Source of the DNA: a bacterium
GTDB lineage: Bacteria > Krumholzibacteriota > Krumholzibacteriia > G020349025
DNA: 64,000 bases
Assembly (NCBI GenBank): GCA_031362565.1
Contig: JANLSU010000069.1
Coordinates: forward strand, 62,419 to 126,418
Direction of reading: 5' to 3'
Shown here piece after piece: positions 1-64,000 of the stretch (the stretch's first letter is position 1; every line of letters begins with the position of its first letter). A program made the position numbers and the translations under genes. The notes beneath the pieces were generated by a model. That model was not told the DNA's origin. It searched no databases and saw nothing but the letters and a program-made list of their open reading frames with translations.

Positions 1-1
1 C

Positions 2-1684
2 GCGGTGAGCCCGTGCTCGATCAGCGACCTCGCAGCGGGTGCTCAGACGGCCTGCAATGCGACCTCGAATACCTACACGCAGGTCGTGGTCGTGACGTTC
101 GCGAACGCGCCGGCGTCCGGCAACCTGGTCGTGAACGGGCAGACATTCTTGATCGGCACGAGCCCGCAGAGCGTCACCCTTGTCGGTCTGAACGCCAACG
201 GCGCTGCAGTCAATGTGACGGCGAGCTTCTCCGCGGATTCGGGGTGCTCGCGCACGGAAAATGCCCTGTTCACCGCTCCGGCGAGCTGCGCGGTGAGCCC
301 GTGCTCGATCAGTGATCTCGCAGCGGGTGCTCAGACGGCCTGCAATGCGACCTCGAACACCTACACGCAGGTCGTGGTCGTGACGTTCGCGAACCCGCCC
401 ACGTCCGGCAATCTGGTTGTAAATGGGCAGACGTTCGCGATCGGGACGAGCCCACGGAGCGTCACGCTCACGGGCCTAAACGCCAACGGCGCCGTGGTCA
501 ATGTGACGGCAAGCTTCTCCGCGGATTCGGGGTGCTCGCGCACGGAGAACGCTCTGTTCACCGCTCCGGCGAGCTGCGCGGCGAGCCCATGTTCGATCAG
601 TGATCTCGCGGCGGGTGCTCAGACAGTCTGCAATGCGACCACGAACACCTACACGCAGGACGTGGTCGTGACGTTCGCAAACCCGCCGACGTCCGGCAAC
701 CTGGTCGTGAATGGTCAGACGTTCCCGATCGGCACGAGCCCGCGGAGCGTCACGCTCACGGGCCTCAATGCGAACGGCGCTCCGGTCAACGTGACGGCGC
801 GCTTCTCGGCCGATACCGGCTGCCAGCGGACGGCGAACGCGCTCTTCACGGCTCCGCAAAGTTGCGGGCAGGGAGGCGTGCTGGACTGCTCGGACGCCGA
901 ACCTTCGAAGGACGAGTTGTCGGCAACACGACGCCATCGATTCAAGAAGGTCCGGATCGAGGACGTCGAGGGCTCGAATGGACGCGATGCCACGATCACG
1001 ATCACGCAGGTCACCTCCGACGAACCGGTCGGCAGTACTTGCCCCGATGCGGTGATTCACAGCAACGGTACCGTGGATCTGCGCGCCGAGAGCGATAGCA
1101 CCGGGAACGGACGCGTGTACACGATCCTATTCACCGCGACCGACAACACCGGCGCTTCGTGCAGCGACTCGGTGTTCGTCTGCGTGCCGCGCGCTTCGCG
1201 GCATGACGGCGATGATGACGACGATGACCACCGCCGGCCCGGCAACCGACCTGGCAACCGGACTCTTGGTGGGGATGACGATGACGATGACGATCGTGGC
1301 GGTGATCACGACGGTGACAACGACGGGCACGGGCACAGGCCTCATTGCGTTCGTGACGCGGGCCAATACGACGCCACGGTGTGCACTGTTGGCGGGGCGG
1401 GTCAGGGACAGCCATCCACCCGACCCATCGTCACGAAGGCCACGGGCGGTCAGGTAACGATTCAGCTGACGACCGTCGGGACGGGCCCGGTCGATGTCCG
1501 GATCTACGATTTGCGAGGACGACTCGTACGCCGCCTGGCTGCCGAGCAGATGCCGGCCGGTGCGCACGCGCTGCACTGGGACGGCCGCGATGCCAATGGC
1601 AACGAAACAGCAAGCGGCATTTACCTCGTGCGGGCTGTGATGGACGGCGCGTTGCATACGTCCAAGACGGTGTGGATGCGCTAG
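2..1684 (+). CDS. Secreted repeat protein (5'-partial): three Cys-containing 96-aa repeats, a beta-rich domain with an Asp/His-rich insert, and a C-terminal FlgD-Ig-like sorting domain
   Basis: Frame is open from the window edge. Repeats read SPCSISDLAAGAQT.CNAT...TAP.SC. C-terminus is VDVRIYDLRGRLVRRL...WDGRDANG...SGIYLVR. Confidence 0.85.
   Translation, partial: AVSPCSISDLAAGAQTACNATSNTYTQVVVVTFANAPASGNLVVNGQTFLIGTSPQSVTLVGLNANGAAVNVTASFSADSGCSRTENALFTAPASCAVSPCSISDLAAGAQTACNATSNTYTQVVVVTFANPPTSGNLVVNGQTFAIGTSPRSVTLTGLNANGAVVNVTASFSADSGCSRTENALFTAPASCAASPCSISDLAAGAQTVCNATTNTYTQDVVVTFANPPTSGNLVVNGQTFPIGTSPRSVTLTGLNANGAPVNVTARFSADTGCQRTANALFTAPQSCGQGGVLDCSDAEPSKDELSATRRHRFKKVRIEDVEGSNGRDATITITQVTSDEPVGSTCPDAVIHSNGTVDLRAESDSTGNGRVYTILFTATDNTGASCSDSVFVCVPRASRHDGDDDDDDHRRPGNRPGNRTLGGDDDDDDDRGGDHDGDNDGHGHRPHCVRDAGQYDATVCTVGGAGQGQPSTRPIVTKATGGQVTIQLTTVGTGPVDVRIYDLRGRLVRRLAAEQMPAGAHALHWDGRDANGNETASGIYLVRAVMDGALHTSKTVWMR
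5..868 (+). repeat. Three tandem 288-bp coding repeats
   Basis: Units start at 5, 293 and 581 (gtgagcccgtgctcgatcag / gtgagcccgtgctcgatcag / gcgagcccatgttcgatcag). More copies may lie upstream of the window. Confidence 0.95.
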
Positions 1685-1707
1685 ACGGTCGATCGGAACG
1701 TTCGAAC

Positions 1708-1735
1708 GAACGGGGGCCCCGCCGGCCCCCCGTTT
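1708..1735. terminator. GC-rich hairpin between convergent genes
   Basis: AACGGGGGCC-ccgcc-GGCCCCCCGTT lies between the stops at 1684 and 1738. Confidence 0.6.
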
Positions 1736-1737
1736 GC

Positions 1738-3624
1738 TCATGGCTCTTGCCGCCCGAGCGCGGTGGTCACCAAGCGGATGCATTCCTTGAACCGCGCAGA
1801 ATTCGCATACGCAGTGGCGGGTGCGAGTACCTCATAGGCTTCTTGGTCGCGGCCCAAACTGTGAAGCAGCGAGCCCAGGTTGGTGCGCGCCTCCTCGAAC
1901 CGCGGCGCGATGGCGATCGCACTCTCGAAGTTGCGGATTGCAGCGTCGTTGTCGCCGCGGAGTGCCTCGCACGTCGCAATGTTGCTCAAGACGTGCTCAT
2001 GGTTGGGGTGCACTTCGAGGGCACTGCGGAAATCGGCCAGGGCTCCCACCCGGTCACCCATCTCGAAACGCGCCACGCCGCGATACCAGACCACCGGAAC
2101 GCCGCTCGGATCGATGTCGTAGTAGCGGCGGTCGACGCGGTCGATGTGCGCCGCCATCGCCGGCCAATTCTTCGCCACCCGAGCTTCCAGCGCGCGGCGC
2201 AATTCGACCTCGGCGAAGTAGCGCGAGTAGGCGACCCGGCCGGCGATCAGCGTCGTCATCCACAGCACTGCAACGAGCGCCAGCGCCCACCGCCGCGAAA
2301 CTGAATGCGCCGCCGGCTTGTCCCCGGCGCCACGATCGAACGAGACCAGCGTTCCGATCAGGAGGGCCAGATAGACCAGGTGAGTCATCCGCTCCTTTGG
2401 AAAGCTGAACAGCGAATCGAGCCCATACCCGGCCACCCCCGCCAACATGAGGGCCAGCACAAGACGATCACGGCCCGACGGCGTGCGCGCCATGGTCCGG
2501 GCCCCGACGCCGAGAACGCTCCCGAAGATCGCGAGGTACAGGAGGCCGCCCATCAGTCCCGTTTCGCTGGTCACCCAAAGGATATCGTTGTGGGGACGCT
2601 GGAAGTGGAGGGTGCCGGTGTCCGAACGTAGGCCTTCAGCCCCGTACGACGGAACGACGATGCGCCAGTTGCCCAAGCCCACCCCGAGGAGCGGATGCTC
2701 CCGGATCATTCGGACCGTTCGCGACCAGAGCTCGAGACGCTCGTGAATCGAAGCGTCTTCGAGCTGCACCATCGAACCGACCTGCGCGCGCATCGGCGCG
2801 CGAGCGCCGGGCGAGTAGAAAAGCAAGGCCAGGCTCACCGCGGCCGTCGCCAAGGCGGCCATTTGAATCAGGCGCGGACGGTACGTGCCCAGGTGATCAC
2901 CGGTCGATCGGGCGCGTTTCGTGACGAATGCCAGAACGGCGAGGCTGAAAACCAGGCCGCCAGGAAAGGCGATCCAAGCCGAGCGGGTCTGCAATACGAC
3001 CAGAAGGAACACGGAGATCAACATCGTCACTGCGCTCGCAACACGCCATCTTCCCTCGTGTTCGAGCAAGCCATACGTGACGAACGGGAATGCAACAACC
3101 AGGAAGGACGCTAATAGGTTGCGGTGTCCCATCGTCGAGTCGACGGTGGTATCGCGCTTCATCCACTCGAAGAGAGCGACCTGATAGTACTGCAGGATGG
3201 CGAAGCCACCGACAAGGAATACGCTCACGATGACGAACTTGGCCAGCAGCGCCAATCTGCTTCTTTCACCGTCGATCGCCCGCGCACTCGCATGGATCAA
3301 CCAAGCGAATGTCGCAAGTTTCAGGAGCTCGAAGGCCCCGTCGGGCGTCGGGCCATTGATGATGACCGAAAGCGTCGCGACCAGGATGAAGGCGATGAGA
3401 CAACCGAGCGGAATCGCTGCGGCCCGATTCACGGACAGAATCGTCCTCGATCGCAAGACGCCGATCCCGAAAACCGTGACGAGGACCATCCCCAGCAAGG
3501 AAACGACGAGAAAGCCCGCCGGCAGCACCGGGTCGATGGTTGCGTTCGAGTAGACGAGTGGAAGGAGCAATGCGGTCACGAACAAGTAGGCCCAGGTCCA
3601 GTGAGGCGGCCCAGTGCGCCCCAT
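1738..3624 (-). CDS. O-antigen ligase (Wzy_C)-family membrane protein with C-terminal TPRs
   Basis: Multiple TM helices. Motifs STMGHRNLLAS, TRSAWIA, ERLELW...HPLLGVGLGNW and RPHNDIL...ETGLMG. TPR-like tail. ATG at 3624 has a GGGGAG RBS; the longer ORF extension to 4140 is not credible. Confidence 0.85.
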   Translation of the reverse strand: MGRTGPPHWTWAYLFVTALLLPLVYSNATIDPVLPAGFLVVSLLGMVLVTVFGIGVLRSRTILSVNRAAAIPLGCLIAFILVATLSVIINGPTPDGAFELLKLATFAWLIHASARAIDGERSRLALLAKFVIVSVFLVGGFAILQYYQVALFEWMKRDTTVDSTMGHRNLLASFLVVAFPFVTYGLLEHEGRWRVASAVTMLISVFLLVVLQTRSAWIAFPGGLVFSLAVLAFVTKRARSTGDHLGTYRPRLIQMAALATAAVSLALLFYSPGARAPMRAQVGSMVQLEDASIHERLELWSRTVRMIREHPLLGVGLGNWRIVVPSYGAEGLRSDTGTLHFQRPHNDILWVTSETGLMGGLLYLAIFGSVLGVGARTMARTPSGRDRLVLALMLAGVAGYGLDSLFSFPKERMTHLVYLALLIGTLVSFDRGAGDKPAAHSVSRRWALALVAVLWMTTLIAGRVAYSRYFAEVELRRALEARVAKNWPAMAAHIDRVDRRYYDIDPSGVPVVWYRGVARFEMGDRVGALADFRSALEVHPNHEHVLSNIATCEALRGDNDAAIRNFESAIAIAPRFEEARTNLGSLLHSLGRDQEAYEVLAPATAYANSARFKECIRLVTTALGRQEP

Positions 3625-3740
3625 TGCTCCCCTGAGGCGCGTGTGGGTTGTCTTGTTCGTAGGCACCACGCACGCGTCCTTCCGCACAATCCGGTCGCGC
3701 GACTCCGGGGGCCCAGGATAGCGCACCTCGTGGGATGGTG

Positions 3741-3872
3741 TGTGCCAGGACAACCTTGTGGCACGCCCGCACAGTGCCGGCGTCGAAGCGCAGGAAATAG
3801 ATCCCGGCCGCAACCCGGTGGCCGGGCATCGTCCGTCCCGTCCCAGGTGCATTGGTGCCGGCCAGCTTGTAG
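3741..3872 (-). pseudogene. Orphan frameshifted FlgD-like C-terminal domain remnant
   Basis: LQAGRHQCTWDGTDDA, then one extra base near 3824, then GHRVAAGIYFLRFDAGTVRACHKVVLAH. Confidence 0.7.
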
Positions 3873-3950
3873 AGCGGCACCGCGGCCGCGGCGTCATTCC
3901 CAGGACCGTCGCCGTTATCGACCACGAGGCGCGAAAGCGAGTTCGCTGTG

Positions 3951-5411
3951 TCAAGTCGCGGCGACGACGGCCGGCGCCGCCGAGGGCGGCGATAGCGGCA
4001 CCGGCGGGACGGCCTGCGACAGCGGGGCTTGGGCGAATAGCGATGCAATCAGTCGCTCGTATTGCTGCAGGCGCTCGTTCGCTTCGTGCCACGTGTCCCG
4101 CGTCTTGGGTCGGTGCGGCAAGCCGGGATCGGCCAGGCAAGCCGGGCGCTCGACATCGAGTCCGAAGTACCGCGGCACGTCAGCACCCCGAACCGCGACG
4201 TTGATTTCGCGGTAGCAACGGCAGAGTTGGGTATGCGCCGCCGCCATCCGGTCGAGGTGGGCGACGAACTCGCCGTGGAAATGCTCGCGCGCGGCAGCCG
4301 CGGTGCTTGATTCGCTCTCACGGCTTCGCATCGCCTCGCGTAGCGCGCGCAGGTCATCGATCGCGGCGCGCTGGATCACCGTCAGTTGTTTGGAGCAGGT
4401 CGAATCCTCGATCTTGAACGCTGCGAGCGCCGCGGCCCGTCGCCGTCCGGCGGCTCCATAACCCGGATAGAGCTCGCCCATTCCCGCCGCGACGAACAGC
4501 GCAACCGTGCCCGACCCGGTGCCCAGAATCGCCAGCATCCAGGAACCGGAAGCCAGCGTCAATGGCGCGAGTGAGACATGGCGCCACAACTCGGCGAGTG
4601 CGGCTCCATCTTTGTTTGCAAGCAACACTTCACGGCAGTGCGCCCCCAGTCCATTGAGAGCCAGGATCCAGCCCAGAAACGCGGCCGCCGAAATTGTGCC
4701 GAGAAGCTTCGACCGAAAACCCCGACCGAGGAGTGGGGGAAGCCCACGCCGCGCGTACCAAACCGCCGGGCCAACATTGAGGAGCGAGAACAAGATGGAC
4801 GGCAGCGCCCCCGCGAAGCCTGACCAGCCGGCTTCTAGGAGACGCCCGGAGACCAGGGCCACGGCCATTGCGAGCATGCCGAGGACGAGGCCACGAACCA
4901 ACCGCTCGCCGCGCGACGGGAGGTGGGGGGGCTTCTCGAGTCCGTTGCGGGCCCGGAAGAGTTGGAACTCCGCCTCGGCGCTCTCGACGTGGAAGTGGCG
5001 AAATTCCAACAGCCGCACCTGCACGGCTCGGACGCGTGCTTGCAGCGCCTCGAGCCGGCCGGTGCACGCCCCTTCAATCGCCAGGCATTCGTCATCGGTG
5101 AGCAAAGTGCGGCAGATTGCAGCGTCATGCTTCGCGAGTTGCATGTCATACGCCAACGCCGCCTCCCGGACTCGCGATTCGATCGCACGAGCGATGGCAG
5201 TTTCGAACCCATCCGGTGGTTCGGCCGTCGAAGGCGGATCGCCGCGTTGCGCCGCATCGGCCGCTCGTGCGTAGAGATCGAGCCTGCGAGCGATCTCCTG
5301 TACATCGAACGGCGGAAATCCCTGAAATGCGGGTACGGCGGCCAGATGTGACTGCCCGAGTGTCGCTGTGAGGCTTTGCAGCGAGCCTGATATGCTCTTC
5401 TCGGATTCCAT
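3951..5411 (-). CDS. Hypothetical membrane protein with ~4 TM helices flanked by helical/coiled-coil regions
   Basis: 486-aa ORF with a central hydrophobic block and amphipathic helical flanks. Confidence 0.7.
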   Translation of the reverse strand: MESEKSISGSLQSLTATLGQSHLAAVPAFQGFPPFDVQEIARRLDLYARAADAAQRGDPPSTAEPPDGFETAIARAIESRVREAALAYDMQLAKHDAAICRTLLTDDECLAIEGACTGRLEALQARVRAVQVRLLEFRHFHVESAEAEFQLFRARNGLEKPPHLPSRGERLVRGLVLGMLAMAVALVSGRLLEAGWSGFAGALPSILFSLLNVGPAVWYARRGLPPLLGRGFRSKLLGTISAAAFLGWILALNGLGAHCREVLLANKDGAALAELWRHVSLAPLTLASGSWMLAILGTGSGTVALFVAAGMGELYPGYGAAGRRRAAALAAFKIEDSTCSKQLTVIQRAAIDDLRALREAMRSRESESSTAAAAREHFHGEFVAHLDRMAAAHTQLCRCYREINVAVRGADVPRYFGLDVERPACLADPGLPHRPKTRDTWHEANERLQQYERLIASLFAQAPLSQAVPPVPLSPPSAAPAVVAAT

Positions 5412-5580
5412 ACGGATCGTTGACTGTGCAGAAAACCTGCCGACGGTGCCGGGATGTCGAGGCCCCGCATCCCCGGGCGTGAAGGCGATTCGACAAAGAT
5501 CGTGTTCGCCCCACCCTTCCTCGGTGTTGCAGTTTGCGATTGCGGCTCTGCCGCGATTCTGCTGCGTCGCCCCCGACGGA

Positions 5581-5616
5581 AGAGAAACGGCGGCGCTTCG
5601 CGGGAAGCGCCGCCGT
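5581..5616 (-). terminator. Rho-independent terminator-like hairpin after the thioester-domain gene
   Basis: ACGGCGGCGCTTC-ccgc-GAAGCGCCGCCGT followed by TTCTCT on the minus strand. Confidence 0.7.
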
Positions 5617-5657
5617 CTCGTGGACCGTCGAGGCGTATTGAGGGTCGCGCTCCGCGC

Positions 5658-6536
5658 CTACCGGTACGTGTTCTTCACCCGGCTCCAGGTTGCCGAGACC
5701 GCGCCGACCGAGCAGTCACCGAAGGTCGTGGTCACATGACCGGTGCTCGAGGCGCCTTGAATGAGGTCCTGGCATCCTGGAATGATCCATTTCAGTCCAA
5801 CGGGAATCGTATAGGCCACATCCAGGGTGACCACATCGGTTCCGACTTCTGTCCACGACAAACTAAATTTGCCATTCGCGTCCGTCGTTCCGCTGCCACT
5901 GCCGGGGATGACGTGACCGATCGTCCAACTGATCGGCACGTTGGGCATGGGTTGACCGTTCTGGTCGAAGAGCGTCGCGGTGATCGTCACGGCGCTGCCC
6001 GGCGTCGGGCAGGGCGGCGAGGGTTGCGGCGTGAAGATGAGTGACGTCGGAGTCGGCGGCACCGTGGCGGTTTGCGCCGCCGCGATGATGGCTCGCGCCG
6101 CGTCGAAGACCGCGGTGTCGCTTCCGCCGGTTGAAATATCGACCCCATCGCTGAAGTGCCAGAGCGCGAGCTGCACAGCTGCCTTGCGCTGCACGTCCGT
6201 GGCCAGTTCACTCGGCATTCCGGGCACGGTGGGGTAGTAGTTGTTCAGGATCCACACGACTTCTTGAGACGTGATGTTGGGGCCCTGGGCATATGTCGCT
6301 GGATAGCAAAGGTTCGTTCCCGAGCGCACGCAGTACACGACGGTTGGCGTGACGCAGTCGATCTTGCCGTTGAACGTCCCGGCGTAGACCTGCTGGCCGC
6401 CGCGGAGATTGGGGTGCGACAGGATCATGTCATCGCCGACGATGTCGCCCAGATTCGGCGAAAGGCAGAGGTTCGAGGCGTGAGCGGCAAGAGGCGATAG
6501 GAGTACGATTAGTAATAGGATTAGCACTCGTCGCAT
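5658..6536 (-). CDS. Secreted thioester domain (TED/TQXA)-like protein with an Ig-like segment and a WSRVKNTYR tail
   Basis: Signal peptide MRRVLILLLIVLLSPLAAHA. Motifs VYCV, VVWILNNYYP, VQLALWHFSDG and a late GCQDLI Gln. Confidence 0.75.
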   Translation of the reverse strand: MRRVLILLLIVLLSPLAAHASNLCLSPNLGDIVGDDMILSHPNLRGGQQVYAGTFNGKIDCVTPTVVYCVRSGTNLCYPATYAQGPNITSQEVVWILNNYYPTVPGMPSELATDVQRKAAVQLALWHFSDGVDISTGGSDTAVFDAARAIIAAAQTATVPPTPTSLIFTPQPSPPCPTPGSAVTITATLFDQNGQPMPNVPISWTIGHVIPGSGSGTTDANGKFSLSWTEVGTDVVTLDVAYTIPVGLKWIIPGCQDLIQGASSTGHVTTTFGDCSVGAVSATWSRVKNTYR

Positions 6537-6766
6537 TTCAATCCTTTCGAGGGATGGGCAGTACCCGTCCCATAAGGTGTTTCCTACAAGAACTGCATCT
6601 TGTTCGTCGAACCTGCGCCAGCCGCGAGGTTCCGCCGCTGTCAAGAATGAATGCGACGATTGTAAGCGATGGACTGCCGCGTAGACAAGGACTTAGGAGG
6701 GGCACCTTGGCAAATTCGCTCGGCCGGTGGGCCACCTCCTCAAACTTCTGGATTGACCGGCCTTGG

Positions 6767-7126
6767 TCAGGTGAAGCGGGCGGCTGGCGTTCGCATCCAG
6801 CGTTCCACCTGGTCAGGCGTTAGTCTTCGCTCGTTCAAATACCACGCCGCGAATTCCGCTTCTCCGAGCCGCCAAAGGACGTTCGCCGGCGGCGTTCCCC
6901 AGCAGGCGACCACAATGCGGTCGCTGAGCCATTGGTAGTGAGCGGCGCAGAGACACAACACGTCGCGGAGTTCGGGCGGCGGATCGTCGTTCGGTTCGAG
7001 GCCTCCCGGAATGTGGACCCGGCCGCGCGCGGTGCAGCCTGGCGCGTCGCAACGGCCTCGCGGCCTCGAGTGGGCGTACTCTTTGTCGCTCGGTGGTAAC
7101 GGAGCGCGAGGCGGTGTCCTGCCCAT
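6767..7126 (-). CDS. Small protein resembling a degenerate HNH/Zn-binding module
   Basis: RCDAPGC...LCAAH...GTPPANVLWRLG. ATG at 7126 has a GGGAG RBS. The HNH histidine pattern is incomplete. Confidence 0.45.
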   Translation of the reverse strand: MGRTPPRAPLPPSDKEYAHSRPRGRCDAPGCTARGRVHIPGGLEPNDDPPPELRDVLCLCAAHYQWLSDRIVVACWGTPPANVLWRLGEAEFAAWYLNERRLTPDQVERWMRTPAARFT

Positions 7127-7279
7127 TTGCTCTCCCACGTTTGACCCGCGCGGCCCCAGGACCGCGCACCATGGGGGCATCGATCGTGCCCGAATGAAAG
7201 CAGCCTGGGGCGGCCGCATTGTCACCAGCGCTTCGACGAAGCCTTGTACCCTTCGTGCCCAACGGCTGTAAACCTCGAT

Positions 7280-7424
7280 TTACAGATGGGCGCTGATCAG
7301 GTCGCACCGGCTGTTCAGTGTGCCGGTGTATCCGAAGGACACCGTGACCGCCTGCGCCGGTGCGCCCGCACCCGCAAACAGGAGGGCGAAAGCCAGGATC
7401 GCCGCGCCGGCCGGGTGTGCGCAT
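7280..7424 (-). pseudogene. Truncated remnant of a secreted-protein 5' end
   Basis: Signal-peptide-like AAILAFALLFAGAGAPAQA|VTVSFGYTGTLNS is out of frame with the ATG at 7424 and stops early. Confidence 0.45.
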
Positions 7425-7507
7425 CGGGTTGCGTTTCGCTGCTCTGGATCTTGGAAAAGCCTAGGCGATTTTCGAGCCGGGTGCAATGCGCGAACTGGCT
7501 CTTGGAT

Positions 7508-10177
7508 TCACTGTTTGAGCGCTCTCGGCCAGTTCTGGATCAATCTTGCGCCGATCTTGCTTGGATCCGCGGCGGGAAGCTCGTTGGTCAGGATTCGCTT
7601 TCCATCGGCGCTGACCGAGTACTCGGCACTCACAACAGTGACACTGACACCGAAGAGGACGTTCGGTGCCCCAAAGGAGAAACGCGCCTCCCCGGTCACG
7701 GGGACAGCGGCGATCGCACTCCCCCTTTCATAGAAGAGCTCACGACCGTCGGGGCGCCAGACTGGGTGTGACGCACGGCCGGGGACGGTATCGCTGGAGA
7801 CGATCCAACGTCCTCCAGCGGTGGGGAACGACTGTACATAGATCTCCTCTTTCCCCGATTCGTACGACGTGAATGCGAGCCATTTTCCGTCGGGCGACAG
7901 GCGGGCGTCCTCGAACCAGTTCCCCGAAAGCAGGGGCACAGCTTGGGCCTTCTGGACGTCGAGTGTCCAGATGTCAGAGCCCTTCGGATTCACCCGGTTG
8001 AAAAACATCAGACGCCCATCGTTCGACCAGTCGGTCAGCTCGATCTGCTCGCCCGCCGAGAACAGCAACCTGGGTTCGCCTTGCCCCGACGCCGGGCCCA
8101 CGTAGATCTCGCCCTTGCCGCTTCGTGAGGACACAAACGCCACCTGGCTGTCGTCCGGCGACCACAGGGGCGTCCTGTCGTCGGCGGGATCGAAGGTGAA
8201 GCGGGTGCGCATGTCGCGCTTCAGATCGTAGATCCAGATGTCACCCGCATCCTGTCCGACCGAGACCGCCATGCGGGTCCCGTCGTGCGAAAGGCGCGGC
8301 TCAAAGTGGCCGGCTGGATCGCTGAGGATCTTCAGGACTTTCCCGTCGCGATCGCGCCATTGGAGCACGGTGCTCGCGGCTCCAGCACCTCGCAAGTGGG
8401 CCAGCACGCCGGACTCCGAAGTGCCGAACTCGGCGCCGCCCCAGGAAACCGCGCCACCAGGAACGTCGGCTGCCAATGGAATCGGATCGCCCGTGAATTG
8501 CAGTTTGGACACGTCGAAAGGATGGGCCATGAGCGTTGATCCGGCGCGGTAGAGAAGATACCCGCGAGCGTAGATCGCCCGCGAATCGGTTTTCCGGAGG
8601 AACCGTACCTCCTTCGAGCCGAGAGAGCCGAGGTAGATGCCGCTGTATTCACTGCCAGGGTTCGTGGTGCTGACAACATAGAATAGGAAGTGCTGCCCAT
8701 CCGGCAGGAAGTGCGGCCACCGGTGCGCAACATCGAAACGATCCTTGTTCAAGGTCGTCAACGGTTCCGGAGTACCACCGCTGGCCGAGACCTTCATCAG
8801 TCCTTCGCTCCACGCCTTCTGGAAGAGGATGATGCCGTCGGCGTTCCATGTGCCACCCCGGCCATCGGTGGCATCACACAGTGGAATCACCGGTCCACCC
8901 TTGGCTTCGATCTTGTTGAGTCTACCGTTGGCGAAGAAGCCAAGCCAACGGCCGTCCGGGGACCAGAACGGGAACGCATCGCCGTCAGCGCCGGCGAGTC
9001 GACGCGGTTCCGGCAAGTCCAGGTCGCAAATCCAGATGCTGTTGGACCCGGCGGCAGTGGACTCATTGCCGGGTCGTGCGATGGCCACGTAGGCGATCTG
9101 GCTTCCATCGGGACTCACGGCGAAAGGCGAAGCCGGTGCAAAATCCCACCCCGCAGGAGGCAGGAGAGTGGACTGGACCAGAGGCTGTATCGGCGCATCC
9201 GTGCGTAGGAAGGCCATCGCGGCGCCCAACGCCGCCAACACCACTACTGCAAGCATCCAAGCCAGCCGTTCGCGTCCCAAACGGGAAGCGCGCTTGGTGG
9301 CGGGTTGCAAGACGGATTCGTCGCTGCGCCCGGCCTTCAGGTCCTCCAACGCAATGCGCGCTTCGGCGATCGCTTGGAGACGGCGCGACACGTCGCGCTC
9401 GAGGCAACGGGTGATGATTCGACGCAGGGCGGGGGGTGTGTTGTGCGGGAGTTGATCCCACGGCACATCGGCGCGCAGGACACCGGCGAGAGTATCGGAA
9501 GCAGTCTCGCCGTCGAAAAGACGTTTGCCTGTGAGCATCTCGAAGAGCACGACGCCATAGGCCCAGATGTCAGCGCGGTAATCGGCGCGCTTGCCGCGGG
9601 CCTGTTCGGGTGACATGTAGGCCGCCGTGCCGAGAATGACACCGGCCTGCGTCATCCCGGTGATGGTGGGGGAGTGTTGCAGATCGGTTCCGGACCCATG
9701 CTCATCCATGTCAATTCGCGCCAAGCCGAAATCGAGGATCTTGAGTTTGCCTTCCGATGAGATCTTGATGTTGGCTGGCTTCAGGTCGCGATGGATGATG
9801 CCGACGGCATGCGCGGCAGCGAGGCCCTCTGCCAGTTGAACGCCCAAGTCGACGACTTCATCGACGGGAATGGAACCCGCCTGCAGGCGCTGGCTCAAAT
9901 CTTCGCCATCGACCAGTTCCATGACGAGGAAGCGGACGTTGTCGGCGCTTTCAAAGCCGTAGATGCTGGCGATGTTGGGATGTTGCAATGTGGCGAGCGT
10001 CCGAGCTTCGCGCTCGAAGCGCGCCAATCGCTCGGGGTCTCTCGACATTTCAGTGGGCAGAACCTTGATGGCGACATCCCGGCCAAGCTTGGTGTCGCGC
10101 GCCCGGTAGACCTCGCCCATACCACCTTTGCCAATCGAGCCGGTGATCTCGTAGTGGGCGAGCCGTTTGCCAATCAA
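7508..10177 (-). CDS. Ser/Thr protein kinase with TM helix and TolB/PD40-like beta-propellers
   Basis: GKGGMGEVY, VAIK, HRDLKPAN, DFGLA, YMSPEQ, DIWAYG and many (W)SPDG repeats. TTG start overlaps the upstream TGA. Confidence 0.95.
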   Translation of the reverse strand: MIGKRLAHYEITGSIGKGGMGEVYRARDTKLGRDVAIKVLPTEMSRDPERLARFEREARTLATLQHPNIASIYGFESADNVRFLVMELVDGEDLSQRLQAGSIPVDEVVDLGVQLAEGLAAAHAVGIIHRDLKPANIKISSEGKLKILDFGLARIDMDEHGSGTDLQHSPTITGMTQAGVILGTAAYMSPEQARGKRADYRADIWAYGVVLFEMLTGKRLFDGETASDTLAGVLRADVPWDQLPHNTPPALRRIITRCLERDVSRRLQAIAEARIALEDLKAGRSDESVLQPATKRASRLGRERLAWMLAVVVLAALGAAMAFLRTDAPIQPLVQSTLLPPAGWDFAPASPFAVSPDGSQIAYVAIARPGNESTAAGSNSIWICDLDLPEPRRLAGADGDAFPFWSPDGRWLGFFANGRLNKIEAKGGPVIPLCDATDGRGGTWNADGIILFQKAWSEGLMKVSASGGTPEPLTTLNKDRFDVAHRWPHFLPDGQHFLFYVVSTTNPGSEYSGIYLGSLGSKEVRFLRKTDSRAIYARGYLLYRAGSTLMAHPFDVSKLQFTGDPIPLAADVPGGAVSWGGAEFGTSESGVLAHLRGAGAASTVLQWRDRDGKVLKILSDPAGHFEPRLSHDGTRMAVSVGQDAGDIWIYDLKRDMRTRFTFDPADDRTPLWSPDDSQVAFVSSRSGKGEIYVGPASGQGEPRLLFSAGEQIELTDWSNDGRLMFFNRVNPKGSDIWTLDVQKAQAVPLLSGNWFEDARLSPDGKWLAFTSYESGKEEIYVQSFPTAGGRWIVSSDTVPGRASHPVWRPDGRELFYERGSAIAAVPVTGEARFSFGAPNVLFGVSVTVVSAEYSVSADGKRILTNELPAADPSKIGARLIQNWPRALKQ

Positions 10178-12840
10178 GGAAGTCTCCGCTCGATCGCTGC
10201 GAGCCAGTTCAACTCGATGGTGATCGACAGTGCCTGCGGCTGCCCCGCGGGCACGGCGGCCAGGATGCGTTCGCCATCCGGGGAGAAATCGACACCCGCG
10301 ACGTCCGAACGCAGCTTGAAGAGTTCACGCGGTGCACCGGCGCGAAACGCGGTGCCCGTCGTCACGTCAGCCGCCATCACGGTGAGTCCATCTCCGGCCA
10401 GGAACATCAACTCCTTGCCGCTGCGCGTCCAGCGCGTGGAGCGGATTTCGGTGCCGCCGCTCGATACCTGGTATTTGGCACCGGGCAAGGGGAAGGACTG
10501 CACGAAGAGCTCCGTGCGCCCGGATTCGTCACAGTGGTACGCCATCCACTTGCCGTCCGGTGAGACCATGCCGCGGCGTTCCTCGAAGCGGGTGTGTACG
10601 AAGGAAGTCGGTTCGTGTTTGCCATCCTGCGACACCAACAGAATGTCCCAGCCGCTGATCGGGTCCGGCCGAGAAAACACGATTGCCGTGCCATCCGCCG
10701 ACCACGAACTCGGCTCCTTGAACAAGGCACCACCGGTGAGCACCGGGATTTCTTCCGACGCGCCGCTCGTGTTTTTCACGAAGATGTCATCGGGACCGAA
10801 ACGATCTGACGCGAACGCGATGCGGCTGCCGTCCGGCGACCATGCGATGGTGTAGTTGGACGACGGTCCGAAAGTGAAGCGCGAGGGTGCCGGTCGATCG
10901 ACATCGATGAGCCAAATGTCACTCGCCGCAACCGCCGACCGCCGCACTGCAGCGACGCGCATGCCGTCCGGAGACAACCGAACTTCTTCATGGCGGCCGG
11001 CAGGCACTGGAATCTCGCCGGCCGGTTTTCCCGTGCGGTCATACCACTGGAGAATCGTATTCGGGAGCCCCATGCCCCAGGACGAGAGCACGCCGTTGTT
11101 CGACGCCGATACGACCGCGGCGCCGGTCCAAGCCGAAGGCGCGGGCGCCTCGCCCAAACTCACTGGTTCACCGCCCGTCGCCAGCCGACCCGTGTCGAAG
11201 CGTTGTGCGACCATCGTCTTGTCGCGCATGTAAATCAAATATCCCGGCTCCGCGTAGATGGGAGCGCTGTTCGCCGTGAGCAGGAGCTTGCGCTCCTTCG
11301 AGTTGATCGAGCCGACGAAGACCTCGAAGTTTCCCAGCGTCGCTGGTAACGCCACGAACAAAAAATGCTCGCCATCAGGAAGGAAAAAGGGCCAGCGGTG
11401 GCCGGTTTCCTTGCGAGCCTCGTCAAGAACAGTGACCGGCACGACTTCGCCACCACCTTCGCTCACGCGATAGAGCGGACCGGCGGACTCGGGAGCGAAG
11501 ACGATGACGCCTTGGCTGCCCCAGCTTGCACCGCGACCAGAACCCACGGCGCAGAGAATCTCCGCCGGGCCACCTGCGATTGGGACCTTCCGGAGTTTGT
11601 TGTTGCCGAAGAACCCAAGGGAGCGACTGTCGGGGGACCAGAAAGGGAGGGATCCGTCTTCTGTTCCCGCCAACGGCTTCGCCCCGAGTGATTCCATCGG
11701 CCGGACCCAAAGCGAAGCTTCCCCCGTTGTCGTCGAGGCCAGCAACGCGAGCGTGCGTCCGTCGGGTGAGATCCTGGCCATCACGCCATCGGGGAGGAGT
11801 GTCGCGTTCGGCAATGAGCCGATCGAAAAGCGGGTCGGTGTTCCTTGCGGCACGGTGGATCGCGTCCGCGTCGCGAGCAACGCCAGTGCCGCAACTGCCA
11901 CTGTGGAGGTGACCGCGACGAGGACCCACGCCACGCGTTCGCGCCCGGAGCGCCGTGTCGCGATGATTGCCGGAGCAGCGGCAGCAGGGGCACTTCCGGG
12001 ATCAGCAATCCAGCGCAGCTCACGCGCCAGGTCGCCGGCGCTTTGCCAGCGCTCGTCGGGATCCTTCGCGAGGCAACTCTTCACGACGCGATCGAGCGCC
12101 GCCGGGGTCGTCGGAACGAACTGCGACACCGGCCGCGGATCTTCCTTCAGAATCGACGCGATGACACTCGCTTGACTCTGGCCTTCGAAGGCGCGCTTGC
12201 CGGTCAGCATTTCGTAGAGCAATGCCCCGAACGCGAAGAGATCGGCGCGATGATCCACCGCCTTGCCCTCGAGCTGTTCGGGAGCCATGTATTGCACCGT
12301 GCCGAGCATGGTGCCCTGCGAGGTCAAGGGTGTCGTCCGCGTTGCGGCATCGACGATCGCTTCGTCGCGCAACTTCGCGACACCGAAATCGAGAACCTTG
12401 GCGCCGGTCTTCGTCACCACGACGTTGGCGGGCTTCAGATCGCGGTGCACGATCCCCTGCTTGTGCGCCGCGGCCAAGGCATCGGCGATTTGGGCGGCGA
12501 TCTTGAGCGCCTCGTCGACCCGCAACGGCCCGTGTTCGAGCCGCGCCGCCAGCGTCTCGCCGTCCAAGAGTTCCATCACGAGGTAGTCCGCATCGCCCTC
12601 GCGACCCACATCGTACAAGGTGCAAATATGCGGATGGTTGAGCGACGAGATCGCGCGCGCCTCGCGTTCGAAGCGCTCGCGCAGGTCGGCGCTGCTCGAA
12701 AGATGTGCCGGCAGGATTTTCACTGCGACGTCGCGTCCAAGACGCGTATCCTTCGCGCGGTACACTTCCCCCATGCCACCCGCGCCGAGCGGCCCGAGGA
12801 TTTCGTAGGGACCCAGACGAGTACCAGGCGTGAGTGACAT
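10174..12840 (-). CDS. Ser/Thr protein kinase with TM helix and TolB/PD40-like beta-propellers
   Basis: MSLTPGTRLGPYEI, GAGGMGEVY, HRDLKPAN, DFGVA, YMAPEQ, DLFAFG and SPDG repeats. Confidence 0.95.
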   Translation of the reverse strand: MSLTPGTRLGPYEILGPLGAGGMGEVYRAKDTRLGRDVAVKILPAHLSSSADLRERFEREARAISSLNHPHICTLYDVGREGDADYLVMELLDGETLAARLEHGPLRVDEALKIAAQIADALAAAHKQGIVHRDLKPANVVVTKTGAKVLDFGVAKLRDEAIVDAATRTTPLTSQGTMLGTVQYMAPEQLEGKAVDHRADLFAFGALLYEMLTGKRAFEGQSQASVIASILKEDPRPVSQFVPTTPAALDRVVKSCLAKDPDERWQSAGDLARELRWIADPGSAPAAAAPAIIATRRSGRERVAWVLVAVTSTVAVAALALLATRTRSTVPQGTPTRFSIGSLPNATLLPDGVMARISPDGRTLALLASTTTGEASLWVRPMESLGAKPLAGTEDGSLPFWSPDSRSLGFFGNNKLRKVPIAGGPAEILCAVGSGRGASWGSQGVIVFAPESAGPLYRVSEGGGEVVPVTVLDEARKETGHRWPFFLPDGEHFLFVALPATLGNFEVFVGSINSKERKLLLTANSAPIYAEPGYLIYMRDKTMVAQRFDTGRLATGGEPVSLGEAPAPSAWTGAAVVSASNNGVLSSWGMGLPNTILQWYDRTGKPAGEIPVPAGRHEEVRLSPDGMRVAAVRRSAVAASDIWLIDVDRPAPSRFTFGPSSNYTIAWSPDGSRIAFASDRFGPDDIFVKNTSGASEEIPVLTGGALFKEPSSWSADGTAIVFSRPDPISGWDILLVSQDGKHEPTSFVHTRFEERRGMVSPDGKWMAYHCDESGRTELFVQSFPLPGAKYQVSSGGTEIRSTRWTRSGKELMFLAGDGLTVMAADVTTGTAFRAGAPRELFKLRSDVAGVDFSPDGERILAAVPAGQPQALSITIELNWLAAIERRLP

Positions 12841-12967
12841 CCGTGCAGTATCACCGAAGCTCGAGGATGCCAACAAGCACAATTCCGGGCGGCGCCGTCG
12901 TCGCCCCGCCGGAGAAGGCCACCTGGGGGGTCAGCGAAGGGCGTTGGCGGCTCGCCGCACTTCATCT

Positions 12968-13651
12968 TCAGTGAAATGGCCGCGTCGGCTTCGAAGCGAG
13001 CGAAGCGCGGCGAATGGCGCGCGTTCTTGGCGGTGTCCATGGCGAGTCCGATGCGGTTCGGTGCGCCGGATCCGCGGCGGAGCGCCGTCCAATCGCGCAA
13101 GTGCGGCGGCAGGGCAAAACACGTGTCGCCGCCGGCCGTCCACGTCCCTTTGTTCTCGTCGTAGACGGCGAGTTGGGTGCGCTTCGGCTGGAGTCATGCA
13201 CTTCGAAGAAAATTGTCGCCGCCGTGATGCCGGCGGACGTCACCGCGTCGGTGACGCGGCCCGTCAACTCGGTGGCGGCCGTCGCCGGAGCGTTGACACT
13301 GATCACTGCCGAACCGTAGATACCCTCGCTCGTCGCCGTAATCGTGGCGACGCCGGGGGAGTTGGGCGTCACGTTGATCGGGTTCCCCTGACCGCCCACA
13401 GCCCCGGGAACCGACACCACCGCCGAGTTCGAGGACGACCAGGTGAAGGAGCGGTTGTCCACGATTCGGTTCGATGCATCGCGCGCCGTCGCCCGCAGCT
13501 GCGTCGTGCCGGCATCGAGCTGGAGCGTCGCGCCAGCGGGATCCGCAGTGACCGCGACGATGCGGGTCGGCGGAGGGGTAGTGGTGCCGTTGCAGTGCGC
13601 CACCAGCAGGGTCATCGAACCCAGGGCGAGAAACAGCCGGCTTCGACGCAT
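12968..13651 (-). CDS. Ig-like (Big_2-type) domain lipoprotein, probably 3'-truncated or chimeric
   Basis: GAAGGG RBS, then MRRSRLFLALGSMTLLVAHC (lipobox-like) and TTQLRATARD...FTWSSSNSAVVSV...GVATITATSEG. Sequence loses protein-like character after ~13190. Confidence 0.6.
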   Translation of the reverse strand: MRRSRLFLALGSMTLLVAHCNGTTTPPPTRIVAVTADPAGATLQLDAGTTQLRATARDASNRIVDNRSFTWSSSNSAVVSVPGAVGGQGNPINVTPNSPGVATITATSEGIYGSAVISVNAPATAATELTGRVTDAVTSAGITAATIFFEVHDSSRSAPNSPSTTRTKGRGRPAATRVLPCRRTCAIGRRSAADPAHRTASDSPWTPPRTRAIRRASLASKPTRPFH

Positions 13652-13701
13652 GACGAGCCCTTCCTTCGGCCGCGATTGTGTACCGGCGGCGCTTGCCGCG
13701 G

Positions 13702-14437
13702 TCATCGAGGCAATCCTACAGCTGGGCGCCGTCTGCTCTCGACTCCGCATGCCTGCACATGGACGAAGTACACACCAGCCGCGGCGCGCTGCCCGTTGGC
13801 GGTCAGCCGGTCCCATAGAAACGTGCGCCCGTTGCCGCCGAGCGTTCGCCGGTCGAGGCGGCGCACGAGACGTCCGCGCACATCGTAGATGGAGGCGCGG
13901 ATGCGCGAACCACACGAGCATGCGACTGCGCGTGCCCTGGACCGTGAACGGGTCGGATGCGATGTCCACCGTGTTGGTGGAATCCGTGTGCAGAAGCCAC
14001 TCGTAACTTCGCGACATCGTGTCCTTCTGAAAATCGTCGGCCAGGAAGAACCACGCAGGTGCCTGCGGCCCCTTGATCACCGCGACCGAGCGCTCGGCGC
14101 GGAGCAAGGAGGTGCCGCCCTCGTAGCCCCGGCTCCAGTCCGTCCCCGGAAACGGTTGGTCCGGGTTGTTGAATGGGCGGTGCGTCTTGTCGGCAGAATC
14201 GAGATCGGCGTGCACGTAGTCGCAGAAAGGGGAGAGCAGCGAGCCCGTGAAGCGGGCGTCGGTCCCGATGGACGCCCCGGCATTGTGCTGTCCGGCATCG
14301 TCGATGAGAATCACATCCCCGGCGTCCGGATCTTGGGATTTGCGGCCATCGAGCCGCACCGCGGTCACCGCACCTTGACAAGCGACGGCATACGGGCCGC
14401 CCGCGTCGCAGATTGGGGGATGATTGGGGCCCGCCAT
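13702..14437 (-). pseudogene. Mosaic remnant: PKD-like fragment, heparinase II/III-like fragment and out-of-frame FlgD-like CTD
   Basis: NHPPICDAGGPY...LDGRKSQDPD, then ILIDDAGQ...FFLADDFQKD...YEWLLHT. Frame change near 13900 leads to ASIYDVRGRLVRRL...WD...AAGVYFV...PR*. Confidence 0.6.
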
Positions 14438-14592
14438 GGCGCGCACGCGTGCGGGTCACGTTGGCGGGACCGTACCACGTTGTCGCACCAATCGCTGCGG
14501 TGTTGTAGGATCTTGGCTAGTCGCGAAGAATCCGGCGGATGTCAGGTTCGGGCTGCAGTCCGAACCTGGTCTCGGCTTGGGGGGGGCAGACA

Positions 14593-17292
14593 ATGTCCGA
14601 TGACGTGACTTCGGCCTCGAGCGGAACGCCCGACGGCGAGCCGACTCTCGCTGCCGATGCGAGCCTCTCTGCCGCCCCACGCCCTGGCCCCACCTCACCG
14701 TCCGGCGCTGCACTCTTGCAACTCGGCCGTTATCGGATCCTGCGCGTCATCGGCGAGGGCGGGATGGGCACGGTCTACGAGGCCGAGCAGGACAAGCCGC
14801 GCCGGACCGTCGCGCTGAAAGTGATCAAGCCCGGCTTCGCCACGGCGTCGCTGCTGCGGCGCTTCGAGCAGGAGTCGCAAGTGCTGGGACGTCTGCAGCA
14901 TCCGGGCATCGCGCAGATCTACGACGCCGGCACCGCCGATGCGGGGCACGGCCTGCAGCCGTACTTCGCGATGGAACTCGTCCGGGGCCAGATGCTCGAC
15001 GAGCACGCGGCCCGGCAAAAGCTCAACCTGCGCCAGCGCCTCGAACTCGTGGCGCGAATCTGCGACGCGGTCGAGCACGCGCACCAAAAAGGCATCGTGC
15101 ACCGCGACTTGAAGCCGGGGAACATCCTGATCGACGAGTCGGGTCAGCCGAAGATCCTCGACTTCGGCGTGGCACGCGCGACGGACTCGGACGTTCAGGC
15201 GACGATGCAAACCGAGATCGGTGCGATCGTCGGCACGCTGCCGTACATGAGCCCGGAGCAGGTCGGAGCTGACCCGACGGAGTTGGACACGCGCAGCGAC
15301 GTCTATGCCCTCGGAGTCATTCTGTACGAGCTGCTCGCCGGCCGCCTGCCGTACGACCTCAAGCAGAAGTCGTTGCCCGAGGTGGCGCGGATCATCCGGG
15401 AGCAGGATCCGAGCCGCCTCAGTTCGGTGAGCCGGACGCTGCGCGGCGATGTGGAGACCATCGCCGCCAAGGCGCTGTCCAAGGAGAGAGAACGCCGCTA
15501 CCAGTCGGCCGCCGAACTGGCCGCGGACATCCGGCGCTACCTGAAGGACGAACCGATCGTGGCTCGTCCTGCGAGCACCGCGTATCAGCTGCGCAAATTC
15601 GCCCGAAGAAACAAGGCGCTCGTTGGAGGAATGGCCGCGGTGTTCGTGGTGCTGGCGATCGGCGTGGTTGTCAGCTTGTTCCAAGCGCTGCGCGCGACCC
15701 GCGCCGAGAAGTTGGCCACATCGAGCCTCGCCGACACACAGGCGGCGCAGACGCTGGCCGAGAGCCGGCAGCGAGAATCCGAGCAAGCGCGCCGCCTGGC
15801 GGAGGAGCGCCGAACGGAGGCCGAAGCACAGAAAGCCGCCGCGGAGCAGGCGCGGGAATCGGAGGCCGAGCAGCGCCGGGCGGCCGAGGCCAGCGCCGAG
15901 CGCGCCAAGCAGGAAACGGCGAAGGCCGAGGCGGTGAATAGGTTCTTGCAGGACATGTTGTCGTCGGCTGATCCAACGCAGATGAAGGGGCGCGACGTGA
16001 CCGTCCGGCAGGTGCTCGACGAGGCGGCGAAGAAGGTCGGTGCGGGATCGCTCGCGAGTCAACCGGAGGTCGACGCCGCAGTGCGTACCACGCTGGGCAC
16101 GACATACGAGACCCTGGGGCTCTATCCCGAGGCCGAGCCGCATCTGCGAGCCGCACTCGAGATCCGGAAGCGGTCACCTGGCGCGGGTCAGGTGGACTTG
16201 GCTTCGAGCCTGAACGGCCTCGCGGTGGTGCTCGAAGACCGAGGCGACCTGGCCGGTGCCGAGCCGTTGCTCCGCGAGGCGCTGGCGATCCGGCGCAAGG
16301 CTCTCGGCGACGAGCACGAGAGCGTGGCCACAAGTCTGAACAACCTCGCGAACCTGCTCAAAGCCCGGCGCGACCTGGCCGGTGCCGAGCCGTTGTACCG
16401 CGAGTCGCTGGCGATCTATCGCAAGGTTCTGGGCGACGAGGACCCGAGCGTGGCGGCGAGCCTGAACAACCTCGCGGCGTTGCTCAAGAGCCGGCGCGAC
16501 CTGGCGGGTGCCGAGCCGCTGTACCGCGAGTCGTTGGCGATCCGGCGCAAGGCTTTGGGCGACGAACACCCGAGCGTGGCCACAAGCCTGAACAACCTCG
16601 CGATGTTGCTCAAGGCCCGGGGCGACCTGGCCGGTGCCGAGCCGTTGATCCGCGAATCTTTGGTGATCTTGCGCAAGGAGCTGGGCGACGAGCACCCGGA
16701 CGTGGCCCGGAGCCTGGATAACCTTGCGGGTGTGCTCCGAGACCGGGGCGATTTGGCCGGTGCCGAGCCGCTGTACCGCGAGTCCCTGGCGATCCGACGC
16801 AAGGCTCTGGGCGATGAGCACCCAGACGTGGCCGATAGCCTGGACGACCTCGCGAGGTTGCTCAAGGCCCGCGGCGACCTGGCCGGTGCCGAGGCGCTGT
16901 CTCGCCAGGCGCTTGCGATCTGGAAGAAAGTACTTCCGGCGCGCGATCCCGAGATTGCTTCCGGCATGGCGAATCTCGGGGACTGCCTCATTCGCCAAGG
17001 CCGCTACGCGGACGCCGAACCGTTGCTCACGGAAGCACTGTCCATTCGCGAGGAAAAGCTACCGGGCCACTGGAGGCGATTCGACACGCGGAGCATGTTG
17101 GGCGAAGCGTTGGCGGGGCAGAAGAAGTTCGTTGAAGCGGAACCACTACTCCTTCAGGGGTACGAGGGCATGAAAGACAGCGCGGCGGCCGAAGCGATTC
17201 TCAAGCGCGACGCCCTCGAGCGCATTGTGCATCTGTACGAGTCGTGGGGCAAACCGGACAAGGCCGCGGCCTGGCGCGTGGCGCTCGAGTAA
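14593..17292 (+). CDS. Ser/Thr protein kinase with TM helix, coiled coil and kinesin-light-chain-like TPR array
   Basis: GEGGMGTVY, HRDLKPGN, DFGVA, YMSPEQ, DVYALG and 42-aa repeats SLNNLA.LLK.RGDLAGAEPLYRESLAI.RK.LGDEHP. Confidence 0.95.
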   Translation: MSDDVTSASSGTPDGEPTLAADASLSAAPRPGPTSPSGAALLQLGRYRILRVIGEGGMGTVYEAEQDKPRRTVALKVIKPGFATASLLRRFEQESQVLGRLQHPGIAQIYDAGTADAGHGLQPYFAMELVRGQMLDEHAARQKLNLRQRLELVARICDAVEHAHQKGIVHRDLKPGNILIDESGQPKILDFGVARATDSDVQATMQTEIGAIVGTLPYMSPEQVGADPTELDTRSDVYALGVILYELLAGRLPYDLKQKSLPEVARIIREQDPSRLSSVSRTLRGDVETIAAKALSKERERRYQSAAELAADIRRYLKDEPIVARPASTAYQLRKFARRNKALVGGMAAVFVVLAIGVVVSLFQALRATRAEKLATSSLADTQAAQTLAESRQRESEQARRLAEERRTEAEAQKAAAEQARESEAEQRRAAEASAERAKQETAKAEAVNRFLQDMLSSADPTQMKGRDVTVRQVLDEAAKKVGAGSLASQPEVDAAVRTTLGTTYETLGLYPEAEPHLRAALEIRKRSPGAGQVDLASSLNGLAVVLEDRGDLAGAEPLLREALAIRRKALGDEHESVATSLNNLANLLKARRDLAGAEPLYRESLAIYRKVLGDEDPSVAASLNNLAALLKSRRDLAGAEPLYRESLAIRRKALGDEHPSVATSLNNLAMLLKARGDLAGAEPLIRESLVILRKELGDEHPDVARSLDNLAGVLRDRGDLAGAEPLYRESLAIRRKALGDEHPDVADSLDDLARLLKARGDLAGAEALSRQALAIWKKVLPARDPEIASGMANLGDCLIRQGRYADAEPLLTEALSIREEKLPGHWRRFDTRSMLGEALAGQKKFVEAEPLLLQGYEGMKDSAAAEAILKRDALERIVHLYESWGKPDKAAAWRVALE
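16207..16962 (+). repeat. Six 126-bp TPR-encoding tandem repeats
   Basis: Units start at 16207, 16333, 16459, 16585, 16711 and 16837. Confidence 0.9.
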
Positions 17293-17354
17293 GACGGAAC
17301 GGGGAACAAAACGGCGGCCACGCTCGCGCGCTCCAACCGATCGCTGCGCGCGGA

Positions 17355-17930
17355 TCAACCCACCGGCTCTGCGCCGGCGGGAATGTGCTCTCGCGCCGCA
17401 TGCCGAAACAACAACGCCGATCCGGTAAACAGCGCGATGAACATTCCATTCACGCCTAGGATCTGGGCGACGGACATGGAGTCCCGGCCCTCGCCTGCAA
17501 TCAGCGCGATCAAGGCGACCAACGCTTGAGCGAGCGCCGTCGCAAACAACGCGCGTGCCATTCCATGTGGCTGGAAGCGCGCGATGAGGGCACCGATGCC
17601 GCCGACGGCGAGCACCCCGCCATACATCAAGTTGGCGGGGTTGTTCTCGGTCCCGATGATGCCAACGGCAAGGTTGATCCAAACGAGGAGGAGTGCCGCC
17701 GCGATCCCGACACCAGCGGCAATGCGGTACGCCGTATTGCCGGCCTTCTTTGCAACGAACTCATACGCGAGAGCAGTGCCGACCAGGAGGGCGCCCGCGA
17801 CAGCGAAATCGAACGGGGACCAGACCACTTCCTCGGTAAACTGCATTGCCACCAAGGGCACCATCAATATGCACGCCGCTACGATCACAATGCGGACGGT
17901 GGGTCGATGCGCGGTCTTTTCCGTCTTCAT
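17355..17930 (-). CDS. Hypothetical integral membrane protein (~6 TM)
   Basis: ILMVPLVAMQFTEEVVWSPFDF...LLLVWINLAVGIIGTENNPANLMY. Start could instead be 17954. Confidence 0.8.
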   Translation of the reverse strand: MKTEKTAHRPTVRIVIVAACILMVPLVAMQFTEEVVWSPFDFAVAGALLVGTALAYEFVAKKAGNTAYRIAAGVGIAAALLLVWINLAVGIIGTENNPANLMYGGVLAVGGIGALIARFQPHGMARALFATALAQALVALIALIAGEGRDSMSVAQILGVNGMFIALFTGSALLFRHAAREHIPAGAEPVG

Positions 17931-18224
17931 CGCTTTCTCTTTCGGTGGAGACATCGTTTTCCGCTCCACGGATGGAGCGGCCGGATGTGAAAAGAACTTT
18001 ATCATGCAAAGAACAGGCCGCGCAAGCCGATTTCCATGGGCGCGTCACGGGTGGTTTCCGGAGGTCGAACCCCACGGTCCAGACAGGCTGAGCCGACGGG
18101 CCGTGCAGGATGCCCAAGCCGCCATCGTCACAGGCCGCTTGTTTCAAGTCTGAGCAAAGCTGTATAACGAACTCAAGATTCTTGGGTTGGCGGCCTCGGT
18201 GCACGAAACCGCAAAGTCACTAAA

Positions 18225-18300
18225 CTGACCTCGCTGGTGGTGAACTATTACCGGCACGACAGCATCCTGCCCCACGTGTTCCGCCAGATCCTCGCCGGAC
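18225..18300 (+). pseudogene. Possible aconitase A C-terminal remnant
   Basis: LTSLVVNYYRHDSILPHVFRQIL resembles the AcnA end motif EVEYYRHGGILPYVLRQL. Confidence 0.4.
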
Positions 18301-18339
18301 CGAGTTGCGCGTCGCGGCGTTGGCCGCGGTGCGTGGCGT

Positions 18340-19779
18340 ATGTGGCTTCTCGTTGTCATGGCAATCATCGCCGTGTCGCGGCCCGCGCAGGCAGAGCGGG
18401 ATCCGATCGACGAAATCGTCGTGCCGTGGGATTCGCTGGGGCGGATCGATGGCATCGATGTCGAGTTGCTGCAGCGGCTCGAACGCGATGCCCCGGGGAT
18501 CGGTTCGTCGGTTGGCGCCGGGGCGCCGGGGGAGAGCTTTGTCGACGCGCGCCTGCTGCGCGGCCAGGACTCCACTTACGTTTTCGACACGCTGGTGCGG
18601 CGCGGAACGGATCTCGTCCACCGGCGTCGGGCCCTGAGTAAGGCGGAAGCCGACGCGCTGCTGCAGCGCGTGCGTGCGGCGCTTGCCGTCTCCAATCCGC
18701 GTGGGCTTCTCTCGAACGACCGGATGATGCTCGTCATCGGATCGTCTCTTCTTGGGCTTGGGTTCTACAGCTGGGCTCTGCCGGTCGCAGGAGACATTGA
18801 CGGCAAAGATGCGGTCGCGGCCGGCATGTTCGCCGTCGCCACGAGTTTCTTTGGTCCCTACCTCGCGACCCGCGGCACGCAAGTGAGCGCGGGCGAAGCG
18901 AATCTAGCGCTCTACGGTGGCACGCGCGGCATTCCGCACGGCATCCTCGCGTACCACGGTTTTCGCCCGCGACATGACCACCAAGTCATCGATTTCGACG
19001 GCACAACGATCACGATCGAGGACGAGGGCGATTCCGACGAAGCCATCGCAGCGGCGATCACGGGAAGCGTCGTCGAGGGCATCGGCGGCTTCTTCTGGGC
19101 GCGCGGCTCGAACTTGGCGGGTAGTACGGCGCACACCATCGGCGTGGGCGGCGACATCGGGTTGCTGTGGGGCCTGGGTTACGCCGAACTATTCGATGGT
19201 GAGGACGATTTCTGGGACATCGGGACGAATCGCCCGCTCTGCATCACGGGACTCGCGGGCTCCGGTCTCGGCATGGCGTTCGGATCCTTCTCGGCATCGC
19301 ATCGCCGGTACACGTGGGGCGATGTGGAAGTCGTCCGCATGAGCAATTACATTGGCGCCGCGACGGGCCTCGCCATTGCCGACCTGATGAGCGACAAGGA
19401 CAATCCGCTTCTTTTCGGTTCACTTTCCGGCAGTGCCGCGGGACTCGCCCTGGGCGACCGGTTCGTACGCGACGTCGACCTGTCCGCGACCCAAAGTATT
19501 CTCGTCGATACGGGCACGATCGCCGGCGCGGCGCTGGGATTGGGGATCGCGTATCTGGTGACTTCGAGCGGCAACGATGACAGCGAGGCCTACACATCGG
19601 CTGCGGCGCTGGGCGCGATCGGCGGCGGCGGGGCGACCTTTCTCGCTGGGGGGCGCGCTGCACTGCGAGGCGACTCGCGGAGCGGAAACCTGCAGTTGGA
19701 GTTTTCGCCATTTGCTCTGCTCGCGCCCCACCGCTCATCCCAAAATCCACCCGCCGTGCAGGTGCGCTGGACCTTCTAG
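18340..19779 (+). CDS. Hypothetical Gly/Ala-rich membrane protein with signal peptide
   Basis: MWLLVVMAIIAVSRPAQA, repeated glycine-zipper-like helices, and an ending in VRWTF. Confidence 0.75.
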   Translation: MWLLVVMAIIAVSRPAQAERDPIDEIVVPWDSLGRIDGIDVELLQRLERDAPGIGSSVGAGAPGESFVDARLLRGQDSTYVFDTLVRRGTDLVHRRRALSKAEADALLQRVRAALAVSNPRGLLSNDRMMLVIGSSLLGLGFYSWALPVAGDIDGKDAVAAGMFAVATSFFGPYLATRGTQVSAGEANLALYGGTRGIPHGILAYHGFRPRHDHQVIDFDGTTITIEDEGDSDEAIAAAITGSVVEGIGGFFWARGSNLAGSTAHTIGVGGDIGLLWGLGYAELFDGEDDFWDIGTNRPLCITGLAGSGLGMAFGSFSASHRRYTWGDVEVVRMSNYIGAATGLAIADLMSDKDNPLLFGSLSGSAAGLALGDRFVRDVDLSATQSILVDTGTIAGAALGLGIAYLVTSSGNDDSEAYTSAAALGAIGGGGATFLAGGRAALRGDSRSGNLQLEFSPFALLAPHRSSQNPPAVQVRWTF

Positions 19780-19936
19780 CGACGGCAGCCAGCGTCGGCG
19801 CGGACTCGGGATCGGTGTCCGGTCCCGACCACGGAAGAGGCGAGTAGCATGGCAACACTTCAGCAGCCATTTGGGCCGCAACAGTGAGCGGATCCCGATG
19901 ATCGCCCAGGCCCGAGTTCCCGTGCGTTGGAGTGAC

Positions 19937-21031
19937 ATGCGATTGTTCCGGCTCGCGTTCATTGCCGTGTTCTGCGTTTCTTGTTCACGGCATCGGGTTC
20001 CAGAGCGCTGGCAGGCGGTCGCGATTCCGACCGATGCCGAATTCAACGGCATGTGGTTCAGCGATTCGCTGAACGGCTGGATCACGGGCGGCGGGTATGA
20101 CATTCCGGGCGGCATCGTGGGCCGGACTCGCGACGGCGGGCAGACGTGGCGGTTCCGAAACGGCGTTGCGGTCGAAACCGGAGCGGGGTTCGGCCTGCAC
20201 CGCGTGCAGTTCCGTGACGTAGTGCACGGTTGGGTCGCGAACGACGACGGTGTCCTATTGACCGAGGATGGCGGGGAGAGTTGGCGTCGCGCGACTGGCA
20301 TCGGTGGCGACGGCCCCGCACTCTTCGACGTGCAGTTCATTGATGCGGGGAACGGCTGGGCCGTCGGCACCTCGAGACTCATCCGCACGGAAGACGGCGG
20401 CGAAACGTGGCGGACGCTCGTGAAAGGCGCCTACGAAAACGGCTACTTCTCCGGCAACGCCGTCCATTTCTTGGATGCGAGGCACGGTTGGCTGGCCGGG
20501 CGCGATGGAACGCTGATGCGATCGGACGATGGCGGGCAGACGTGGACGCCGGTCGCATTACCCCTGCGCGCCGGCGAACGGCCGACACTATGGGATCTGA
20601 CGTTTTCGGATGCGCTGCATGGTTGGACTGTTGGCGACAGCGGTTCCATCTTTCACACCGACGATGGCGGCGAAAACTGGACGCTGCAGGAGCACGGCGT
20701 CCCGGTCATCCGCGTGATTCCGAAGGGGGAACCGCTGCGGCCGCGCGAAGTCGTGCCGGAACTCGAGACCGAGCCCGACCGTTTGTGCATTTCGGCGGTG
20801 CATTTCATCGATTCGAATCAGGGCTGCGCTGCGGGTTACTACGCCGACGTGGCGGAGTCCATCGTAATGCGGACCCGCGACGGCGGCGCGAATTGGGAAG
20901 TCGAACGCGTGCAACCTGGAGAAATCCTGCGAGCCGTCTTCGTTCTCGACTCGACGCACGCCTGGGCCGTGGGCGATCGGGTGCGCACCCCAGCGCAGGT
21001 GGTCCTGCGTTACGTCGACGGCACCCGCTGA
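19937..21031 (+). CDS. YCF48-related/BNR-repeat beta-propeller lipoprotein
   Basis: Lipobox FCVSC and repeated F.D...GW.VG..G.I..T.DGG.TW. Confidence 0.85.
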   Translation: MRLFRLAFIAVFCVSCSRHRVPERWQAVAIPTDAEFNGMWFSDSLNGWITGGGYDIPGGIVGRTRDGGQTWRFRNGVAVETGAGFGLHRVQFRDVVHGWVANDDGVLLTEDGGESWRRATGIGGDGPALFDVQFIDAGNGWAVGTSRLIRTEDGGETWRTLVKGAYENGYFSGNAVHFLDARHGWLAGRDGTLMRSDDGGQTWTPVALPLRAGERPTLWDLTFSDALHGWTVGDSGSIFHTDDGGENWTLQEHGVPVIRVIPKGEPLRPREVVPELETEPDRLCISAVHFIDSNQGCAAGYYADVAESIVMRTRDGGANWEVERVQPGEILRAVFVLDSTHAWAVGDRVRTPAQVVLRYVDGTR

Positions 21032-21038
21032 CACCGCC

Positions 21039-21790
21039 TCAGTTCGCCGGTGGATCTTCGAGTGTTACCTGAATTGAAGCCAGCAAGGCCTCTAAAGTAG
21101 TGGCGGTCTGCTCCAGGGGCCCGCGCTCGACTTCGAAGACCAGAAGGTACCCGCCGCTTTCCGTGAACGCCAGGCGCGACCGAGAAAGGTGACTCACTCG
21201 GTCCCAGGTCTCGACCTCGATCCAGTCGTTGCCGTGAATCACCCTTTCGCTCTGGCGCGCGATCTCACGACGACTCGTGTCCATCGACGTCGCGAGCACG
21301 TACTCGACCAGGCGTTCGGCGGTGACCGCTTCGAAAATCGAGCTGCCTTCGATCAAAGCGGAGATGGCAGCCCCGATCGCGACACTGTCGCCGGGTTCTG
21401 GGTGATACGTGACGTCGGTCCACGGTTTCCAGAAATGCCCGACTTGTCCTCGGGGTCGCCTTGAAACATCGGGCCGCGCAGATCGCGAATGCGAGCGACG
21501 GCGTCTTCGTGGCGTCCATCGCGCCACAGCGCCTCGGCGCGTCGAAGATCGCGCACAAGTCCCTCTTGTGTCGCGACCCCCATGTCGGCGAGTGAAATCT
21601 GGAGCTCGCCGTGTCGAAACAAGTGCTGGCGGCCGTGATCGAGATACTCCCAGCCCTCGGGAACCACGAGTTGGAGCCGATGATGGCCGACTTCGAGGGT
21701 CCGCGTCGTTTCGACGTGCGAGCAATGCGCCCCGGCGCCCACCCCGGCGATCAGTGCGAAACCAGCAAGCAGGTCACGACGACGAGGCAT
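21039..21790 (-). pseudogene. Hypothetical exported protein split by one frameshift near 21440
   Basis: N-half MPRRRDLLAGFALIAG...QGDPEDKS continues in another frame as FWKPWTDVTY...LLASIQVTLEDPPAN*. Confidence 0.65.
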
Positions 21791-22571
21791 CGGCGTCCTC
21801 GGGAAACCGAATCGAATCCACGAGCCGGTAGAAGGCCGGCAAGTTTTCATACGTGCCCTGATAGCTGGCCTTGAACGCACAGCCCTTCACCACCCAGAAG
21901 ATCTCGCGGTAGAGAAGCGGGCGTTCGGGCGTAAAGAGCGTGTCATCGCTCGCGAAGGCCGGATGCCCCGCAAGGGTCGTATCGCGTTCGTACCCAACGC
22001 GCCAGCGCTCCGGCTCGTTCATGCGCTCCGGCTGCAGCCGAATCCGCGGCAGGACGTCTTCGAGTGTCGGCTCGTAGGACTCCGCCGCTCGCAACGCCGC
22101 TTCGAGATCGAACTCGACGCGCGGACTGTCCGCTAGGTAGTGCTCCATGGCTCGGTTGATAGCGGTGTTGATCGCCAAGGCCACGGCTGCGTCCGGCGCG
22201 GAGAGCGGATCGTCGGTAGGCGCGCGGGCGAGCGACAGTTCCCTCAGAAACTCTCGCTTCGTGAGCGAGTCGCGGTGCGCGATAAGCTTCAAGAGCGCAT
22301 CGCGCCGATCACGTGCCGCTAACTGGCTGTATGCGGCGACGCCGATGCACTGGCCACCGCCGCCGGTCAGGATAAACCGCACGCCGAGTGTCCCGCCGCC
22401 GTTGTCTCCCTGACGTTCCCACTGGTTTGCCGGTGGCGGCGAGAAGCAGATCTCCTGTGTCACCCAGTGAAACGTCTCTTCGGGTTCAATGGGCTCCTCT
22501 CGGGAACCGCAGCCGGCAAGCATCGTGAAAGCCAAGGTGGCGACCGGCAGGCGAACGATGAACCGCAGCAT
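21774..22571 (-). CDS. Hypothetical lipoprotein
   Basis: GGAAGGA RBS and lipobox MLAGC. PsbP-like-looking C-terminus (F..LVDSIRF). Confidence 0.75.
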   Translation of the reverse strand: MLRFIVRLPVATLAFTMLAGCGSREEPIEPEETFHWVTQEICFSPPPANQWERQGDNGGGTLGVRFILTGGGGQCIGVAAYSQLAARDRRDALLKLIAHRDSLTKREFLRELSLARAPTDDPLSAPDAAVALAINTAINRAMEHYLADSPRVEFDLEAALRAAESYEPTLEDVLPRIRLQPERMNEPERWRVGYERDTTLAGHPAFASDDTLFTPERPLLYREIFWVVKGCAFKASYQGTYENLPAFYRLVDSIRFPEDADASSS

Positions 22572-22858
22572 GATTCCTTCCCACTCCCCACCACACTGAG
22601 CCAGCCTCGCGAGTGGACGCAAGACAAGTAGCAAACCGAGGCCGAGCGCGACAATATTTTCCGTCACGGTCGCGAGGTCGACGCGGCCGCCTTCGACCTC
22701 CGGTTCTCCCGCCGGTCACGCGGGGTGTCCAGATCGACGGCCGGGGCGCCTACAGGCTTTCGTGGTCGCGCGTCGCCCGCGCGCGGTCCGGAGGCGTATG
22801 CGTCTTCGACTTGAAGCTCGACGGCTGCATCAGGTCATCTCGAAGGAGGACTTCCGCC

Positions 22859-23890
22859 ATGCGATTCAGAAGAGACGTGAGGGGCCTCATCCTGCTGGGA
22901 ATGATCACGACCCTTGCGGCATCCCTGACGGCGGGAGTTCAGGCGAGGGCTGACGACCAGCCTCCACCGCTGTATTCCTCCGCGCTTGCGTACGACCAGG
23001 CCCGTGGCCGTGTGGTTCTGTTCGGCGGCTACCTCGCAGGTCAATACTCGGGCGATACCTGGGAGTGGGATGGCGCGCATTGGGCGCGCGTCAGCCGATC
23101 GGGTCCATCCCCGCGTAACGGCCCAGCCGTGGCCTACGACAGCTTGCGCCAGCGCGTCGTGCTCTTCGGCGGCGACCACGGTGCGCTGGCCTTCGGCGAC
23201 ACCTGGACGTGGGACGGGACGGCGTGGACGCTCGTGGCGTCGAATGGCCCACCGGCTCGCTCGTTGCATCGGATGGTGTACGACTCGTGGCGCCAGCGCG
23301 TCGTTCTCTTCGGCGGCCGTACGAACACGACGATGTTCGGCGACACCTGGACGTGGGACGGGGCGAATTGGGCGAAGGTCGATTCGACCGGCCCGGCGCC
23401 GCGCTTCTTGCATGCATTCGCGTGGGACACCGGACGCGGGCGAGGCGTGCTGTTCGGTGGCAACCGCGCGCTGGGCCCCTCGACCGACGCCGATCTTTAC
23501 CTCGACACCTGGGAGTGGGACGGGACACGTTGGGACTCGGTCGCGGCTTCCGGCCCTCCGGCACGCGATCACACGGCGCTCGGGTTCGATCCTGTGCGCC
23601 GGCGCGCCGTGCTCTTCGGGGGATCGGGCCCGGAGGCCGCAGGTTTTCTGGGAGATACGTGGGAGTGGAGCGGTGCCACATGGGAGCATGTCACCGATTC
23701 CGGCCCCGGGCCGCGGGCCGGCGGGATGCTCGTGTACACACCCCAATCGGCGATCCTCCTCTATGGAGGCTTCGCACAACAGGGTCCCTCGACCGAGCTC
23801 TGGTCATGGAACGGCGGAGATTGGCGGCGCGTGCTTCCGGTCGCAGTTGAAACCGCCCCCTGGAGCAGGATCAAGAGGCGCTACCGTTAG
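22859..23890 (+). CDS. Secreted Kelch-repeat protein with a WSRIKRRYR tail
   Basis: AGGAGG RBS, signal peptide and repeats YD..R.RVVLFGG....GDTW.WDG..W. Confidence 0.9.
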   Translation: MRFRRDVRGLILLGMITTLAASLTAGVQARADDQPPPLYSSALAYDQARGRVVLFGGYLAGQYSGDTWEWDGAHWARVSRSGPSPRNGPAVAYDSLRQRVVLFGGDHGALAFGDTWTWDGTAWTLVASNGPPARSLHRMVYDSWRQRVVLFGGRTNTTMFGDTWTWDGANWAKVDSTGPAPRFLHAFAWDTGRGRGVLFGGNRALGPSTDADLYLDTWEWDGTRWDSVAASGPPARDHTALGFDPVRRRAVLFGGSGPEAAGFLGDTWEWSGATWEHVTDSGPGPRAGGMLVYTPQSAILLYGGFAQQGPSTELWSWNGGDWRRVLPVAVETAPWSRIKRRYR

Positions 23891-24096
23891 GCCACCGCCG
23901 TCGCGATTGCCTCGAACCTGGAGGGCGAGGCCGTCCGCAATGAGGCTCTGTCGATCGCGCGAGCCTTCGCCGATGGGCAGACAGGCGATGGGGTCAAGCT
24001 GCGGTGACGGCGACGCTGGAACGACAGACCCGCCAGGCTTTCGCACCCCGATCCAACCGGTTACATTGAAGTCTCTCGCCGGTTGGAGCCGAAAGC

Positions 24097-25839
24097 GTGG
24101 ACCAGTCTTCGCGCCCTCTGGTACGCCGCGGACGGCGCACAGCGTCCGCACTCGCCGTGTGTTGCGTGGTGTTCGTGGCGCACCCCGCGGCGTCGCGTCC
24201 CGTCGTTGGTTCGGCGCTCGCGCGGGTTCTGCCGCGGCTCGGCCCACACGAATTGGTGACGGTCTGGGTCGACTTGCGCGACGATCCGTCCGGCGCTCCA
24301 TCACCCGCGTTTCAGGTCTCCGAGCGTGCCCGGCAGCGCCGCCTGCGGCGCGGCGACCCGGCGCTTGACGCCGGCGATCGCGCGCTGGACCCACAGGTGA
24401 TGGCTGCGGTGCGTGCCCGGGTGACGCGCGTGCGTGCCGTGTCGCGTTGGCTGCGGTGCATGAGCGTTGAGGCGACGGCCGCGCAAGTTGCGGCGCTCGC
24501 GATGCTCGCGCCGGTCACCGCGCTCGAGTGCCTGCAATGCGGATCACCTTCCATTGCGAGTCTTCCGTCCGAACCCCGAGTCGCGGCACCGCCCTACGGC
24601 AGTTCGGCACAGCAACTCGCGCTGCTCCGCGTTCCCGAACTGCACGACCGCGGGCTCACCGGACTCGGCGTGCTCATCGCGCACTTCGATACCGGCTACG
24701 AACGCTTCACGCACAAGGCGTTCCGGGCCATGCGCGTCGTCGCCATGCGAGATTTCGTCGACGGCGACGGCGATCCCACCGGCGCGCACGGCTTTGGCTT
24801 CGATCAGGGCGTACACGGCATGATCACCTTATCGGCGCTCGGCGGTTTCCATCCCGGCAAGCTCATCGGCCCGGCCTTCGGTGCGAGCTTCGCTCTGGCG
24901 CGCACCGAGAGCGAGTTCTCGGAAGACGCGCGCGAGGAGGATTACTGGATCGCGGCCCTCGAATGGGCCGACAGTTTGGGGGCCGACATCGTCAGCTCGT
25001 CGCTCAAGTTTCGTGAGAATGACAATGGCGGCGGTTACACCTGGCTCGACATGGACGGCCAGACGGCGCGCGTGACGCGCGCCGCCGCCATGGCCGAGCG
25101 CCGCGGGATTCTCATCGTGAATGGCGCCGGCAACGATGGTTTCGATCCGGCGCACAACACCCTGGTGGCTCCCGCTGACGGCGTCAACGTGCTCGCCGTG
25201 GGCGCGGTGACTCTCGGCGGCTCGCGCGCCAGGTTGAGCAGTTGCGGCCCGACGACGGACGCCGTGCCGCGCACCAAACCCGATGTCATGGCACCGGGGG
25301 AGGATGTCTTCGCGGCATCGGTCGAGAGCGACAGTGCGTACGCGCTCGTTTCGGGCACATCGCTCTCGTGTCCGCTGGCAGCCGGCGTCGCGGCGTTGCT
25401 GCTTTCAGTGCACGACGCCACGCCGGCGCAACTGCGCGACATCCTGCGCTCGACCGCGACCGGTGCACATTCGCCCGATAACTTGTGGGGCTGGGGCATC
25501 ATCGATGCGGTGGCCGCGTACAACGCGCTCGTCGCTCTCTTCCCGACGGACGCGCAAGAAACCTGGGACGTGGCCCGCACGCCGCGCTTCGCCAACCCGT
25601 TCCATCCTCGGGACACGATCGCGTTTGCGTGGTCTGGACCGTCGCCGTTCGAACTGTGCGTCTACGACATCACCGGGCGGCACGTTCGGACGCTCGGCCG
25701 CGGTGCAGCAGCTGGCGAACGCCGCATTCGCTGGGATGGCACCGGCGACGACGGCGCCGCCCTACCGCGCGGCGTGTATATCGTCCAGTTGCACGGGCTA
25801 AACGCCCCGCCGGCGCGCAAGCTGACGCTCCTGCGCTGA
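24097..25839 (+). CDS. S8 family (subtilisin-like) serine peptidase with FlgD-like CTD
   Basis: Catalytic triad motifs FDTG, HG and SGTSLSCP, plus GAGNDG and KPDVMAPG. C-terminal VYDITGRHVRTL...WDGTGDDG...GVYIV. Confidence 0.9.
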   Translation: MDQSSRPLVRRGRRTASALAVCCVVFVAHPAASRPVVGSALARVLPRLGPHELVTVWVDLRDDPSGAPSPAFQVSERARQRRLRRGDPALDAGDRALDPQVMAAVRARVTRVRAVSRWLRCMSVEATAAQVAALAMLAPVTALECLQCGSPSIASLPSEPRVAAPPYGSSAQQLALLRVPELHDRGLTGLGVLIAHFDTGYERFTHKAFRAMRVVAMRDFVDGDGDPTGAHGFGFDQGVHGMITLSALGGFHPGKLIGPAFGASFALARTESEFSEDAREEDYWIAALEWADSLGADIVSSSLKFRENDNGGGYTWLDMDGQTARVTRAAAMAERRGILIVNGAGNDGFDPAHNTLVAPADGVNVLAVGAVTLGGSRARLSSCGPTTDAVPRTKPDVMAPGEDVFAASVESDSAYALVSGTSLSCPLAAGVAALLLSVHDATPAQLRDILRSTATGAHSPDNLWGWGIIDAVAAYNALVALFPTDAQETWDVARTPRFANPFHPRDTIAFAWSGPSPFELCVYDITGRHVRTLGRGAAAGERRIRWDGTGDDGAALPRGVYIVQLHGLNAPPARKLTLLR

Positions 25840-25961
25840 GCCTGCGCCCCCGCAACATGCCCCGGCTGCCCGGCTTCACCCGTTGGATCGCATGCGTGGG
25901 TAGAAGATCGGCTAAAATCCGCTGGCGTTGAACGCCCGAAGTCGTTGATTGTCCGGACGAC

Positions 25962-25991
25962 GGCCCCGTAGCTCAGTTGGACAGAGCGGCG
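25962..25991 (+). pseudogene. 5' fragment of a tRNA (Arg-like)
   Basis: GGCCCCG-TA-GCTC-AGTTGGACA-GAGC-G gives the acceptor 5' strand and D-arm. No T-arm (GGTTCGA) or CGGGGCC follows. Confidence 0.6.
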
Positions 25992-26090
25992 ATATGTCAT
26001 GCCTTCCACTGATGCCACGTGGAACTTGAAGTGATGACGCGTGCACGGGAGCGTACTGGCGACGTTTTGGTGCCCTGGCCCATCTGGTCC

Positions 26091-26171
26091 GCCTAACATG
26101 CCGTTGCACCGGCGCGGGTCCCCTCGCGTGGCCCGCGCCCACTCTATCGGTACAGCGACTTGACGTTACCC
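26091..26171 (+). other. Degenerate integron attC-like imperfect palindrome
   Basis: GCCTAAC (RYYYAAC)...CCGTTGCACCG-GCGCGGG...CCCGCGCC...CGGTACAGCG...CGTTA. The R' box is imperfect (GTTACCC). Confidence 0.4.
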
Positions 26172-26203
26172 CAACTGTTTTTTTACGTCGCCACGGAACC
26201 GGT

Positions 26204-26237
26204 GAAGCCGCGACGGACGTGCGCCCGTCGCGGCTTC
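26204..26237. terminator. Hairpin downstream of the SRPBCC gene
   Basis: GAAGCCGCGACGG-N8-CCGTCGCGGCTTC forms a perfect 13-bp stem. Confidence 0.65.
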
Positions 26238-26262
26238 CTCGCTCGACTCGAAGGCGCGCGCC

Positions 26263-27081
26263 TTAGCCCTGCGGTTCCGCCGGCGCCGCCGGCTGCGGGA
26301 AGCGCTGGTTCATCCACGCTTGCCACGCGGGCTCGTCGCGCTTCGCCGCTGCCGCTGCTCCGGCGCCGAAGAGATAGAGACTGACCGAGGCCATCAGCCC
26401 GCCGCAGACCTGTGCACCGAGGATCGCGACGCCCGGCGCCGGCTCGTCGATGCGCACCACGAGCCCTTGCCCCTGCTCCATGCGGGTCGCGCGCTCGACG
26501 ACGCCCGCAAACGGCGGCACGCCCGCCGCCCTTGGCCCGGTGCGCGCACCCGGCTTCGCGTCCGCGAGACCCAGTGGTCCAGCGAGCGTTGCCCACGCCT
26601 CGGACGGTGATCCGGTGGCCATGGACATGAGCAGAACCGAAGCGCTCGGCTCGCCGAAGTGTTGCGCGAGGTAGACGCGCAGCACCTCGAAGAATTGCGG
26701 CCAGCCTTCTTCCATGCCCTCGAGCTGCCCGTCCCAGTCGTCGGTGCTCGCGAACAGACTGTGCACGACGCGAACGACACACTTGCCGCCGCTCCGCGCT
26801 TCGACGATCCACTCCGTCGCCATGGGGGGCGCGTTCGGTCCGAGACCTTCGCTCTCGGCCACGAAGCGGTGCAGCGGTTCCCAGGTCTTGACAGTCGAAG
26901 TCGAGTCCATGCCGGGCGCCCAGTGCATGGTGATTTTGTCGCCGTCGATCTCGGTGGGATAGAACCACGACGAGATGCCCGGACCTGTGGCGATCGCGTG
27001 CCACACTTGCTCGGGCGTGCCCGGGACCTCGGTTTCGACGGAGATGCTGCGGCGCCCCGTCGAGTCCTTCTTCACGCTCAT
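26263..27081 (-). CDS. SRPBCC/AHSA1-like (START-fold) protein
   Basis: VPGTPEQVWHAIATGPGISSWF...WEPLHRF...EGWPQFF. ATGA overlap with the upstream regulator. Confidence 0.85.
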   Translation of the reverse strand: MSVKKDSTGRRSISVETEVPGTPEQVWHAIATGPGISSWFYPTEIDGDKITMHWAPGMDSTSTVKTWEPLHRFVAESEGLGPNAPPMATEWIVEARSGGKCVVRVVHSLFASTDDWDGQLEGMEEGWPQFFEVLRVYLAQHFGEPSASVLLMSMATGSPSEAWATLAGPLGLADAKPGARTGPRAAGVPPFAGVVERATRMEQGQGLVVRIDEPAPGVAILGAQVCGGLMASVSLYLFGAGAAAAAKRDEPAWQAWMNQRFPQPAAPAEPQG

Positions 27082-27671
27082 GTCGTTTCCCCCTGGTTCG
27101 AGAATGGATGCGCGATGACGATCAGTCGGTGCGAACGGCCTCCTGGCGTTGCGGCGTCGTGATAGCGGGCGACGAGCGACGCGACGGCCGTCGTGAGTTC
27201 TTTGCCGAACGCGGCGCGGTCGGCGGCGGTCTTGAACCGCACCTGCGTGTCGATCGACAGCGTCGCCAATCGCTTGTCCTTGGCGCGCGCCAGGCGCACC
27301 ATGCCGCCGACCTCGCGGATGATCCGGGCAGCGAGAGCGATCAGGTAACTCGCGGACAGGCGATCGGCTTCGCGACCGGGGTCCGGCGCGGCCGGTCCGA
27401 GTGCGCCGGGGGAGATGACGTAGGACGCTGCCGTCGCGACCATCCGGCGCTCGGTCAGGCCGCCCCAATAGCGCTCCTCGGCCACGCCCACCAGCCCGTT
27501 CGCCTCGAGCGCACGCAGGTGATAGTTCACCTTCTGGCGCGCGACGCCAAGCCTGGCCGCGAGCCCGGCGGCCGACGCCGGCTCCACCAGCTCGGCGAGG
27601 AGCCGGGCGCGGGTCGGGTCCAGGGCGATTGCGGCGACCGCCGGGTTCTCGATCACTTCAAGGTCGATCAT
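27078..27671 (-). CDS. ArsR-like helix-turn-helix transcriptional regulator
   Basis: LDPTRARLLAEL.EPASAAGLAARLGVARQKVNYHLRALE..GLV. Confidence 0.85.
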   Translation of the reverse strand: MIDLEVIENPAVAAIALDPTRARLLAELVEPASAAGLAARLGVARQKVNYHLRALEANGLVGVAEERYWGGLTERRMVATAASYVISPGALGPAAPDPGREADRLSASYLIALAARIIREVGGMVRLARAKDKRLATLSIDTQVRFKTAADRAAFGKELTTAVASLVARYHDAATPGGRSHRLIVIAHPFSNQGETT

Positions 27672-27677
27672 CGGCTG

Positions 27678-27707
27678 AACCTAACATTGACAGTTTTGTT
27701 TGTCAAT
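27678..27707 (-). promoter_or_regulatory. Sigma70 promoter with overlapping palindromic operator
   Basis: Minus strand TTGACA-17nt-TAGGTT. Inverted repeat ATTGACA-N8-TGTCAAT at 27686-27707. ATG lies 7 nt after the -10 box. Confidence 0.7.
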
Positions 27708-27915
27708 ACTTCCTCGGCTGGGGACTCGGCGAGCCCGGGCGGCCCGGCCGCCCGCGGACTTTCGACGCCTGCAACTGACGGGGCGCTACAGCGCGGACGC
27801 GGTTCGCACCTTCGCTCAGCAACTTGGTATGGCGAGGCATGATGAAATAGGTTGTGCCCTGGAGATTGTTTCCGCCGCGGGTGCAGAGGACCGTCGACCT
27901 CACGAGTTCGTCCCG

Positions 27916-29022
27916 TCAGAAGGCGTATGTGAGTGAGTGCGGTGTATTGCGCGGCAGCGCCGGTGTCTGCACGAGCCGCCTGTAGTATTCGTCCCAGCGG
28001 TTGGGTAGTTCCGTTCGAGTTCGGAACAATCGTGTTTCAAAGACATCCCGCACCTTGAGCGGCGACTCGAGCAACCCCTTGAGCATGGCCGGCGTCCGGC
28101 GTTCGCTCTTTTCCCAGCGCCGCTTCATGTAGTTACGCCACACGATGAAGATGGCAAGGCGCTCTGCCGAAGCCTGGCGGCGCTTGGACCAAGCAAGGGT
28201 CTCGCGCCGGTGGTTGGCTTGGCTGTGCCGGAGGAGCAGGTCGACCAGGTTGATCTCGAAGAGCGGGTTGTGTGCATCACGCCGGGCCCGGGACGAGGTG
28301 ATTTCATGCTCGACCGGGCATCCGAGAGTCGCCAACGCCCGGGGATAGGCGTGGTGATCGTCGCTCCGGATGGTGAGCGCCGGCACCTTGCTGAACGCTG
28401 CTTGGAGCACGTGCGCCACATCCTTCTCGACGGCTTTGGGGTCCGGCCTGCCGAGGCGTGCCTCGAGCTGTTCGCGCCGGCGCTTTTGCCGGCTCGTCAT
28501 GCGGCCCTTGCGGCGCAGTGGACTGTCGGTGAAGTGCTGGATGAACCCCGTGTCGACCTCGGCGAGCAGATGATGCTGGAACGGGAAGAATTGGCTGTAC
28601 TCGAACGACTCGAAGCTGTCGAGGACGACCGGGCCCTGGGGACTGGCTCCCCGCGCCAACTGGGTGTGCAGAAGCAGGCAGTGCCGCCCGATGCGCGCCA
28701 GGGTGCGATCGATCGTGGAGGGCGCCGCCAGCACGTCACGCGCGATCTGCCGGTTGGCCATGCCGCCCACGGCCTTCATGAAGATCTGGCTCGGCAGATC
28801 TGGACGCTTGAGCCAGTAGGTCGTCGAGAACGTCTGCTTGCTGAAGGAACGGCGGCAACACAAGCATGTAAACCGCGGCACCACTTGCGGGGTGCTCTGA
28901 CGGTGGTAGAACCCCGCCCGCTTCCAGCGCCAGCCGGCCGCCAACTCGCGGTGGTACGAGCACTTGGGGTTCGGGCAGAAGGGCGGTTCGAACCGTGATT
29001 CCTCTTTGATGACGGTCGCCAT
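27916..29022 (-). mobile_element. IS1-like single-ORF transposase (Zn ribbon, HTH and putative DDE domain)
   Basis: CPNPKC...RFTCLCCRRSFS, an HTH (RQIARDVLAAPSTIDR), then VVLDSFESFEYS and IRSDDHHAY. Element ends were not identified. Confidence 0.65.
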
Positions 29023-29230
29023 AGACCGCCATCCATGCACCCTTCACACCAAGCACATTCTCCGCGGCACAACCGAAGTCTTTCGCCGGTTCCAGTCACG
29101 GCTTGACTGCCACGCGCGGCGCCTGCAGACTCTAGGCGTCAGGTTGAGATCGGATGTCCGTGGGCTGGGGGGGACGCCGCCCAGTTCGGTGGGCACGCAT
29201 GTACTACATCATCGAGAAGGAGTCTGCCCC

Positions 29231-29938
29231 GTGCGCACATCGCTCTCGCTTTCCATCGCTCTCGCTTTGCTCGTTCAAGCGACCTCGGCTGTCGCCGTCG
29301 TCACCACGATCCGGACTGGCCAGGTCGCGGGGGTCCCAGGATCTTGCAATGGGAACGACGACACTTTCCGCTTCTACGCACCGAACCCCAACTGCGGACA
29401 GCCGATTCTGTCTACCGCATTCGCAGCTGCCGACTTCAATGCCGCCTGCGCGGGGCCGCAAGCTGTTGTCATCCAACCACTCAACGGAGTCTGGACCTCG
29501 AGTCTCGACTGCGATGCCGACGCGCGTTGGATCTCTACCGCAACCAATCCCGGCAGCTGCTTCGGCGCCCCGACCTCCGCTTTGTACTGTGCACGGTTCG
29601 ACGCCAACTGCACCGTCGCCGACAGCGTTCGGATCTGCTGGGCCGTGGACGATTTCCTTGGCGATCCGCCGTCCTTCCCGGGACCGAATCCGGACGGGAT
29701 TTACATCAACGGCACGAGCCTCGGCGCGGCCTTCAGCGGTCCCGGCTCCAATCCCACCTACACCGCCGTGGCCACCAACGTCCCGTTGATCAACGGCTTC
29801 AACAGCCTCGAGGTCTATCAGCGGGACGCAGGTTGTGGACTTGGTGGGCTGATCCTGAGCGCCAACATCTACACGCACTGCGGTACCGTGCAAACCGAAT
29901 CGATGAAATGGGGAATGATCAAGTCGCTGTACCGCTGA
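29231..29938 (+). CDS. Secreted Cys-rich beta protein with a WGMIKSLYR tail
   Basis: GAAGGAG RBS, GTG start, signal peptide and AVDD...IYING beta-sandwich-like pattern. Confidence 0.8.
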   Translation: MRTSLSLSIALALLVQATSAVAVVTTIRTGQVAGVPGSCNGNDDTFRFYAPNPNCGQPILSTAFAAADFNAACAGPQAVVIQPLNGVWTSSLDCDADARWISTATNPGSCFGAPTSALYCARFDANCTVADSVRICWAVDDFLGDPPSFPGPNPDGIYINGTSLGAAFSGPGSNPTYTAVATNVPLINGFNSLEVYQRDAGCGLGGLILSANIYTHCGTVQTESMKWGMIKSLYR

Positions 29939-29964
29939 TCGGTGCTGCCGCATCGAAACGGCAC

Positions 29965-29996
29965 CGGCCTCCTCCGCGGTTGCGCGGGGGAGGCCG
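29965..29996 (+). terminator. Hairpin after the secreted protein gene
   Basis: CGGCCTCCTCCGCG-gttg-CGCGGGGGAGGCCG followed by TTCT. Confidence 0.6.
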
Positions 29997-30027
29997 TTCT
30001 GCGACTGAGCGGAAGGAGGCGCACTCC

Positions 30028-30903
30028 ATGCATCCGTCCCGTGTGGGAACAGGTATTCTCACCGTCGTGCTCGCACTCTGTGGTTCACCACATGCGACGC
30101 GGGCGGGTACCAGGGACTCGCTCACCGTCGCTACGCTTAATCTCTGGCATGACCAGCGCGATTGGCCCAAGCGCCTGAATGTGATCGTGGCCGAAATGCG
30201 CCGCCTTCGACCCGATGTGCTGTGCCTCCAGGAAGTTCTGCAGAACCCGAACCTCCCGAATCAGGCGGAAACGCTCGGTGACAGCCTTGGCTGTCAGGTG
30301 CAGTTCGCGTCGGTCGACGGCCCCGAACGCCCCAAGCGCTACGGCAACGCGATTCTCACGCCCCATTCGGTCCGGGTGGGGGAGTCCCGCAACCTTGCGC
30401 CGGCCGACGACTATCGAGCCGTCGCTCACGTGCGATTCGACTGGCATGGCCGCGCGGTCGACGCCTATTCGACGCACCTCCACCACACGACTGAAGGCGG
30501 CGCGATTCGCGCCACCCAGATCCGCCACCTGCTCGCGTACGTCGACTCGACGCGCGGCGACGGGCCCGTGGTGATCGCGGGCGACTTCAACTGTGAGCTG
30601 GGATCGGCCGAGATGAGTCTCGTCACGGTGCGATACGACGACGTGTTCCACGCCGTGCATCCAAAGATGAGCCGCGCCGAGGCGACGACCTACAGCGCGC
30701 GCTTCGGCGTCGACCCCGGCGTGATCGACCACATTTTCGTCGAGCGGCGCGGTGCGAAGCCGCAGCCGCTCATCCCGCTCGCATGTCAAGTGATCTTCAA
30801 TTCCGTCGGTCCCGACAGCGTGTGGGCGTCGGATCATTTCGGAGTAGTGGCGACGTTGGGGGGAGGGACGGTGGCGAAGGGACGTGGCAGCGGCGACAAA
30901 TGA
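30028..30903 (+). CDS. Exported endonuclease/exonuclease/phosphatase (EEP) family protein
   Basis: TLNLWH, PDVLCLQEV, THLHH, IAGDFN, IDHIF and SDHFGV. Confidence 0.9.
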   Translation: MHPSRVGTGILTVVLALCGSPHATRAGTRDSLTVATLNLWHDQRDWPKRLNVIVAEMRRLRPDVLCLQEVLQNPNLPNQAETLGDSLGCQVQFASVDGPERPKRYGNAILTPHSVRVGESRNLAPADDYRAVAHVRFDWHGRAVDAYSTHLHHTTEGGAIRATQIRHLLAYVDSTRGDGPVVIAGDFNCELGSAEMSLVTVRYDDVFHAVHPKMSRAEATTYSARFGVDPGVIDHIFVERRGAKPQPLIPLACQVIFNSVGPDSVWASDHFGVVATLGGGTVAKGRGSGDK

Positions 30904-30962
30904 CCCCCGCCTGTGAAATCGCGAGCCAAGCTACCATCGAATCCAAAGGAGCATGACACAGG

Positions 30963-31406
30963 ATGAAGGCCCAACCGTTTGTTGTGACCCCTGAAGACTA
31001 CGATCCAGCCTTGAACGTGCTCGGTATCAAGGTGACAGTGTTGGCGTCGAATGATGCGACAGGCGCCTACGAGATCACCCGGCAGCAGGGCGAGCCGGGG
31101 ATGGGTCCACCGCCGCACAGCCACGACTGGGACGAATCGTTCTATGTCATCGCGGGCGACGTCGAGTTCACCTGCTCTGGCAAGACGGTTGCGTGCAAGC
31201 CCGGTACTCTGGTGCACGTGCCCGCCGGCACCGTGCATACCTTTCGTTACCTGTCCGACGGCTGCGATGTGCTCGAATTTACCGGCCAGGGCGGCACTGC
31301 CACGCAGATGTTCTCAGCCGTCAACAGGGAGACCTCCCTCGGTCCCGCTGAGATGCCGCGGCTGTTGGACGTGTTGAAGGAAAACGGCGTATCCGTGCAA
31401 CTGTAA
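30963..31406 (+). CDS. Cupin domain protein
   Basis: GPPPHSHDWDESFYVIAG...VPAGTVHTF. Confidence 0.9.
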   Translation: MKAQPFVVTPEDYDPALNVLGIKVTVLASNDATGAYEITRQQGEPGMGPPPHSHDWDESFYVIAGDVEFTCSGKTVACKPGTLVHVPAGTVHTFRYLSDGCDVLEFTGQGGTATQMFSAVNRETSLGPAEMPRLLDVLKENGVSVQL

Positions 31407-31611
31407 CGGTACGGTTCGTTCCTGACGGCTGCCGCCATCACCGCCCAGCCGCAGCTGTCGGCGAACCTATACGTTTTCTTGAGGCGTTTATTCCGATACT
31501 CGGAGTAGACGTCGGCATCCGACGCGCGCGGCGGAAGTGGGCTATGCCTCACCGCACGTCTGCAGTCCCATCAAAGGGTGGGACGAAGGTCAGGAAGTCG
31601 GAGGCTTTCCC

Positions 31612-32553
31612 ATGACGATCCAATCGCGACTGAAGGGCTCGGTCGGAATATTCGTTGGGGCGATCGGTCTACTCGTTGCCCTGCTGGCGATTTTGCACAA
31701 TTACAGAGAGGCGGATCCCGTCGCGCAGCTCGAGTTCAAACACCAGCGGATCGCTCTCGTCGAAGGGATCCGGCTGGCGTTGTCCACCGCGTCGGAAGCC
31801 GAGAAGAGCGCCGCCATGGCCATTAGCGACCGGGAATCGCAAACCTTTGCCGATCAGGCCCGGGCTGCCGCCGATGCCGTGGTCCAAGGCCGCGAAGAAC
31901 TCGCGCGACTTCTGGAAGCCGGCGGCAACCGGAACGAGGTGGATCTCCTCGCCAGCTTTTCGCCGGCCTTTGCCGACTACCGACGCATCGACCGGAAGAT
32001 CTTGGAACTGGCCGTCAAGAACACGAATCTCAAGGTCTACGCCCTGGCGTTCGGCCCGGCTGCGGAGTGTATCCACAAGATGGTCCAGGCGCTGTCTTCC
32101 ATCCTCACTGAGAACGCCGATTCAACCTCGCCGCAGGCCCGACAGGTGATGTTGCTGGCGGCGCGGGCCACGATCGGGGCGCTGCGGATTCAAGCGAATC
32201 TCGCCCCGCACATTTCCGAGGCAAGTGACCAAAAGATGGACGATTTGGAAGCGTCGATCGCCGCGGACGACAAGGACGTCCAGAGCGATCTCGATGGTCT
32301 GGCCGCGCTCATTCCCACTGACAAGAGCACCCGTTTGCAGAAGGCGTCGACGTTGTATGCCCGGTTCGCCGAGCTGAGGACCCAGATTCTCGATCTCTCG
32401 CGCCAGAACACGAACGTCCGATCCTTGACCATGTCCCTCAACGAGAAGCGCTTGGCGGTCGTGAAATGCCAAGATATCCTGACTGCCCTTGAACAGGCCA
32501 TTCAAGATGAGCCCGTCGCCGACCGAACCCCGGCCAACCCGCGCAAGATTTAG
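31612..32553 (+). CDS. Stand-alone four-helix-bundle (4HB_MCP-like) sensor-domain protein
   Basis: One N-terminal TM and two helical units each containing an NTN motif (KNTNLK / QNTNVR). No cytoplasmic signalling domain. Confidence 0.7.
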   Translation: MTIQSRLKGSVGIFVGAIGLLVALLAILHNYREADPVAQLEFKHQRIALVEGIRLALSTASEAEKSAAMAISDRESQTFADQARAAADAVVQGREELARLLEAGGNRNEVDLLASFSPAFADYRRIDRKILELAVKNTNLKVYALAFGPAAECIHKMVQALSSILTENADSTSPQARQVMLLAARATIGALRIQANLAPHISEASDQKMDDLEASIAADDKDVQSDLDGLAALIPTDKSTRLQKASTLYARFAELRTQILDLSRQNTNVRSLTMSLNEKRLAVVKCQDILTALEQAIQDEPVADRTPANPRKI

Positions 32554-32623
32554 CTGCTGCCTCACGCGCCGGTCTTCCCATCGGCAGCTTGACCGGTGCA
32601 GAGCCGCCTCGTAGGCTGCCACG

Positions 32624-35314
32624 ATGCTCAGTCCTGGCACCAAAGTCGGCCCCTACGAAGTCATCGCGCCGCTCGGCGCGGGCGGCATGGGGGAAGTGTA
32701 TCGCGGGCGCGACTCGCGGCTTGGGCGCGAAGTCGCGCTCAAGGTGCTGCCCGAGGCCTTCGCGCGCGATGCCGAGCGTCTGGCGCGCTTCGAGCGCGAG
32801 GGCAAACTCTTGGCGACGCTCAATCATCCCAATGTGGCGGTGATCTACGGCGTCGAACGCGATGGCGATCGCCTGTGCTTGGCCCTCGAGCTGATTGCCG
32901 GTGAGTCACTGGCTGAACGGCTGCGTCACGGTGCGTTGCAGGCCGATGAGGCGTACGACATTGCAGCGCACGTCGCGAGTGCACTCGAGGCGGCGCACGA
33001 TGCCGGCGTCATTCATCGCGACTTGAAGCCGGGCAACGTCATGGTGCGCCCGGACGGCATCGCCAAAGTGCTCGATTTCGGGCTGGCGCGTGGGCCCGTC
33101 GACGGCGCTCTACCGGCCGACCTGGCGCAGTCGCCGACGATGACAAGCCCGGCGACCGCATTCGGCGTTATCCTTGGCACCGCTGCCTACATGAGTCCCG
33201 AGCAAGCGCGCGGCCGCGCCGTGGACCGCCGTTCGGATTTGTGGGCGTGGGGCTGCTTGCTGTACGAGTGTCTTACCGGCCGGCGTGCCTTTCCCGGCGA
33301 GGACATGTCGGAGACTATTGCTTCAATCTTGAAGAGTGAACCCGATTGGAGCGCGCTACCGGCCGGGACGCCACCACGCGTCCAGGAACTGCTGCAACGT
33401 TGCTTGCGCAAGGACGCGAGGGAGCGCTTGCGCGATGCCGGCGATGCGCGCTTGCTCTTGGCCGAAGCGCGTGTTCCCATTCCATCGGCGGCACCGGCGG
33501 TTGCGGCGAGCACAGCGCGCGGGCGCGCCTGGCTCTGGCCGGTTGCGCTTCTCGTGCTCGTTGCGGCTGCACTCGGTGGTTCGCTCATCCGGCGGCCGCA
33601 CGCGACGCAGAGCGCGCCGCTCACGGTTTCCATGTTCCTGCCGAGCGGCATGACGCTGCAAAACGACGCGCAGAGCGTGGTGATCTCTCCCGACGGACGG
33701 ACGCTGGCCTTCGCGGCCGCCGACAGCGCCGGGAATTCGCAATTGTGGCTCATGGACTTGGCCCGCGCCGATATACGGAGTCTTGCAGGGACTGAAAACG
33801 CATCGCAACCGTTCTGGTCGCCGGACAGTCGTCGTATTGGATTCTTCAGCGGCGGCAAACTCCGCACCATCAACCTCGCGACTCGCGCCGTCGAAGAGTT
33901 GTGTGACGCGCTTTCGCCGCGCGGTGCGGCGTGGGGGAAGGGCGTCATCGTTCTGCAGCCGCGCGCCGCCGGCCCACTCATGAAGATCGAGGAGAGTGGC
34001 GGCCAGATCACTCGGACGTCCGTTGTGGACACCACTGCGGGCGACCAGGGGCACCGTTTTCCAACCTTCTTGCCGGACGGCCGCCATTTCGTTTACAGCA
34101 TCGTGCCAGAGCGAAGCGGTTCGTTGAGGCTCGGCATTGGTTCGACGGACGGCGGTCCGGGTCGCGTTCTCGGAGAAGCGGCGGGTCGAAGTGGAGCGGT
34201 GTACGCCGCGCCTGGGTATCTGCTCTTCCCGCGCGATGGCGCGATTCGCGCCACCCATCTTGATCCGAAGTCGCTGGCGCTCACGGGCCCGGCGCGAACG
34301 ATACCCGGTTTGGCGATGGTCGCCGCTGCCAGCGGCGGCGCGCCGGTCCTTTCTGCCTCACAGAACGGCATCATCGTGCAGGAGAATTCCGGCGATCGAC
34401 CGGTGCACTTGGTATGGATGGATCGCGAGGGTCGAATCGTCGGGAGGCCCGCGATCCCCGAGGGGAATTATGGTGATGGATGTATCTCACGCAACGGGCG
34501 CCGCCTGGTTTTCGAGTCCGTAGCGCACGCATCGGATCCGACGATGCTCTGGGTGCTCGACTTCGAGCGTGGCACGCTTGTCCGCCTGACATTCGATGGT
34601 GAGAATATCCTACCCGTCTGGTCGCCAGATGGACTCGAGGTTGCGTTCACACGTCTGCTCGAAGGCCGGAGCATGTCGCTCTGGACAATCCGCCCCGACA
34701 CTCCGCGGTCGCAGCGGTTCGTGATGAATCTTCCCAATCTCTACAACTCGGCGCTTAGCTACACGCCTGACGGGCACCATCTCGCGTTCCGCACCTTGAA
34801 TGCGGACACACAGATGGATGTCATGCTAGCGACGTTCGGCGCCGCGCCGAGTTTCAAGCCGCTTCTGAACAGCCGCTTCAGCGAAATGTATTGCAGCTTT
34901 TCACCGGACGGCCAGTGGATGGCGTACCTCTCCGATGAAACCGGCAGGCCGGAGCTCTACGTGCGGTCGTTTCCCAGCCTGGAGCATCAAATCCGCATCT
35001 CGACGAACGGGGCAAACACGACGACGGACGCCTCTGGATCTGGCCGGCCGGTATGGCGCCGCGACGGGCGCGAACTCATCTATGTCGCGAGCGACGGCCG
35101 CACGATCCAGTCGGTGGACGTTCGGCCTGGCAGTCCACCGGAATTCGCCGCCCCGCGGCCGCTCTTCCGCCTCCCCTTGACCGCCACGAACATCTTCCCG
35201 GCTCCTGACCTCGATCGCTTCATCGTCGAAATGACCCGGGAGGATGCCGCGCGCACTGGCATAACGCTCATCCAGAATTGGCCGGCGCTGCTCGAGGACA
35301 GTCCGCGTCCCTAA
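32624..35314 (+). CDS. Ser/Thr protein kinase with TM helix and TolB/PD40-like beta-propellers
   Basis: GAGGMGEVY, HRDLKPGN, DFGLA, YMSPEQ, DLWAWG and SPDG repeats. Confidence 0.95.
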   Translation: MLSPGTKVGPYEVIAPLGAGGMGEVYRGRDSRLGREVALKVLPEAFARDAERLARFEREGKLLATLNHPNVAVIYGVERDGDRLCLALELIAGESLAERLRHGALQADEAYDIAAHVASALEAAHDAGVIHRDLKPGNVMVRPDGIAKVLDFGLARGPVDGALPADLAQSPTMTSPATAFGVILGTAAYMSPEQARGRAVDRRSDLWAWGCLLYECLTGRRAFPGEDMSETIASILKSEPDWSALPAGTPPRVQELLQRCLRKDARERLRDAGDARLLLAEARVPIPSAAPAVAASTARGRAWLWPVALLVLVAAALGGSLIRRPHATQSAPLTVSMFLPSGMTLQNDAQSVVISPDGRTLAFAAADSAGNSQLWLMDLARADIRSLAGTENASQPFWSPDSRRIGFFSGGKLRTINLATRAVEELCDALSPRGAAWGKGVIVLQPRAAGPLMKIEESGGQITRTSVVDTTAGDQGHRFPTFLPDGRHFVYSIVPERSGSLRLGIGSTDGGPGRVLGEAAGRSGAVYAAPGYLLFPRDGAIRATHLDPKSLALTGPARTIPGLAMVAAASGGAPVLSASQNGIIVQENSGDRPVHLVWMDREGRIVGRPAIPEGNYGDGCISRNGRRLVFESVAHASDPTMLWVLDFERGTLVRLTFDGENILPVWSPDGLEVAFTRLLEGRSMSLWTIRPDTPRSQRFVMNLPNLYNSALSYTPDGHHLAFRTLNADTQMDVMLATFGAAPSFKPLLNSRFSEMYCSFSPDGQWMAYLSDETGRPELYVRSFPSLEHQIRISTNGANTTTDASGSGRPVWRRDGRELIYVASDGRTIQSVDVRPGSPPEFAAPRPLFRLPLTATNIFPAPDLDRFIVEMTREDAARTGITLIQNWPALLEDSPRP

Positions 35315-35317
35315 CGC

Positions 35318-37999
35318 GTGCCGACGGGTTGCCGTGATACGCTACGGCGCACTGGAATCAGGGAGGGTACTTCGCTCAGTCCCGGACAAGAACTCGCGCA
35401 GTATCGAATCGTCGAGCGCATCGGTGAGGGTGGGATGGGCGTGGTCTGGAGGGCCACGGACACGACCCTCGGTCGCGACGTTGCAATCAAGGTGTTGCCG
35501 GAGATTTTCCAACGCGACCCCGAGCGCACCGCCCGCTTCGAACGCGAGGCACGACTGCTCGCGTCGCTCAATCACTCGAACATCGCGGCGATCTACGGCG
35601 TCGGTTCGGCCGCCGGCGTGCGCTTCCTGGCGATGGAATTGGTCGAAGGCGAGGATCTCGCCGAACGACTCGCCCGCGGGCCGATGCCCGTGGCCGAGAC
35701 GCTCGACGTCGCGCGCCAGGTCGCCGAGGGTCTCGAGGTCGCGCACGAGAAGGGTATCATTCATCGCGATCTCAAGCCGGCGAACGTCAAGCTGACTCCC
35801 GATGGCCGTGTCAAGCTGCTCGACTTCGGACTCGCCAAGGCGCTCGACGCGCCGCCGGCGAGCACGGATTCCACCGAACTCGCTCCCATGCTCACGAGCC
35901 CGATGACCGCGGCGCAAGTGGTCCTTGGCACTGCCGCCTACATGAGCCCCGAGCAAGCGCGTGGCAAGCCCGTTGACCGGCGCGCCGCCATCTGGGCGTT
36001 CGGTTGCCTGCTCTACGAATGCCTGACCGGCAAGCGCGCGTTCGGAGGAGAAACCGCGTCCGACACGATCGCCAAAATCCTCGAGCGCGAGGCGGACTGG
36101 TCGGCGCTGCCATCGCCCACGCCATTGCGGTTGCGCGAGCTGCTCCGCCGGTGTCTCGAAAAGGACGCCCGAAAGCGGCTGCGTGACATCGGCGACGCCC
36201 GCATCGAACTGGAGGAAATGCAGGCAGGCGGAACGGCGGGGAGCGGCATCGCGGCGGCAGAACCCCCCAAGCTTGCCGCGTCAATCGAGCGGCCGAACCC
36301 GCGCACGAGGCGCCTGTGGCTCGCGCTCGCCGCCGTGCTGGTCGGCGCCGCGGGCGTTGCGGGTTGGTTCGTTCGCGGCAGTGCACCGCCGCCGCCGAGT
36401 TTTCGTCTTCTCACGCGCGAGCGCGGTACCGTGACCGGCGCCCGGTTCATTCCGAACACTTCGGAGATCGTCTATAGCGCAAAGTGGGCGGGTGCGCCCT
36501 CGCAGTGGTACGCAGGACGCCTCGACCAGCCGGGAACGCGCGCCATCGCCGGGAGCGAGGGAATCCTGTTGGGTGTCACTGCGAACGGCGAAGGCGTCGG
36601 TGTCGCCCGGACCTATTTGTCGCACGCCGTGCAAGTCGGCGCGCTCTGCAGTCTGCCGCTCGCGGGCGGAGCGAAGCGGGAATGGATGTCGTCGGGGGTG
36701 TGGGGCGCGTGCGCCGGGCCGGGTGAGGGAGAACTCGCGGCGGTCATCGGCGACTTCGGCGCCGAGATCCGGCTCGAGTGGCCGCTCGGCCGCGCCGTGG
36801 TGAAATCGCTCGAAGTGCTTCGCAGTCCGCTCATCCGCGGCGACTTGCTCGCGTTCGTGAAGGAGCGGGGGAACATCATCGAGGAAGTGAGCCTCGAGAT
36901 CGTCGAGCGGAGCGGCAAGGCACGCACGCTCGCGACACTCTCTGGGTTCACGGGCATGGCGTGGGGCCCGGGTGGCAAGGAGATCTGGGTGTCGACCTAC
37001 AAGGAAGGCGCGAGCACGTTCCTTGCCGTCGACCTTGCGGGCCGGTCGCGCACGTTGCTGCGCCACGCCGGGCGCCTCGAGATCCAGGACGTGAACGCTC
37101 AAGGCCGCGTGCTCGCCGCGCTCCACTCCTACCAAAGACAGACATTCGGCCGACCGCGGGGAGAGTCGAAGGACTTGGACATCGGGTGGCTCGATGCGCA
37201 AGCCACGACATCACTGACGTCGGATGGAAGCACGGCACTGGTCGCCCCGTTGGCGGAGTGGAGCCGTGTGGATGGAAACCTCTTCGTTCGTTCGCTCGCG
37301 GGAGGCCCCGCGCAGATGGTCGGCTTGGGCCAGCGGCAGTCGACGATTTCGCAAGACGGGAAATGGGTCATGACGTGCGCCGTCGACCCGGAGATGACGC
37401 TGGTGCTCATCCCCACGGGCCCCGGCGTGCCGCGGCGCATCCCACTTCCCGACTTTGCCGGCAGCGACTTTCGCACCGACCTCTTGCCCGACGGCAAGTC
37501 GGCGATCGTGTGGGGACGGCGCGGCGGGGATCCGTTCGCCATGTGGCGGCTCGATCTCGAAACGAGTGCGCTCAAGAAGCTCACCCCTTCGGGGGCGTCA
37601 CCCTATGCGTACCAGTCGATTCTTTCGCCTGACGGGCGATGGATCGCGTACGTCGACCCAAGCAAACGCTCCAACGACGGAGCAAATGCGATCGGCATCT
37701 CGCGCACGGACGGCAGCGAGATGCGCACGGCGGTCACCCTGCACGCGGGCGAAGCGATTTCGGGCTGGGGCCCGGATTCCGCAAGCCTGCTTGTCTGGGA
37801 CCGGAACGCCTTGCCGGCGCAAGTCGACCGGGTGGATCTCGCGACCGGCCAGCGGACGCGAATCCTCACGGTGTCGCCGCCGGATCCGGTCGGCGTCCAG
37901 GGCATCCAGGTTCTCCTGATCACACCGGATGCGAGTGCATATGCGTACAACGTGACACGCAAGCTCTCCGAACTGTATGTCGTCGAGGGATTGAGGTAG
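35318..37999 (+). CDS. Ser/Thr protein kinase with TM helix and beta-propeller; start uncertain and subdomain IX Asp missing
   Basis: GEGGMGVVW, HRDLKPAN, DFGLA and YMSPEQ are present, but RRAAIWAFG replaces R.DIW.FG. Confidence 0.88.
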   Translation: MPTGCRDTLRRTGIREGTSLSPGQELAQYRIVERIGEGGMGVVWRATDTTLGRDVAIKVLPEIFQRDPERTARFEREARLLASLNHSNIAAIYGVGSAAGVRFLAMELVEGEDLAERLARGPMPVAETLDVARQVAEGLEVAHEKGIIHRDLKPANVKLTPDGRVKLLDFGLAKALDAPPASTDSTELAPMLTSPMTAAQVVLGTAAYMSPEQARGKPVDRRAAIWAFGCLLYECLTGKRAFGGETASDTIAKILEREADWSALPSPTPLRLRELLRRCLEKDARKRLRDIGDARIELEEMQAGGTAGSGIAAAEPPKLAASIERPNPRTRRLWLALAAVLVGAAGVAGWFVRGSAPPPPSFRLLTRERGTVTGARFIPNTSEIVYSAKWAGAPSQWYAGRLDQPGTRAIAGSEGILLGVTANGEGVGVARTYLSHAVQVGALCSLPLAGGAKREWMSSGVWGACAGPGEGELAAVIGDFGAEIRLEWPLGRAVVKSLEVLRSPLIRGDLLAFVKERGNIIEEVSLEIVERSGKARTLATLSGFTGMAWGPGGKEIWVSTYKEGASTFLAVDLAGRSRTLLRHAGRLEIQDVNAQGRVLAALHSYQRQTFGRPRGESKDLDIGWLDAQATTSLTSDGSTALVAPLAEWSRVDGNLFVRSLAGGPAQMVGLGQRQSTISQDGKWVMTCAVDPEMTLVLIPTGPGVPRRIPLPDFAGSDFRTDLLPDGKSAIVWGRRGGDPFAMWRLDLETSALKKLTPSGASPYAYQSILSPDGRWIAYVDPSKRSNDGANAIGISRTDGSEMRTAVTLHAGEAISGWGPDSASLLVWDRNALPAQVDRVDLATGQRTRILTVSPPDPVGVQGIQVLLITPDASAYAYNVTRKLSELYVVEGLR

Positions 38000-38059
38000 C
38001 CCGACGAGGCTTCGCGGGAAGTCGTCCTGGCGGCGCACCATATTTCATGGAGGCAGGGC

Positions 38060-39010
38060 ATGGCTCCGAAGAAAGTGTTGGTCGTTACAGGCGCCACCGG
38101 CGCCCAGGGCGGCGGTCTCGCGCGTGCGATCTTGAACGACAAATCGAATGAGTTCGCGGTGCGTGCGCTCACTCGCAAACCGCAGTCGGAGAAAGCCGCA
38201 GCCCTCGCCCAGGCGGGCGCGGAAGTCGTCGAAGCTGACTTGGACGATGTCGCGAGTCTCGAGCGTGCGTTTGCCGGTGCGTACGGCGCTTTCTGCGTCA
38301 CGAACTTTTGGGAGCATTTCTCTCCCGAGCGCGAGTTCACGCAGGCGAGCAACATGGCCAAGGCGGCGAAGCGCGCCAGTCTGCAGCACGTCATCTGGTC
38401 GACGCTCGAGGACACGCGGCGGTGGGTGCGGCTCGAGGACGACCGCATGCCGACGCTCATGGGTAACTACAAGGTGCCGCATTTCGACGCCAAGGGAGAG
38501 GCGGACCACGTATTCGCCGAGTTGCGCGTTCCGACGACGAATCTCCTGACGTCTTTCTACTGGGACAATTTCATCTATTTCGGGCTCGGGCCGAAGCGCG
38601 GGCCGGACGGCAAGCTCGCGATCACCCTTCCGATGGGCGATAAGAAGCTTCCCGGCATCGCCGCGGAAGACATCGGCAAGTGCGCCTACGCCTTGTTCCG
38701 CCAGGCGGGCACGTTCACCGGCAAGACGGCCGGCATCGCCGGCGAGCACTTGACCGGCGTCGAAATGGCGCGCGCCCTCGGCGAGGCGCTCGGTGAGGAA
38801 GTGCGCTACAACGACGTGACGCCGGAAGCCTATCGCGGTTTCGGGTTCCCGGGCGCCGACGATCTCGGCAACATGTTCCAGTTCAACCGGGATTTCTCGG
38901 CCGATTTCTGCGCGTCACGGAGCGTGCAGTTTTCACGCTCACTCAACCCGGCGTTGCTCTCGTTCGAGTCATGGCTGGCGCTCTACAAGGATCGCATTCC
39001 ATTGGCGTGA
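38060..39010 (+). CDS. NmrA/HSCARG family NAD(P)-binding protein
   Basis: VVTGATGAQGG, VRALTR, FCVTNFWE and VPHFDAKGE. Confidence 0.92.
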   Translation: MAPKKVLVVTGATGAQGGGLARAILNDKSNEFAVRALTRKPQSEKAAALAQAGAEVVEADLDDVASLERAFAGAYGAFCVTNFWEHFSPEREFTQASNMAKAAKRASLQHVIWSTLEDTRRWVRLEDDRMPTLMGNYKVPHFDAKGEADHVFAELRVPTTNLLTSFYWDNFIYFGLGPKRGPDGKLAITLPMGDKKLPGIAAEDIGKCAYALFRQAGTFTGKTAGIAGEHLTGVEMARALGEALGEEVRYNDVTPEAYRGFGFPGADDLGNMFQFNRDFSADFCASRSVQFSRSLNPALLSFESWLALYKDRIPLA

Positions 39011-39195
39011 GGCATTGCGCCGCAAGTCGATCAGCGAATGGTCGTCATGCGCTGGAAGACCCGGCGCCCTTCGACATCGAGCCGAACAAAAAATCCCATG
39101 CCGGTGTGGCGCAACGCCTGAAACCTCTGTTATCGTGCCGGACAAGGTGCATTGTTATTCGTGATCCCATAGGTTCGAGCCACGGGAGATTTGAT

Positions 39196-39558
39196 ATGGC
39201 TCGCTATGTCGATGGGTTCGTCATTCCGCTACCGAAGAAGAACCTGGAAGCCTACCGTCGCATGGCGAAGCTCGGCGCGAAGATTTGGCGCGAGTACGGC
39301 GCTCTCGGGTACTACGAATGCGTCGGTGACGACCTGAAGGTGAAGATGGGGAAGCCGTTTTCACGCCAGCTGGCTCTCAAGCCCGGCGAGACGGTGGTCT
39401 TTTCTTGGATCGTCTACAAATCGCGCGCGCATCGCGATCGGGTCAATGCCAAAGTGATGAAGGATCCACGCATGAACGCCCCGCAGATGCAGAAGGCGAT
39501 GCCCTTCGACATGAAGCGCATGTCCTACGGCGGATTCGAGGTTCTCGTGTCGTGGTAA
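39196..39558 (+). CDS. DUF1428 family protein
   Basis: MARYVDGFVIP...EYGAL...ETVVFSWI...MPFDMKRMSYGGF. Confidence 0.9.
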   Translation: MARYVDGFVIPLPKKNLEAYRRMAKLGAKIWREYGALGYYECVGDDLKVKMGKPFSRQLALKPGETVVFSWIVYKSRAHRDRVNAKVMKDPRMNAPQMQKAMPFDMKRMSYGGFEVLVSW

Positions 39559-39602
39559 CCCTCGCTTGCTGATTCCCGGCGGTTTTTTGTCGCTTGTTCT
39601 GC

Positions 39603-42476
39603 TCAGGGCGTGCGATCGGCGCGGACCGGATCGACACGGCCGTACAAACCGGTAACGACGACCGAGTACGCGCCCCACACCGCGGGTCCAGCCCCGGCGG
39701 CGACGAGGGCGCGGTCGGCGGCGGCGAGGGCGTGCACTGGATCATCGAGGCCGGGTCCGTACGCGGCGGCGAAGGTCTCCATGGTGCGTGCCGCGTCCTC
39801 ATCGCGCACGTTCCACAAGGTTTGCACGACGCTTGCTGCGCCCGCATCGATGAACGCATCGGCGAGGCCTGGAGCGATGCCGCCTGTGCCCACGAGAGGT
39901 CCCGCGCTGGTGCAACCCGAGAGCACGATCAGCGCGCAACGCGACAGATCGGCGGCGCGCACGTCGGCGGGATTGAGGTAGCTGGCATCTGGCTCTTCGG
40001 TCGCGCCGCGAGCGAGCGGTACGAACACGATGTACGGCACCTCCGGATCCTGGATGACATGGGTGGCGAAATAGATGCAGCCTGCATTCTGCCAATGGCT
40101 GGTTAGTGCCGCTTTCGTTGCGCTGGCGCCGTGGAGCAGCATCGATTCGCGGAACAGCCGCTCGATCGCGCTCGTTTCGGAGGCGCCGTAGCGCAGATCT
40201 TCGGTGAGCACGGAGTAGCGCCGGCGAAGAGCGGGCGCGACGTCCGGCGCCGTGACGATGACCGCGCGGGAGGGCGGTGGAGGCGCGGTTTCGCGGCCCC
40301 AGAATCGCAACTCTGCGACGTCGCTACGCCGTACGAGCGGTTCGTAGCCGCTCGCAGCGACGTTCAGCGCCGCGAACGGCACGCGGTTGAGGAACGCATC
40401 GGGTGAAACGAGAAGCAGCGATGGCGCCGCGTCCGAAGCGACAACTGGCGGCAGAAGCCACGCCGCGAGCGTGTGGAGCCGGGCCTCGAGATCGGAACGG
40501 TCGCTAGAGGTCGCGAGCGCCGCAATCGTCGCATCGATCGCTCGCCGTAGCTCGTCCGGCTTCGGCACGAGCACTTCGCGTCTGACGCCGTGGCGGTCCA
40601 TGCTCCATCGCACGACGGCATCGTCCAGCACGGCGTACGCACAATGCATTACGTCGTACGCCGCCAGACGCGCGCCGAGGGCCCCGGCGTCTGACCCCGC
40701 ATCGGTGGTGCGCGAGGGTGTCGCCGGGTGGCGGAGATCGGCGCCGACGTCTTGCGCTTGCATCGCGCGCCAGCGCATTTCGAAGGCGTAGTCCACGTCC
40801 GGCCGATCGGCGAACAGCTCGTGAGCGACGCAGCGCAGCTCGTTGCCTGCCCCGAGCACGAGATACGATTCCGGCCCGGCTCCGAGACCGCGGAGTTCGG
40901 AGCGATAGCGCCGGAGACCCGCTTCGAGGCTATCCACGGCCGCACCGCCGCGGGCGCGAACGATGCGCACCGCAAGTGCATCCATGGCGACTTGGTCGCG
41001 GACGAAGGTGGAACTGTGGTAATCGGCGCCGGCGGCCCGGAAATCGGCGATCGCGCCTGCGCAACCGTCGAGATCGCCCAGGCTCCAACAGTTCTGCGCC
41101 GTTTCGGCGGCGAAGCTGGAGAGCAGCTCGGGCAGGGAATACTTGCGGCAACTCGCGGTGCCGTCGCGCAAGACCTCGAGCGCCGTTGCGTGCTTGCCGC
41201 AGCGGCGTAGCGACATCGCGACGTACAAGACGGCGGTCTCGCGTGGCGCAGACGGCTCCCAGGCGCGCATCCGCCGGAGGATCAATGCGTTCGATCGCGC
41301 CGCAGTTTCGCAGTCGCCGGTCGAGCTGGCGTAGAGAGCGCGTGCCTGCTCGACGAGGTCGCGCACCGTTGCATCCGGCCCGCCGAGGTATTTCGTCGGC
41401 GCCAAGCGGAGGAGTGCATCGGCGCGACGTACGTTTTGGCCCATGAGGTCGAGGCAGCCGAGACTCGCGAAGAACTTGCCGCTCTCGAGCAAGACCTGGA
41501 TCTCCTGCTCGACGCTGCCGGTCGCGTGGCAACGTTCCGCCGCCCGCACCAGCAGGTCCCGGCCGAGCGCCAAGTGACCTTGGGAGGCTTCGAGGACGGA
41601 TGCGAAACGAAGGATGCGCGCCTCTTGCGCCGAACCGATTTTTTGCGCGATGTCGATCGCGTGGTTCCAGCTCACCCAGGTCGAATCGGCTGTACCTTCG
41701 TTGTGATGCAGGAGGCCGCGCGTGCCGAGGAGTTGGCAGGCCATCTCGGGCTCGCCGCCGCGGATCGACGCCGCGATGCCCAGATCGAGTTGTCGAATCA
41801 TCTCCGGGGTGCGGCCGAGACGCGGCAGGAGTTGCGCGTAACGGCCGTAGATGCCGCCGAGGGAAACCGCTGCGCCGAAGGGCGCCAAGTCGTGGATGAG
41901 CCTCTCGTACCGCTTCGCCTTCCCCTCTATATCGAGGCGCGCGTCGGCTTCGATCGCGAGCGGCTCGCGGCACAGGCGAGCCGACTCCATGCGCCCGCCG
42001 ACGTCGAGCCGCCGGTAGGCAAGGATTTGCGTCAAGGCGCCCGGGCAATCGAACTCGACGGCGATGGCCCGTTGCAACTTGATTTGAGAGGTCGCGAGAA
42101 GTGAATCCGCGGCAGCGAATTCGGCCGGCGTCGTAAGGGGCGCCGCGAAACGGAGGACGTTGCCGGCGGCCGCGGCGCGTGCGTACCCGGTTCTGCGCAC
42201 GAAAGCGCCGAACGCCGTGTCGTCGTCGCGGAGCAGATGGGACGCGAATTCGAGATCGAGCGACGGAGCCAGGCGACGCAGGTCCGCGAGTCGAGGATCT
42301 TGGCACCCCGTCAGAAGCGCGAGCGCCACGGCGGCCAGCGACAGGCGCGAAGCCCGGCGCGCACGGCGCGAAAAAAAATTGGGAGACGGAACAGTTTGTC
42401 CGTACCCGGTTCCGGCGGTCGCAGCCTGATCCCGCTGGCGCCGCGAAGCGCCCGCCGCAGGGAATCTCGCCGTCAT
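39603..42476 (-). CDS. CHAT (caspase-like) domain protein with helical/TPR-like N-terminus; possible lipoprotein
   Basis: LLVSPDAFLNRVPFAAL, IYFATH, IVLSGCTSA, AFIDAGAASVVQTLWNVRD and WGAY. Lipobox-like ALLTGC. Start codon uncertain. Confidence 0.85.
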   Translation of the reverse strand: MTARFPAAGASRRQRDQAATAGTGYGQTVPSPNFFSRRARRASRLSLAAVALALLTGCQDPRLADLRRLAPSLDLEFASHLLRDDDTAFGAFVRRTGYARAAAAGNVLRFAAPLTTPAEFAAADSLLATSQIKLQRAIAVEFDCPGALTQILAYRRLDVGGRMESARLCREPLAIEADARLDIEGKAKRYERLIHDLAPFGAAVSLGGIYGRYAQLLPRLGRTPEMIRQLDLGIAASIRGGEPEMACQLLGTRGLLHHNEGTADSTWVSWNHAIDIAQKIGSAQEARILRFASVLEASQGHLALGRDLLVRAAERCHATGSVEQEIQVLLESGKFFASLGCLDLMGQNVRRADALLRLAPTKYLGGPDATVRDLVEQARALYASSTGDCETAARSNALILRRMRAWEPSAPRETAVLYVAMSLRRCGKHATALEVLRDGTASCRKYSLPELLSSFAAETAQNCWSLGDLDGCAGAIADFRAAGADYHSSTFVRDQVAMDALAVRIVRARGGAAVDSLEAGLRRYRSELRGLGAGPESYLVLGAGNELRCVAHELFADRPDVDYAFEMRWRAMQAQDVGADLRHPATPSRTTDAGSDAGALGARLAAYDVMHCAYAVLDDAVVRWSMDRHGVRREVLVPKPDELRRAIDATIAALATSSDRSDLEARLHTLAAWLLPPVVASDAAPSLLLVSPDAFLNRVPFAALNVAASGYEPLVRRSDVAELRFWGRETAPPPPSRAVIVTAPDVAPALRRRYSVLTEDLRYGASETSAIERLFRESMLLHGASATKAALTSHWQNAGCIYFATHVIQDPEVPYIVFVPLARGATEEPDASYLNPADVRAADLSRCALIVLSGCTSAGPLVGTGGIAPGLADAFIDAGAASVVQTLWNVRDEDAARTMETFAAAYGPGLDDPVHALAAADRALVAAGAGPAVWGAYSVVVTGLYGRVDPVRADRTP

Positions 42477-42612
42477 TGCCGGACCCATCTCGAGGGAAAT
42501 GGTTTGCGAATCTGAACCACGCACAAGATATCACGGTAACGGAGTGGCGGCCAGTGTGCGGACTCCGTATACTCGTTTCGCCCCTCGAGGTCTCGAGCTA
42601 CTCGGGTGACGA

Positions 42613-43518
42613 ATGAACTCGACCTCGACCGAACACGGCGCCGACGTGTGTCTCGCGGCCGGAATCGTCCGCGGGTCGATCGATGCCTGGCACGAATTCG
42701 TGGCGCGATACTCCGGACTCATTCTGACGATCACGCGCCGGTACCTGGTCGCGTTCGACGAAGACGATCGCCGCGACGCGTACGTGCGAATCCTCGAATA
42801 CTTCTACAAGGGCGGCTTGCGCGATTACGATGGCTTGTCGGCGCTCAGCACCTGGGTGATCACCGTGTCGCGGAGCCGCTGTCTCGATGTCCTCCGCAGC
42901 CGGCATGGACGGCGGCGTGATCCCGTTTGGTTGAAAGCCGCATCGCCGTTCGATCGACACGTGTACCGGATGTATTTTCTCGAATCGCAGGATGTGGCGC
43001 AGATGCAGGCCTGGTTCGTGCAGCACGGCCAAACCGTGATGACCGCCGATCTCGAGGCGGCGATCGACCGGCTGGATCGCCAGATCGATCCTCGGGTGCG
43101 GAACCGCCTCGCCTACGACCTGCAAGCCCAATCCGTCGGCGCCCTGTCGGGCCGTCTGCTCGAGTTTCTGGATTACCTGCGGATCGAGCACGAGGCGAGC
43201 GCCGACATGCTGCGTCCCGACTTCGGATATTTCGAAGCGCAGACCCGTGCCCTGGTCATGCGTATCCAGGGATGCGTCGAGCGATTGGAGGAGCCCGAGC
43301 GCCGCGCCGTGAAGCTGCACTTCTACGAGCGCATGCCGGCCGGCCGCATCGCGGAGGAGATGTCGCTGGCGAGCCCACGCCGGGCATATACCATCGTTGA
43401 GCGCGGCCTGCACTCGTTGCGAACGCTGATGCGCACCACGGATCGGGGCGCGAACCCGTTGCAGGTGGGCGTGCCCAAACGGCGGGAGACGAATCCAGCC
43501 ACGGAAGGAACGGAGTGA
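42613..43518 (+). CDS. ECF-like sigma-70 family factor with an internal insertion
   Basis: Sigma2-like AWHEFVARYSGLI...LSTWVITVSRSRCLDVLR and sigma4-like LEEPERRAVKLHFYE.MPAGRIAEEM. Length 301 aa. Confidence 0.85.
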   Translation: MNSTSTEHGADVCLAAGIVRGSIDAWHEFVARYSGLILTITRRYLVAFDEDDRRDAYVRILEYFYKGGLRDYDGLSALSTWVITVSRSRCLDVLRSRHGRRRDPVWLKAASPFDRHVYRMYFLESQDVAQMQAWFVQHGQTVMTADLEAAIDRLDRQIDPRVRNRLAYDLQAQSVGALSGRLLEFLDYLRIEHEASADMLRPDFGYFEAQTRALVMRIQGCVERLEEPERRAVKLHFYERMPAGRIAEEMSLASPRRAYTIVERGLHSLRTLMRTTDRGANPLQVGVPKRRETNPATEGTE

Positions 43519-44375
43519 GCGCACGCGGACTAGGATCGTCGCAGCATCTCGGGCCTGAGCGACTGGCGCGCTTGGCGGAGGGTGGCGCTGCCGCCGCCCA
43601 GCCGGGCGACGCGGAACATTTGGCGGCATGCACGCGCTGTATGTCAACTTACGCAGAGCTCGTTACGTTGGTCACCCAAGACCGCGCTGGACTCGCTGCT
43701 GGCGCGACCACGACGCCGGGGCCGTCGCTCGACATCCCGTCCCACGTCGCACGTTGGGCGCTACGGCCGCGAGCGCTCGCGGCCGGGGTCGCCCTTGCGG
43801 CGGGGATCGCGGCCATCGCTCTGATCGGTGTGCCACGTCTCGTCGCGCCCGCGCCGCCGGAACGCATCCGCCGCGTGCTCGCGGATGCGATGGGCTACGA
43901 CTCTGAGGGCTCTTTGCTGTACGCGCGCGACGTTCGACCCCGGCCGCGCGGCATTCGCGGCACAGGAGTGGCAACGCCGTCCGAGCTGGCCGAGCTCGCG
44001 CAGACATTTGCGACGCATCCCCGTTCGGCGGATACGGCGTTTTGGTTGATCGCCGGCTCCCTCGCGACCGACCAGCTCCACGATGCGGAGATCTTCCTGC
44101 GCGAAGCGCGGACGCGCTTTCCGAATCAAGCGCGCTTCGCGAATCTTGCCGCGATTCTGGCGTACAAGCAGAACGATCCGGCGGGCGCCGAAGCGACACT
44201 CCGTGCGTCGCTCGAGCGCGAAGCGACACCCGTCGTCCTTTACAATCTCGCCCTTCTTCTTCAGGATCACGCCCCGGCCGAAGCGGTGACCCGGCTCGGA
44301 GAACTCCGCCGCATGGCTCCCGAACTCGCGGCGGCGTTTTCAGCCGCGAGTCCACCGCGAAGCAATTCGCCGTAA
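43515..44375 (+). CDS. Putative membrane anti-sigma factor (ZAS-type HxxxCxxC, one TM, extracytoplasmic TPR)
   Basis: GTGA overlap with the sigma gene. EHLAACTRC, TM ALAAGVALAAGIAAIALIGV and TPR-like C-terminus. Confidence 0.8.
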   Translation: MSARGLGSSQHLGPERLARLAEGGAAAAQPGDAEHLAACTRCMSTYAELVTLVTQDRAGLAAGATTTPGPSLDIPSHVARWALRPRALAAGVALAAGIAAIALIGVPRLVAPAPPERIRRVLADAMGYDSEGSLLYARDVRPRPRGIRGTGVATPSELAELAQTFATHPRSADTAFWLIAGSLATDQLHDAEIFLREARTRFPNQARFANLAAILAYKQNDPAGAEATLRASLEREATPVVLYNLALLLQDHAPAEAVTRLGELRRMAPELAAAFSAASPPRSNSP

Positions 44376-44573
44376 ACTGTCCGTCACGTCCGTAACTTCT
44401 CTTCATAGTGCATCGCTGCGCTCTCGCTGAATACGGAGACGCATCACCCTATCGCGTGTTGGCGCGCGCTCGGCTGCGCCGCAATCGACGATCGACGGTT
44501 CTTGACCCGTTCCGGCCGGATCATTCACCCGGCCGCGACCGCTCACGTGTTTCGACAACCGGGAGGCGCCAGA

Positions 44574-47500
44574 ATGATCGCCCGACAGACCTCGCCCGTC
44601 GCAGGTTCAACCTCGAACCGCTCCGGCCCGGCCTTTCTGCGCATCGTGATCGCCATGTGTCTCTGCGTCGGACTCTTCGCGGCACCCGCACGCGCCGCCT
44701 GCCCGGACGGGACGCCGCTCGTCTCGGGTTCGATGTCGCGCGCGTTTCCGGACGGCGCGAACGGCGGCTACGTCGTTTGGTTCGCCTCGAACCATTTGAA
44801 CGCTCAGCGCGTCGACAACACCGGCCGCGTCGTGTCCGGCTGGCCGGCGGGCGGCGTCCAGGTGACGAGCCAGAACCTGACGACGTTGGAGCCGAGCCAG
44901 TTCAACGCGACCAAGGACTCGAACAACCGGCTCGTCGTCGTCTGGGCGACGAATGCCACCGGCACGTCCAAGGTCAAAGCGCAACGGATCACGTCCGCCG
45001 GAGCGCTCGAATGGGGCGTCGACGGGAAGAACGTCATCACGGGCACGGTTTGGGAAGAGAGGCCGGCGATCGCCGCCGATGCGATCGGCGGGGTCTTCAT
45101 TGCCTTCCAGGTCTCACAGAGCGGCAGCCCCGATGCTTGCACGCAGCGCTTCGACACCAACGGCACTCCGATGCTCGCGGCCGGTAAGGTCGTGTGCAAC
45201 GCAACCGGCGACCAGTACGAGGTGCGCGTCGCGCACACGGGCAACACGTTTGCGGTCGTCTGCTGGACGGATCGTCGCAACGGCATCAACGAAGACATCT
45301 ACGCGCAGAGCTTGGACAGCAACCTGAATACGCTCATGCCCACGAACGGCAGCGTGATGATTCAAGGCGCCGGAAGGCAGCACAACCCGGTGATTGCGGG
45401 CGCGAACTTTGGGCACGCATACATCTTCTGCACCGACGAACGCGCCGGGGTTGCGGGCCGGGCCGATCTCTACGGACAGCACATCATCAACAACGCGACG
45501 GCGAACTGGGCCGCCGGCGGCCGGTACATCGCCGGTGCGAGCCCCTACTTCGTGACGCCGACGGGAATCGACGCGCACACCGACAACACCAAGGGCGTGC
45601 TGGTCACGCTCTACCTCTCGAACGGCGGGGGAGGCCAATATTACCTCTATGCCTACAGAATCTATCCCGATGGCCAGCTGTATCCAAACTATAACCCGGC
45701 GTACGCGGGTCTGACGCACTACAAGAATGACGTGTCGATGATCGGCGACGGCCAGGGTGGCTTCATCTCCAGCTGGAGCGACAACCGTGCGGGGAACATG
45801 GACGTGTACGCCGTGAAGTACTTGCCCGGCTCGGGTCCCGCGTCCGGCTGGACGGCGAACGGCACGGTTCTCTGTGCTGTGACCGGCAATCAAACGGAGA
45901 CGAGCGTCACGAACGCCGCGAGTGGCGGGGCACTGGTCACTTGGACTGGGAGCACCGGTGTTGTCGAGCAGATTGTGTCTTCCGGTGGCGCCATCTCGAC
46001 TGTACCGCCGACGCCCAGCGGTGTTGCGGCCACCGACTGCCCCGTAGGGAGCGCCGGCGTCACGGTCAGCTGGAACGATATCTGCGGTGAAACGGAGTAC
46101 CGCATCCTCCGCGACGGCGTACAGGTTGGAACGGTGGGCACGGACGTGACCTCGTGGCTCGATCCCGCCGACGGATCGCCGCCGCCCGGGAACTACACCT
46201 ATTGCGTGCGCTCGTATCGCGTCAACGGCGGCGAGAGTCCCGGTGCGTGCGATTCGGGCTGCATGCCCGTTCCGCCGCCGCCGGCTGGTTTCACGGAGCA
46301 GACACTGCCGACGAGCGCCGTCAGCGGTCTCGCCTTCTCCCCGCAGCAAAAACCGTCGGTGATCTACGCCGCGCCGTCGACGAACCGCCCGCAGTACGCG
46401 GTGCGCGCCAACAACACGTGGACGGTGAGCCAGATCGAAGACCTCCCGGCGTACGCAATCGCGGTCGCCATCGATGCGGCGTCGAACCCGCACGTCATCT
46501 ATTTGGATCGATCGGGCGCCGATCCCTCGTTGCGGCCTCTGCGCTACGCCAAGCGCACGGGCGCGGGGCCGTGGGTGCCGGAGCCGGTCGATCCCACCGT
46601 GCAAGGCTTTAGCCCGACGACGACGAGCGACCTCGCGCTCGATGCTTCGGGAACACCCTGGGTGGCGTACGCCGACGACGACGGTTCGATCCGGGTCGCA
46701 TGGCGCGGCGTTTCAGGTGGCTGGACGGTCGAGCAGGCCGCTGTCGGCGGAGCGCGCGGCGAGGAAGCCGTGAGCCTCGCCATCTCGCCCGCCGGCAACA
46801 TGGTCGTGAGCTACTACCATTCGATCCTGCAGCAGTTCTTCTGCTGCATTCGGCTCGGAACCAACAACTGGACGCGCGAGCCAGTCGATTCGTCGCCGAA
46901 TCTGAGCTCGATCGCGGGCACCGTGCGGATCAATTCGTCGGGGCAGCCGGTCATCGCCTACTTCGTACCCGGCACCGATCAGCTGAAGATCGCGACTCGC
47001 ACTGGTACCAACGTGTGGTCGTATCAAAACGTGCTCGGCGGCTTGAGCCCGACGACGGGTGTCAATCCGAGGCTCGACATCGACGCAGCGGGTAATTTGC
47101 ACGTCGTCTACAACAACTGGGGCACGCAGCACAAATGGTACGGGAAGCGGACTGGACCGTCGCAGTGGTCACACCAACTCCTGGATCCGGCGCTTCCCGC
47201 GGACTGGCATTTCGTGCGCGTGTCCCCGGGCGGGAAGGCACGCATCGCGACCGGATCGCACTACTGGGATTCGGCATGGGAGATCGTGTCGCCAGTGAAC
47301 GGCGCCACGTGGCCCGCCGAGAGCTCGCAGCTCGTTTCGTGGGCCGGGACCGGCACCGCCACGGTCGAGGCGCGCATGAATCCCGCGAGCAGCTTCCAAA
47401 CGCTCGCGTCGAACGTCGCGGCCGATGAGGCGACTGTCACGGTGCCCGCCTGGGTGACGAGCAACGCCGAAGTGCGCGTCAGCCGGATTTCGCCGGCAGC

Positions 47501-49610
47501 GAGCGCCAGCGCGACCCCGATCAACGTCATCGTGACGCCGCCGACGATCACGTCGCCCATAGGCGGCGAGAGCTGGGCGCCCGGCTCGCAGCAAGTGGTG
47601 ACCTGGTCGGGTGACGGGCCGGTGGACATCACGCTCTTCGCGGACGTCACGTCGCAAGGCACGAGCCTGACCGGACCCTCCACCGTGCTCCGAACCGGCG
47701 CGACCGGGAACTCGGCGACGGTCACGCTCCCGGCGGACATCGCGACCACTCGAGCGCGTATCCAACTGAGCCGCACGGTGACCGGGACCACGTACTACAG
47801 CTTCAGTCCGAGTGCGTTCAAGATCGTGACCGTACCGAACGTGTGGACCTACGACGCCGTCGATACGCCGAATCACGGCTGGAACCAGTGCGACATGTGC
47901 TGGAACGGCGCCAATGGCCTCGACGCGGTATGGCTCGACTATCAGGGTGGCGAGGATCTGCGGCATGCGTCGCGGATCGATCGCACGCTGCCGTGGGTGG
48001 CGGAGGTTGTGGACAGCCAGGGCGCCGTCGGTTCGTGGCCGTCGATCGTCCGCGGCGCGGATGGGCGCTTGCATGTCGCGTACTACGACCACACGGTCGA
48101 CTTCTACGGCACCGGCGGTGGCGCCTACCTCTATTACAAGGTGCGAACCGCAGCCGGCGTATGGCAGCCGCGCGTGCAGGTGGGGCCCTACATCCAGGTC
48201 GTGCAAGGCGACTGCTCGATCGCGCTCGACAACGCCGGCGTGCCCGTCGTCGCCTGCAACTCCGGGAACTATCTCGGCTCGCCGAACTGGATGAAGCTCA
48301 AGGTCTACAAGCAGCAGCCCGACCAGAGCTGGCTCCAGTTCGGAGCCACGATCCCCGCCGAGTCGCCGCATCACATCACGCTCAAATCGGCACCCAGCAA
48401 TGTGTTCTGGGTCTCGTACATCGATCAGGGTGGGGCGCGACTGAACCTGTGGAAGTACAGCGGCGGCGCATGGGCCGTCTTCCCGGCGGTGTTCGCGTCG
48501 GGGCCGTACACCGATGTATCGCTGGCTCTGAACGCCAGCTCCAATCCGCAACTCGCCTACACCGTTCCGGGAACGGCGGCGCTTTCGCAGACCCTCGTCT
48601 TCCACCCGTGGTCGGCAGGGGGCGGTGGCTTCGCGATACCCGCACCGATCGATGTTTCGCTTGGCACGATCTCGAGCGTCTCGCTGACGTATGGCGCGAC
48701 CTACCCGCGCCTTGGGTATATCGGCAACGGTGTGGCGAAGCAGGCGACTGGCGTCTACTCGTCGAGCCAGTACCCCTGCGCCTGGACGAAGGAAGCCGTC
48801 GATGGCACCGGCAACATGGATTCGCAGGTCACACTCGTGGTCAACCCAAGCAACGATGAGCGGTGGTTCCTGTATCGGGACCTCACGGCACAGAGCCTGC
48901 GCTCGGCACGTTGGCTCGACACGACGCCGCCAGCAGCATCACAGTTTTTGAACCCGTCCGCCGGTTGCGACTCGATCTGGGTCGAGTGGCAGTCCACAGG
49001 CGATGACGGCAACGCCGGGGTCGCGGCGTCGTTCGATCTGCGTTGGAGCTCGGGACCGATCACGAACGACACGCAGTTCAACGGCTCGTCCGCTGTTCCG
49101 GCCGCTCTACCGCTCCCCGGACCGTCGGGTACGAACCACCGCATCGCGATCTACATGGGGCCATGCAGCTCACACTTCTATTTCGGCTTGAAAATCCGCG
49201 ACGATGCCGGCAACTTGTCGGCCCTGATCGGCGACCCGTGGGGCGCGCAAACGGCGTGCGTCCACTGGCCGCTCATGTGTGAAGACGCCGCGCACGAGGA
49301 ACGCGAGCCAGAGGCCGCGCCTTTGGTCACGGAGATCACGAGCCTGCGTCCGAATCCGACTTTCGCCTCGGTCGACGTGCAGGTGGCACTGGCGAAGGCG
49401 GATGCCGATGCGGCGATCGATCTCTCGGTCTTCGACGTCGCGGGACGGCGCGTGATGACGTTGCGCCACTCGAACCCGGGCATGGGCCGGCACGCAGTGA
49501 CGTGGGATCTGCACGACACGACGGGACGTCGGGTGAGCGCTGGAATCTACTTCGTCCGCCTGAAGGTGGCGTCGAAGACGTTGATTCAGCGCGTGGTGGT
49601 CATGCGGTAG
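44574..49610 (+). CDS. Large secreted multidomain protein (beta-propeller-like repeats, FN3/Ig-like modules, FlgD-like CTD)
   Basis: GGAGG RBS and signal peptide ending PARAA. Repeats W.D.R....DIYAQ. DTTPPAA...WQSTGDDG...FDLRWS module. CTD PNPT...VFDVAGRRV...WDL...SAGIYFVRL. Confidence 0.9.
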   Translation: MIARQTSPVAGSTSNRSGPAFLRIVIAMCLCVGLFAAPARAACPDGTPLVSGSMSRAFPDGANGGYVVWFASNHLNAQRVDNTGRVVSGWPAGGVQVTSQNLTTLEPSQFNATKDSNNRLVVVWATNATGTSKVKAQRITSAGALEWGVDGKNVITGTVWEERPAIAADAIGGVFIAFQVSQSGSPDACTQRFDTNGTPMLAAGKVVCNATGDQYEVRVAHTGNTFAVVCWTDRRNGINEDIYAQSLDSNLNTLMPTNGSVMIQGAGRQHNPVIAGANFGHAYIFCTDERAGVAGRADLYGQHIINNATANWAAGGRYIAGASPYFVTPTGIDAHTDNTKGVLVTLYLSNGGGGQYYLYAYRIYPDGQLYPNYNPAYAGLTHYKNDVSMIGDGQGGFISSWSDNRAGNMDVYAVKYLPGSGPASGWTANGTVLCAVTGNQTETSVTNAASGGALVTWTGSTGVVEQIVSSGGAISTVPPTPSGVAATDCPVGSAGVTVSWNDICGETEYRILRDGVQVGTVGTDVTSWLDPADGSPPPGNYTYCVRSYRVNGGESPGACDSGCMPVPPPPAGFTEQTLPTSAVSGLAFSPQQKPSVIYAAPSTNRPQYAVRANNTWTVSQIEDLPAYAIAVAIDAASNPHVIYLDRSGADPSLRPLRYAKRTGAGPWVPEPVDPTVQGFSPTTTSDLALDASGTPWVAYADDDGSIRVAWRGVSGGWTVEQAAVGGARGEEAVSLAISPAGNMVVSYYHSILQQFFCCIRLGTNNWTREPVDSSPNLSSIAGTVRINSSGQPVIAYFVPGTDQLKIATRTGTNVWSYQNVLGGLSPTTGVNPRLDIDAAGNLHVVYNNWGTQHKWYGKRTGPSQWSHQLLDPALPADWHFVRVSPGGKARIATGSHYWDSAWEIVSPVNGATWPAESSQLVSWAGTGTATVEARMNPASSFQTLASNVAADEATVTVPAWVTSNAEVRVSRISPAASASATPINVIVTPPTITSPIGGESWAPGSQQVVTWSGDGPVDITLFADVTSQGTSLTGPSTVLRTGATGNSATVTLPADIATTRARIQLSRTVTGTTYYSFSPSAFKIVTVPNVWTYDAVDTPNHGWNQCDMCWNGANGLDAVWLDYQGGEDLRHASRIDRTLPWVAEVVDSQGAVGSWPSIVRGADGRLHVAYYDHTVDFYGTGGGAYLYYKVRTAAGVWQPRVQVGPYIQVVQGDCSIALDNAGVPVVACNSGNYLGSPNWMKLKVYKQQPDQSWLQFGATIPAESPHHITLKSAPSNVFWVSYIDQGGARLNLWKYSGGAWAVFPAVFASGPYTDVSLALNASSNPQLAYTVPGTAALSQTLVFHPWSAGGGGFAIPAPIDVSLGTISSVSLTYGATYPRLGYIGNGVAKQATGVYSSSQYPCAWTKEAVDGTGNMDSQVTLVVNPSNDERWFLYRDLTAQSLRSARWLDTTPPAASQFLNPSAGCDSIWVEWQSTGDDGNAGVAASFDLRWSSGPITNDTQFNGSSAVPAALPLPGPSGTNHRIAIYMGPCSSHFYFGLKIRDDAGNLSALIGDPWGAQTACVHWPLMCEDAAHEEREPEAAPLVTEITSLRPNPTFASVDVQVALAKADADAAIDLSVFDVAGRRVMTLRHSNPGMGRHAVTWDLHDTTGRRVSAGIYFVRLKVASKTLIQRVVVMR

Positions 49611-49643
49611 GAAAGTGGCGCAGCGACGGCTAGAGGAACGAAT

Positions 49644-49676
49644 GGCGGCGGCGCGTCAGGAGGCGCGCCGCCGCCG
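49644..49676. terminator. Bidirectional terminator-like hairpin
   Basis: GGCGGCGGCGCG-loop-CGCGCCGCCGCC followed by GTTT, between convergent genes. Confidence 0.65.
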
Positions 49677-49695
49677 TTTGGGGCACCCATTCGAT

Positions 49696-50868
49696 CTATG
49701 GCTTCACCACAAACGCCGCCGACGCGCGAGTGGTATCCCAGTCGAGATTGAGGACGCCGCCTTCAGGGGTCGGCTCGAGGCTGATCGTGAACTGCTCCAC
49801 CGTTTGCGGCAGCGCCGTCATCTTCATGTCGATCGTGTAGACATCTTTTGCAGCGTTGTGCGCCGTGCCCCACTGGCCGGTTTCGCTGTTGACGATGAGC
49901 TTCCACCCAGCAGCGGAGGGCACCGTCCAGAGCGTGTAGAAGCCCGCCGGCACGACCGTGCCGCCAAAATCGAGCCCCTTGTCGGTCTTGAACTGGGTGG
50001 CGGCGTTGGCGCCCGTTCGCCAAACCGCACCGAACGGGACCAACCCGCCGAACACGGCGCGCCCGCGCTTCCGCGGCCGCCCATAGTCCACCCAAAGCTT
50101 TGCACCGCCGCCGCTCGCGACTTCGACTGTGTCGCGCGGCGACAGGATGCCGAGCCCGCCGCCCGACTTCTCGCGTGCCAAGAACGACACTGCCATTGCG
50201 TTCACGTCGAGCGCCGGGACCCGATTCACCGTGAATTGCCCCGTTCCGGCGATCGGCTTGACCGCGAGAAGGTGACCGGTTTTGTCGATCCGCACCTCGA
50301 AGACATCGCCGCGCTCGTTCGATACGTTGACCGTACCATCGGCCTGCTTGCGGAATCGAATCTTGAGCGCCGACGGCGCGCCGAGAAAGTGTTGGCTGCC
50401 AACCAGGCTGTCGGATTTGCTCTGAATGAGTTTCATGATCTGGGCTTCGTAGCCCGACCAAGGGCTCGCACTTGGGACCAGGAAGGTCCCCGCCGGCCAG
50501 GCGATGCTGGATCTCTTGACCGGCTGACCGAGGGTGCGCGTTTCCGTGCGCATCGAATCCGCGGCGACTGTGCTCTCGACCACCTGCGTCGGCGTTGTCT
50601 CACCGGGTGGAGTCACGACCATCGAGAAATGTGTCAGCGCGCCGTTCGTGTAGTCGTACACGAAGTGCCGGCGCTGCAACCGCGGCGTGCGTCCGCACTG
50701 GTCCACTTCGACCCGGTTCTCCGTCCGCGTGTAGCTTTCGACGCTCGTCGTGTCCCGTCCGAGCTGCACGATGAGATTGGCGGTGTCGCCCGAAGCGATG
50801 GCGCCGCTCGTCATGAGCGCGAGCAAGACGGGGGCAAGCGACACGATTGCAATTCGTTTCGACCGCAT
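49696..50868 (-). CDS. DUF2911 domain-containing exported protein
   Basis: LSPRDTV...VDYGRPRKRGRAVFGGLVPFGAVWRTGANAAT...GQWGT...WD.T. Confidence 0.88.
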   Translation of the reverse strand: MRSKRIAIVSLAPVLLALMTSGAIASGDTANLIVQLGRDTTSVESYTRTENRVEVDQCGRTPRLQRRHFVYDYTNGALTHFSMVVTPPGETTPTQVVESTVAADSMRTETRTLGQPVKRSSIAWPAGTFLVPSASPWSGYEAQIMKLIQSKSDSLVGSQHFLGAPSALKIRFRKQADGTVNVSNERGDVFEVRIDKTGHLLAVKPIAGTGQFTVNRVPALDVNAMAVSFLAREKSGGGLGILSPRDTVEVASGGGAKLWVDYGRPRKRGRAVFGGLVPFGAVWRTGANAATQFKTDKGLDFGGTVVPAGFYTLWTVPSAAGWKLIVNSETGQWGTAHNAAKDVYTIDMKMTALPQTVEQFTISLEPTPEGGVLNLDWDTTRASAAFVVKP

Positions 50869-51027
50869 GATTTCGGCTCCAGGAGCAAAGGGGCTGACGC
50901 GCTCACCGGCGAGAGGTGTAGGAAGGGTGCGGCAATCGACACCATTTGGCTACGGGGTGCACATCGACGGAGCCCGTGGGCACAGGGATTTCGGGCGCAA
51001 TCCAATACCGTCGCATGACTCCGGGCC

Positions 51028-51570
51028 TCAGTGCAGTGGCACAGGCCCGGCGTTCTCCGGGCCGTGACCCCGGAACATGCCGATGAAATCGTCGATCCGA
51101 TTCTGCGCGTAGCTCGGGAGGCGAAGGCGATGCGTCCACGCGGTCAGGATCACGGGATAGACCGCATCGTTGCGGGGCACGACGACCACTGGGGAAAAGG
51201 ACGCCGCATAAGCGGCGGCGCGGGCCCGAAGAGTGTCGAGCTGCGCCGTGGTCAACGCCGGCGCGTTGTAGTAGATGACAACGCCGCCGTGCTCCAACGA
51301 GTGGACGAGATACCCGGACGGGATCACGGTATCGTAGAACCCGCCGGGCCACGCGGTGGGCCAGTGAGTGCCGGAAGTCGGTGGATCGGTGTTGTAGGTG
51401 ACCGGAGTTCCCTCCGCTACGTGCAACTGTCCTTCGCTCGGGAACGTCTCGACCTGCGGTTCGGGTGGCCCGATGATCGTCTGCTTGTGGTCGCCACACG
51501 ACACGATCGCGAGCGCGGAGGCAAACACGAGTCCCGCCCGACGCATCCACGAGCGAAGTTCACGATTCAC
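51028..51570 (-). CDS. DUF3105 domain lipoprotein
   Basis: Lipobox IVSC and YNTDPPTSGTHW...LVHSLEHGGVVIYY...LTAW...GPE. Confidence 0.85.
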   Translation of the reverse strand: MNRELRSWMRRAGLVFASALAIVSCGDHKQTIIGPPEPQVETFPSEGQLHVAEGTPVTYNTDPPTSGTHWPTAWPGGFYDTVIPSGYLVHSLEHGGVVIYYNAPALTTAQLDTLRARAAAYAASFSPVVVVPRNDAVYPVILTAWTHRLRLPSYAQNRIDDFIGMFRGHGPENAGPVPLH

Positions 51571-51666
51571 GGTGCCACCTTTCGACAAGAATGGTCCAGC
51601 GCATCCGGACAAGCATAGCAGGCGGTGGCGGGATAGCGGCACTGCACCATCGGCGCCGCGAGCAGG

Positions 51667-52904
51667 TGGGACGCGACACAACCGTTCTGGTCGCCCGACG
51701 GTCGCTCGCTTGGCTTCTTCGCCGCCGGCAAGCTCAAAAAGATCGCGCTCGGCGGGGACGATGCGGAGATTCTCTGCGACGTGCGGGTCGCGCGCGGTGG
51801 CGCCTGGAGTCGCGACGGCGTCATTCTCTTCGCCCCGAATTCGAACGGACCGCTCTTCAAGATTCCGGCCAATGGCGGCGAGGCGACCGCGGTGACTCGC
51901 GTCGACTCGACCCGCCACGAGACGGCGCACCGGTTTCCACGCTTCCTTCCCGATGGGCGTCACTATCTTTTCAGCGTTCTCGGCAAAACGGGGCGCGTGA
52001 CCGTGGTCGCCGGCGCGCTCGGTGACACGACCCGCAAGGAGGTCTGTGTCGCCGATGTCGGCGCCGCCTACTCACCGAGTGGTCATCTGCTTTTCACACG
52101 CAACGGTGTACTGTCCGCCCAACACTTCGATTTCGGCTCGTTGCAGCTGTCGGGAGAACCACTCTCGCTCGGCGACGCTGTGCCGCCGCCGGGGGCGAAC
52201 GGCGCGCCGATGGTTTCCGTCGCGGAGGATCGGACGTTGGCCTATATGTTCGTTCCACCTCCCAGAACCCGGATGGCGTGGTTCGACATGGGCGGGCATG
52301 AGGTCGCGCAGGTACCCATCGCGCCCGGAAGCTACGCCGGCGTGAGCTTGTCCCCGGACGGGCGTTCGGCGCTGGTCAACCATCAGAAGTCAGTCACCGA
52401 GAGCGAGCTGCTGGTTGTGGATCTCGAGCGCGGCACGACGAATCGCATCTCCAATGAGAAGGTGGTCGAGAACTTCTCATGGGCACCGGATGGCAAGCGC
52501 GTGGCATACATCGACGGCAGTGGCGGACCGCAGAGCATCATCGTCGCCCTCGCCGACGGGAGTGCGCCCGGCGAAATCGTCATGCCGGTCAACGGCTTCC
52601 CACGCCGGGCCGCCGTTACCAGATCACCAGGGACGGCACCGGAATCCGTGGTTGGAAGGCCGATGGGAAGCTGCTCCGGCTCGGGCCCACTTCGAACCCA
52701 ATGGTGCGTGCCGTCGACGTTCTTGCCGGACAGGATTTCCAGGCCGGTCCTCCGCGGGTCCTCGGCAAATTCCCGGACGGAATCTTCGGCGTCGACCTCG
52801 ATCGCGCCTGGTCGCGATCAATCGTGATCGTGCCGGCGGTGGGCCAGCCGAAGGCGACGATCCGCATCGTGCTCGACTGGGATGCGATGCTCGCGAAGCG
52901 GTGA
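51667..52904 (+). pseudogene. Kinase-less, internally deleted remnant of a PD40-propeller kinase gene
   Basis: Begins mid-propeller (TQPFWSPDGRSLGFF) with no start, kinase or TM region. Frame switch near 52595 to PTPGRRYQIT...IVLDWDAMLAKR*, which matches the ends of the intact paralogues. Confidence 0.8.
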
Positions 52905-52956
52905 GCGAGGACGAGCTTTCACAGGACATCGCCACCGGCGTGGGTTCAGCCCGCGT

Positions 52957-53214
52957 TCATCGGCTTGCGCTCCGTTTGCTTACCGCTGCTGGTCGCTCGC
53001 TTTCTGCTTGCTCCGGCTCAAACCGGAGAATGTCGCCAGGCTGGCACGAGACCGCCTCGCAGATCGCCTCGAGCGTCGAGAAGCGGATGGCGCGCGCCTT
53101 CCCGGTCTTGAGGATGGAGAGATTGGCGAGCGTCATTCCGACCCGATCCGCGAGCTCGGTCAGCGTCATCCGCCGATCGTGGAGGATGTCGTCGAGCTTG
53201 ACGGCGATCGCCAC
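52957..53214 (-). CDS. Cro/C1-type HTH regulator (YozG/HTH_26-like)
   Basis: MAIAVKLDDILHDRRMTLTELADRVGMTLANLSILKTGKARAIRFSTLEAIC...CQPGDIL. Confidence 0.9.
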   Translation of the reverse strand: MAIAVKLDDILHDRRMTLTELADRVGMTLANLSILKTGKARAIRFSTLEAICEAVSCQPGDILRFEPEQAESERPAAVSKRSASR

Positions 53215-53215
53215 G

Positions 53216-53743
53216 TCACACCGTCCCTTCGAGGTCGTCGCGCATGCGCGTGCCTTCGGCGAAAACGCGAGCCAACAGGAACGTGAGGAGTACGGCGAGC
53301 CAGCCGTTGATCGAAAAACCGGCATCAAGATGCACCGGATGCGCCGGAGTTGAAATGGACTTGGCGATCGCGCCGATGACGAGGCTGGCAAGCTGCAGCG
53401 CGAACAGCGCCCAGGCGATCGCCTGCAATCGGGAGGCGTTTGCGGCGACGAACGGCTCGCCGGCGCGAACCGTCTCGACGATCGCGAGCAACCGTTTAAG
53501 GACGAAGTAGTTCACCGGGATCAAGGCGAGGCCGATCACCGCGATCGCGCGCAGGCCCATGATCACCCGCTCGGTGTCGGGTGAAGGAAGAATTCCGAAC
53601 GCGCTCATGATCCATTGCCTGTTGGGCATGACGACCAGCAGAGCGAGGATCGCTACGCCGGACAGCCAGTTCGCGACGATGACGATCCGCAGCGCGGCGT
53701 GGGCGATCGGCAGCGCAGCGGATGACGAAGCTGAATTTGACAT
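53216..53743 (-). CDS. DUF2975 family membrane protein
   Basis: GEPFVAANASRL...LARVFAEGTRMRDDLEGTV, the typical partner of the downstream HTH gene. AAGGAGG RBS. Confidence 0.9.
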   Translation of the reverse strand: MSNSASSSAALPIAHAALRIVIVANWLSGVAILALLVVMPNRQWIMSAFGILPSPDTERVIMGLRAIAVIGLALIPVNYFVLKRLLAIVETVRAGEPFVAANASRLQAIAWALFALQLASLVIGAIAKSISTPAHPVHLDAGFSINGWLAVLLTFLLARVFAEGTRMRDDLEGTV

Positions 53744-53760
53744 GATTCACGACCTCCTTG

Positions 53761-53821
53761 ATATCGATCATTAATAAAGTATTTATCGATTATCGTCAAG
53801 TTAAATATTGATATTCGATAT
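53761..53821. promoter_or_regulatory. Three 17-bp operator-like imperfect palindromes at 22-bp spacing
   Basis: ATATCG-atcat-TAATAA (53761), TTATCG-attat-CGTCAA (53783) and ATATTG-atatt-CGATAT (53805). A minus-strand TTGACG -35 box lies in box 2. Confidence 0.65.
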
Positions 53822-53915
53822 TAAGGCCTCCCGACCAGTCTTACGGCGGGACGACCTGCTCCCACGGGTATTGGCGACGACGCGAGCGACACCAGGGGTC
53901 CAAGTCGCGACTCCG

Positions 53916-54060
53916 TCACGGACCCGGCTCGACCCCCCGCACGGGGCGGGTCCCTGGATCGGCGAAACGGGACAGGGCGGGGTGGTGCAGGCTCGTCCGA
54001 AACTCGACGATCTCGAAGGCCGCCAAGCCCTCGCGGACGAACGGATCCCGTTGGATGAAA
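53916..54060 (-). pseudogene. YciI-like C-terminal remnant
   Basis: FIQRDPFVREGLAAFEIVEFRTS...GP*, with no matching start upstream. Confidence 0.5.
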
Positions 54061-54126
54061 GAGCCTCGTGGCCTCGGAAGGGCCCCGCACCAGACAACGG
54101 GAACAGCCTTCCTCTACAAATTGCGG

Positions 54127-54161
54127 TTGACAACTAATCAAGTAATCTATAGAATATTTGA
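54127..54161 (+). promoter_or_regulatory. Sigma70 promoter with an ArsR-type inverted-repeat operator
   Basis: TTGACA (54127)-17nt-TAGAAT (54150). Inverted repeat TCAAGTAATCTA|TAGAATATTTGA at 54138-54161 has 10/12 symmetric positions. Confidence 0.8.
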
Positions 54162-54163
54162 CT

Positions 54164-54847
54164 ATGGAGACTGAAGCCTCACATCGCGTTTTCAAGGATC
54201 GCCTCTACGGGCAGTTCGCGCGCATCGGCAAGGCGCTCGCCAACCCTCACCGTCTGGAGCTCCTGGAGCTGCTGGCTCAGGGTGAGCGGACCGTCGAGTC
54301 GCTCGCAATCGAAATTGGTGTTTCGATGGCGAACGCGTCTCAGCACCTTCAGTCGCTTCGCGACGCGGGCCTCGTTGAAAACCGCAAGCAAGGACTTTAT
54401 GTCCACTACCGCCTCGCGGACGAGTCGGTGTTCATTCTCTCAAAGGGGCTTCGCACGGTGGCTGAGCGCCGGCTCGCCGAGCTGGAGCGCCTCGTTCGCG
54501 AGCACTTCGGCGATCGATCGGACCCCGAGCCGGTACGTATGGAAGATCTCCTCGCGCGCGCCCGATCGGGGCTGGTCGTAATCCTCGACACTCGACCGGC
54601 GAGCGAATACGTCGCGGGCCACATCGCTGGTGCGCTGTCGGTACCAATCGACGATCTCAAAAAGAGACTCAGGCGACTCCCCAAGGGGAAGGAGTATGTC
54701 GCGTACTGCCGTGGACCCTATTGCGTGTATGCAGATCGTGCTGTGGAACTCCTTCGCAAGAGTGGGCGCAACGCCCGCCGCCTTCTAGACGGGTTTCCCG
54801 AGTGGAAGGCTGCGGGGCTCCCGGTGGAGATCGAAGTCGAGGAATGA
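54164..54847 (+). CDS. ArsR-family regulator fused to a rhodanese domain
   Basis: KALANPHRLELLELLAQGERTVE...SQHL, then LDTRP.SEY..GHIAGA and YCRGPYC. Confidence 0.92.
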   Translation: METEASHRVFKDRLYGQFARIGKALANPHRLELLELLAQGERTVESLAIEIGVSMANASQHLQSLRDAGLVENRKQGLYVHYRLADESVFILSKGLRTVAERRLAELERLVREHFGDRSDPEPVRMEDLLARARSGLVVILDTRPASEYVAGHIAGALSVPIDDLKKRLRRLPKGKEYVAYCRGPYCVYADRAVELLRKSGRNARRLLDGFPEWKAAGLPVEIEVEE

Positions 54848-54913
54848 GCATCGACATGTCGTTGGTCCGTGGCGAGGCACCCGGGACGGCGGAGTTGTGA
54901 GGGAGGCTGGACG

Positions 54914-55666
54914 ATGATTTTTCGACCCTCTTACTACTTCGAGACTGGCTGCGCCGCGTACCTCTTCGGCTGCGGCACGCTGGGCAAATGCACCGTCGTT
55001 GATGCGCACGAGGAAGACGTCGACGCCTACAAGGCCTTCGCGGCCTCGAAAGGCATGCAGATCACCCACGTCATCGACACGCACATCCACGCTGACCACC
55101 GATCGGGTGGACCGCTGCTCGCCCGCCAGACCGGTGCGAAGTACCACCTGCACGAATCGGCGAACGTTGACCTGTCGTTCGAGCCGCTACGCGACGGCGG
55201 CGTGGTCGAGCTCGGCAACACACTGGTCAGGGTGATTCACACCCCCGGACACACGCCGGAGAGCATATGCCTCGTCGTGACGGACCTGAAACGAGGCAAG
55301 GAGCCGTGGTTCGTGCTCACGGGCGACACGCTTTTCGTCGGAGCCGTCGGGAGGCCCGATCTTCCGGGCAGAGCGCGCGAGAATGCCGCCGATCTCTATG
55401 CAAGCATCCACGAGAAACTCCTCACGCTTCCCGGAGATATCGAGATTTTTCCCGGCCACTTCTCGGGCTCGGTCTGCGGTTCCGGCATGAGCGGTAAGCC
55501 TTCGAGCACCATCGCATTCGAAACGAGATGGAATCCAATGTTGGGTCTCGATCGCGCGGCGTTTATCGATGCGCTGGCGGACGTACGTCCAAAGCCTGCC
55601 GCGATGGATCAGGTCGTCTCGTACAACCGGGGGCAGGCGCCAAGCGACGGCCGAGCCGAACGATGA
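54914..55666 (+). CDS. MBL-fold metallo-hydrolase (persulfide dioxygenase/glyoxalase II-like)
   Basis: DTHIHADH, HTPGHTPE, TGDTLFVG.VGRPDL and PGH..GSVCG. GGAGG RBS. Confidence 0.9.
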   Translation: MIFRPSYYFETGCAAYLFGCGTLGKCTVVDAHEEDVDAYKAFAASKGMQITHVIDTHIHADHRSGGPLLARQTGAKYHLHESANVDLSFEPLRDGGVVELGNTLVRVIHTPGHTPESICLVVTDLKRGKEPWFVLTGDTLFVGAVGRPDLPGRARENAADLYASIHEKLLTLPGDIEIFPGHFSGSVCGSGMSGKPSSTIAFETRWNPMLGLDRAAFIDALADVRPKPAAMDQVVSYNRGQAPSDGRAER

Positions 55667-56967
55667 GCCCAAGGAACACCGAACTGCCCATTCGTCTGGG
55701 GCTTCGAGCGAACGCCGCGCAGTTCTCGTTGCTCGTCATCGTGAACGCCTTCGTGGGCGCGATGGTCGGGATGGAACGCAGCATCTTGCCCGCCATCGCT
55801 CAACACGACTTCCACATCGTGGCTCGCAGCGCAGTACTTTCGTTCATCGTGGTTTTCGGCCTCACCAAGGCAGCCACGAACTATCTCGCCGGTCGCTGGT
55901 CGGATCGCTTTGGGCGCAAGCGGGTGCTGGTTGCAGGCTGGCTCGCGGCCGTGCCGGTGCCGTTCCTCCTCATGTGGGCGCCTCGTTGGACCTGGATTCT
56001 CGTCGCGAACGCCCTGCTCGGTGTGAGTCAGGGGCTGACGTGGTCGACGACCGTCATCATGAAGATTGACCTCGTGGGCAGCGAACGCCGCGGACTGGCG
56101 ATGGGCCTCAACGAGTTCGCCGGTTACTTTGCAGTGGCAGTGGCCGCGCTCGCGACAGGCTGGATTGCGGCGCGTTACGGGCTCAGACCCGAGCCCTTCT
56201 ATCCCGGCGTCGTGTTCGTCGCCGTCGGCCTCGCGCTGTCCGTTCTGGTCGTTCGGGAGACGACGGGGCACGCGGTGCACGAGTCGATGTTGCGGCCCGA
56301 GACGGAGCCGCGCGCTGGGCGCACACAACGCCAGGTCTTCTGGGACACTACGCTGCGAGACCCCAACCTCTCGAGCATCAGCCAGGCCGGGCTGGTCAAC
56401 AATCTCAACGACGGCATGGCGTGGGGCCTCTTTCCACTGTTCTTCGCCGCTGCGAACATGAGCCTGGAGAGAATTGCTCTGCTTGCCGCGATCTACCCGG
56501 CGACGTGGGGAGTCGTGCAGCTCGGAACGGGAGCATTCTCCGACAAGGTCGGCCGGAAACGGCTGATCGTCGTGGGCATGTGGGTGCAGGCCATCGGCAT
56601 CGCCGTAGTGATCCTGGCATCCGGCTTCAACGGGTTCGGGGCAGGTGCAGCCTTGCTCGGCATTGGGACTGCGATGGTTTATCCGACGCTCTTGGCAGCG
56701 ATCGGTGATGTTGCGCACCCGTCATGGCGGGCCTCGTCCGTCGGTGTCTACCGATTCTGGCGAGATCTCGGCTACGCTGTCGGAGCCGTTGTTGCAGGGC
56801 TCACAGCGGACGAGTTCGGCCTCAAGGGAGCGATGTGGCTCGTCGCCACCCTGACCTTCGCCTCGGGTCTACTTGCGGCGTTCAGGATGACCGAGACACT
56901 CGGTCGGAACGGTTACCCACTGACAACGGGAAGAGGAGAATCGTCATGGCCACTGCCTGTCCGATAG
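55663..56967 (+). CDS. MFS transporter
   Basis: About 12 TM helices, GRWSDRFGRKR and GAFSDKVGRKR motifs. ATGA-coupled to the MBL gene. Confidence 0.92.
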   Translation: MSPRNTELPIRLGLRANAAQFSLLVIVNAFVGAMVGMERSILPAIAQHDFHIVARSAVLSFIVVFGLTKAATNYLAGRWSDRFGRKRVLVAGWLAAVPVPFLLMWAPRWTWILVANALLGVSQGLTWSTTVIMKIDLVGSERRGLAMGLNEFAGYFAVAVAALATGWIAARYGLRPEPFYPGVVFVAVGLALSVLVVRETTGHAVHESMLRPETEPRAGRTQRQVFWDTTLRDPNLSSISQAGLVNNLNDGMAWGLFPLFFAAANMSLERIALLAAIYPATWGVVQLGTGAFSDKVGRKRLIVVGMWVQAIGIAVVILASGFNGFGAGAALLGIGTAMVYPTLLAAIGDVAHPSWRASSVGVYRFWRDLGYAVGAVVAGLTADEFGLKGAMWLVATLTFASGLLAAFRMTETLGRNGYPLTTGRGESSWPLPVR

Positions 56968-57731
56968 ACCTCGACACACGGAAGCTGCGCGACGAGATCC
57001 AGTCGATGTACGCGCGCGTCGCGGCTGATCCGTCGGGGGATTTTCATTTCCACCGGGGTCCCGGCTACGCGGCGGAGTTTCTTGGGTACGATCGCGATGC
57101 GCTCGCTCAGTTGCCTGACCAGAGCACCGCGTCGTTTGCCGGTGTTGCAAACCCACACCGGATGGGACCCATCGAAGAGGGGTCCGTGGTCGTCGATATC
57201 GGTTGCGGTGCGGGTATGGATCTTCTCTTGGCGGCCATTTGCGTGGGCCGACGCGGTCGCGCGATCGGCGTGGACATGACCGAGGCGATGGCCGAGAAGG
57301 CGCGCACTGCGGCCCGCGCCGCCGGGCTCGAGAACGTGGATGTCCGGCTCGGCGACGCCATGGCGCTGCCCCTCGATACGTCGAGCGTCGATTTCGTCAT
57401 CTCCAATGGCGTTCTCAATCTGACTTCGGACAAGTCCGTCGCTTACGGCGAGGTCTTCCGCGTGCTCAAACCGGGAGCGAAGTTTCTCTACGCCGACATC
57501 GTCGTGGCAAGCGAGCTCTCGGAGTCGATCCGCAAGGACATCGATTTGTGGACCGGCTGAATTGCCGGTGCTCTCCCGGAGGGAGAGCTCATTGCGGTTC
57601 TCGAACAGATCGGTTTCCGAGGCGTCGAGATTCGGGAGAGGTTCGATCCGTTCCGAGGCACGAGCAAGGAGCGCACTGCCCGAAAATTTGGCGTGGTAGG
57701 CGTGAACATTTTTGCCCGCAAACCCGAGTGA
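56946..57731 (+). CDS. ArsM-like SAM-dependent methyltransferase, predicted selenoprotein (UGA at 57558-57560 read as Sec)
   Basis: VVDIGCGAGMD, GVDMT and VISNGVLNL. DLWTG-TGA-IAGAL matches the ArsM W..CIAGAL motif. The frame continues 56 sense codons to ...IFARKPE*, and a hairpin follows the UGA. Confidence 0.85.
57558..57590 (+). promoter_or_regulatory. Bacterial SECIS-like element
   Basis: UGA, 9 nt, then stem GCTCTCCC / loop GGA / GGGAGAGC (57570-57588). The loop starts with G, 18 nt after the UGA. Confidence 0.75.
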
Positions 57732-57794
57732 AGTGCTCCAGCGCGCCTACGACCGCGTAATCGGCGCCGTCGAGGATCTCGTAAACGGCCGCGA

Positions 57795-59180
57795 TCAGCT
57801 GATCGACGACGCCGGCTCGTCGCTCGCTCGTGCGCACACCCGGAACCCTGCGAAGACGTCGCGCCGATCGCGGGTGTAGAAGTTGCGGTACGCGCTGCGT
57901 GGAATGCGCCGCCGCGTCGCAAAGCAGCCGCCGCGCAACACCATGTGCCGGCCGTCGTACCACGGCTCCGAGTACTCACGGTACGGATCGGGTATGAAGC
58001 CGGGATAGGGCCGGAACTCGCTCGCCGTCCACTCCCAGGCGTTGCCAATCAATTGGCGAACGCCGTGGGCGCTGTCTCCGGCGGCGTGCGCGGTGGCGTC
58101 GACGGTTGCGAGCCGCATACCCTCGAGGTTGGCACGCTCCGGCGCCGGCGCATCGTCGCCCCATGGATAGCGTTGTTTCGGAGCTGGCGCATCCTGCCGC
58201 GAGGCTGCGAGCCCTTCGGGCGTCGTCGTCGCCGCTGCCTCCCATTCCGCTTCGGTTGGGAGCCGCACACCAGCCCAACGGCAGTAGGCGTCGGCCTCGT
58301 ACCAGTTGACGTGAATCAGGGTCGCACTCGGATCGAGTTCGTCCCAGCGCTCGAAGGTCCGCTGCTCCCAGCGCCCGGCCGCTGCACGTCGCCAATAGAC
58401 CGGGTTCCTGGCACTGGCGCTCGAGCGCCACGCCCAGCCCTCGTCGTCCCACACGTCGCGTCGCCCATAGCCGCCGGCTTCGACGAAGTCCCGGAACTCG
58501 CCGTTTGTCACCGCCGTGCGTGCCAGGCGGAACGGCGCGACCTGGACCGGATGCGCCCGTTTCTCGTTGTCGAACACGAACAGCTCGGCGCCAGGATCGC
58601 TGCCGAGCATCAGGGTGCCACCCAAAATCGTGATGTATTCGCTTCGTCGGTCGCTGGGCGCGTGGGTCGCAACGGGATCCGCGGCGGCGCGCCATTCCGC
58701 CGCCGCGTGCAGCTGCGGCGCCGCCCAGCCGTGCGTCTGACGCGTGTAGGTGAACGCCTCATCGTGCATGTCTTCGTGCGCGATCGCCAGCCGGTAGTAA
58801 TACGCGACCTCGGGCCGGTCGGCGTCCCCCGCGTACTCGATCGCGCGGCCGAGCACGGCGTCCATGTATGCGAGGGTGTCGGCGCGGGAGGGGAGCGGCA
58901 AGCTCCAGCGCGTGTCGTGCGCCACCTTGGCCGAATCGTACAGAGCGTCGCCTGCACTGCGCAGCGGTCCCAGCCCGCGCAGCTCGCGCAATACCCACCT
59001 TTCCTGGAACCAGGCCACGTGCCCGATCTCCCAGAGGAGAGGGTTCACGATCGACAGACGCGGTCCCCATAGCTGATCGTCGTCCAGGTCTCGCACCAGA
59101 TCGAGCGTGCGGCGGCGGGCGTCGAGGAGGGCGGCGCGAAGCTCGTCGGGAGACGTCGGTGCTGCGTAGGGAACCGTCAA
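57795..59180 (-). CDS. senA: Selenoneine synthase SenA (EgtB-like DinB_2 + FGE-sulfatase fold)
   Basis: NPLLWEIGHVAWFQERW, YDSAKVAHDTRWSLPLP, HEDMHDEA, RLPTEAEWE, GNAWEWT and VLRGG. Adjacent to senB. TTG start with GAGG RBS. Confidence 0.8.
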   Translation of the reverse strand: MTVPYAAPTSPDELRAALLDARRRTLDLVRDLDDDQLWGPRLSIVNPLLWEIGHVAWFQERWVLRELRGLGPLRSAGDALYDSAKVAHDTRWSLPLPSRADTLAYMDAVLGRAIEYAGDADRPEVAYYYRLAIAHEDMHDEAFTYTRQTHGWAAPQLHAAAEWRAAADPVATHAPSDRRSEYITILGGTLMLGSDPGAELFVFDNEKRAHPVQVAPFRLARTAVTNGEFRDFVEAGGYGRRDVWDDEGWAWRSSASARNPVYWRRAAAGRWEQRTFERWDELDPSATLIHVNWYEADAYCRWAGVRLPTEAEWEAAATTTPEGLAASRQDAPAPKQRYPWGDDAPAPERANLEGMRLATVDATAHAAGDSAHGVRQLIGNAWEWTASEFRPYPGFIPDPYREYSEPWYDGRHMVLRGGCFATRRRIPRSAYRNFYTRDRRDVFAGFRVCARASDEPASSIS

Positions 59181-59249
59181 AATCTAGTCCTCTCGAGCGC
59201 CGCGCGCGGTGCGTGCATTCCGGTCCGCCGTGAAGTATCGTCGTCGGTC

Positions 59250-60221
59250 GTGACGAACATTATCATGATCACGCCGGCGGTGCACGGCCGCTCCGGCAAC
59301 TCAATCACGGCGCAGCGCTGGGCGCTGCGGCTGCGTGAGCTCGGACACTGCGTCCACGTCGCGACCGCATATGCCGGCCAGCAATGCGATCTCTTGGTGG
59401 CTCTGCACGCCCGCAAGAGCGCCGCGTCCGTCGCCGCATTCCGCCGCCGCTGTCCGGACCGTCCCGTCATTGTCGCGTTGACGGGAACCGACGTGTACCG
59501 CGACCTCCGCCGCAGTGCGGTCGCGCGTCGCACCCTCGCTGCGGCCGATCGCATCGTGGTGTTACAGCCGCTCGCTGCGCACGCCGTCTCAGCTCGGCTG
59601 CGCTCGCGCATCGTAGTGATCTACCAGTCGGCGGTGACGCCGTCGCACCCGACAGCGCCGCGGAAGCGGCGTGGCCTCGCAGAGGTGCTCGTGCTTGCGC
59701 ATCTGCGCGCGGTCAAGGACCCGCTGCGGGCCGCGTACGCGGTGCGGCTCCTGCCGCCGGTCGCGCGGCTGCGCGTCGTGCACGCCGGTCGAGCCCACTC
59801 GGCAACGTGGGCGGCGCGGGCGCGCCGCGAGATGGTACGGAATTCCCGGTATCGGTGGCTCGGAGAGCTGTCGCACCCGGCTGCGAAACGCCGCTTGATG
59901 CGTGCGGCGTTGCTCGTGGTCGCGTCACGTCTCGAAGGTGGCGCCAACGTCGTCTCGGAGGCAATCGTCGCCGGCACACCGGTCGTCGCGTCCCGCATTC
60001 CCGGCAACGTGGGGCTTCTCGGCGCCCGATACCCGGGCTATTTCCCGGTCGGCGACACCGTTGGTTTGGCCGCCCTGTTGCAGCGCGTCGATACCGACGC
60101 TCGCTTCGTCGCCAGTTTGCGACGCGCCGCGCGCCTACTGGCACCGCGTTTTCGGCCCGACCGCGAACGTGCCGCTTGGAAGTCTCTGCTGAGCGAGTTA
60201 CTCGACCGAAAACCCAAGTGA
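59250..60221 (+). CDS. senB: Selenosugar synthase SenB (TIGR04348-type glycosyltransferase)
   Basis: ITPA...SGNSITAQRW, ALHARKSA, LTGTDVYRD, HLRAVKDP, SRLEGGANVVSEA and GLLG..YPGYFPVGD. Confidence 0.88.
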   Translation: MTNIIMITPAVHGRSGNSITAQRWALRLRELGHCVHVATAYAGQQCDLLVALHARKSAASVAAFRRRCPDRPVIVALTGTDVYRDLRRSAVARRTLAAADRIVVLQPLAAHAVSARLRSRIVVIYQSAVTPSHPTAPRKRRGLAEVLVLAHLRAVKDPLRAAYAVRLLPPVARLRVVHAGRAHSATWAARARREMVRNSRYRWLGELSHPAAKRRLMRAALLVVASRLEGGANVVSEAIVAGTPVVASRIPGNVGLLGARYPGYFPVGDTVGLAALLQRVDTDARFVASLRRAARLLAPRFRPDRERAAWKSLLSELLDRKPK

Positions 60222-60586
60222 CTCGCGCGAGACTTTGAGCAGAGCGATACTGGGATCCGTTGGGACGCCAGAGGTGTCGGTCGCTTGGGCCTCGCTAGCC
60301 TGGATTTCCACGGAGCGGAATCTCCCTAACGCGGCGGGCTTCCCAGTCGAAGCAGGAGCCTGAATTTCGCAGAGAATCCCGGCACCACCAGCCATCGGCG
60401 TTAAGGTCGCATTGCGCCGATCTTCGGTCAATGCACCCAGTTCCGGCGGGTTCATGATGCCGTTGGCTGAGGCGGTCTCGCGTCGTCGAGTAGGTATCTT
60501 CTTTCGGCACTTTCACTTACAGGTGCAGGCAGGTTGTTGGCGTTTTTGCGCTTGATTTCGTTGACCCGATGTAGGATCGTGCACAC

Positions 60587-60985
60587 ATGTCTATCAGAGT
60601 AGCAAAGAGCCTAACATCTTGCCGGCGATTCTTCGCGGAGCCGAAACAGCCTCGACAGCGCCAGTACGAGGCTCTTCGTGCCTACTTCTTCGAGGGTCAC
60701 CCCTCGACAGAAGTCGCTCGCGACTACGGCTACACACCGGGATCTTTCCGGGTTCTTTGCCATCAGTTTCGACGCGACAAGAATCCGGAATTCTTCGTCT
60801 CGCCGCGCCTTGGTCCACAGCAGCAGCCGAAGAAATCTGCGGCGCGCGATCGCGTGGTCGCATTGCGCAAGCAGAATCACTCCGTGTACGAGATCAGCGA
60901 GACGCTCAAGCAAGAGGGTCTGACGCTCAGCCCGGCTTCCGCCCGCGAGATACTTCGTGCGGAAGGATTTGCGCCGCTGCCACGG
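60587..60985 (+). pseudogene. N-terminal HTH part of a transposase-like gene interrupted by an insertion
   Basis: RQYEALRAYFFEG...VARDYGYT and a second HTH ending ILRAEGFAPLPR. Sequence switches abruptly at TGT (60986) and stops 10 codons later. Confidence 0.65.
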
Positions 60986-61183
60986 TGTAGCCTGCCAGTC
61001 TCTCCCACTCTGAATTAGGCATTCCGCGTCAGATTGTGGCGTCCTGAAAGGACGTTGCGAGCAGAGCTTTCCGCGACGTTTTGAGTCGCGTAGGCTTGCT
61101 CGCAACGGAGGACGTGCGACGCGGCGTTTGTTTGGCGACAGCTCCGCGGCACACGCAACAACATCATTGTACTCGCCGAGGAC

Positions 61184-61909
61184 ATGCTGGGCTACCTCCG
61201 CGTGATGCGTGAGGAGCCGATCGATCTGGCGGCCGCGGTCGCGGAATCGGGCTTGCTCTGCGGTCGGTGCGGCGGGCCGGGTTGCGCGCGGCGACACGCC
61301 GTGTGGTACCGCAAGCGGATTACGGATCTGTCGACGGGTGCTGTTTTCGATCGGGTGCCGATCGTGCGGGTCCGATTCTGTGATCGCCGGACGGCGTCTC
61401 TCATGCCGGCTTGGGTGTGGCGCGGCCGCTTCGTCGTGGATTCGGTGCTCGAGACGGTGTCGCGCGTGCTGCGTGACGGTGTCGAGGCGGCGTACGGCTG
61501 GACCTGGTTGGCGGGGACGGGCGATGCGTTGGTATCACGCCGCACGCTTGGCCGTTGGCGCGCCGCCGTAAGCAGCCGTTTCGTCGGGTCGGCGCTCTCG
61601 TGGCTTGGCCCGCAACTCGATTTCTTTTGGTCGCATACCACACACGCCGCCGATCAGCTCGACTCGCTCCTCGATCGACTGACGGGTCCGGTGCTCCTTG
61701 GCTTCCGCGCCGCAACGGGCCACGCAGTGCTCGACAAACCGCAACTCCATCGATCGAAGCCACGCAGGGCAACACGCCGCATCGCGGGGCGCCCTGTTTC
61801 GCCTGTTTCACCCGAAGTGCCTTCGGAACGGCTTGGGCGGGGTAGATGGTGCCACGACCGCCGCCGGGGTCCACCCGCGGCCGACATTTCGGAGGATGAA
61901 ACGTCATGA
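61184..61909 (+). CDS. Transposon accessory protein (DUF6431-like, Cys/His motif plus HTH)
   Basis: CGRCGG...RHAVWYRK...FCDRRTASLMP...VSRRTLGRW. Its stop overlaps the transposase ATG. Confidence 0.6.
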   Translation: MLGYLRVMREEPIDLAAAVAESGLLCGRCGGPGCARRHAVWYRKRITDLSTGAVFDRVPIVRVRFCDRRTASLMPAWVWRGRFVVDSVLETVSRVLRDGVEAAYGWTWLAGTGDALVSRRTLGRWRAAVSSRFVGSALSWLGPQLDFFWSHTTHAADQLDSLLDRLTGPVLLGFRAATGHAVLDKPQLHRSKPRRATRRIAGRPVSPVSPEVPSERLGRGRWCHDRRRGPPAADISEDETS

Positions 61910-63210
61910 TCGAAGATCGCACCCGTCCACCCAAGCCCACGGCTCGCGACTGGGCTGTGTTTCGTTATGGCTTGATCAGTGAATCGACGCGACCGCTGGC
62001 CGGTGACGTCATTTCGCAGACCTTGGCTCGGATCGCCGCCCGGCAGCATGCGCTGCCGGACGGCTCGCTGCAGCGCTTCAGTGTCTCGACGCTTCGCAGC
62101 TGGCTTCGCGCCTACCAGCACAGCGGCCTCGACGCGCTCCTGCCGAAGACCCGCACCGACAAGGGCAGTTTCCGCAAACTCGACGATGACGTGGCCGAGA
62201 TCATCGCCCGGCATCGAGTGCAGCATCGTGCGCTCTCGGTCAAGCTCTTCCATCAGATCCTGCACGAGGACAACGTTTTGCCGGAAGGATTGCGAATTTG
62301 CGAGGCGACACTGCGTCGATTCCTGAGGGCGCGCGGGCTCGACAAGGCCGTGCGCGGACCGGAACGAGCGCGCGCCAAGTACGAGATGCCGCACCCGAAC
62401 GATCTGTGGGTGGCGGATTTCATGCACGGTCCCCACGTGCAGACGCTTTTGGGCAAGCGCCGGGCGATTCTGTGCGACATCATCGACGATCACAGCCGGG
62501 TGGCTGTGGCGGCACGATTCGCACTTTCGGAGGACTCGGCCGATTTGCTGCACGCGTTTCGCGACGCGATCGCGACCTATGGCGTCCCGAAGCGTTTTTA
62601 TTGCGACAATGGCCCGGCTTTCAACTCCCGCTACTTGGCCGAAGCCTGTGCGCGCATCGACTGTGCGCTCTTGCACAGCGAACCTTTCGACTCGCCGTCC
62701 CGCGGCAAGGTCGAACGATTCCATCGCACAGTGCGCCTGCGTTTCTTGCCCCGGCTCAAGGAATGCGATCTCGTGTCACTGGACGCCCTCAACGAGCGAC
62801 TCGAGTGGTGGATCCGCGAGGACTACCATCTGAAGCGTCACGGTGGTATTGGCATGAAGCCACTCGACCGCTATCTGGCCGGCGCGGAGGCGACGCTCAT
62901 CCAGCGACTCGCCCCGCACGAGATCGATCGCGCCTTCATGGGTCGTATTACGCGTGTCGTCCGGCAGGATGCGACCGTCAAGGTCGATGGTATCTTCTAC
63001 GAAGTGCCGCCCGCGCACATCGGCCAAAGAGTCGAGATCCGGTTTCCCGTCGCCCGGCCCGAGGAACTCGTGCTCTATCGCGGCGACGAGTCCGAGGTCG
63101 CCATCCGTCCGGTCGATCTCGTCGACAACGCGCGGTTTCATGCCCAGTCGGTCCGACTCCAGCACACCGATATCGCTCACGAGCGCCAGCAGGAGGAGGA
63201 CAAGCCATGA
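61906..63210 (+). CDS. DDE-type integrase/transposase (IS481/Mu-like) with Mu-transposase C-terminal domain
   Basis: LWVADFMHG, IIDDHSR, FYCDNGPAF, RGKVERFHRTV and RVVRQDATVKVDG.FYEVP. Confidence 0.93.
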   Translation: MIEDRTRPPKPTARDWAVFRYGLISESTRPLAGDVISQTLARIAARQHALPDGSLQRFSVSTLRSWLRAYQHSGLDALLPKTRTDKGSFRKLDDDVAEIIARHRVQHRALSVKLFHQILHEDNVLPEGLRICEATLRRFLRARGLDKAVRGPERARAKYEMPHPNDLWVADFMHGPHVQTLLGKRRAILCDIIDDHSRVAVAARFALSEDSADLLHAFRDAIATYGVPKRFYCDNGPAFNSRYLAEACARIDCALLHSEPFDSPSRGKVERFHRTVRLRFLPRLKECDLVSLDALNERLEWWIREDYHLKRHGGIGMKPLDRYLAGAEATLIQRLAPHEIDRAFMGRITRVVRQDATVKVDGIFYEVPPAHIGQRVEIRFPVARPEELVLYRGDESEVAIRPVDLVDNARFHAQSVRLQHTDIAHERQQEEDKP

Positions 63211-64000
63211 TCGAAGCGCGTTTTGGATTGAAGGCCAGGCCCTTCGACAAGAGCATTGGGAGTCGCGATCTCTATTCGTGGCCCGGGCTCGAGGAACTCG
63301 AAGCGCGGCTCGACATGGCGAAACGCTCGCGAGGAATCATGCTCTTGACCGGTGAACCGGGTACGGGCAAGACGGTCGCACTGCGGCGTTTCGTCGACAG
63401 TCTGAACGCCGAGCACTACTTACCCGTCTACTTGCCCTTGGCGACAGTCACCGTGCTCGACGCCTACCAGCAGCTGAACCGGGCGCTCGGCGGGCAGCCG
63501 CAGGGGCGTAGCAAGAGTCTGCTTTTCCGCGACATCCAGCGCGGCATTGCCGAGCTGGCTTCACAGGGCAAGCAGCCTGTCCTGGTGCTCGACGAGGCCG
63601 ATCTCTTGCGATCGGCTCTCTTCGATGAGTTTCGCATCCTACTCAACTTCGAAATGGACTCGAAGGATCCGCTGCTCGTCATCCTGGCCGGCCAGCCGCA
63701 GCTCTTGGCCAAGCTGGCACTCCGCGTGCACTTGCCGTTTCGGCAGCGCGTCGCCATGCGGTATCGCATGCCGGCCATGGACGAAACGCACACGCGTGGC
63801 TACGTCGAGCACCACCTGAAGCTCGCGGGGCGTAGGCAGCGGCTTTTCACCGACGAGGCCATGATCCAGCTCTTCGTCCAGTCCGGCGGCGTGCCGCGCG
63901 TCATCGGCAACTACGCCCTGGGTGCGATGTTTCACGCCGCCCTCCTGAACAAAGATCTCGTCGAACTCGACGACCTCATCACTGCAACCCGGGAGATGGC
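63207..64000 (+). CDS. ExeA-like AAA+ ATPase transposition helper (3'-partial; absent from the ORF track)
   Basis: MIEARFGLKARPF...LTGEPGTGKT (Walker A)...VLVLDEAD (Walker B)...LLNFEMDS...LAGQPQL...SGGVPRVI. Confidence 0.92.
   Translation, partial: MIEARFGLKARPFDKSIGSRDLYSWPGLEELEARLDMAKRSRGIMLLTGEPGTGKTVALRRFVDSLNAEHYLPVYLPLATVTVLDAYQQLNRALGGQPQGRSKSLLFRDIQRGIAELASQGKQPVLVLDEADLLRSALFDEFRILLNFEMDSKDPLLVILAGQPQLLAKLALRVHLPFRQRVAMRYRMPAMDETHTRGYVEHHLKLAGRRQRLFTDEAMIQLFVQSGGVPRVIGNYALGAMFHAALLNKDLVELDDLITATREM

Follow-up and report, generated by a model that had tools for sequence, protein, structure and literature searches.

An ArsM-like selenoprotein gene in a putative sulfur operon of Krumholzibacteriota and its possible substrates

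Introduction

In a genome of the phylum Krumholzibacteriota (G000; assembly GCA_031362565.1), an ArsM-like methyltransferase gene is interrupted by an in-frame UGA codon. Two questions are raised by this locus: whether the codon is a stop or is decoded as selenocysteine (Sec), and whether the resulting protein is an arsenic enzyme. A sequence-only reading of the window, a 64,000-nt stretch of contig JANLSU010000069.1 to which all coordinates below refer, had proposed an ArsM-like selenoenzyme. Here, the codon, the adjacent hairpin, the protein, and the gene neighborhood are followed across related loci.

Reading frame and the in-frame UGA codon

The gene and the elements of its recoding are the following.

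56946..57731, plus strand: ArsM-like class I SAM methyltransferase gene, 261 aa, Sec205 (ORF, alignment, profiles, and structural model)
57558..57560, plus strand: in-frame UGA at codon 205, decoded as selenocysteine and aligned with Cys224 of CmArsM
57570..57588, plus strand: upper stem of a bacterial SECIS element, 8 bp; the GGA loop (57578-57580) lies 17 nt from the UGA (folding and covariation)

An AG-rich ribosome site precedes the ATG at 56946, and the frame is open up to the TGA at 57558-57560, which follows the residues DLWTG. The proposal that the frame runs on was correct: 56 further codons lead to the TGA at 57729-57731 and give a protein of 261 aa. With the read-through tail, the score against the PRK11873 ArsM profile rises from 171 to 203 bits, and the final helices and strands of the AlphaFold model come from this tail. 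Codon 205 aligns with Cys224 of CmArsM, in agreement with the earlier statement that ArsM has a cysteine at this place, and the residues around it, U-I-A-G, form a UxxG motif. A contig from run X1 covers positions 56395-60323 with zero differences, although this run is possibly the source of the window DNA and thus is not independent; contigs from runs X2-X4 contain only fragments of relatives.

The same codon is found in the relatives. Among the 120 best database homologues (the product of the window itself included), 117 are exactly 204 aa long and all cover 76-78% of the query, as expected if standard annotation truncates the gene; some of these truncated proteins carry the name "arsenite methyltransferase." When species genomes were scanned with only the 204-aa N-terminal part, 43 genome loci were obtained. 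Codon 205 is TGA in all of them, and a tail of 55-65 conserved residues follows in 42, the remaining locus running off its contig; four loci (L027-L029 and L037) show a break upstream. In the metagenome set, which consists of the best 80 of 544 loci and was collected with search patterns biased toward Cys if at all, the codon is TGA in 76 loci, TGC in one (L119), and uncovered in three, that is, TGA in 76 of the 77 loci that cover it. Throughout the 119 loci with a stop, which come from several phyla, it is always TGA and never TAA or TAG. TGC occupies the Sec column in both L119 and L188. Beyond the stem, 697 comparisons with the window contain 196, 188, and 417 differences at the first, second, and third codon positions, respectively; hence the tail evolves as coding sequence.

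Cysteine and Sec also alternate at this position on a broader scale. The 150 cluster representatives comprise 71 of canonical ArsM type, one mixed, and 78 with a non-canonical pattern; in the latter the Sec column contains Cys in 34, coincides exactly with the end of the protein in 29, and falls under neither case in 15. The Cys homologues are full length. With P0130, one of the Cys members, as the query, an atlas search gave nothing beyond automatic "arsenite methyltransferase" labels and generic names.

SECIS hairpin and the selenocysteine machinery

The stem beginning at the 10th base past the UGA pairs 57570-57577 with 57581-57588 exclusively by Watson-Crick pairs, so that the 8-bp hairpin with a GGA loop described by the sequence-only reading is reproduced in its geometry. 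The segment 57558-57600 folds at -21.6 kcal/mol (z -3.4), a value equaled by none of 200 shuffles; longer segments give z-scores of -1.9 and -2.65. Exactly this geometry, chosen post hoc, follows 10 of the 111,243 TGA trinucleotides of the genome. The bSECIS consensus, taken from a published description (PMC13188914), has a loop of 3-9 nt, a stem of 4-16 bp, a G in the first two loop positions, a distance of 16-37 nt between the UGA and the loop, and a minimum free energy of at most -7.5. Checked against it, the hairpin lies within every range (loop 3, stem 8, GG, 17 nt, -16.9 kcal/mol).

The hairpin is conserved and covaries among relatives. An alignment of 22 loci from the nearer clade shows pairing in all 168 of 168 cells of the stem; three of the eight pairs vary on both sides, in some cases altering the amino acid, and five are invariant. 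The shuffle test is inflated by the kinship of the sequences. The Ala codon at +4 after the UGA is the rare GCT in 17 of 17 loci. L119, the locus with TGC, retains a near-identical peptide, and its stem is gone. A second hairpin of 6 bp at 57552-57569, partly conserved in relatives, can hold the UGA in its loop beside the SECIS stem.

The source genome, 100% complete with 1.85% contamination, encodes tRNA-Sec (selC), SelA, SelB, and SelD, the three proteins scoring above curated cut-offs. The selD gene, located on a separate contig (C6), is of the Sec type and has its own in-frame TGA. Thus, SelB with Sec-tRNA would read the GGA-loop hairpin, and UGA205 would be decoded as Sec. Given the conservation of the TGA, the hairpin, the tail, and the Sec machinery, the methyltransferase is almost certainly a real selenoprotein, as had been claimed. 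A true stop, which would mean either a nonsense pseudogene or a 204-aa protein that is functional, has in its favor the 204-aa database entries and the lack of a selA match in 4 of 20 genomes (1.9-3.4 Mb assemblies of unstated completeness; selA exceeds the cut-off in the other 16, the 20 carrying related loci from among the 43), but it is scarcely credible and was rejected given a codon that is TGA only, a tail that is conserved with a coding pattern and completes the fold, and Cys homologues of full length.

Departure from canonical ArsM

The overall architecture of the protein is that of ArsM. The AlphaFold model has a mean pLDDT of 86, and the closest folds, ranks 1 to 12, are all ArsM/AS3MT structures with TM-scores of 0.68-0.74. 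From the set of features that define canonical ArsM/AS3MT, the fold and the SAM-binding motif are present, and the Cys174/Cys224 pair and Cys72 (and Cys44) are lacking. According to a study of CmArsM, each of the four cysteines is necessary for As(III) methylation, and Cys174 and Cys224 bind the arsenical (PMC6138428). The window protein has Val67 at the position of Cys72, Gly155 at that of Cys174, and no cysteine in the region of Cys44; its other characteristic residues are Cys5 and His34/His36. The score of 202.8 bits against NF008823 (PRK11873) is below the cut-off of 263.

This pattern is shared by the relatives, as counted in 112 complete loci (11 of 123 were dropped as incomplete). The Cys174 column is Gly in all 112, and the Cys72 column is Val or Ile in all 112 and never Cys; His34 is present in 111 loci and His36 in 108. 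A second cysteine is found in 106 loci, six having none at the four positions checked: near the N-terminus (63 loci) and at positions 212 (37), 160 (35), and 235 (49). The types with N-terminal Cys5 and with Cys160/212 are nearly mutually exclusive, only three loci having both, and a second Sec at the position of Cys5 occurs in none of the 112. In the model of the window protein, residues 1-9 have a pLDDT below 50 and Cys5 is unplaced.

A quick IQ-TREE reconstruction, unrooted and based on an alignment that kept the cysteine columns, included 166 rows (148 representatives and 18 of 35 A1 rows; two short rows were omitted). A branch with an SH-aLRT of 99 separates the 71 canonical ArsM rows from the rest, and the methyltransferase falls outside the canonical group. 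Judged by its sequence, the protein is not a canonical ArsM, and arsenite activity is doubtful because both Cys72 and Cys174 are missing. Of the earlier description as an ArsM-like selenoenzyme, the Sec residue and the likeness to ArsM therefore stand; the implied activity toward arsenite does not share this support.

Operon structure and origin

The methyltransferase gene is the last of four genes on the same strand, in the order ArsR-rhodanese, MBL, MFS, methyltransferase, of which the last three overlap. That they make up one transcription unit is well supported.

54127..54155, plus strand: predicted sigma-70-type promoter, 11/12 consensus, 17-nt spacer (sequence match)
54138..54161, no strand: inverted repeat (7-10-7, imperfect) covering the -10 box; candidate operator for ArsR-rhodanese (comparison of loci)
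54164..54847, plus strand: ArsR/SmtB repressor fused to a rhodanese domain (NF033788 above cut-off, PF00581)
54914..55666, plus strand: MBL-fold hydrolase, persulfide-dioxygenase-like (top PDB matches 3R2U and 3TP9; ETHE1 4CHL matches too)
55663..56967, plus strand: MFS transporter; its gene covers the MBL stop codon at one end and, at the other, the first 22 nt of the methyltransferase gene
57795..59180, minus strand: senA, selenoneine synthase, convergent neighbor (NF041186, 478 bits, cut-off 420)
59250..60221, plus strand: senB, selenosugar synthase, neighbor (TIGR04348, 372 bits, cut-off 300)

Among the structural matches of the MBL protein, 3R2U is presumably of the CstB type. The start codon of the first gene lies 8 nt past the -10 box, and therefore the operon mRNA is probably leaderless. 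One promoter match of this quality is expected by chance per 7 kb; the -35 box is present in 11 of 11 hand-picked related loci, and the inverted repeat is perfect in two of these and imperfect in the others. The operon is probably autoregulated. The ArsR-rhodanese fusion with its conserved putative operator is 70-76% identical across phyla and may constitute a separate type of sulfane-sulfur sensor.

The Sec methyltransferase gene was not found in the 40 relatives searched. A strict profile search across 201 genomes from the phylum, with 13 candidates scored per genome, found the family in two, namely G000 and a genome with a Cys form. Since the four-gene operon is 70-82% identical to operons of other phyla, it was likely acquired horizontally. 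The GC content (0.61-0.64 in the operon, 0.70 in senA-senB, and 0.65 on average in the genome) adds weak support for transfer. The Sec gene occurs twice or three times within single actinobacterial assemblies (L035, L040, and L043; L044 and L050), in differing neighborhoods, and in L043 a methyltransferase-TusA fusion is found nearby.

Elsewhere in the window, the region from 60587 to the contig end at 64000 contains genes for IS481/integrase-like transposases, accompanied by a probable ATPase partner, and run X1 contigs break near 60295-60330. Positions 44502-49610 encode a 1702-aa secreted protein with a C-terminus that, by eye, resembles an FlgD/T9SS-type sorting tail.

Genomic context across related loci

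All three operon partners accompany the methyltransferase in 17 of the 43 genome loci, which come from records of Deltaproteobacteria, Gammaproteobacteria, Acidobacteriota, Actinomycetota, and Dormibacteraeota; in the last two the gene order is rearranged. Sulfur-trafficking genes (rhodanese, MBL, DsrE, TusA, and YeeE) are found near 31 of 43 genome loci and 21 of 80 metagenome loci, the latter averaging only 4 kb in this count, and ars genes near one of 43 and one of 80, respectively. For 20 canonical arsM genes of relatives used as controls, the corresponding numbers are zero for sulfur genes and four for ars genes. The sulfur queries were drawn from the very loci counted, some of which belong to a common genome or clade, and a single class supplied the control genes. 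Twelve of the 43 genome loci lack any tested sulfur gene; one locus lies beside ArsI/CadI and another beside ArsC. A set of 35 hand-picked neighbors further includes DsrE, TusA with DsrE2, YeeE, 1-Cys peroxiredoxin, OsmC, and a pyridine-nucleotide disulfide reductase with rhodanese.

Fusions were observed among 22 long members of the subfamily, to TusA in three, MerC in two, DUF2652 in seven, and a DsbA-like domain in one. The DUF2652-methyltransferase fusions P0158, P0162, P0165, P0174, and P0176 end at the Sec column and probably represent an uncatalogued family of fused selenoproteins. The MerC fusions are the Cys-form members P0154 and P0251, and P0154 ends in a BufA2 metallophore-like domain. 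Small DsrE-like genes lie directly 3' of the Sec gene at L011:6777-7902, L012:8948-9325, L013:8800-9033, and L051:633-869; the frames in L013 and L051 have only 78-79 aa, that in L013 spanning two thirds of the Pfam model. In Actinomycetota, the position directly upstream of the Sec gene is often taken by a gene for a conserved protein of 120 aa that has no Pfam match (L032, L035, L036, L038-L040, L044, L047, L050, and L052).

The other neighbors in the window, senA and senB, stand side by side without senC, and senA ends 63 nt from the methyltransferase gene. Neither was found near the 43 genome and 80 metagenome related loci, many of which are short. SenA exceeds the cut-off in five of six family relatives, all five without the Sec methyltransferase gene, and in none of 34 other members of the class that were searched; in the two family relatives viewed at length, other genes adjoin senA. 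The suggestion that novelty lies in the context consequently divides in two: the upstream sulfur operon is conserved, and the adjacent senA-senB pair is not.

Possible substrates

From sequence and context, we consider the chances about even that the methyltransferase acts on persulfide, sulfide, or selenide. The four-gene operon would then handle reactive sulfur. At rising levels of sulfane sulfur, the ArsR-rhodanese repressor would leave its operator. Sec205, located beside SAM at the metalloid-binding site of ArsM, would receive a sulfur (or selenium) atom, the donor being sulfide, a small persulfide, or a rhodanese, TusA, or DsrE carrier, and the bound chalcogen would attack the methyl group of SAM. 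Methanethiol or methylselenol would be released by a second thiol, Cys5 in the window protein, or by a cellular thiol; the role of Cys5, which belongs to the unmodeled residues, is proposed here as that of a resolving thiol for Sec205. In parallel, the MBL enzyme would oxidize persulfides and the MFS protein would export a product.

The sulfur-gene neighborhoods, the TusA fusions (3/22), and the second cysteine (106/112 loci) argue for this reading of the protein as a sulfur or selenium methyltransferase. Against it count the nearest folds, all of which are ArsM/AS3MT, the MerC and DUF2652 fusions, the 12 of 43 genome loci that lack the tested sulfur genes, and the ArsI/CadI and ArsC neighbors. 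The known methyltransferases of H2S and methanethiol belong to other families and, in the accessible parts of the reports, mddH has no clear link to sulfur genes (PMC11445057, PMC12904073), so that context need not predict S-methylation.

A broader version of the same reading would extend it to the entire non-canonical ArsM branch with one Cys or Sec, the curated selenoproteins included. This branch might be a widespread persulfide/selenopersulfide methyltransferase rather than an arsenic enzyme, with sulfane sulfur from rhodanese, TusA, or DsrE passed onto Sec to yield methanethiol, DMS, or methylselenium; we put this forward tentatively, as a possibility that is more speculative than the reading for the clade itself.

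Another scenario, which appears rather unlikely, is methylation of trivalent organoarsenicals or thioarsenicals by the selenoprotein, with Sec205 and a mobile Cys5 replacing the Cys174/Cys224 pair and the sulfur genes dealing with sulfur freed from thioarsenic species. Some ArsMs function with fewer conserved cysteines. The ArsM fold, Sec at the arsenic-binding position, and the name "arsenite methyltransferase" given by NCBIfam to two related families agree with this scenario, as does the dispensability of Cys72 for MAs(III) methylation in CmArsM, reported in the same study (PMC6138428). It is opposed by the glycine found in all 112 loci in place of Cys174, half of the arsenic-binding pair, and by the scarcity of ars genes, near only 2 of 123 loci. 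Moreover, G000 already has a canonical arsM, with ArsR upstream, and an acr3-arsC locus elsewhere in the genome.

It is also unlikely that a single selenolate serves to bind or methylate another soft metal or metalloid (Hg, Te, or Sb) or an organic thiol. The conserved His34/His36 could act as ligands, MerC is fused to 2 of 22 long members, and some loci are near heavy-metal efflux genes; the recurring neighbors, however, are sulfur carriers, and no mer operon was noticed on a general viewing of the neighbor lists. Finally, a tailoring role in selenoneine metabolism together with SenA and SenB, for example in making Se-methylselenoneine, is suggested by the proximity of the two genes, both above cut-offs, but is highly improbable and was rejected: the sen neighborhood is not conserved in the 123 related loci (many of them short), five of six family relatives have senA without the methyltransferase gene, and the convergent genes are not co-transcribed.

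Relation to known systems

The earlier caution that Sec-containing ArsM-like proteins may already be catalogued proved justified. An arsenite methyltransferase selenoprotein and three fused UxxG families are listed in two sources (PMC13188914, PMC9312934). The former is NF008823, "arsenite methyltransferase," attributed to Fomenko 2007, and the fused families, attributed to Haft and Tolstoy 2025, are NF047649 (MTase/UXPK-star), NF041537 (ArsM/AhpD), and NF041536 (ArsM/DUF2284), according to the published tabulation (PMC13188914). Like these, the window protein carries xxG after a Sec that stands at the position of ArsM Cys224. Unlike the fused families, it is a stand-alone protein with one Sec and no C-terminal extension, and it differs from the catalogued families by its HFH motif, its N-terminal Cys, and its ArsR-rhodanese/MBL/MFS operon. 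With 202, 214, and 208 bits against NF047649, NF041537, and NF041536, it stays below the respective cut-offs of 460, 510, and 575; over all four catalogued families the range is 202-214 bits against cut-offs of 263-575.

Two proteins, L176:947-1798 and L179:1501-2352, score above the cut-off of NF047649, a double selenoprotein. They also lack Cys72 and Cys174, and their first Sec is in the same column as Sec205; L179 is 39% identical to the window protein over 224 aa. Because these two members share the cysteine pattern and the Sec column, the ArsM-like selenoprotein as a kind is already known. For NF041537, no protein exceeded the cut-off in 121 genomes, and its cysteine pattern was judged from the best partial matches.

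CmArsM and AS3MT (PDB 4FR0 and 6CX6) share with the window protein the fold, the SAM-binding motif, and the Cys224/Sec position, whereas the window protein lacks Cys72, Cys174, and a cysteine in the Cys44 region, belongs to a separate branch, and is encoded outside ars operons. The S. aureus cst operon with CstB and the Xylella BigR-blh operon likewise combine an ArsR-type repressor with rhodanese and persulfide-dioxygenase-like genes; in the window, by contrast, the repressor carries the rhodanese as a fused domain, and a Sec methyltransferase is part of the operon. A review on persulfide-detoxification operons mentions methyltransferase zero times. MddH, MddM1, and MddM2 are also class I SAM methyltransferases and have the activity proposed here, but, compared by description only and within the accessible text, they are of UbiE or UbiG type, about 205 aa long, and have no relation to ArsM and no catalytic Cys or Sec (PMC11445057, PMC12904073). 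The literature search, weak in that most subscription papers were outside its reach, found nothing on the substrate or sulfur context of the subfamily. What appears to be new, with respect to the accessible literature, is the sulfur operon of the stand-alone clade and the case against arsenic.

Implications

In public collections, this clade is stored as truncated 204-aa proteins, some of them labeled "arsenite methyltransferase." For the database members of the clade, sequence and label alike are probably in error, and counts of arsM in soils and sediments may be inflated. Members with Cys exist, which makes the substrate testable without Sec expression. If the sulfur/selenium reading is true, a selenoenzyme connects the detoxification of persulfides with the formation of methylated sulfur or selenium gases. 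If the extension to the broad branch is also true, volatile sulfur and selenium compounds would arise in soils and sediments by a route so far hidden, overlooked because gene callers cut the gene at the UGA codon.
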